A DNA stretch of 64,000 nucleotides from Bigelowiella natans CCMP2755 (GCA_000320545.1 ADNK01000241.1:37728-101727); one strand, 5' to 3'; shown: positions 1 to 64,000, counted from the stretch's first letter. Notes: a model not told the origin generated them from the sequence alone. Numbers and translations: made by a program.

Positions 1-14484
<14,484 letters not shown>

Positions 14485-15956
14485 TATTCCTTATCTCCAG
14501 CCTGACGTTCGAACACATGCACTCTTAGAAACCCCACCTTCGCTCAATAAATGCTATGTGGAACAGTTAACGAAACTTCCTCCTTTCGAGGAGCAATGAG
14601 GGACATAATTTATCGGCTTTGTTGTCAGATTAGCAAAACAAAATGCGAGCAGGGAGGGGCATTCGGACCCGCGAAGGGGCTATGCCAAGAGATGCAACAG
14701 TCCAGAAATCTTAGAAAGCTTTCGTTTTTTGCACGGCGGCTCGACTAATACCATGTCGCTGAGACTTTTTCGGAGTTATGCGAAACCCACCGAAGACCTG
14801 TGTGAAATACATCCTATTATTCCTCGAAGACATAAAAAACAAAAATAATAACCAATAGAATTGCATCGGGCTCCCGACCAGCGACAAAATAACGCCGAAC
14901 CTGCCCTGAGACAAGGTCTCATATTTTTTCGAAGCCTACTCGTATTCGTAGCCGAGAAGGAATAAGCAGGAGATCTTTGCTGTAAACCTTCCTATCTTTT
15001 CTTGGGCGATTTTGCTGTTTAGCTTTTTTCCCGAACCAAATTCGTCAATTAATCTAGGAGAATCGTCCAGGACGTCTTGATCCTTTCTGGAACCCGTCTG
15101 TGAAAGTGAAGGAACATCCCCCATGCAATCTTGCCCGTACTTTTTAGGAAGACACATCTCATTGACGCTTGCCTGAAATGCAGCCTGCTTCTCGACTTGG
15201 TAAACATGTTGTTTTTATTCGGTTCTGATGTTCTTCGAAAAACACCATGGTTTTTCGATAGTTTCCTGACGACTAAGGTGTTTGAGACTCTTGATAGCAC
15301 TAGGAACCCATCGAGTCCCCTGTACGAAAGAAGTCGTATGAATTCAAGGTCATTTACTACTTACGGCAAACAACTAGGATCGAAGTTCGAGCACTCTCCG
15401 ATTGTTTCTGAGGTGCGATCGCCCCTCCCCATTCTGCCTCTCCTCTCTGTGTACATGTATTTCGAATGGTCCATATTTCGCCCTTCGTTTTGATTTGAAT
15501 CTTTCAGGGAGGTTAGATTTTCCTACCTCCCCTTTTTCCGGCAGTTCAAACCCGAGATTCCAATTCTTTTCCTTCCTTGCCATCGGTGTTCGGAATGGGG
15601 ATGGGATTCGAGAATCGATGGGAAGGGGCATCCACCAGTCATTTAAGAATCAGAATATTTACAATTTACGTTTATCAATATATTTTTATTCAAGAAAACC
15701 ATGAACTGCTTGCCTTGCCTCCCCTATCACGAGATTTCAAACTCGCTCTGCATACTTCATTTCCAGCATGGAAGCGCAACAATTTCCGCCCCCCACGCAC
15801 TGTGCACCCACTTGGGAATGTTGCTTTTATACCCAGATAGTGTTTAATTTCATCAACATACCATCAGTCATTGCAGTATCGCCGCACAAAGACTCAGCAG
15901 GGGTCAGCAGACCAGGCAACGCTACTCCCCATTGATACCCAACGAGGCGGTTCAGC
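14485..15956. promoter_or_regulatory. Divergent intergenic/promoter region between UTP10 (-) and the PTEN-like gene (+)
   Basis: Lies between two outward-facing start codons, lacks SSRs and has no recognisable protein motifs. It could hide 5' exons. Confidence 0.45.
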
Positions 15957-16837
15957 ATGAGCAGCCCGCTGAAATATATTTCCGGTGTATTTCGCCGTGC
16001 CCGGCAGAAGGTTGCTGACATCCGCGCGGAGAATCGGTTGCGGAAGTTGTTGGCGAGCAGTGGCCTGGTCAGCATTGACCCCCATTTCGTTTCGGATAAT
16101 ACTAGAAAAAAGACTAGTAAATAGTGGCCATTCTGCACGGACGATTTCCATCTGCGTGCCCGTTTTCATAACATCTACAGGGCCAAAAAAGAAGCGTCTT
16201 TTGTCCTTGTAGCCCTCGATATATCTCATACTCCATGTTGACAGATTTCGAACAGAGCATGTCGAACGAATAACCTACCATTTATGAAGGTGCGGGTGAC
16301 TAGAAATATATTCACGATGGAAGGAGAGAACTTCGACGTTGTGGAACAGGTGGGTATTGATTGCCCACAGTAAACGCAGGCTGTATGCACAGTTGCTTAT
16401 CAGTCTGCTGCTGCCCGCCCCCCCCCCCCCCCCCCCTTTCTTTTGACGCATGAACTACTCGTAGGTTTTAGAAAGGTTCCACGGTGGGCATTATCTCGTG
16501 GTGGTGGTTGGCTCACACATCTTACGTTCTTGTCCCGAGGGGGTGCTGGAATCCGTAAAGATTGATTTCGAACACCCAGATTCTCTATCGGACGTGATCT
16601 CAGCCTGTCAGGTGATAATAGGACTTGCATCTAATTCTGTTGTGCGTAGTAATCGTTTGAGGTATGCAGATGAACCAAGGGACGTTTTCCCATTAGTAAC
16701 ACCTGTCGTCTTTCTTCTTCGTTTATGTATGCGCTAGTCAATGAATCGCTGGCTCTTGGCGGACGACAAGAACATCATCGTCCTCTGCGCAGATAGGTTG
16801 TGAAATGCGTTAATGGGTGCGCATGAGCGTGTGATGG

Positions 16838-16876
<39 letters not shown>

Positions 16877-18930
16877 AGTGAGAGAGAGAGAGAGAGAACG
16901 CTTGTAGTGAATGGTGACTGGATGGAGTGTACAAATGTGATAGTACAGTATAATATTGTTACAACCATATGGATGTTGTTGCTGTTGTTTTCCACTTATT
17001 ACCGTTCTACGTCTAGTTGCTAATTGAGACAACCAGTGGTTTTGAAATGTTGTATCTGTCTTTTCCCACTCTCCACCTTCCCACAGCAAACAGCTCGACA
17101 AGCTAGTGACGTGCATGCTCTACTTCAAGCTTCAAAAGGCGGCGGGAAAAGTGAAGTCTCCGGCGAATGAGGTCAAGATAGAAAATAATACGTTGAAGAA
17201 TAGAGAGGAGACAACTTCTACCATGAAGGAGGAGGAGGAGGAGGAGGAGGAGGAGGAGGAGGAGAAGAAAGCTCTTGGAGATGGCGATGATGCCGGTAGT
17301 GCCGATGATAATGGAGTGACGATGGAGGCTACTGCTGCTAGTACTACTGGTGATGGTGGTGGTGTTGCTGCTAGAGCCCAAAGGAAAGCACTTGTTCATG
17401 AGAAGCCGGCAACAATGAGGGTCGATACAACGACACCAATCAAAAGTGATCATCGTCGCATTGCAACCGCTCAAAAACGGCTCCTAAGGCTGCTTCCATC
17501 GCATAGGTCTAACCCCGTACGTGCGAGTATATTCTGGCGCGCATTTGATGTGTGCTTGGGGGAGAAGAGGAGGGGCGGGGTTCCCGCTCCTTCTCCTCCT
17601 ACTCCTCTCCACCTCTCTTCACCACTCTCAATCATCAGTTTAATGTTTAATCCTATCTTGTTGCTATGGCCATGTTTCTGGGTGTGGTGTGGTGCTATTA
17701 TGCATGCTTGGTATTGATGCACGATCGATCTTCTTAGGCGATTTGTCAAAGACTTCAAGGTGGCTATCGAATGCGGCTACTCTTCTGCTGGGGACCCCTT
17801 AGTAATAAATAATCGTAGCTAGCAACAATGATAATGTAGTGGATGGATACGCGAATCGCCAAACCATCATCATATTCACCATCATCACAACCATCATTAT
17901 CATCGTCATCATCATCAACCTAATATTCCAACGATGATCGACGTTTGCACAGATTCTGAAGGAATTAGTGATTGAAAACCTACCCCCTGCTGATAGAACG
18001 GGGGCGAAGATCTCCATACTGATTCAACAGAATAAGGTATTTTGTGCTTGCTTTCTGTACGTGCATGTTTTATCCTTCTGCGATAGTTATAAAGTGGCAG
18101 AAATGATGGTTGTGTGTGTTGCAGCGGAGGAGGAGGAAAAGGGGGGTATTCTTGCCATATTGTATAGTCCTCGAGTACAAGCGCCCTCCTCCTCCTCCTC
18201 CTCCTCCTCTACCTCTGTCCACGTATTATGTGCTAACATGTCGTACGCCATTCCACCAGCGATTCGCCTTCTCGACGATGCAGCGGGGCGGTGTGATCTG
18301 GCTGCCAGCGACAAAAAAGGACCCTGCCACAGCATGCATCTCTATAGGGTAAATATATAGCTAACAATAACACTCAACAATTCTTCTTTAAAGAACACCT
18401 TCACGCTAAATCGGTCGTGAAAGGTTTACTCCACGATATCAGTTGTGGCACGCTACAGCTGCATCGAGATATCAGTATATTTCTATCATCATCATGATCA
18501 TCGTATGCCCCCCCTCCCCCCTCCTCTCCACCCACACACACCGCCCACCACACCGTTACAGGGCCAAAGTCATGGAGGATGCAGTGATAAGGGTCTATCA
18601 TCACCCGGAGCGCGCCACTACGTCTAGGCCACAGAAGTTGCTTTTCAAGGTGCTGCTGTCCATCTACCTGACCGTGTATCTGTCCGTATGCGCTGAGAAC
18701 GGTTGAGAATGATGAGGAACTTGTGTATATCGTCTGGCGAGTCTCTTATCGGTGACTCCGTGAGAAATCTGAGCTGCGATCTGCTTCAAGGGGGAAAACT
18801 AATAATCGCTCCTCCACATCTCAACCCCCCCCCATTCCCTTACTCCGAAGGAGAGAAAAGCCAACGACAAAAACGGAGCAACTAATTCAATGTTCCGCTA
18901 TCCGCAACCCCTTCCCCCTCCCCCCCCTCC

Positions 18931-18969
<39 letters not shown>

Positions 18970-19109
18970 AGGTGCAGATATATATGGACATCGCGAGGCA
19001 TAGGGGGTACCTACTTCGGTACGAGAAGGGAGACATCGACGAGACGGCGACGAAGGACTCTTACCCATCCAAGTTCCGATTTCAGACCATTTTCGAAGGT
19101 TGCTGTCAT

Positions 19110-19174
<65 letters not shown>

Positions 19175-19540
19175 GGCCGTGCTTCTGGCCTCAGTTTCAA
19201 AATGAAGTCATTCGCCTCAAGTTGCATTACGATATCCCCTCACTTAGAACCTGATTCAAAAACGGTGTCGCGGCACGCGCAGCCGCACTCCAAACGCACG
19301 CAGAGGGCGAAAAAATACTGGTAATTCGTTGTTTAGAGCTGTTAGTACCAGCATTCCAAAACTATCGTGATTTACCTAATACTACTACAACTACTACTAC
19401 TACTACTACTACTACAACAACAACTACTACTACCGGTGATAAGCAAGTATAGCCCTACACCCTCCCGTTTTATTTTCAGTAGCGACGTGCAATATGTTAC
19501 TATATCTTCTGCAGGGTGACGATGACGACGATGATGATAT

Positions 19541-19575
<35 letters not shown>

Positions 19576-20055
19576 CCGGGCCAAGAAATTTCTCTAGTAT
19601 CATCGGCAATCATGCTGAGTTATGCCGTGAAATTGCGGTGTTGTCGCGTTTTCGTGAAAACCAAGATGAGTCAGTCGCTGTGGTGTGAGACCGCCTACAC
19701 TTATCATCGCTCTATTGCTGCTACTATGAAATTGTAAAAGGGAGGAGATGAAGAAGCGCAAGGGATACACAACCATCGCCCGGGTCGACCTGTTGACCCT
19801 CTTGAAGGTTGGGGGGGGGAGTAGTGCGTGAGGAGGAGGGAGGAGGAGGAGCAGAGTTATGATGATGATGACGACGACGACGACGACGACGATGATGATG
19901 ATGATAGTGGAACGATGAGCAGAGCCAATGATCAACCCAAGTTGTAATAATGATTACAATAATATTGGGTGAGAGAGAGAGAGAGAGAGAGGGGAGAGGG
20001 ATGAAGGAGGGGAAAGAGAAGCATAGCTGGTGTGCGAGGAGAATTTCCTTCTAAT

Positions 20056-20105
<50 letters not shown>

Positions 20106-20905
20106 CGGTTGTTCATACGTGTGATCGTACTGTCCTTAGGAAGAAGAAGGAAAGCAAAGAAGGTGGTTGTTGTTGCCTTTGTTTCTCTCCCTTCTTTCTT
20201 CTCTTTTTTTAAATTATATGTGATGATGCATGCCATGAACAAAGATCAACCCATATGGCAGTGTAGTGCATGCAGATGATGATGATGTAAAAACATGAAT
20301 TCCTCCTCCCCCCATCCCCCTTTCCCAGTGTCGTTTGGGTGAGTAGCTGATGGTGAAGCGTTGTTGTCGTTGTCGTTGTTGTTGTTATTGTTATTCTTGT
20401 TGTTAATCTGGACAAAACGATAGTAGAAAAATGATGAAGGCATGCCATAGCAACCGAGAAAAGTACTAGCCAATGCACTCACACACTTACACACACAATA
20501 CACAATACACACGCATGGACAACTTCGAGCTTTTATACTGGTTTCCATTGAAATCGTAGTAGTGCATACATGCGTGCATGAATCATCATCACAAACAATG
20601 CGTGGGTTTCCCCCCTGCAATAGCGTTCGAATGCTGACGGGGAGGGTGGAAAGACTATTATGTGAGGGGCCACTTTGATTTCTCCTTTGCCTACCAACGA
20701 TTTAATCACGTCTCCCCTCCCCTTTGACAGATCCACGAGCGTGGAAGGTGATAGCAAGACAGAGGAGCACCACGCCGCTCGCAACAGCTCCGAACACGCT
20801 GATGAAGGGCGCGAAATGTAACTACTAATCTGCGGCTGTATGTTCTAGTTGTTTCTCCTTCAAATGCTGAGAATACTCGCTGTGCTCTGTGTGTGCTCTG
20901 TGTGT

Positions 20906-20969
<64 letters not shown>

Positions 20970-21068
20970 TGAACTAGGCTGGACGACCTGAAGCTTGCGC
21001 AGCAGCTGCAGATGCAGTTTGACCTCGAAGCCAAAACGGAGGTGGATGGAGCAGGGAGCGGCAGCGAA

Positions 21069-21099
<31 letters not shown>

Positions 21100-21657
21100 G
21101 CAATTTTACCGGTAGTGAAGAGGAGGAGGAGGAGGCATCATCGCATCGTGTCTGTTAGATTTTATCTCTGGATATGCTGTTTACTATGTAACGATTTCAC
21201 TGTCGGCCGCTTTCATGCCTAACTTTACACTTATGCACACACCTGTAAATATGTTGTGTGTATGTGTGTGTGTGGTGGGGTTGTATTTTTTTAACTCACT
21301 CTCTGTTCTTCATATCCTTTTCAGGCGACGAGGCGTATGCACGGCAGCTACAGATGCAAATCGATAGTGAATATGTGCACTCGAGTCGAGAGCGCAGGGT
21401 AACGACATCGTTGCAAGCGTGCATGCGTGTTCTCATATTGTGTCTTATCATAATTATTTCATCGTCATCATCGTCATCATCATCATTGTCATCATCGTCA
21501 TCATCATCATCGTCATCATCATCATTATCATTATCCCACGCAGCGGAGACGTGAATCGAGAACAGAGGTGTTACTTCGAACGGGGGTAATAATGCATCAT
21601 GCTACTACTACTACTACTACTACTTCTACTTCTACTACCGCCTTCAACATCTTCGTT

Positions 21658-21688
<31 letters not shown>

Positions 21689-21884
21689 CACTCAAGTGTC
21701 GTCTTCGTTACTGATTGTGTGCATCATCGTGTTATGTGGTTGTGGGGGTGCCTAACCCAGGCGATAGAACCAAGCCAGCTGCAATACGAGCAACTTCTAG
21801 AACTTGACGTACTACCTACCTACCTACCTACCTACCTACCAACATGCTGCCCAGATAATGGATGATGGGGATGATAGTGATGAC

Positions 21885-21918
<34 letters not shown>

Positions 21919-22767
21919 GCAATGGTTACATCCACCCAGTTCCTGGAATATTTGTAAACTTCGAAAGCCGGTAATTTATCTCTTCTGCAGCACGGGCTGA
22001 AGACAGTACAGACTCATCGGAGAAAGAATGAGTTTTTACAATTAGAAATGGAAAAACCATGATCGATTGCCCCCCGCCCCCCAACACACACACAGGCAGG
22101 AATCCAGCACGGGTTTCATAGAAACGCACAGCTCATTAGCATGCTTCCCGAATTTAAGTGTAAAGGTAATGGATCCAACGATATTAGGCGTTCGTTGTCG
22201 AGTGTTTCTTTACATCAATGCATCATTGTGGAAAGAGTTCACACATCGAGCGATATCTAAGCAGAAGCTTCATAGCGGTCATCGGATGATTGAATTGCAC
22301 ATTTCTCTACTGATACTTGATCACTTCCCAATCCCCCTCCCCCTCCCCCATCCCACTCAGGAAAGCAATGTGAGCAGAAGTGCATGGTCTGCTTCGAGAA
22401 TTACGAGGAGGGAGAGTCGTTGCGGGCACTCCCTTGCATGCATACGTTCCACAGGAAATGCATTGACAAGTGGCTTCGTCTATCTAAGAAGGTGTGCTTT
22501 GAGATGGAGCATGAGGAGGAGGAAGAGGAGGAGGAGGAGGAGGAGGAGGAGGAGGAGGAGGAGAAGAGGGGGGGGGGAGGGGAGGTTGGGAATGGAAATA
22601 TTTACGTGAATAAAATAGCGAAGCATATGTGTTGTGCGTTTGCATGCGCGTGCTATTTCAAGAACCAGTATTGAATTGTTGGCACATCATCTCACCCTCC
22701 CTCCCTCCCTCCCTAGTGTCCTATTTGCAACCGGAGAGTCGACGAAGCAATGGCTTCCATACAATGA
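15957..22767 (+). CDS. PTEN/tensin-type pseudophosphatase + PTEN-C2 + two MIU-like motifs + C-terminal RING-H2 (putative E3 ubiquitin ligase); multi-exon
   Basis: Phosphatase fold: ENFDVVEQ|[23 protein letters not shown]|[20 protein letters not shown]|[18 protein letters not shown]|RFVKDF. C2 domain: L|[30 protein letters not shown]|[24 protein letters not shown]-like: [12 protein letters not shown] and [11 protein letters not shown], followed by [14 protein letters not shown]2: [37 protein letters not shown]|CPIC, stop at 22767. The start codon and the 19.2-20.8 kb exons are less certain. Confidence 0.8.
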
Positions 22768-22884
22768 TTATATTCATTGATAGAGCAGCACCAAGACGAA
22801 GGACTAGATAAGCAAAAATTGCAGACAAAAGCGCGTTCCCGCTGCCCTGTTACAAGGGTCAAGGGTGCGGTTATATGGGCACTA

Positions 22885-22925
<41 letters not shown>

Positions 22926-23088
22926 TCTGCTCCTCTCAGTCTTCAACTCACCGTCGGCCTCTTAGCGGGGATGGATGATGATGAAGATTATGATGATGAG
23001 GATGTGGCAGATAATATTACCACGGGCCCATGTTAGTGTTGATACAAATATTATGTAAGATATATCATCTACATGTAAACACACACAG

Positions 23089-23120
<32 letters not shown>

Positions 23121-23130
23121 TATATATTAT

Positions 23131-23169
<39 letters not shown>

Positions 23170-23409
23170 CCCTCACTATTTATACATCCCCTCCCCCCCC
23201 TCCCCCTCTAGACCTCCCCTTTCCCTCGCATCGCTGTACGATTTTATTGAAAAGAAAACGTAAAAGAAATGTCACGCCTTGTTTACTATGACTGCCTGAT
23301 TAAGACTCCCAGAATGCAATGACATTGCAATTATCAATGCTCGCTCTCATCGACTAATGGGCGCTTCTGGTTCATGCATTGCAAGCAATTCAAAAGCATA
23401 AGTGTAAGC

Positions 23410-23975
23410 GGTGCTGCTAGGCTGGCGTGGTCAATGCGAACTAACGAGCAAAGAACGTGTGAGTATGCGTGCGCAGCACAGCAACTATGCTAGCATGGAT
23501 GCATTGTAAATAAGACACAATTATTGCACATTGAAACAACTCATGCAACATGTGGAAAATAAAGTTTGATATTTGCTTGCCTATATTTCGCTGCATGCTA
23601 GCATGGCCGATATGATAATGTGCATGACGACCCAATCTAGCAATGAAAGTCAACCTTTAGATTCATTCTCATCTACACGGCGTCAAATTCCTTGTGCAAT
23701 CTAGCTAGCTAGCAATGTATTCAAATGATTCAGTCTAGCAGTGTTGTGCAGCTCGTCACTCTTTGATCGAAATCCATGTCGATTTGCACAGCATCTCAGC
23801 ACTTGCCTCACTATGACGACCATGCTAGCATGGAGATTCTCTTTCTAGCTTTCCTTCGACGGCATAATATTGCGTGGCTGTTTTGGTCGTCACAAATATA
23901 TAAGGACAATGACATCGTCTGAGGCGAATTGATGCAATTGCATTGCTAGAGTCTCACATGCATAGCTAGCGCTCC
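23410..23975. other. CTAG/CATG-rich intergenic island between convergent 3' ends
   Basis: About 12 CTAG counted in ~570 nt, including ctagctagctag and two exact CATGCTAGCATG. Confidence 0.75.
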
Positions 23976-24491
23976 CAGATTGCTCTGCAGAGTTATTCTC
24001 AGAATGTGCTCAGCGCATGAACTTGGCTCACAAAGTTACATTGCTCCTTTGGATTCAATCAAATCCTAATTTATTTCGCCGCATCCCCTTCCGAGAGATA
24101 TCGGATTTCTTATCCTTCCTCTGCCGTGCGGCATTTCGAGAAGCTTTTCGAGCCTGTACGTTGTAGAATACAGTTAGGATTAAAATTAAAAATATTATAT
24201 TGTCTCAAGACTAGAGTAGGTGCTACTTCTTCTGATTTCTCAGAGAAATAAGTGCATACTGCAAGACGACCCACCTTCCGCTCCAAAATGAAGTCTTTCT
24301 TTGATTTCACAACGACTGTTGTTGTCGATTTCGCGGGGGGGGGGGGGAGTATCTGTGGTTCCCTGGGCCTCAGATCCTAACACACAGCCAAAAATGCACA
24401 CACGCGACGTTCAAGGCAAGGCGCGCCGTGCGAAGCTAACGATGCTAGACATTTTGTACTCACCGCGCCGATAGGGTCCTCGATTCGATGC

Positions 24492-25266
24492 TCATGGATG
24501 TAAGGAGTCACCCAATGATCGCCTGGGTTAAACACAACATGCCGTCCCCGGTCACAACGATTGGGTGAGATGAATAAAAAGAGCGTGGTAGCGAAGGCAG
24601 TACCGATTGTCGTCACCGCTACTCGCCATCCCTTCCGCGGACTGAAGAGAGGGAAAATACTCATGATTATATCAGACGACCAGCAGTTGCGTATGATAAG
24701 AACAGATGGCACTGCTTTCAGTGCTATAGGGATATGCTGCCATCATATATGCGTTTGCTGCAAGCCCTTAGGGTAACAATGATGATATACCATAACATGC
24801 TACATCCTACCTTGATAGAAGCAGGGCCATGCGGCTTGTCGCAATATCGACGTCCGCGGACAACACGGAATCAGCCTTTTCGATGGATATATGATCATTC
24901 ATCTACGCTTCCAGGGCTACTGTGAACGCTTTCGTTCGTCGTCTCGACGTCGCATGCTGGTGGCAACGGGGAGGGCTACTTCTCGCATGATGAAAGACAC
25001 CACATATCTTATTTATCGCTACACAGCAGCACATATCATCACACGCTTGCGGCCATCGGTGAAGGCTCAAAACACTCAGCATTGCGTGCTCTCACCTTGT
25101 CCGGGAGCGTAGCGCGAATCAGATGCCCTGGTGCCATCCTGGTGGTGCGACAATACGAGGAAAGGCGACAGTGATCTTCGGCAAAATAATAACGGATGCT
25201 ATCATCATCCCACAGATATAGCGAACCATCACGAAGCAACATAGGATTTTCAACCACACACGCACG

Positions 25267-25302
<36 letters not shown>

Positions 25303-25689
25303 ACACGCTTAGACAACATCTCACACACGCGTACACTCCCCCTTTAATTATCGCATAATTCTTGTCATTGTTGCCAGCAGTCTATATCGTTCTTGGCATC
25401 TAAAACACGTCGTCGTCGGGCAGTGCATCGTTATATTATGATACGACTACTACCAGGGCTGTATAAGAACCTAAAAACAATGTGAGTACTACGTGACGGA
25501 GCTGCTACTTACTGGTCGCATACAATCAATTGGATTCCTCAATTTATGCAACTCCACCCCCCCTCTCCCTCCTCGTTCATGTAGAATAAGACTCATCAAA
25601 CCTCAGAGACTGTGGTAATTATAGCGGCGCTTGGGGTCGTGAAGACGTTCTCAATCTGCCAAAGACATTATCCCATTCATCACAACATC

Positions 25690-25724
<35 letters not shown>

Positions 25725-27079
25725 CGCCAGAACTAATGAGACAACACGATATTGCCCTGGCTACCTCAGCATCCAGGTACATCGAGGCCAGCACTTTCTG
25801 CCTGTAGTTATGATTCACAATCGATCAGTAAGGGAACAAACAGCGGCATGCATACGCATATGCATTGCAGCAATGGCAGCCTCGAAGTACCCTGAGTAAC
25901 ATTCTCCCACACTTACCGCTTGATGGCGATGAAGCGAAGCGTATATCTATGCTCACGAATGTCGCTAAATGCTAGAAGGCCTTCTCTCGCAAACACCCAT
26001 CCTTTACGTATCTAGATACAGCAGTGGCAGTAGCGGAAGTAGCATCGGAAGAGGGTTAGGATGGGGTGGGAGACTTATACTTACAACATAAGCACACAAA
26101 CACAAACACCACGCATTATACACGGTATAGGGGTATATGAGAAGGGGAGGCTGACCTTGGCATTGGCATGAGTTTTAAACAGGACATGTTTCTTGATTGT
26201 TATTCTTCCCTGGAACAACAACAACGCAGAAACTAACGACGGATATATTATTACGAGATTATTCCGAGTACTACTCCGCCTTCTTCCCCCACCCACCTCC
26301 CCCCCCTTCTTCTCCAACAACAAGCCCACCCCATTACCACACCTTCTTGTCGGCAACAATCATTCGATTCTTATATTCCAACTTCCAAACGACGCTGTCT
26401 TCTTGCGCTTGCGCCTTGCTACTGCTGCTGCTGCTGCTGCACTTGAGAATCCGCTGCCTATGCTTCAGGAACATGCTCTTCGCATCCTCATCGCTTTGCC
26501 GTAGATAAGGGCTCGAGACACCCACAACGCTCACACAGCTGGGGTTCTTAGCTGCGTCCCTCAAGCCTTGTTTACACTCGCTCAGCCGCAGCTCCGAGCA
26601 GCGAATTTGGTCGAGTTGCGAAGCGCTGATGGCTTTCATCTCCTCCTTCGATAGCTTGCGGGGTAGGATTTGCACGGACCGGAGCCTCGCACAAGCGGGA
26701 GGGGTGAAGTCCCCGACTCCATGAAATCGTATCTATGAGGGAGGGAGGGAGGGAGGGGGGGAGGGGGGGAGGGGCATTTACTTAGCGCAAAGAATTCTTC
26801 AAAAAAGCAATGACACTCCTTAAGATTTGATCTACATCAAGGGCAAGAAGAAGCACGCGTTGTGGTGCATTGACGCTTTCGAGAAATCCTCAGATCGCGC
26901 ACGCGGCGAATGATGATGGCGACAACGACAACGACAACGACGATGACCTGTGTGCTGAAGCGCGGATAAAGGTGTGAGGGTAGCGAACATGGCTTTTGCA
27001 TCTTTCCCGAGATGCAGGTGCGCACGGACCCGTTGGCTTCGAAACTGCAAGATGATGATGATGATGATGGTGATGATGG

Positions 27080-27112
<33 letters not shown>

Positions 27113-27677
27113 CCATATCATCAGATATGCCATATATAGGATCATATATTAGAGAGTAGAATGCTAATACAGGTATATCAGGAGCATAAGTTTCTCCGAC
27201 AAAATTTAATTCTGAAAACCGGATGATTTCTGCCAAGCTTGTCGGCCCCCCACTTAAAAATCATCGGCGTCTTCGTTAAGAAGTTTCACGAGTAATAACT
27301 CCAACATATTGCTACTATTTCATATGGAGCTGTCACACACATGCACACGCGCGCACGCACGCACGCACTATACGAATCTGTCAATTTCCGTCGGTAGTAA
27401 GTTCACCCTACCCTATCATCACGTGGCTCCACTTCTTACGGGGCACCTCTCCCACGCACTTCGACCAGATCTGAGGCCTATTCGCTTTACGATGATGGCA
27501 CGTCGAAACGATGATCAATCTATGTAGTAGACAACAAAGTCAAATAAACACCGCTGCCATCACGCCCTTCACTCGATGCGCTTTCATTGCGAAAGAAGTC
27601 GTAAAACACCGTGAATACGCGTCATCCGAAGACACCGAGTGGGTCGAGTTTTAGCCTGAGGGCTCATCTCTTTCTCC

Positions 27678-27712
<35 letters not shown>

Positions 27713-28275
27713 CCATCATTTTCTATAAAGCTGCTATGTCAAATAATGTAATTTATACTCGTCGGTGGGATGGTCGTCATCTTCTTGCTTTCCCCCTCTT
27801 CCTCCTCCCCCCGCTTTAGTAGCAGCAGCAGTAGCGGCGGCGGCAGCCATTATCGCGTCGGTGGGCTTGCTCCACATCTTCGGCTGGAGCGACTTCATCT
27901 TCCCTCTAGCGACCAAGAAAGAAGAAATGCGAGCAGCAGACATTTAGTAATCAATCATCCCCCCCCCCATCCATCCCGCCCCTTCTAACTAGTTGCTTGT
28001 TCTGACTTACGGTGGCGTGGTCGCTCTGAGCCAAACTGAGGGCATGTGGTGCTGGCGCTCCTTGGCCAAACCGTCCGCCGCCCACATTGGTACCGAGTGC
28101 AAGAGGCAGCTGTTTTGTACGAATGGGTACGATTCTTCAGGGCACACGTGGAAGGAGAGCGTGAACCTGAAATATGCCATGCCAGGAAGAAGATGATGAT
28201 GATGATGATGTGGGCATTATGACGGGAAATATACATATCAAGATGGTGGTGGAAGCAGTAGCCCATGTGTGATCA

Positions 28276-28342
<67 letters not shown>

Positions 28343-30590
28343 AGATCTATAGCATATTGACCGATCCCACTCGCAGCAGACGTGAATATACGAAGATGCC
28401 ATCATCATATTTATACACACACAAGATTCGACTCACTGCTACTACTTTACTACTACTACTCCTACTACTACTACTACTACTACTACCCTCTCACGGATGA
28501 GGTAATGGATCGGCCCACAGAGAGCGGTTGGCTCGTTTGGGGAAACCATTCCTTCGAAAGCAACAGGTCATTAGCGTGCTTATTCCCCCCCTTATGATCC
28601 TGACCCCTTTCTTTCACCATATTTATTGCTGGCGAGAGGATAGCGATGGAGGGAGCTGCTGCATGGTTGGTGATAGGAGAGGCTTTCTTAGATATAGAAG
28701 GGGAAGCGGAAGCGTCTTCGTCCGAAGCATTAGGCGCTGAGGCGGCTATTGCGACTGTTGCCTGTTCTTTCTTTCCTGAGCTATATTTGTCAAGTTGAAA
28801 TTGGTTCTTTTCTTCTTCTTCTCCTCCCCCGTCCCCTGTTGCGGCCTCGCGAGTTTCTGCTCTCTTCGTAGGGGCAGCATAGGCAGCAGCAGCTCCACTT
28901 GCGTCTCCCATTGCGATGTTGTGGCGGGGAGGCCCAACAGTATCGGCTGAATCTACTCCTTTCTCGTCGTCGTCGTCGTCGTCCTCAACTGGGGGAAGCT
29001 CTATAGCGAACGACGTGCTGCTGCTGCTGCTGCTGCTGAATATTGCCGCACGCGAGATGTCACATCGCACTTGGATGTGAAAACGCACATTACTAGCTGT
29101 ATGCACCACCATACTCAATGCACGCGTACGGGGAGTGTCACCGTGATCAGGGTTATCGACGTTCTCAGTAGGAGCTTCATCGTCTCCCCCCCTCCCCCCT
29201 CCCTGGCCTTTGTCGGAGATATCAATTGTTAATTTGGAGAGGCCTACGATCCGCGTACCTTGTTTCAGGCGGCTTCTTTCGTCACCTTTTAGCGCTGCTA
29301 CTCCCTTTTTATCCTTCTCGCCAGCTGTTAACTAATCGTGCAACAACCATACACGCATGATCATCGCAGAGGAAGGAATACAGGATTAGATATTCGGGAT
29401 CTGGAGGGAGAGAAAGATATCAAAGTGCCGCTAGCTTCATGGACAAGAAGATGCATGTCGCAGGCCAACAACCATCGCATTTTCCTTGTCATCATCATAT
29501 CTGAGACCCTGGAATTGCTACTACACCTACCGCTATTATTGCTACAGAAAACAAACCGCTACGACGCTACTATACAATAATGAGCCCGAGACCTTGCCAT
29601 CTTCTGGTCGAAGCGACGACTCGCTTTTGACAGCAGAAGATCTGCTAAAGCCTTCAAGCGTGGAAGCTATGTACCCACTCAGTAGCGATTGGGGAACAAG
29701 AGCTACTGGAAGCTGCTTGTCCGCGAGGCAACGTTGCTGCTGCGGCTCGGACTGACTTTCCTGCATACATCGAGCAAGAGGTGCCATTTGGGGTTATAAC
29801 AGTGACGACTACGAGTAACGGAGATTATGCACAAAAACGCTAGAGCTATTATCGTCGAAATTTAGAGGACGCGCGGCGCGCGTCTTTTTACCACAGCGTG
29901 TTGTTGTGAAGAGGTATGATTACTATTAGCAGAAAAATTGAAAAAAGCCAAAGGTGTTTGATGATGGCAACAAATCGCTACATAACAGGGCAAACAGTGC
30001 CGATACTAGAAGGCCTTTACTTACTTCCGGTAATCGCCAGATTCGAATGCTCTGCTGCGACCACGTCGCAATGTAGAGGTCCCCTGCTGCTCTGAGGCGG
30101 CGTTGGTTCTTGCTCTTGCCATCGCCACCGCTTCCTGGAGGATTGGGAGAGGGCGGCATGGACGAGAAAATATCCATGAATTATTTTAAAGATCGATGCG
30201 AATATACCTGGCTGTCATTGCTTAAGTGTAGTGCCGCCCAATCTAGCTAGCAATGCTACAAGCGTGATCTTGCTAGTAGATACTTTGATATAGTCAAAGT
30301 CTACTGCTACTGCTACGATGATGACCACCTGCTGCCGCTTCTCCTTCTCTGGCGTCGATGCACGACTCCCATCCTCTCACCCCCTAATATGATTTTATCG
30401 AAGTCATGACGCACGTACATACGGGGGTGTGTGAGCATGGGCGCGGGGAGAAATCTTGAGCATCGCCAATCGTGGAACGAAGACAGAAATTATCAGTATT
30501 TTCTTCGATAACACAGCTCGAGTGCCCTTGTATAAGCGTTATTCTTGCAACTACGAAGGCGACGAAGAGGATATATACGCAAAATCGAGT

Positions 30591-30629
<39 letters not shown>

Positions 30630-31294
30630 TTCCTCTCTCTTCTTCACCTTGTGGGGTAGGATATATCTGAGTCTTGCTGGGGATCTTGCAAACGCCGAGA
30701 TGGAATAAATGTACACACGTCCGTCTTCGACCATACCCACCTGAAGACCAAAACAGCAGCAGCAGCAACAGCAAGAAACAACATCAAGATACGCAGCGTT
30801 GATAGCATTGCATGCTAGGATTGATATGATGACGCCAGGAGGTACAAGCTCAAAAACGTGCCACGTTCAGAAACATAAATCACGCACATCGGTGAAGATA
30901 CTGCTGCTGCTGCTGCTGCTATTGCTGCTGTGCTCTCATTCGTGAAAGGGGTGAAAAAGAGGATACCAGCTCATGTATGCGCCTGCTGCTGCTGTTGCTG
31001 CTACGTGGTTGTAGCTCAGATTTGGGGGTGTACGCTGTGCGTATGTATTTTATGCGGGAAGGACGGCCATGGATTGGAGAGCAATAGCTCCACCTCAATT
31101 TGCGTCTATTCTCAAAGATAGAGATATTCCTCCGGAACGCAACGGACCTTTCAGATTTGGGATATCTGAGAGATTTGTTCCCCTCCCACCCCCCTTCTTG
31201 TCTCACCGACTTCTCCTCTTTTCCCACCGCTCCCTCCCCCTTGCAGCCTTCTGGCTAAATTCACTTCAGAAACCATGATGCATATCGAGGTGAT

Positions 31295-31328
<34 letters not shown>

Positions 31329-32245
31329 ATTTGTATATTACTTGAAGCCCGCCCAACTCTTCGTATGGAAGATATCTGTGATGTAACAATAATGGTGAGA
31401 AAGGTAATAGCTCATAAATGGTACGCAACTAGAATTGCTGACGCTGATAGTGGTGGTTATACTCTACGATCTACGTCGCATAGAGCAGAATACATCGCTT
31501 TATATAGTAGAGATAGAACAAGAGCGTTTCCGTGCCCCTCCCTCATCCCACCAATGGACAATGCATACCAATGATGCTGTTCTTTCAATATACAAAAATA
31601 TAAAACCGGGGCGAGAGGTATTTCCTACGATGCTGCTTCAATTTCAATACTATTATATTCTGGCAAGAGCAGGATTCCTGGTCTCACTACCCGGCTGCCC
31701 AAGATGCTCTTTTCTCATGATCCGATGCCTTATCAACGAATCGACAGCGCCCTTTGGAGATTCTTCCTTGCTGGTCTTCTTGCTTCTGCTTTTTGTCTTG
31801 CGAATGAACATGTGTCCATAGCACTCGGTGAGATGCTGAATGTACATTTCGGGAAGTTGTTGCGGCTGCGGGTGACCGAGTTCCGTTAAAATCCAACGCC
31901 ACCTCAAACTGCGTATTTACAACGACGACGAGGAGGAGAAGGGGGAAGAGGAGGAGGAGGACGCCCATAAAGGGTGTAAGGATACTGCAGCGATGATCTA
32001 AAGATAATGGTGTTGTTGATGACGATGGTGATTGGTAACGATGAAATTACTGCTGCTAGCTGCTTCCTTTACAATTTACGCGGACAGTGCACGCACACAT
32101 ATGCGATGCGATATCCATACCTTTTCCAGACGCACACGCCTAAGGCATCAACGGAGTCTCGCCAGCCTTTGCAAACCCTAGTGTCCAGTGCGAGCAAAAC
32201 GACAAAATTGTTGATAACATTGAACAACCCTCTTAAAACAACATG

Positions 32246-32280
<35 letters not shown>

Positions 32281-33304
32281 GAATGGTGTCTGGAATAGAA
32301 CTATTACGATCCGGTTGTGCAGACACTCTGCTGCCCTACCGCAGGAGGAGATTTGTAGAGTGCATTATTCAAATTTGTCGGTAGTACAACTCAGTAATAT
32401 TGGTGATATTCATCGAAAGATTCCACATCACCTCCTTAGCAGGAAAGCATCCCGCGGTCTTAGAATCTGTACAACACTGCCCATGATGGAGCTTGGCAAC
32501 CGACTTGACACGAACCTGCAGCCGGTCAATATTTGAACCACGAACACTGCGCCTCATGCATTTCCAAACAAGAGAGAAGAAGTACCATTTGAATATCTAT
32601 GTTTCTCCTTACTTATTGAGGAGTCTTTCCAGGCATTCGATCGTTAATTTGAGGGGGGGGGGGTCCATCGGGCTTATATTATGCAGGAAAATATTCATGA
32701 AATATGTAAATTTACGCACTCGCCGAACTGGGACGGATCGGTGACTTCTCTACCATCCGGAGATATAGAAATGACCGGCGCATTTTTCAGTCGAATCGGG
32801 TTTTTATTCAGCTCTTCCTGCTCCTTTTTACGCCTTTTGAGCAGTGTATCTAGATCTATCAAAGAGTCTGAATCGTTGGCCACCTCTTTCGTCGCCTCAA
32901 AACAGAGCTGTCAACGATAAATATGAAAAGAAAGAGGAATCATCACTACGTTGTCGGCGCTACCTATCTGTATTCGAGCTGGCTATTTGTTTGGTGGCCG
33001 CTACCGATGAAACTTTGGCAGACTCCCACTCCTGAGACCCACCGTAGTACTCCTCGAACTGCGCCTTACTGTATGCCTTCCCGTCTGATGGATAATGAAA
33101 ATGAGTATACATATTTAATCCATGTGTCTCCGTGTGTGTGCCGAGCACGCTTGTTCTCGTATGTAGAGCACCATTTGGATCGACTCTCAGCTCTTCAGTT
33201 GCGTCCTCATAGCCGCAACCATAGCCATCTTCTTCCTCTTCTTCCTCATAGTAATCATCTAGCGCATCATTGACGATATCCTGCAAGCGCTGCCTGCCAG
33301 ACAT
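24492..33304 (-). CDS. Large multi-exon F-box-like protein with WD40-like segments and a LamG/ConA-like domain; 3' exons uncertain, could be more than one gene
   Basis: Start MSGRQRLQDIV at 33304. ILRPRDAFLLRR|VCKGWRDSVDALGVCVWK resembles the end of an F-box. DGRVYIYSI and LYIATWSQQSIRIWRL are WD40-like strands. KKWSHVMIG and RLRSVQILPRKLSKEEMKAI are LamG-like. GT-AG bounded exons occur throughout on the minus strand. Confidence 0.55.
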
Positions 33305-33683
33305 GAACAGGGCTCGGAACTGGAACGTTCGGGCTGAAGTGAGGGTATATTTCAGACTCTTCGGCCTCCCAAAAATAATGCGTTGATCGTGGAAATGGTC
33401 TGTATAATATAGATACGACAATGATACTTTTCCGGTTGCGTTTAATATAGGTTACCTAGGATTACCGGTAGCAAAAGAAGAGAATCCAGAGAATTTATTG
33501 GAAGCGACCACAACCATCATCCTACGACAGGATGCACAAATTTGTCGTAGGCCAGTGAGGACCACACCACGATTCGATTCAATAAATTGCCAAAATCTTC
33601 TTGTCGCATGGATGGAATCCCAATCTGATCTTATTGGGGAGAGCATTTCTCTGATTTTTCAAATGGTTTGAAATTGGGGAGGG
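33305..33683. promoter_or_regulatory. Short bidirectional promoter region
   Basis: About 380 nt, AT-richer and SSR-free, between divergent ATGs at 33304 (-) and 33684 (+). Confidence 0.55.
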
Positions 33684-34793
33684 ATGGTGGCCGGCACTCT
33701 GGCCCTTTTCACCATCCTCCTGGCAGGTTGCGGGGGAGGGTTGCGCTGTGTGAAAGCGTTTCGTTTAAAAACCAACGCCAAGGTTGAATCAGAGATGGGT
33801 ACTGAGTACGTTATAGGCAAGAGGATGCTGTTCGAGGCATTACCTGATCTTCCTGATGAGGAGGGCGTAGGTCTCTTCAGAAGGGCATCTGAAAGACCGG
33901 ATGTTGAAGACCCTTGCCTGTTCTACTTCAACCCGAACAAAACTGTATTAAATGGAGACCAGGTTGGATTTGACCTTGAGCTGCTGAGCGAGGTTTCGCA
34001 ATGGTGGTCTACAAATACGCTGACGCAGGACCCTCAGGTCGATATTGCTTCCCGTTGTTGCTTGCTGCCATTTGTCGTGCTTTCATAACTTCCAAATATC
34101 ATTACTCTTGTTTTGCGCAGATTAACTATAGATTTTTAACGAGGTTGAGCACAGCGATCAACCCGCGACTGTGTTCCTGGAATAATCAAGAGAACTTCGA
34201 TTTGAACGTACACAACGGTACGTAGTAGAGCAAACAGCAGCCCATGTATCATCGGCATGGAAAAGGAACTTCACACTGTATATAATACAAAAGGTGACTC
34301 CCTGGGTTCAATCGACAAGTTCCCGCTTCTACCCCAGTATAATATGCCAACCGTTTTCTGCGCATTCGAGGTAAGCACATCCCGCAGCCCGCCCTATCAT
34401 CATCATCTCCGGAGTATTATGACGACTATAACAACAGTGAACTTTGATCTTCAGGACAAGATAGCAAAGACTTACCGAATCGGTGATGCCGTAAAGTCGT
34501 ATCCACTCTATGGCCCACAGGGGCATTACATCGCCGACCACACAACCTCGGAATGGAGTCCTCTATGCGGCCAGCCAGGTAAATTGGATCGACCTCTTTT
34601 CCCTTCTTATTACCCATACTGAGAAATTGCTGTACGTATTGGCCTAGATTTCTTCGATGCTGGAACGCTACTCTACTTTTCTGGGGATATCGAGGTGGGC
34701 AGCAGGGTGCTGACATGTGAAGAGGCCCGAAGTCCCAAACGGAAAATGGTGAATCTTTTCGAGATGAGATGCAGTTATGAGGACAACTTATGA
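33684..34793 (+). CDS. Putative secreted hypothetical protein, 5 exons
   Basis: Hydrophobic leader MVAGTLALFTILLAGCGGG. Four GT-AG introns join in phase (QDPQ|INYR, VHN|GDSL, CAFE|DKIA, GQP|DFFD) to a TGA at 34793. Confidence 0.7.
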
Positions 34794-34925
34794 GGACAAC
34801 TAGTCACCTCCGCAATGATGATCCGAGCGAAGGCTTCACCGCCAATTTTTGAATGATTGGACGCATGCTTGCCCAGTGAAAGAGGCATTGTGTATGTACA
34901 TGAACTAAAATCTATCCGGGCAATT

Positions 34926-35005
34926 ATTGTAGTGCTGCTTAATATTTAGTATTGCTAATTTGATATGAGACGGATTGTAGTGCTGCTTAATGTTTAGTAC
35001 TGCTA
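34926..35005. repeat. 32-bp imperfect direct repeat (34926-34957 and 34974-35005)
   Basis: attgtagtgctgcttaat(a/g)tttagta(t/c)tgcta, two mismatches. Confidence 0.85.
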
Positions 35006-35051
35006 TATATGCTGCGATGCACATGTATTACATGCAATTACTTTGACACAC

Positions 35052-35118
<67 letters not shown>

Positions 35119-35148
35119 TAAGCGGTGCGCACCGTGCGGTAAATATAC

Positions 35149-35185
<37 letters not shown>

Positions 35186-35502
35186 CGGGCGCCAATATAT
35201 CTAGGCATGCGTACACGTGAAAATAGGCCACCGTCTTTACAATGCCCGTCTCAATGATGCCCTGCTGCTGTTCTGCGTTCGCCGACCATATAGCTATATA
35301 TTTATCAACATGATGCTTCCTTGCAATAAGCTAGGAGTAATCATTCGTGGGAGATGACAGAACGCATGAGCATGCGGTATGCCCGCAAACACGCGTGTTA
35401 GCAGATACGATGCTTCTTGCAGATAGCTGCGAAAACAGAAGTCAGCGCGTGCTTAGTCTTGAAAAGTCCAGCCGTCCAAGGGAGGAAGTTGGAGCACAGC
35501 AC

Positions 35503-37569
35503 CTACATTCCCCCCGGAACCGCGGGAACTTTGGCGTTGCTAGTGTTGACTGTACCGAACAATGGAATCGGACGGCTGTTATGACTCCTTCCATTATGAA
35601 TAGGCTTGACGTCCGAGATTGAGATGTCATCCATTTTCATGTCAGATTTGTGCTGATACGAGCTTCGGCGTTGCTGGAGCACAGAAATTGGGTTTATGAT
35701 CCCAGGCTTTATTCGCCGCTTTGCTGAGTTGGGAGCGCCAACCGTAGGAATAGACGCTTTGATGTCCTTCATCTTTCGAGCCGACCATCGTCTTATCTGC
35801 ATTGCACGGTCATGATTAGCCCAATATAAAGAAGAAGAAAGTAATTATGGCACCTCTTGGAACATGTTCGAGCCGACCCATCCTAGTGTCCTTCGTCCCT
35901 CCCTCTGAGGCGAGAGTAGATGCTAGGTAGGAGGGAAATATAGACAGTATATAAGGAGCACAGGATACGCTAGTAGTAGTGTCCTCAGAAGAAGTATCAC
36001 CTGAACGCTTTCCATCTGCGTCGCCTCAAGCTTGCCCTCCACGCGATAGAGAATTGCCATAAGTTCCATAACCATGAGGATCAGAAGGATCACACAGGAT
36101 ACGACCAAAGACGTAGACACATCTGTGATGGGTCTATATCCCATGTGTCGAGCGACCACGCGAGCATCGGAAAGGATACAAGAGTAGAAACTACGGCATG
36201 ATCTCTCCCAATAGCTTGGGAGAGCCTTTTCTAGGGTGTGCAAGAGTGCACCGGATAAGTCCCTGTTTGCGCATATAGAAGTGGTATGAATTAAAGAATC
36301 AGACTCGTAACAGCGATACCAAATGCATGTCGATCAGAGTTTGGTACCTATATCTTTGAGTCGAGCTATGGATCTATCTAATACGAATTAAACTAGACGT
36401 CGATTTATATTCTCGCAACCTTACCAAAATGTGAAGCACATTCGAGAGAGCCATTGCACGGCGGGAGGAAACTTTCGCACCGGAACGACAAGCCCCCCGA
36501 GGAGGAATCCAAGAAAGAGCATTGCGCAAAAAATGTGCAAGAATGAGTCAATATCACCATCGAAGATGACGCATAAAAGGCGGCCTAGCTGGCTGATGGT
36601 TGCGAGGTAAAGAACGGTGAAGAGGAAGAGAATCGGAACGGATTCTATATCCCAGCCTATGGAAGAATATAACATGCATTGTTCGATCAAGTTTTTCCCT
36701 TCCTAACGTGTCCTTTAATCATACTGTGCGTGCTGGCTGCCGTCTACGCACCTAAAATCGCGGGCCCCATCGAAAGGCCAACCATCACTCCTATAGCAGG
36801 GGTGACGTGTGTTTGTACCAACCCGGCAGCAAAATATGCTGAGGGTGCAATCTGAGGGTAGGAGGGAAAGAAACTGAGACAATTTCACACGCTCCACTTG
36901 AAGGGACCGTACCCTTCTGTCCGAAAGCTCCCACCGATGGGTGTTCCAGAAGTGAGCCGCCTCATGAATCTTGTAGATGAAGATCGTTGGAATCGCTGCT
37001 ACAAAAAAGCACGTGGCGAGCACAATTTGCGAGAGACTCTGATAGTCAGCAAGGAAGATGAGCGCGGCAATGAGGTACGCGACCGTGGCAAATAAAACGT
37101 CTTTCAATCCCCAGCCGCTCTCGATATGCATCCGTTGCAGGAGGTAAATGGTTTGGAATCTGGGAAATCTCGCCATCTCTCGTGGTCCAGTAGGTAGGCT
37201 GGAGGCAGAAGTTTCGAAAAGCATCTCTGCCTTCAGGGACTGATTATCCATCAACAATGTGCGACGCATCGTATCAATCAAGACTCGATGGCACGAAACA
37301 CTTTGAAAGTATATGAGGGGAGATGACCTTAATTCGAGTCAGGTTTGGCCGGAAATACGACTTTTTCTCACGTAGCGATAGCATTCTGCTGTCGTTACCC
37401 CTGGGTCCAGTTACTTCATCTGTGCTCTCGTTCAAGATTGCGTGGAGCTCATTTCCAAGATTCTCATCACCCCTCGGCCAATTCTTCTGAGGAACGATGT
37501 TTTGACAGTTCGAAGCACATATTTCAGGATTCTATTTAAATTATTCCAAACATCTGAAAGTCTCTCACA

Positions 37570-37607
<38 letters not shown>

Positions 37608-40600
37608 CTACCTGGACGCTACCGCGAAAGATAAACCGGCCCTCTTTGAGCACCAACAGGCTATCAAAACAGCGCAAAACCTCCGTGGTAGGCTGATGAA
37701 TCGTAACCAAAATGTGGCAACCCTGGTCTCGGGCAACACTTTGAAGAAATTTGGAGATTTCTTTGGAGGAAACACTATCTAATCCACTGAGCGGCTCGTC
37801 AAGATATAAGAGCTTGGGCTGTGTCATGAGCAATGAGGCCAAAGCTACGCGGCGTTGCTGCCCTCCACTCAAGTACCGCATTGGAGTCTCTTGGAACGAT
37901 TCTACATATTTGAGAACCTGCTTCATATGTGTTTTAGGAGCTCCTGACAGCTTACGACTGAAGTAGAGGAATTGTTTTGGCGTGAGATTTTTGAACATTC
38001 CGTCATCGTGCTGCCGGAGAAATCCTGTAAGAAAAATCAGAATCAGATTTGAGTGTAGCGCCAAAGACACGCAAGGTGACGTGTAGAGCAACATAAATTT
38101 CCGCATCCAGATGCATGTAGACAAGATGATTCAGGAAAGGAAAATGAACCCCAGGGAGTTTCCTGCAGGAGCCCGACAGTGCGATCTTTTCCTTTGGAGT
38201 CAAACCCAAAACAAAGTAGCCCATCCAATTGCCCTATGCCACGAAGGAGGAGAACAACACGCGTGGCAATCAAACCAAATACTTCTGGATCCGGCAAAGA
38301 AATATCCCTTCCCCACCAGACACATTCTTTCTACAGTGCAGAGTATCATGTGGGTATTTGATACAATGCAATAAACATCCTTAAAACCCCGCTGCTGTGT
38401 ACCAGTTAACGTGCGCATCAGCGTGGATTTGCCACTGCCTGACATGCCAGCGAGCGCCGTGACTCTCCCCTCCTCCATCTTAAAACTAACGTGCTTCAGC
38501 AGAAACTTGTTCGATTCTCTGTGCCAAACAAAGAGACGCTCGATGTTCAGAATGAGCTTGGGAGGCAGCACTGAAGAAGGCGGGATGCGACGAGTCTTCA
38601 ACCCTAACATCCAAAGATACAAGCTTATGGCAAAGACTTTCTCGAAAGGATGAATTGTCACAAATGCAGTTCAGCAGAGCGCTATGTTTTTTACCAAAAG
38701 GCTTTTCCTTCTCATCACTGTGATCACCAGCGGCGAGTTGCATAGTCCTCCCTCGTTGATACTCACCGCCGTTGTGACCGAGCGAGATAGTTGGCGACAC
38801 ACGGGACTCCACGTTGACAGGCAAGCTGAGAAATTAAAAATAACAATGCCGGTCGAAGAATTAAGATCTGGGCACTTTGATGCTGCTCCTTCTGAAAGCA
38901 TTCTCCATAACCTGTCGTTAGGTTGGCTTCTCGCATAGAAGCACCTCCCTTTAGTCACATACTCAAATCGTAGCAAGTAACAGCCCAGTGACGTGACCAC
39001 AAAGCCTATGATAAGACCGAACACGGCTCCTTCTGGCAATGAGCCTGGAATAAATTTGAAACCACCTTTTTAATGGGTGACGCTGATGCGACGTGGAAAG
39101 GTTCTCTTGCGTGGATCGAGTTTTTCGCATGGTTCATGCCATTGTCACCGCGGTCTGTGCCCCATTTGTATTCCTCGCCCTTGGGTACCTAGCTCATCGT
39201 CGAGTTGGAAGTAATTCTGGCATGAGCTGACCGCATCCTTTCCTTCCATGCAGTTTGCTCCTCTACACTCATCCTCGAATTTTATAACAGCCTGTTGGTG
39301 TGTATTTATATGAAGTGTGATATATGCAACCTTAACATTGGACAGAAGATGCTTACTGAATCGTCTCCTGTAATTGAGGCGAGAGGGGAGGCTGGAGTAC
39401 CGACGGTACCGGTGGCAGAGATGAAATCACCTATCCAGTTGCGAATGGCGACACCTTTAAGGTGTACATCATCCCATGGTGGATCGAGTACTTTCAGGCC
39501 AAGTCCCCATTCTAGATTTAACCTGCAGCATCCACACAATTACATCACGCACACAAACACTTTGCTTAACCCCCCCCCCCATCCCTCCTTGCTCCTCCTT
39601 TCTCCCTCTCTCCCTTACTAACACGCAACCACACAAACACTCTTGATTGCAATCTCTGTGTAGAAATTTTCATTCATAAATTGAAATACAGATGCCGCAT
39701 CCACATATCTCACTGCATGAATGTGTCGGCAAAGAGGAAGAGCACGAAAACGAGCACCTGTAGCCTAACAGCAGACGGTCTTCATCGCACAGAAAACTTA
39801 GTCCAGAGAGCGACTCTTCACAGTATGTGGTGGTGAGGCCTTTGGATGGCTGCAGGAACGAGTGGGCAGCGCATGATAGCACCATCCATATAACCTTTCC
39901 TGCTCCGTAGCTGTTCCCCCTACTACCTGCAGCCGTGCTGCCATTCGCCTTCGTATTGAGCCATGCGACCGTGTCAGCGATCGCGTCCTTCCTCCTCCCC
40001 GCCAGTTCTGATGCTTCTGCGACCGTTTCTTCACTGTTTGAGTCTTCCGAATGGATATCAAGCATTAGAAGGGTGTAGAGAGTATCATACGCGCTATTGA
40101 TTAGGAGCAGTCGCTCGTCTCGTCCAGGAGTGCTATTCTCTTCGACCCATTCGGAGATAAAGACATTTTCCTGCAACAAGCAGTGAGTGGAAAGGCAGCA
40201 GGGGGGTAGCTGAGCGTTGGAATCCACGTGATCGAAGCACAAAGGATGTTGCGTTCGATCTACGTACTGAACAAGAGATGTCGTGTTGTATGAATCACGC
40301 AGCTGCTCCACGTTTCCCATCATTGAATCTACGACTACACGAAGACGGCTTGCATTGAGACGCCGTGAGTAATTTACGATAATCTCAAAGTGGTTTAAGA
40401 TGCCAATTGCCCCTGCACTAGCTCCTGCCACCGCCAGGGTTTCCACATAGATGCCCTGTGCCTCCATCACTTCTGCGAAATACGACAAACTTTCGTTGAA
40501 GTGAGAGTCGCCTGTCCAGTAAACGCCAATGCTCGCATCGATAGAGGAACCTAAATAAGCGTCTTGCGTACAGTATGGCACCAGCCAATGGTTATATTCA

Positions 40601-41172
40601 GAGAAAAAGTCTGGATTCTCGTCAGAATCAGTCGAAAGTAGAGAGTATCCTCGGACTGTTTCAGGAAAGTTCTTGCTGCTAAAGAGCTCCGAATGACTGT
40701 CGCGAAGATCGTTGCAGGAATCCATATCAAAGCACGCACTTCCACCTTTTTCAGTCCGTGTTAGATTCAAAGGAAAGAAAAATGATTGGTGGTGTATTAT
40801 GATATCAGATATAGAAAAAGAAAAACTATCATCCGGGTATTTTTCACACACTCTGACAGCGATAATTCATACCAAGTCTAATGCTTCTCTCTCTCACACG
40901 GATGGTAGATATTTAATTAAAGCGACCATATTTTGATGAATCAAATAGATACCTTGGAAATGTATAATGTGGTTGCTTTGAATATGGTTAAAATTAGAAC
41001 CGGCATCGTGATATAATACTGCACTGGTTCCATCCCCACAGCGTGCGTTTGGTAAATTAACTCGCGATAAATACGAATCTTGGCCGTGAACTTCACTCGC
41101 CTGCTTACTGAGAACAATCCAAAATCCGATATATCTGGCAATCATAGGGAGGCACTCCGCTATACGTCCCAT
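35503..41172 (-). CDS. Pectin acetylesterase/Notum-family esterase fused via a TM helix to an ABCG half-transporter (NBD-TMD)
   Basis: Esterase motifs: ARCGDGTSAVLY, HIIHFQ|GGSACFD, LLSTDSDENPDFFSEYNHWLVPYC, GASAG, NSAYD, CAAHS. TM helix: GAVFGLIIGFVVTSLGCYLL. NBD motifs: Walker A GMSGSGKST, signature LSGGQQRR, Walker B LLYLDEP, H-loop TIHQP. ABC2 membrane segment: FLLGGLVVPVRKFPPAVQWLSRMCFTFW. All six introns between the ATG and Walker A are phase-compatible. Confidence 0.88.
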
Positions 41173-41688
41173 CTTCTCTTTCCACTAGGTCACAACACAA
41201 GGCAGCAAATGAGGCCTAGACACACAAATTCACAGCTTTCATTAGAAACCCCTGCTTGAAACTGAGGGGTACAAAGAGTAGTGGAAGGGACAGAAGTTTT
41301 TTGATGTAGATCTATGCTTGTATTCTCCCGGTAGTCGACGGGGTCCAGAGAAGTCACCGTTTCCCCAAGAAACGTGACACATGATGGAGGCTGTTTGGAG
41401 GTGGGCGTTGAGGAAGTAACTGCAGAAGTAATTGAAATATCTGCGGCCAACAAGAATCACATGAGGTTCAGCTTCTGCGACAACCTAGCAGCTGCAGATT
41501 AACTGTAATCTAGGTAAGTCGACTTCAATTGGTTGTCGTCGATTGAAAATCCAGACTTTTCTGGGTCACTAAGCGAAGGGTTTTGGATTTTTAGAGTGCG
41601 ACAAAGGTAAATACTGGAAAATTGGTAATTTTGTAGGCCATAAACTCAGGTGTAACGCCACACCGTCGGCAGAACACGAAAGGCCAGG
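41173..41688. promoter_or_regulatory. Bidirectional promoter/5' UTR region
   Basis: Lies between divergent ATGs at 41172 (-) and 41689 (+). Confidence 0.45.
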
Positions 41689-44196
41689 ATGGGCAATGCT
41701 ACGTGTGCCGGCAATCGCAGCTGCATCAGAGATAGAAACAGCAGCCGGGATGAGAAAAGCTGTATGGAATCAGGGATGCAGCCTTCACTGAGGAAGATCA
41801 AGGTACTTGACTTCAAAACTCCTTTTCCGTTCAAAAGATCACGGCAACCTCTGACCTGCATACCAATGTCAGAAAATCTTCATCAAGAAAGGCAGAAAAG
41901 CTTCAAGAAAGGTGGCTTTTATTCAAAAATTTGCTGCTAATTTGTATCAGCTTCACATTATGCCAAAATGAAATCTACACAGGATTTGCGGAAGATATTC
42001 GACTACTTCAAGGAAAACGAAGAAGGTCCACTGCTAACACTCCGAATACTTATCCCCAAAATTCGCTGCCAACGTCCGATAATAGAATCTTACAAACAAA
42101 CAGTGCTATTTGTTCCATTTAAAATGATCTATTCTGATGATTTTCTGCTTCTTGTTTCTACAGAGTATCTCACGAGGGTCGATGTGATTCGACTCCAGCT
42201 ACATCGAATTTCCTTTTTTCAAGGTAGGCTGCCATCCTGAGAGATTGGGGAACTTCCAACCGATCCTTCGGGGATTATATTCACTAAGGAATCTGATTTT
42301 TTGGGCGAATTTTTGAAAATATTTAGCTGATGCTACTGAGCGTGATCTTGACCAGCATACAAAGGTACGTCGCTTCGGCTTTCTTTTTGCTCGCTGTCTC
42401 TCATTCACTGATATACAATCAGGATAAAATTGCTGCTAAGGCTGCCAGGTATTTAATAAAATGATTTGGCTTTGTAATGTGATGGTTGCGTTATCTACCT
42501 CGGCTGCACCGATTGAGAGAGAGTGTGTGTCTAGTATTTTCTTATGACCCCTATGTGTACAGATTGATGGAGCAACCTCACTTGCTCAACCAAAGTTTGG
42601 ATATCAGCGGCGATGGTAATATTTCAACACCCAACTCCCTAATATCTATAGAGGCTGACAATCCACTCCGTCTCGATCTTTTTTCCATTGTAAATTTTGG
42701 AAATGGGAATGAAAGAAGGCCGGTAAATGCCCTGTCCTTTCTTCCTTCCACTATTGATAAGTGAAAGCATCCCTTATCAGTCGCGATGGCGTTTTCTGCC
42801 CTCATTGACCAGTCGTTTAATTCTCTTTCCCAACCTGATGGAATGATGCCAACAGGAACGATCGACTGGGAGGAATTCAATGCTTTGGCCCCCAACACCG
42901 TCCTCGTGTCCCCGTTTGAGACTATATTATTGTAAACTGTTCAACATGTTTAGAAAAACAATACATTTCTTTTAATGATGCTAAAAATCCTAGTTATTTT
43001 GTCTTCCGACACAGCTAGTGTTGTGGAGAATCTGTTTTTCATCATCCTAAATGTAATGCTGGATTTAAGTTGTTCTTTCGACGGTCGAGATAATAGTATG
43101 CTCCATGGTGGGCTAACGGTGGTGGGTTGGTTTGGAAGATGTTACGGGCAGGAATCGTAACAGCGTAATTGGCAGGAATACTAGGTATCGATAGCACAAA
43201 GCTCTAAATTTATTTGGCATTAATTACACTTAGGGAGCACGCTAGGAGTCAAAATTCTAGGGATGGGAGCTATGACGCAAAGGTAAGTGCGAAGCTTCAG
43301 CTAATCGATTTCTTGAGTTCTGTGACGAAACTCGATGTAGTATTATTTATTTGCTATGATTTCGATGCCGCCGTGTTTCTGCTTTCATTTGACAAACATT
43401 GAGCAACGGCTGTGCGGCGAAGATAGCAAAAACAGCCGCAAGTGCATCTGCTCTCTTCGTTCTGCGACCTTGCTTTCAGCGGTCTTGCAGGATGAAGGTT
43501 CCATAAGCATTGGCTTCTTCGTCATAGATTAATAAATACTGTGTGAGAGAGATTGTATTGCACCGATGCTAAGAAGTTCGATGTTGCTTACTTCATAGTT
43601 GATGAACTTGAAGAATTGTGGATTCTCCGACCCTGTAAGTGATCCTGGATCTCTCCTTCACATCGTCCAGACGCAGAAATTTATAGCCTACACGCAAATT
43701 CTTGCTCGCAAGGAGATAGTATAATGGGGGTTACGGGGGGAGTTAGTGATAATACTTAAAATGTATATCAGAAGGGTCCAAATAAAACTCCAATATACGT
43801 GCAAACCCCTCCCCCCCCCCCCCTCCCCGCCCTCTTCTTTCCCTCCCCTTCTAAACAGTGCGAAGGGAATTGGGAGACGGGTCCCGACATGGACAGCCTC
43901 AAAGTTGAAAATCTTTGCAATAATCTGCCTAATCCCTGTTATTCCTTTCCCAAAGCACACACAATTTCGATTATGAAAATTGAAACTTAAGTCCTTCCTC
44001 GCGCACTTTTCCTTTGGCAGCCAACCGAGATAAAACAGAGGCTCTTGGCGATCGTTAAACCAAACGGTAATAAGTAAGAATAACGTCAGAAAGAGTTTGG
44101 TCCTCCTAACACATCATAGGTCTGAGTAGTGGGTGAAGGGGTTTTGCAGTATGGAGGTTTCTCTTGTAAAAACTTGCCATAGATTGCTATTACAAG

Positions 44197-44253
<57 letters not shown>

Positions 44254-44741
44254 CTCAGGTCTGCGCGGTTGGCTTCTTCCAAGCGATAGCAAATCAGGTA
44301 CAAGAGGAGCGAGATGAGACCTTGGTTTTCCCTCGAAGTTTCCCTTGTAGTTTTTTATGCATCGAACAACTGATTTTTTATCATCGTCCTCCTTACCAGG
44401 AATCATGACTATCGAGTGCCCATTCGGCATTTGCTACGCGCACAAGAGCAACGTCGACGTTGCATTCATGGTGCGCACAATGCATGGAGCGGAACCAGAC
44501 ATCATTTTTGTGGCGACATTCTCGATCGTAGCTTCTAGAGGCACATGTCACTTATTACCTCCAACGATTCATTTGCCGGCAGGAAACGGGGGATACCAGC
44601 ACAGCTCATCTGCAGCAAAGGCTCTTCTATGCGAAGGTGGGTACTAGTTGTAGGCTGGGGTTAGAGAACCATTCGCACGGATCATACAGGAAATTTTCCG
44701 CTTTGTCGAAGCGAGGAGTGAATACATCCAGGAACGTATTC

Positions 44742-44784
<43 letters not shown>

Positions 44785-45689
44785 TATATAATATTTATTT
44801 ATATTTGCTTACTTACTTATTGATTGGATATTCACGTCCATGCTATTAACAGGTCGCCACTGGTGTCTTGGACGACAAAGACGTCGAAGCTCTCGGAGAG
44901 GTGCGTGACACAATACACGACATACCATTCTATCAGCATCGTTTCTTCATAGCATCTGCGGGCTCTGGTGTTTCATCGAATTTATAAATTTATAATACGC
45001 TATCATCGCTTTCTTCTAGGATGAGATGCTGATTCTGCTCCCTTGGCTCCTCACTATTCGATCCCTTGCGTATCCCGTGCGAAAGTAGTAAAATCGCACT
45101 GAATCTCTCCTCTAAAAACACGCATCGCAAAATTATGATTTCCAAGTGTTTCGAGCTTACCCACCCTGTCTTCGCTCCTCCACCCCCCCCCCCCCTCTTT
45201 CGCGGTCTAACACACACTCTCGCGCTTCAGGCGTATCTTGTCTTCCCGGCGCCTGCTACGGCGTGCCTGGTACACCTTACATCAAACAGATAAACCGTGT
45301 GTTTATATGTGAAAACTATGTATGTGTGTCCGTGTGATCTTAGTATGACACTGCTACGATTACATGCGTTACTGTATACATTCTTTGTGTGGTATTCCTC
45401 TCTAGTTCCTCTGCCAGATGACTATCTGTACTGTTTGTTCAGGTGGTTGCGGGCAGCTGAATTCGATATGGCTCCCTCACATATGAGGGTCGGTTCTAAT
45501 ACAATTTTTTTTTTAGACAATAATGTTTCGATGGTTTCACCACCTTCGGCTCCACATGAATATTTTCGCCCGCGCTCACACCACGCACTCATAACGCCTC
45601 AGTTTTACGAGAAGTATACTGCACCGAAGGGATCCACGAATGCCTACACGTAGGACACCACTCAATATGACATGCAGCACTACTGATCT

Positions 45690-45743
<54 letters not shown>

Positions 45744-45990
45744 TTCTCATCCCTGCATTGCTGCGAGAGAGTTCAGATGTGCTTTCTTCTGCGGCAACGA
45801 CACGCCGATAACATCGGCAGGGGAGTAAGAATATACTATCTCCTGTCGAGTATAATCACACAGTATTTTCTGCGCTGTGGAGGGAAAACCTCTATCGCTG
45901 CGTCTACGCACAACATCGTTACCAGTTCCTCAAAGCTTCGAATTGTGAAACGGCATGTGTTCAGCCATTTTTTTTCCTCCTCCCTTCTAT

Positions 45991-46030
<40 letters not shown>

Positions 46031-48065
46031 GTATTTGCTTGCGATCAACAGGTTTTTTGTGCAAAAGATGCAGGCTAAGACTGTGCAGAAAGGTGTGTGT
46101 GTGTGCGCGCGCGCGCGTGCAAAACAACGAATACGACGAGGAGTTCAGAAAATGAAATATTGTGTCTCTTTCGCTATATGCTGGAGCCAATGAACATGTA
46201 ATATATGCACGTATTCCCTGCTCATGTTGGTTGTTGGTCGTCATCGTTACCGTTACAGGCGACGCTTTCCTCCAGACCGGCGTTTTCTGCCCAATATGGC
46301 CCGAAGAAGAAGTGTCAAAGGTGAGTGTGTGTCCAGCGTATGACGAGAAGCAAAAACGGGGGGGGGGAGATTATATTTCGCGGCCATTTTTCATTTATCT
46401 AGTCGTGGAACAAAAGCAATCGATGGTTTCATGACCATCAAAATTTCATCATTTTGAAGCAGAGGTTCTAATTCCTCTCTGAAGTACTACTTCTTCTTCC
46501 TTCTATCTTCCTTCATCCTTCTCCAATATTCTGTGTATCATCAAATCGAATGGGAACATTTACCAACCACAGGTGACAATCATGCGTCAGTTCGCCAGTG
46601 GAAACGGCCCGATGCTAATCAAATGCGGCCTCATGGATCATGTGAGAAGGATTCAGACTTTCCTTTTTCTGTCTTTTTCTGTTCTTCCAACTTCCTCTAT
46701 TACTTCTGCTATAATACATCGCCTCCTCCTCGTTTGTTCACCAAAAAACTGCATATCGAAATGTAAGAGGAAAGCGGAGAGAATGGTTTTTAGACAGGAA
46801 TGGGAGCGGTGGAAAGTAGTAGAAATAGCGTTGAAAATCTCCCAGAAGCCTCGGCTGACGTCTTGCGTTCATCCTTCACAATCAACCTTTGATAGGATCT
46901 GGAAGAGCTCTTGCTTTGGAAGCCCGATGACTGCCGGTCCGTTCAAACCCCGATGAATACAGAAAAAAAAGAAGATGATCAAGAGATCGAAAATTGCGTT
47001 TAATATTGCGTCGAAATCTCGGATCGTAATAAAACATGTATGTAATACGGCCTAGCGACACCGCTCCAATAGAAAAATCTCAATGGTTGTTTCTTCGTTG
47101 TCGCGGTACACCGATATCAGTAGCGTTTCGGCACTTATCAATTTTGGTAGCAGTGTTAATTAACTTTCCGTTCTTCCATGATAAATAGCATTATTGCTGG
47201 ACTCATTGATATGAAGCGAGTCAGTTGCATCGCTACCATCATGACGAAATGAATGCGTTTTCCACTCTAACCTACTCGAATCATTATAGAGCGGACATGT
47301 GCGTAATGAACGTTTTCGGGGTCTTCAACAATATTTGGCAGGCCTCCACGGTATACTAAAAATTTTGTCAACTCTTAATCGCACATAAGCACGCACGCAC
47401 GCGCCGCACATTGGCGCATTCACACGATGATCGCAAACGCAATCCTCCAGGCCTCTGTACAATTTGACGCCGTCCGCGTTTTCGATTGACACGTGCCCTC
47501 TGACGAAGGACGTCGGTATCATGGAATTCGTCAAGGTGTGCTCTCTCTCTCACCCCTCCCAAGATTTGATCGAAAACTATACACAGCGTAGACGACCCCC
47601 ATGCTAGCATGGGTGTTTCTTCGATGACACGGAGAGAGGGATGCAGTTTGGGATTGTGATAGCTAGTAACTTCATAAACAGGGCGCAGTTGCGTGGATAA
47701 CTCATTTTCCCATTTAATTTTCGACTGCACAGCGTATGGGGGCACATCCCCTCCCCCCTCCTCCCCCCCCCCACCCCGTGAGTAGATTTCATCAGTCCTT
47801 AACGTGGTGCTGCATTTTGCTGCTGCTGTTATGAAGGGATCGGTGACTCTGGAAGGATATGACACCAAGGTGGGAGGGAGGATGACCACACCCCGTAGAG
47901 AGACAGGAATTATCGTCTCTTTTGATCTGTTAGATGTAGTAAATATTATCATAATTCATTCTTGTGACGTATGCGTACGACATGTGTGTTCACAGATCCT
48001 AATGGATTTGCCCGAGAAACGGCAGCTTCACTTCATCAGCACGATGGCTGGTCCTGCACTCCCTC

Positions 48066-48102
<37 letters not shown>

Positions 48103-48177
48103 GTCTATATGTTTATTTGTGACAAAACTACCTGATATGTTGGCAGGAGATATACCACAGTAGCAGGCTTATATTAC

Positions 48178-48228
<51 letters not shown>

Positions 48229-48429
48229 ACCTCTCATGCGCATGATGTTTGATCCTCCGCTCTGTGCGTTCCACATGGCCTCACTACCGTCCCTCCGACC
48301 CCCTTCCACATGGCCTCACCACCGTCCCTCCGACCCCCTCTCCTACTTCTTTATCCCTTGTCAAGGATCATACACTGCGTGCTACGTGATGGGATGCAGG
48401 GACCGGCACTTCGACAACTTCATGGTAGC

Positions 48430-48491
<62 letters not shown>

Positions 48492-48720
48492 TTGCCTGCA
48501 AGAGAGATAAGGTCATCACTGTGTATGTTGCTAGTTTGTGCATGTGTTGTGTTGAAGGGCGTATAAGACGGAATATTGTGGTCGCGACTCTTCGCGACCT
48601 AGTATAAGCACGAAGAGAGTAATATGAATCGTTTGCCTCTCATAACACAGATGAGATATACAAGGCACTACATTCTATCAAATATTTGGTTTGCAATGAA
48701 GAGAGAGGGGGATATTAACA

Positions 48721-48799
<79 letters not shown>

Positions 48800-49416
48800 A
48801 AGCGCGCACAGCATTTTTGTCTTATTCTATATATATAGACACCAGTCATTCGACCGACGATTATCTCTATTCCCCCGCACTCACCTGCCTTTCTTCTATC
48901 CGCCTCCCCTCACTCCAAAAACAACTCACACCCGTCTCTTTTTGAAGGTGGAGAGGAAGAACAACGCTGGGATTACAAGCACTTTCCAGATTGATGGGTA
49001 CTACTTGTTGCGACGACGACGATGACGACAATATTAGAGCGAATAGTCCGCCCGTACACTTTTGTCATTAAAATGTGTCGAGAAACACATGGGAAAGAAG
49101 GAAGGGGTGGGAAACTCTCTCTGTGTAGCAATGCTCGTGAGTGGGAGTGCTGGCTAAGAATTTGGTAGATTGTATTTCCACATTAATATTGCCGACAGTG
49201 AATGATCGACGGCTGCTTTTGTTTCTTTGCCATCATCGTTAATATATCTTCTCCGCTTTCCCTTCTTTCGCGCTGCTGCATGACCGCCAGATGGAACCTC
49301 TTCAAGAACCTGTGCTGGCATGCGTTGAAGGTAGGGGGAAGCGTCGTGCGTTATGGAAGGAAGATGCTACATTTCGTCCTGTGACGATGGCATTCAGCAT
49401 GACTACTATACAAATA

Positions 49417-49484
<68 letters not shown>

Positions 49485-50606
49485 ATCCGAAATGTATACA
49501 CTTCTGCCCTTCGAAGAAGAGGGCTGCACGGAGGGCAAGAGCAGTACACCCCACCCAACATTCAAGTCTGCATATACAACAGGGTCTCAGGACCAGGGGG
49601 GTCGCCATCGTGAAGATAGCGTCGGGCATGTTTCAAGGTACAATAAGATGTTAGCTTGTTCTGTCCGTAGTAGATTTCCATTTGGGTGGAACGTCCGTTA
49701 TTTCCCGTCTTCGCGCATAAGAGGGAGGGAGGGAGAGGGTGAGAGTGCATAGATGGGATATAAATTGTTGTGTGCGAATATAATACTTGCAGGGCTGCGT
49801 AGAACCAAGCACTGGTCCTCTCAGAACAAGATGCAGCGATGGCTTCTGCGCGCACTCGACGTAATAATGTCTCCTTGAGTTTGTATCATAGCAATATGAA
49901 CATGGTAGTAATAAAAAAGGCGCAGCTTTGTTCAAATACTCTCTCCATAACCTGCCCTGCCTTTTTCAACTGTTTTCTCCCTCCTAATGGTTAGCTTGGA
50001 TGCACCGACTTGGACGCTCAAACTCATCTGAACGATCTAATCGAGATGGTGACTCGCACAAAACGCACGCGCTTGCGCTCGCGCAGTATGTGTACATGAG
50101 GTTGTGCATCTTTGTGACGTATTATGTGGGTTGGATCACACACCTGAAACAGCACAGATGGGGCTATGCTACGCCGCTATCAAACAAAACCGTGATGTGT
50201 AAATCTGACAGCATTTCCCTGTGTAACTCAATGCAGGGGGTTGCATCGTGGAAGAAGAGCCTGAAGAACATTTTGCATGGTGATGGGAAGATCTAGAGAG
50301 ATCACTTTCAATCGTCTACCTTTCAACCTTATAATGTATAATATACGTTTTATGTGTATGCTTGGAGGAGGGGGGGGGAGGTTAAAGTTGTGTAGGGGAA
50401 ACGCTAACGTTCTCACACTCACCAATGCTACCGCATTCATTCTTGCTCGTCACTGCCGACGACACACGTTGTTTCCAGGCATCAATCTAGAGAGAGTAAC
50501 CACCTCAAAAGCTCCCCGCAGACCGAGCGCCGTTTATACTATGCACTCATCGCTGGGCGACATAGATGATACCGTGGAAACACAAGAAAATGAGGAGTCG
50601 TCCTGA
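41689..50606 (+). CDS. Divergent phosphatidylinositol 3-kinase-family protein with an N-myristoylation motif, EF-hand and UBA-like region; the EF-hand part may instead be a separate gene ending ~43506
   Basis: N-terminus MGNATC. EF-hand DISGDG|TIDWEEF. UBA-like LMNLKNCGFSDP|PTEIKQRLLAIVKPNGNNME. Helical-domain-like EALGE|DEMLILLPWLL..LLRRAW|WLRAAE. Catalytic domain: FCPIWP..QFASGNGPMLI, LLWKPDDCR|ADMCVMNVF..NIW, VGIMEFVK, FISTMAG|SYTACYVMGCRDRHFDNFM, FQID, WNLFKNLCWHALK|GLR, SWKKSLKNILH. Confidence 0.8.
48269..48338. repeat. 35-bp tandem duplication in a PI3K intron
   Basis: ttccacatggcctcac(t/c)accgtccctccgaccccc twice, one mismatch. Confidence 0.9.
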
Positions 50607-50939
50607 AGGTCTCTCTTTGGTTTTTCCTGCAGTACAATGGGTCGTCGTTGCGCGAAACCATCTTTAATTTGTATTTGTATGGGGGATGATCTACCCAATT
50701 ATCGCTTTAGGTATCCATTGGGAGAGGAGGTTCTTCAACTAGAGAAGTGAGAACCTTCGAAAGCTACTGGGTGCAAATCAGTATGGTGTGACCTCGCTTA
50801 GCGATGATGACTAAATATGGACCATAAGTAGCGCAGTTCCTGCTCTTCTACTGCTAGACTGTATGAGTAGAACATAACAAGATAAAGAGATAAAGTGTGC
50901 CTTCATTCAAATTTACCTCTATGTATTCATTGCAATGAT

Positions 50940-51540
50940 GCATCTAGACGACATGCCTGGCATGTCATGCATCGCTATCATGCACCGTGCTATAACGTGC
51001 TAGCGCGCGATGAGAACAGTGATGCGCCTAGGCTTCTCTAGCTAGGATTAGACATTTTTGACATTTACTAGCTATGCTGACAGTTGGCATGCTAGCATGC
51101 TCTAGTGTATGTGGCCGGAGCAGGCTAACTAGTTATAACAGGCCTCCTTTAGCTCCTGTAAGTACGTACTAGCTTGTAGCATAGCTAGATAGCTAGATAG
51201 GCCGAGTCGAGATTTCTGAGACTTGCTGCACCGATCTAGCTAGCTAGCGATAATGGAAGCGGAGCCGGCGAGTTGCGCTGAGATGCAGCAGACATCTTAC
51301 TGGTGTGCATCTTTACCGCGCTAGCTAGCTAGATCTAAACGACACTCTAGACAGCCACATGTATCATCATGCTAGCATGCTATCTACGCTATATAGCTCG
51401 CACTGAGTATATATGGTCTGCTATGTCTTGCAATGTTGTGCAAGTTTTTTATCGCATCGTGTTTATAATGACATGAGCTGCTCAATGAGCCATATGTGGC
51501 TATTGTGCTAGATTGCTGCATCGTATACATACGACTAGAT
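50940..51540. other. CTAG/GCTAGC-rich intergenic island between the convergent PI3K and membrane-protein genes
   Basis: About 22 CTAG counted in ~600 nt, against about 2-3 expected at uniform base composition. Two exact CATGCTAGCATG. Confidence 0.8.
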
Positions 51541-51751
51541 GATGCTGCACGCGATGAGGCTCGATTGCTCATGGCAAGTTGTTCGCAAATTAGTTAAATC
51601 CATGCAAGTTTTGGACGCGTCGTATAGTTTACTATTGACGTAAGCAGATGTAGGAACACGCTTACAAATTTTGAATTATAGAATAGTTGCCAGCTACTTA
51701 TATTAATCAACCATAATGTGGGTGAGCAATAAAAATAGGTAGAATAGAGGA

Positions 51752-52120
51752 TCATACAGACATGACGGCGGCATTGCTCCGCTCTACCAAAGACGTTGTC
51801 CGGCTGACGATGAACTGCCGTGATATCCCCCCCCCCGCCCGTGCACTATCAGGGAAAGCAGCTTGCTGTACCGAGAGCTGTTGATGTTGCTGCTGCTGCT
51901 GATGATGATGATGAAGAACCTCAGATGAGGATGATTCCCTTCCTAGAGGCTGCGGCCTTTTCAAATTGGTCGAGGCGTTGGTTATCACGTCGTTCGATTC
52001 ATTGTACTTGTTGCGAGGGGTGGGTGTGACCCCCCCAGACTTTCGCCTCTTGGAGTCGCAAGTAGTGTTGGATGGATCGGTTTTGAACGACACAAATTCC
52101 TTCCTACCACCTACCGGAAG

Positions 52121-52176
<56 letters not shown>

Positions 52177-52234
52177 CATGATGAATAGGAGAAGGCAGAG
52201 TTGGATGAGCAACTACGTTAAAGAAATGTACACC

Positions 52235-52279
<45 letters not shown>

Positions 52280-54815
52280 CAAAATTTCAAAATTGACGAT
52301 AGCCATTGTTCTCATCATCTGCATCTTAAGCCTTACACCTTTAGAAGAGTCTTTCGTCGGCTGACGACGGCCGAACCCGTAGTATCGAAACCACCGCCTT
52401 GTTGGGATCCAAGCGTATGCGAGCATGATGCACGAGAACAGGAACGGGCTGTCCGGTATGGGTAATATATGCGTATGCATCCGAGCAGCAAAGGCTTAAG
52501 AGTTTCAATGATACTATCAACAATTCAATGATATCATCATCATCGGAGGAACGACACAAAGCAGCAAGAGGCAAACAGGAAATCGAGAGGATGCACGACT
52601 CGCCGTTGCTATCCTTGGAAATAAGCGAACAACGCCAGATGTAACAGTCATCGCCTCGACGTGCAGTTGGAGCTCTACACTGTGTCTTATTCACCCCGTG
52701 TGTGTGTGTGTGTGTGTGTTTGTGTGATGCGAAGAGAATGGTGGCATTGCAGGCAGCAAGAGCAGACGACGTAGTAGCGCGAGGAGGATTACGCGTAAAG
52801 TGCCCCCTCAGCGAAGGTGTATCCCATGTTAAGATTCTCCTCCACAGTCGAGCTAGCAGAGCGGGAGAGCGTCTTCGGATTCACTACCTCAGGGATTGCC
52901 ACGGCATATATGCTCGCTGATAAAAAGAACAACAACAGCAACCAGAAGAGGAGGAAGAGAAAAGGAGGAAGAGGAAGAGCAGCGAGAACAAAGCCATCGG
53001 CGATTCATACTTATAGAGCAGATAATAAATGACTTTGGATTTTTACAAAGACTAATAGGCCTTTTAATGTGCACGCGTGCATGTGTGTCTTTGTAGGAAG
53101 AGAGAGAGAGAGAGAGGGGGGGGGGGGGGAATTGAAATTACAACGGGTGGGAAAAGACACAAGTGATCGAAAACGAAGCTTCGCAGAGAAATCTCATCTC
53201 CATGAACCAGCCTAGAAAACGATAAAGTACACGGCTATCTCCGCCTCCTTCGGCATTGCATGAAGAAAAGGAAAAAGATGATGAGGTGGTTCATGCTCAT
53301 ATTTTGGAGGCCTTTTGTTATCGATTAATGAATAGAAACTCATCAGCCATTGACCTGCCATAGCCCCTGTGAAGCAGAAGTAGCCGATGATTACATTCTC
53401 AATTCGGCGACGGAGTGTGGTGAGGCGGCAAATAGACTCTTCAAGTTCCTCCGGGGAGGTACGAAGCGTTTCATTTGCCACAGCAATAAGCTTGTCGCGC
53501 AAGCGCAGGAAGCAGTTCATCTAAGAAGGGGGGGGACAGCAGTGTAACACAAATAGAGGTGATCAAAGATGGTGAGGCGTATGGCTGCGAAGACGAAGGG
53601 AATGAGTCGAAACGGAGGCACAAATAACACGCATAGAAAGAGGGATAGGCAGATAGACGACTAATATCGTAGTCCCTACTGTTCCAGCACTAGAAACAAC
53701 GATGGATTGCACCCGGCCAGCCAAAACATCATCAGTGTTACTTCCCGGCAAACCCCTCACAAACGCGATTTTGCCATATTGGAGAGTAGTATTTGGTTTA
53801 GGTACATAGTTCCACCACCCCATAGGTCCCAATCACGGCTGCTGCTGTTGCGTTGAGCAGAGCCTGTGCTGTCGCTAGAATGAGCCAGTCGGTGACCTGT
53901 GTGCGCAGCAGAACACACGCGTGTTGATGCACGAGAGGAACTTTACTGTCTTGTCGCCACATAACGTGTAACGCGTTAATGATGATTATTCACATGAATG
54001 GTACAAATAAATGCTACTACCAGGATGCCAATCAGCAGCCCGTACAGAGCTAAATGAGAGGGGAAATATCAAAAATGATAAAGAGAAAACAGTGGCATGA
54101 ATATGAAAGCGGTCGTCGTTGTCGTCGTCGTCGCGGTGGTGGCGGTGGTGGTGGGTGTATGGACGAAATGCATTGCGCTACTACCAAACGAATAGAAGAT
54201 TGCAGGATAAACGTACGGCCGGAAACCTTTTGTTGACATAAGACAAGCTTTGTTATTATTCCCACGAATGGTGTTCCATCAATCATGTAATGGCTTTAAT
54301 TGCGACCTTTAAATTCACTACGGCTAGATGGTAAGGAAGACCTAGTTGATTCATGGAATTAATGTTGCGGTTTGTCAGATAATCAATTTCTATCTGTGCT
54401 GTCGAATATTCTCAATTGCTCTCTCTCTCCCCCTTCCTCCCCCCTCTCTCTGGCTCACACACATATATAATTTATCTCCTACGTATATTTTGACAACATT
54501 CGGTCTTGAAAGGTGCCAGCGACAAGTGAGGAGATGTAGGAAAAGGTCCACACTAGGATGAAAGCCAGATTTGATGTCATGATGAACCAGACTTGCCATG
54601 AAAACCTAACCCATGGAAAAGAATGAGCGTAAATCCACCCTATCAAAGGTAGACGTCGTCAATTGCTACCCGACCTGTCAACTTGCAACTCGTAGACGAA
54701 CCATCCCAGGCTCATCACGGTGAGAGTAATGGAGGCCGCATGAACCCTTCGCACAGCGACCACCTATTTTGATAGATGGGTGAGCTTGCTCGTTTGCTGC
54801 AACATACCAACACAC

Positions 54816-54850
<35 letters not shown>

Positions 54851-54944
54851 GACATGGAGCCGTCAGCAGACACCCATGAACAACAAGGAGAGCGCACTGT
54901 AGAGTAATCCGAAAGATAATTGAACCCCTTCGTTCCGCCGACAT
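51752..54944 (-). CDS. Multi-pass (7TM/GPCR-like) membrane protein with a Ser-rich cytoplasmic tail; multi-exon
   Basis: Hydrophobic exons: IIFRITLQCALLVVHGCLL, ASITLTVMSLGWFVY, WQVWFIMTSNLAFILVWTFSYISSLVAG, WLILATAQALLNATAAAVIG, NVIIGYFCFTGAMAG and PFLFSCIMLAYAWIP, then a ~120-aa polar tail to the stop at 51752. The family assignment is inferred from topology only. Confidence 0.65.
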
Positions 54945-55238
54945 CGGATTTGCTCCGGGTTGGTGACTCTAACCCTGACCCCTATCCGATGAAAAAGGAT
55001 TCTCTTCTTATGGCAGCACGATTGGTGGGGAACCGTGCCTCGCGCAGTTTACATGTCCCACTCCTTGTCGCGATGGCAAAATTTACTCGACGTTTACCCA
55101 CGAATGTTCTTTGTTGTGCAGCAACTTACAGCGGCTACAACCCCCTCCCGAATTCCGAGCGGTATTTCCCTCCAGACTCAAAAATTACGAGTCTTTCCAA
55201 ACCTGTTTCTAGTCTCCGTAAGTGCCAGGACATGTCTA

Positions 55239-56340
55239 CACCATGACAAAGCGACCATTGAATGTTGACAGGAAATGGCCTTCATGCATGTGTTCGGTGG
55301 GTTGCTGAACAACGAGTCATCATTGCAGTTGCTTGCTGCACAAGACTCTCTGTGCATGCACGACCACGTCACCGGAGTTGGTCTTGCTTGCAGCATGTGC
55401 GACAATGAAAATGATGAAGATGAATCTAGTGAATTGATGATGACGATGGTGGTGATCATGATGATGATGATGATGATGATGATGATTCTTTTCAGTGTTT
55501 CGTTCATTCATTCAAACGAATCATCCCTGAATTGGAATGACTTTGTGATTCATTCACGTCAGCAGCGCCGCGTGTTGTCTGTGCATCACGTTGAATGCCA
55601 AATTGTGATCAACGTTTGTTCAGTGCGTTGCACGCGTTCACTCACACTCCGTCCGTGCACACGCTGAACGCCAAGCACGCACGTTTGCCGCGCTGCGAAA
55701 ATCGCCAACGGAACTGCTGATCTGAGGCTCCATCGCCACCACACCAATCCCATTTCCTGTTTGTGCCGGTCGGTGCAACAAAGCATGCATGAATCATTGA
55801 CCCAAAACTGATTTTTGTGGTTTGATCGGGCCAGCAGGCACCGCCGCCCACTGCCCCAGCACCAGCAGCACTGTTGGACTGAGCAGCACGTCTCACGCTC
55901 GCAGTGTCTTCTCGCTTGTGGAGCTGCTTCCCACAATTACGTGTCCACAATTCCCTGTCAGCACGCATGCACAGCCGATGCACAACAGACACAGCAATGC
56001 ACCACATGTGTCACAGTCACATGCATTGTGCATTGCATGTCCATCACATGTGCGAACCGAACAGCCAACAAATTTCGTGGCATGATGCTGCTAGCTAGAT
56101 GGCTGCTAGCGACATGCAGCAGTGCACAGTCACACATTGATCCAATCATGCGATTCATCGGACTCATCCATCCATGCTAGCATAGCATGTGTTTGCAGAC
56201 CGAATTGTCAAGCGTGGCACATGGCTAGCTGGCTAGCTGTGATGGATGCAGCTCTGGAGCTCGCTTACGTGTCCTGCTAGGCATCTGCAGCAGGGATCTG
56301 CCAGTTGCGCAGCAACGGCAACTGTGGGATTCTGATGTGC
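55239..56340 (+). pseudogene. Hypermutated (TpA-depleted) gene fragment containing a degenerate Kelch-repeat exon
   Basis: The exon after ttgacag (55272) reads EMAFMHVFGG...DSLCMHDHVTG. This matches Kelch YVFGG...LYxYD if CAT/TGC/CAC are reverted to TAT/TAC. Only 2 TpA occur in 55239-56091. Confidence 0.65.
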
Positions 56341-56440
56341 TATTCAACATCATCAACGCACAGCTGCACATAGTTTGCTTTCGCGAAGATGTTCTGATAG
56401 TTGCTCTAATGAGTAATGATTTGTGTTCCGTTTTGGTGCA

Positions 56441-60745
<4,305 letters not shown>

Positions 60746-61594
60746 TTTTGCCACCAGATTTCTCTTCTTTCCTGCCCTCTCTCTCGTGTAGTTGGAAACT
60801 GCCAGAGCTGAGGAACAAATCATCGAGAAAATTCTTACATCGTGCCAATGCTTTCGATGTGACTCATAAGCTTTATCCCTGGGGAAATCATTGACACAAG
60901 GGTGAATCCAAATTCCGGTATGGAAACTAGAATACCCAGGCCAAGATAAAACAGGGAAAAATCTTTGTATGATGGAAAGAGATACAAAGTTGTTAATAAG
61001 AATGTCGCAAAACCTCCGGGGGGGGGAAGGGAAGGTGAGTTCTTGGGCTAAAATCGGGAAAGTCAGACTACGTTTGAAAGGAGCAAAGCCCATAGTGCGA
61101 CAACATCTAAGTGACGTCGCACCTACGATAATACAGGGGATTAGAGAAACGAAAAAGTTTGTTGCTTTGCTCACCTCGCATCAAAATGAGTTCAAGCTGG
61201 GAAAGGAAGGGTTCTATGCAACAAAATTTGTGGCTAAATGCCCAGAAAATACACCACAACTGTATTAGAAGAGAGAGTGAAACACACGTAAATCTACGAG
61301 CCATCTGGCTAAAAGACTGTACGAGGAATTTCCTATTTTCCAATGAGAAATACGAAAACGTGCCCGAATTGCCCGTGACTCGGAAAACCATGATGCCTGC
61401 TTCTAAGATTTCGGGAATTGCCGTCAAGTCGCCTGAAAGAAAACCCAAGTCGAACCCAAGTAATTTGAACATAGGAATTGTCGTAGGAAAAATACTGGCG
61501 ACAACAACATAAACATGTCGTCGTATAGTGAAGTAGTCGGTAGGTATTTCTTTCCAAACACAAAGAAGTCGTTCGACCGTTCGCTCGCCAAAGA
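60746..61594. promoter_or_regulatory. Divergent intergenic/promoter region between RhoGAP (-) and PPH (+)
   Basis: SSR-free, AT-richer spacer between outward-facing starts. Confidence 0.45.

Positions 61595-64000
<2,406 letters not shown>

What the first reader, a model, noticed from the sequence alone, without database searches (positions are those of the whole stretch)
35503..41172. Extracellular pectin-acetylesterase/Notum esterase fused to an ABCG transporter
Seen: exons 41172-40953, 40745-39758, 39522-39357, 39291-39189, 39044-38945, 38825-38695 and 38603 onward join in phase through GT-AG introns. The product is leader - esterase - TM helix - NBD - TMD. Ser (GASAG), Asp (AYD) and His (AAH) triad candidates and all NBD motifs look intact. 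Established: ABCG proteins with an N-terminal luminal domain and extra TM helix exist (yeast Adp1 type, EGF-like), but there the ectodomain is not an esterase. Inference: a single-chain machine couples export to de-acetylation/de-acylation of a polysaccharide or lipid, or uses the esterase as a substrate-capture ectodomain.
Basis: partly seen in the sequence, partly recalled or inferred. Interest (0 to 1): 0.8.

Follow-up and report, generated by a model that had tools for sequence, protein, structure and literature searches.

The report
Esterase-capped ABCG transporter gene
One spliced gene of this alga (Bigelowiella natans, according to earlier notes of the scan) encodes a Notum/pectin-acetylesterase-type enzyme joined by a single membrane helix to an ABCG-type export pump. 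The same unnamed fusion occurs in diatoms, an amoeba and a sponge, and I found no paper that describes it.

Summary
Extending the model gives 15 exons with no internal stop, about 1,230-1,270 aa.

Exons 1-4 form one Notum/PAE esterase domain. Its Ser, Asp and His align with the invariant catalytic residues of canonical Notum/PAE. Exon 5 is a single membrane helix. The remaining exons encode an ABCG-type NBD-TMD half-transporter with every ATPase motif intact.

The fusion is not an artefact of modelling. Twelve fused homologues match the locus colinearly. One homologue is an uninterrupted 1,108-aa ORF on an 84-kb genomic contig, and another is a complete ORF on a 3.8-kb transcript. Members occur in diatoms (Seminavis, Fragilariopsis, Pseudo-nitzschia, Amphora, Corethron), the amoeba Lithocolla and the sponge Halichondria. 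All carry uninformative names.

Both catalytic centres are invariant in 20 full-length members. Ten literature searches found no description. The nearest precedent is yeast Adp1, which has the same topology but an EGF-repeat ectodomain.

Still missing are a B. natans transcript across exons 5-7 (own-genome records appear to be withheld) and any functional data. The scan had not noted this architecture before. I call it a new variant of a known kind.

The parts
40953..41172 (-). Exon 1: start codon, predicted signal peptide and the first strand of the esterase domain (C-G-D-G motif).
   Evidence: The ATG follows a stop and the donor is GT. The exon aligns to the N-termini of fused homologues, which all begin with a hydrophobic leader. 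Weak tblastn hits at 41052-40951.
39758..40745 (-). Exon 2: core of the Notum/PAE alpha/beta-hydrolase. Catalytic Ser codon 40419-40417 (G-A-S-A-G), Asp codon 40086-40084 (A-Y-D), His codon 39864-39862 (A-A-H). Six N-x-S/T sequons.
   Evidence: Pfam PAE E 1.5e-14. The Ser aligns to the Notum nucleophile. hhalign against canonical Notum/PAE gives prob 99.95 and E 1.4e-37, with Ser, Asp and His paired. The top fold-search hits of the model are all Notum.
39357..39522 (-). Exon 3: C-terminal part of the esterase fold (W...V.G.sI..fI block) and a variable spacer.
   Evidence: Aligns to the same block in fused homologues. That block pairs with the Notum C-terminal region in hhalign.
39189..39291 (-). 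Exon 4: conserved C-x-G-x-N-C / C-Q juxtamembrane motif that closes the esterase domain.
   Evidence: C.GPNC is present in nearly all family members and its cysteines are invariant in A5. It pairs with the Notum C-S-W-P-Q-C motif.
38945..39044 (-). Exon 5: single transmembrane helix (TM0) followed by a basic R-F motif. Acidic before and basic after, which gives an N-out / C-in orientation.
   Evidence: Hydropathy window above 1.6. The L-P motif sits at the same offset from the C-Q cysteine, and R-F follows the helix, as in homologues. The homologue model has a confident helix at 469-491 in this place.
38695..38825 (-). Exon 6: poorly conserved cytosolic linker between TM0 and the NBD. This is the least supported exon.
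   Evidence: AG/GT borders, in phase, no stop. There is no homology, as expected for a linker that varies from about 30 to 110 aa among homologues.
38377..38603 (-). Exon 7: first strands of the NBD and Walker A (G-M-S-G-S-G-K-S-T). The 3' end is uncertain: 38377 (preferred), 38283 or 38403.
   Evidence: Pfam ABC_tran positions 1-36. The family HMM aligns positions 540-597 through ...R-G-F-K, which lies beyond the 38403 donor.
38276..38330 (-). Candidate 55-nt micro-exon that supplies the strand between the Walker A helix and the Q-loop. The alternative is a long exon 7 ending at 38283.
   Evidence: AG/GT borders and in phase. Its length (20 residues for 16 missing profile positions) fits the homologues. 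The 46-nt intron before it is shorter than the other introns, which are 61-251 nt. Not confirmed.
37612..38024 (-). Exon 9: Q-loop (F-L-R-Q), ABC signature (L-S-G-G-Q), Walker B with catalytic Glu (L-D-E-P), D-loop and H-loop (I-H-Q-P).
   Evidence: Pfam ABC_tran. Family HMM 162.5 bits, E 5e-51. The top NCBIfam hit is TIGR00955, the White/EPP family.
37328..37486 (-). Exon 10: end of the NBD and the linker to the TMD.
   Evidence: AG/GT borders, phase 0, no stop. The ..L-H-A-I-L-N-E.. block matches the ..d-L-I-H-E.. block of homologues.
36913..37239 (-). Exon 11: connecting helix, TM1 and TM2, and the conserved H-R-W-E-L-x-D-R-R motif.
   Evidence: tblastn hits from P0001, P0021 and P0169. Hydropathy.
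36752..36851 (-). Exon 12: TM3 (I-A-P-x-A-Y... block).
   Evidence: Colinear with the R-I-S-P..Y.LA block of homologues. AG/GT borders.
36425..36656 (-). Exon 13: TM4, TM5 and the re-entrant segment.
   Evidence: Pfam ABC2_membrane positions 118-201, E 2.1e-5. tblastn.
36001..36262 (-). Exon 14: external loop with conserved cysteines, and TM6.
   Evidence: tblastn hits from 10 of the 12 homologues reach this exon. Hydropathy.
35503..35796 (-). Exon 15: non-conserved C-terminal tail and stop codon. Read-through of the preceding donor would give a shorter tail instead.
   Evidence: AG acceptor, phase 0, one terminal stop. No homology support.

Best explanation
This is one 15-exon gene (41172 to 35503, minus strand) for a protein of about 1,250 aa. 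It belongs to a conserved, undescribed eukaryotic family.

Shown here:
- A signal peptide is followed by a Notum/PAE-family serine esterase with an intact Ser-Asp-His triad and conserved cysteines.
- About 25 conserved residues after the esterase fold comes a single membrane helix, then a variable cytosolic linker.
- The rest is a complete ABCG-type half-transporter (NBD then six-helix TMD) with all ATPase motifs.

Inferred from topology and from what is known of ABCG proteins:
- The esterase lies on the non-cytosolic face, tight against the membrane.
- The protein dimerises as other ABCG half-transporters do, so two esterase caps sit over the exit of the translocation pathway.

Most likely mechanism (inference): ATP-driven extrusion of an amphipathic, esterified small molecule or lipid, such as an acetylated or acylated lipid or sterol, or a polymer precursor. 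The tethered esterase then de-acetylates or de-acylates it (or trans-esterifies it) as it emerges.

My odds: single fused gene in this genome 0.9; esterase catalytically active 0.8; hydrolysis mechanistically coupled to transport 0.45.
For: Gene structure:
- All borders are AG/GT, in phase, with no internal stop; total 3,777 nt.
- 12 of 12 fused homologues hit the locus colinearly.
- The alignment is seamless across the esterase-to-TM junction.

Fusion in other organisms:
- 8 of 8 and 6 of 6 long homologues carry PAE plus ABC_tran in Pfam; ABC2_membrane is also found in 7 of the 8 and 4 of the 6.
- L009 carries an uninterrupted ORF on an 84-kb genomic contig.
- L010 is a complete ORF on a 3.8-kb transcript.
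- Named members come from five diatom genera, Lithocolla and a sponge RefSeq protein.

Esterase:
- Pfam, the Notum nucleophile alignment, the triad pairing at hhalign prob 99.95 and the Notum fold hits.
- Ser, Asp, His and eight Cys are invariant in 20 full-length members.

ABCG half:
- The family profile aligns in one stretch over NBD plus TMD to ABCG1/25/5/2, E 1e-79 to 1e-60.
- The full-length homologue model (pLDDT 78) matches ABCG25/ABCG1/ABCG2 at target TM 0.65-0.77 over about 600 columns.

Origin: the PAE domains of fused proteins form one clade apart from solo PAE/Notum, SH-like support 0.88.
Against: - I obtained no B. natans transcript or public protein model.
- Exons 5-6-7 cross a non-conserved linker, so those two junctions rest on phase and on the fused homologues only.
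- Exon 6 holds an in-frame Met that could start a stand-alone ABCG.
- The stretch between Walker A and the Q-loop has three possible models.
- Nothing here shows the substrate, the compartment (cell surface or organelle lumen), or that hydrolysis and transport act on the same molecule.
- The exon-2 model is only moderate in quality (pLDDT 65.6, TM 0.49 to Notum).
Confidence: 0.62

Rival explanations
1. The fusion is real, but the two halves do not act on one substrate. The ABCG half or the TM helix simply anchors and localises a membrane-proximal esterase. Alternatively, the ectodomain is a regulatory or substrate-capture cap whose hydrolysis is unrelated to what is pumped.
For: The closest precedent, Adp1, has a non-catalytic EGF ectodomain, so ABCG ectodomains need not be enzymes. 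Some members add further ectodomains, for example a Cu2 monooxygenase in P0009. That fits a general 'display platform'.
Against: - Both catalytic centres are invariant across lineages as distant as sponge, amoeba, diatoms and a chlorarachniophyte.
- The tether between the esterase fold and TM0 is short and conserved.
- Keeping the two halves in one chain over that evolutionary distance argues for a joint function.
Confidence: 0.25
2. In B. natans the locus is two adjacent genes: a type-I membrane-anchored PAE ending after exon 5 or 6, and a separate ABCG half-transporter starting at the Met in exon 6.
For: The exon 5/6 and 6/7 junctions lie in a non-conserved linker and have no transcript support. 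An in-frame Met exists in exon 6 (sequence). Both halves would be viable proteins.
Against: - Without splicing, the upstream frame runs on to stops at 38671 or 38486 (ORFs). The two genes would therefore overlap, with no room for a terminator and a promoter.
- Every close homologue long enough to judge is fused.
- None of the other PAE-matching contigs of this genome appears among the NBD matches, so this adjacency is not a chance pairing of abundant families.
Confidence: 0.08
3. The gene is an unexpressed or decaying relic.
For: No transcript or protein record was found for it.
Against: - Fifteen exons with no stop or frameshift.
- All catalytic and ATPase motifs are intact.
- The missing records are explained by the withholding of own-genome data.
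Confidence: 0.03

Closest known systems
Notum / plant pectin acetylesterases (Pfam PF03283; CAZy CE13, from memory)
   Same: Same alpha/beta-hydrolase family. The Ser (GxSxG), Asp and His pair with the canonical ones, and the C-terminal Cys motif is retained. It is secreted or extracytosolic and cysteine-rich.
   Different: Known members are soluble secreted enzymes. Here the domain is divergent (54 bits), ends about 25 residues before a membrane helix, and is part of a transporter chain. The fused domains form their own clade. The substrate is unknown.
ABCG half-transporters (ABCG1, ABCG2, ABCG5/8, plant ABCG25/16; White/EPP TIGR00955)
   Same: NBD-then-TMD order, all NBD motifs and an ABC2-type six-helix TMD. 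The family profile aligns end to end, and the homologue model superposes at TM 0.65-0.77.
   Different: Canonical ABCGs begin with a cytosolic NBD. This family has a signal peptide, a 450-aa enzymatic ectodomain and an extra TM helix in front. Its scores are far below the TIGR00955 trusted cut-off.
Yeast Adp1 and fungal ABC-G group VII (PMC2848647)
   Same: Same overall topology: a large soluble N-terminal domain and a membrane segment precede a single central NBD and an ABCG-type TMD. Its function is also unknown.
   Different: Adp1's ectodomain consists of EGF repeats and has no catalytic residues. Here it is a triad-bearing esterase, and no EGF domain is detected. Orthology of the ABC halves was not tested.
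Export-plus-extracellular-processing systems made of separate or fused parts: plant ABCG cutin-monomer exporters with the extracellular acyltransferase CUS1; the yeast sterol acetylation/deacetylation export cycle; bacterial prodrug peptidase-ABC fusions of the ClbP/ZmaM type (all from my own knowledge, not checked here)
   Same: The logic is the same: a protected or esterified compound is moved across a membrane and processed on the far side.
   Different: Different enzyme folds and, mostly, separate polypeptides. None is a Notum/PAE-ABCG single chain. The analogy is functional only.

Membership tests
PAE/Notum esterases (PF03283) | Significant match to the family profile above the curated cut-off | tested here: met
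   Exon 2 alone scores 54.3 bits against a cut-off of 26.6, E 1.5e-14. hhalign to a canonical Notum/PAE alignment gives prob 99.95, E 1.4e-37.
PAE/Notum esterases (PF03283) | Catalytic Ser in GxSxG, plus Asp and His at the family's positions | tested here: met
   G-A-S-A-G pairs with the Notum G-S-S-A-G. A-Y-D pairs with L-F-D and A-A-H pairs with I-S-H, which are invariant columns of the canonical set. All three are invariant in 20 fused proteins.
PAE/Notum esterases (PF03283) | Notum-like alpha/beta-hydrolase fold | tested here: met
   Model of exon 2 (pLDDT 65.6): the listed PDB hits are all Notum, prob 1.00, TM 0.44-0.50, 270-307 columns. The ectodomain of the full-length homologue model has pLDDT of about 85-93.
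PAE/Notum esterases (PF03283) | Carboxylesterase activity on acetyl or acyl esters | not testable with these tools
   Needs an enzyme assay.
ABCG subfamily (half-size, reverse topology) | NBD N-terminal to the TMD in one chain | tested here: met
   On the minus strand the ABC_tran exons (38.6-37.6 kb) precede the ABC2_membrane exon (36.7-36.4 kb).
ABCG subfamily (half-size, reverse topology) | Intact Walker A, Q-loop, signature, Walker B/Glu and H-loop | tested here: met
   All are present in the window exons and aligned to the family HMM. They are invariant in the family.
ABCG subfamily (half-size, reverse topology) | TMD homologous to the ABCG/ABC2 type | tested here: met
   The window exon alone scores 24.6 bits, just under the 26.9 cut-off. 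The family profile aligns over NBD plus TMD in one stretch to ABCG1/25/5/2, and the homologue model matches them at TM 0.65-0.77. The window exons are colinear with those homologues.
ABCG subfamily (half-size, reverse topology) | Score above the trusted cut-off of the White/EPP model TIGR00955 | tested here: not met
   It is the top NCBIfam hit, but scores 99-112 bits against a cut-off of 736. The window could only be tested exon by exon. The full-length homologues P0001 and P0006 also fall far short, so this is a divergent ABCG-like clade and not a White/EPP equivalog.
Adp1-type ABCG (fungal group VII) | Soluble N-terminal domain and a membrane segment before a single central NBD | tested here: met
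   The Adp1 description comes from PMC2848647.
Adp1-type ABCG (fungal group VII) | EGF repeats in the N-terminal domain | tested here: not met
   No EGF family appears in any exon or homologue. PAE is found instead.
Adp1-type ABCG (fungal group VII) | ABC half orthologous to Adp1 | not tested

The most novel reading that the evidence does not exclude
An ancient eukaryotic family, found in Rhizaria, stramenopiles, Holomycota and sponges, of single-chain 'export-and-deprotect' machines. An ABCG pump hands an esterified lipid or metabolite directly to its own covalently tethered Notum-type esterase on the outer face. Transport and de-acylation (or trans-esterification) would then be one coupled step, which is a mode of action not described for any eukaryotic ABC transporter.
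Probability: 0.4. Interest if true: 0.8.

Novelty: new variant of a known kind. Interest (0 to 1): 0.62.

Why it matters
ABCG transporters move sterols, lipids, hormones and wall precursors. What happens to the cargo on the far side is usually left to separate, hard-to-identify proteins. Here evolution has welded a catalytically intact Notum-type esterase to the pump and kept it there across very distant lineages, which points directly at the chemistry of the cargo: an ester.

That makes an open question testable, namely what these divergent protist and sponge ABCGs carry. One can find the ester that the ectodomain cleaves.

It also widens the known range of the Notum/PAE family beyond soluble secreted enzymes, and gives Adp1-type 'ectodomain ABCGs' a catalytic counterpart. 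The members in databases are currently labelled only 'ATP-binding protein' or 'hypothetical'.

Tried and rejected
- **Joined model left out.** Every exon was searched by reference on its own. Full-length questions were put to natural homologues (P0001, P0006 and others).
- **Public B. natans protein or transcript.** Three word-index searches covered lengths 180-574, 332-1057 and 634-2016 aa, two of them with window exons as alignment rows. None found a sequence identical to the window. The whole-library HMMER search gave at most 38% identity. An exact 30-nt exon-5 pattern found nothing in metagenome or transcriptome contigs. Two tools state that records of the window's own genome may be left out, so this says nothing about expression.
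- **Other fused copies in this genome.** None of the other PAE-matching contigs appears among the contigs with NBD matches.
- **Literature.** Ten full-text searches found no description of the fusion. Only the Adp1 precedent turned up.
- **ESM Atlas.** It returned ordinary ABCG clusters and no large PAE+ABC cluster.
- **Walker A to Q-loop models.** I tried to choose between the three models with the family HMM, but that stretch carries too little information.
- **Weak single-sequence comparisons.** phmmer and hhalign against Notum covered only the first half of the domain. Only the profile-profile comparison reached the Asp and His.
- **Flanking ORFs.** No Pfam hits.
- **Earlier scan notes.** None mention this architecture.


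Full report
**What is in the sequence**

The window is eukaryotic nuclear DNA. Earlier notes of this scan name the genome as Bigelowiella natans; I could not check the name myself. Nothing here looks human.

Every intron begins with GT and ends with AG, and the phases join without a stop.

I extended the model downstream by hand and checked it by script. It has 15 exons, all with AG/GT borders. Fourteen have no stop and the last has one terminal stop. The total is 3,777 nt, or 1,258 codons.

Each exon was used by reference, and questions about the whole chain were put to natural homologues.

**What the pieces are**

- Exon 2 matches Pfam PAE (PF03283) at E 1.5e-14, above the curated cut-off.
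- Two exons match ABC_tran.
- A later exon matches ABC2_membrane.
- Exon 5 is a hydrophobic helix with acidic residues before it and basic residues after it.
- The later exons hold six hydrophobic segments.

**Is the fusion real?**

Splice sites picked to fit a frame prove little, so I looked for independent evidence.

A full HMMER search of 1.84 billion representative proteins with exon 2 returned many hits of 1,010-1,550 aa that carry the PAE match near the N-terminus. Pfam finds PAE plus ABC_tran in 8 of 8 and in a further 6 of 6 of those tested. ABC2_membrane is also found in 7 of the 8 and 4 of the 6. A motif census found 62 session proteins with both a GxSAG esterase motif and a Walker A or ABC signature motif.

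Two members settle the single-chain question without any intron modelling:
- P0015 is an uninterrupted ORF (3899..7327 of L009) on an 84-kb genomic contig.
- P0006 is a complete ORF on a 3.8-kb transcript.

Twelve fused homologues each hit the window colinearly on one strand, from 40.75 to 36.0 kb.

In the multiple alignment the window's exons follow one another along the homologues with no gap at the exon 1/2, 2/3, 3/4 and 4/5 junctions. That includes the conserved C-x-G-P-N-C / C-Q motif (exon 4), and the L-P ... helix ... R-F pattern of the membrane helix (exon 5).

The weakest links are exons 5-6-7. They cross a linker that is variable in every member, so they rest on phase alone. Without those splices the upstream frame runs into the NBD exon (ORFs), so two separate genes would have to overlap. 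I put the single gene at about 0.9.

**The esterase**

- The Ser of G-A-S-A-G (codon 40419-40417) aligns with the nucleophile of human Notum.
- Single-sequence comparisons reached only the first half of the domain.
- A profile-profile comparison worked better. It set an alignment led by exon 2 against 16 canonical Notum/PAE proteins, and gave probability 99.95%, E 1.4e-37, over 329 columns.
- In that comparison the window's A-Y-D (Asp codon 40086-40084) pairs with the invariant Asp of the canonical set, and A-A-H (His codon 39864-39862) pairs with the invariant His.
- The exon-3 and exon-4 blocks pair with the C-terminal end of Notum, including its Cys motif (also seen). Exons 1-4 therefore make one complete esterase domain that ends about 25 residues before the membrane helix.
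- A model of exon 2 (pLDDT 65.6) finds only Notum structures among its listed hits.
- In 20 full-length fused proteins from all lineages, the Ser, Asp, His and eight cysteines are invariant.
- Six N-x-S/T sequons, the cysteines and the leader fit a non-cytosolic location.

**The transporter**

- The best NCBIfam model for the window's NBD exon and for the homologues is TIGR00955 (White/EPP), although far below its trusted score.
- The family profile aligns in a single stretch across NBD and TMD to ABCG1, ABCG25, ABCG5 and ABCG2, and to PDR halves. E-values run from 1e-97 to 1e-60, and the top 27 hits are all ABCG/PDR.
- A full-length model of the Seminavis member has pLDDT 78 and pTM 0.70. It shows a confident ectodomain, one confident helix at 469-491, a disordered linker, an NBD and a helical TMD.
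- The ABC half of that model superposes on ABCG25, ABCG1, ABCG16, ABCG2 and ABCG5 at target-normalised TM 0.65-0.77 over about 600 columns.
- Walker A, Q-loop, signature, Walker B with Glu, and H-loop are intact in the window and invariant in the family.

**One detail of the gene model is open**

The family HMM aligns exon 7 through ...R-G-F-K and starts the next exon at the Q-loop. That leaves 16 profile positions unaccounted for. There are three possible models:
- A donor at 38403 would delete those positions.
- A donor at 38377 plus a 55-nt micro-exon (38330-38276) restores 20 residues, but needs a 46-nt intron.
- A long exon 7 ending at 38283 restores 33 residues.

All three are in frame. 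Only cDNA can decide between them.

**Distribution and origin**

Named members come from:
- the diatoms Seminavis robusta (two genes), Fragilariopsis cylindrus, Pseudo-nitzschia, Amphora and Corethron;
- the amoeba Lithocolla globosa;
- the sponge Halichondria panicea, as a RefSeq protein on a 7.4-Mb scaffold.

Many further members come from unnamed marine transcripts and contigs. All names are uninformative.

In a quick tree of the esterase domain, all fused proteins fall in one clade (SH-like support 0.88). The 18 apparently solo sequences inside that clade are with one exception misflagged or too short to reach an NBD: one (P0036) holds the ABC signature, two stop inside or just before Walker A, and only P0039 is ambiguous. 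None of the 21 sequences outside the clade is fused. The window's domain is sister to the diatom-rich group (support 0.998 for the joint clade). This suggests one old fusion, but it is a fast tree with few named tips.

None of the other PAE-matching contigs of this genome appears among the contigs with NBD matches.

**How it probably works**

*Shown:* the domain order, the intact catalytic centres, and the short conserved tether.

*Inferred:* the leader plus the N-out helix put the esterase on the exoplasmic or lumenal face and the NBD in the cytosol. Like other ABCG half-transporters, the protein should dimerise, which would place two esterases over the exit of the pathway.

The most economical reading is that the pump extrudes an esterified amphipathic compound and the cap removes or transfers the acyl group as it emerges.

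Candidate chemistries, from general knowledge and not tested here:
- acetylated sterols (compare the yeast sterol acetylation/deacetylation export cycle);
- acyl-glycerol-type wall or coat precursors (compare plant ABCG exporters with the extracellular acyltransferase CUS1);
- a protected secondary metabolite.

I give coupling about 0.45. The main rival (0.25) is that the two halves are merely co-localised.

**Comparison with what is known, and novelty**

The closest architecture is yeast Adp1. It has a soluble EGF-repeat domain and a membrane segment in front of a central NBD, and its function is still called enigmatic (PMC2848647). The topology is the same, but the ectodomain differs, and here it is catalytic.

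Ten full-text searches found no description of a PAE/Notum-ABC fusion. The library lacks most subscription journals, so this is absence in what I could search and not proof. The ESM Atlas shows no large cluster with this architecture. The scan's own notes hold nothing like it.

**Verdict**

The family is real, widespread, present in databases but unnamed and apparently undescribed. It is a new variant of a known kind.

Noticed in passing
P0009 (Logan contig, 1,554 aa): A triple fusion. A copper type II ascorbate-dependent monooxygenase domain (PF03712, also PF01082 in the precomputed list) sits in front of the PAE esterase and the ABCG half. This is a second processing enzyme on the same exoplasmic cap.
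   Followed up: partly
P0234 Fragilariopsis cylindrus OEU07413.1 and cluster P0018 (about 1,500 aa); P0214 Halichondria XP_064391159.1 (1,505 aa); The diatom proteins carry about 380 residues with no Pfam match in front of the esterase. The sponge protein carries about 380 residues with no Pfam match after the TMD.
   Followed up: no
P0003, P0193-P0196, P0198, P0200, P0201, P0204 and others: Many gene calls of about 600 aa from genomic contigs end 10-15 residues after Walker A. The window gene also has an intron right there (38.4 kb). This may be a conserved intron position that truncates automatic gene calls and hides the fusion in databases.
   Followed up: no
window 35040-35200 and 37560-37610: Long (TA)n and (GT)n microsatellites lie just downstream of the stop codon. 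A (GT)n run lies at the start of the intron after the H-loop exon.
   Followed up: no
G000 contigs C3193, C1122, C3126, C2716, C2038, C325 and others: The genome holds PAE-family matches on about ten further contigs. Three are strong canonical matches (178-191 bits). The fused copy is by far the most divergent (about 54-58 bits).
   Followed up: partly
Its first ORFs are on the plus strand, so the two genes look divergently arranged. The ORFs on either flank gave no Pfam hit.
   Followed up: partly
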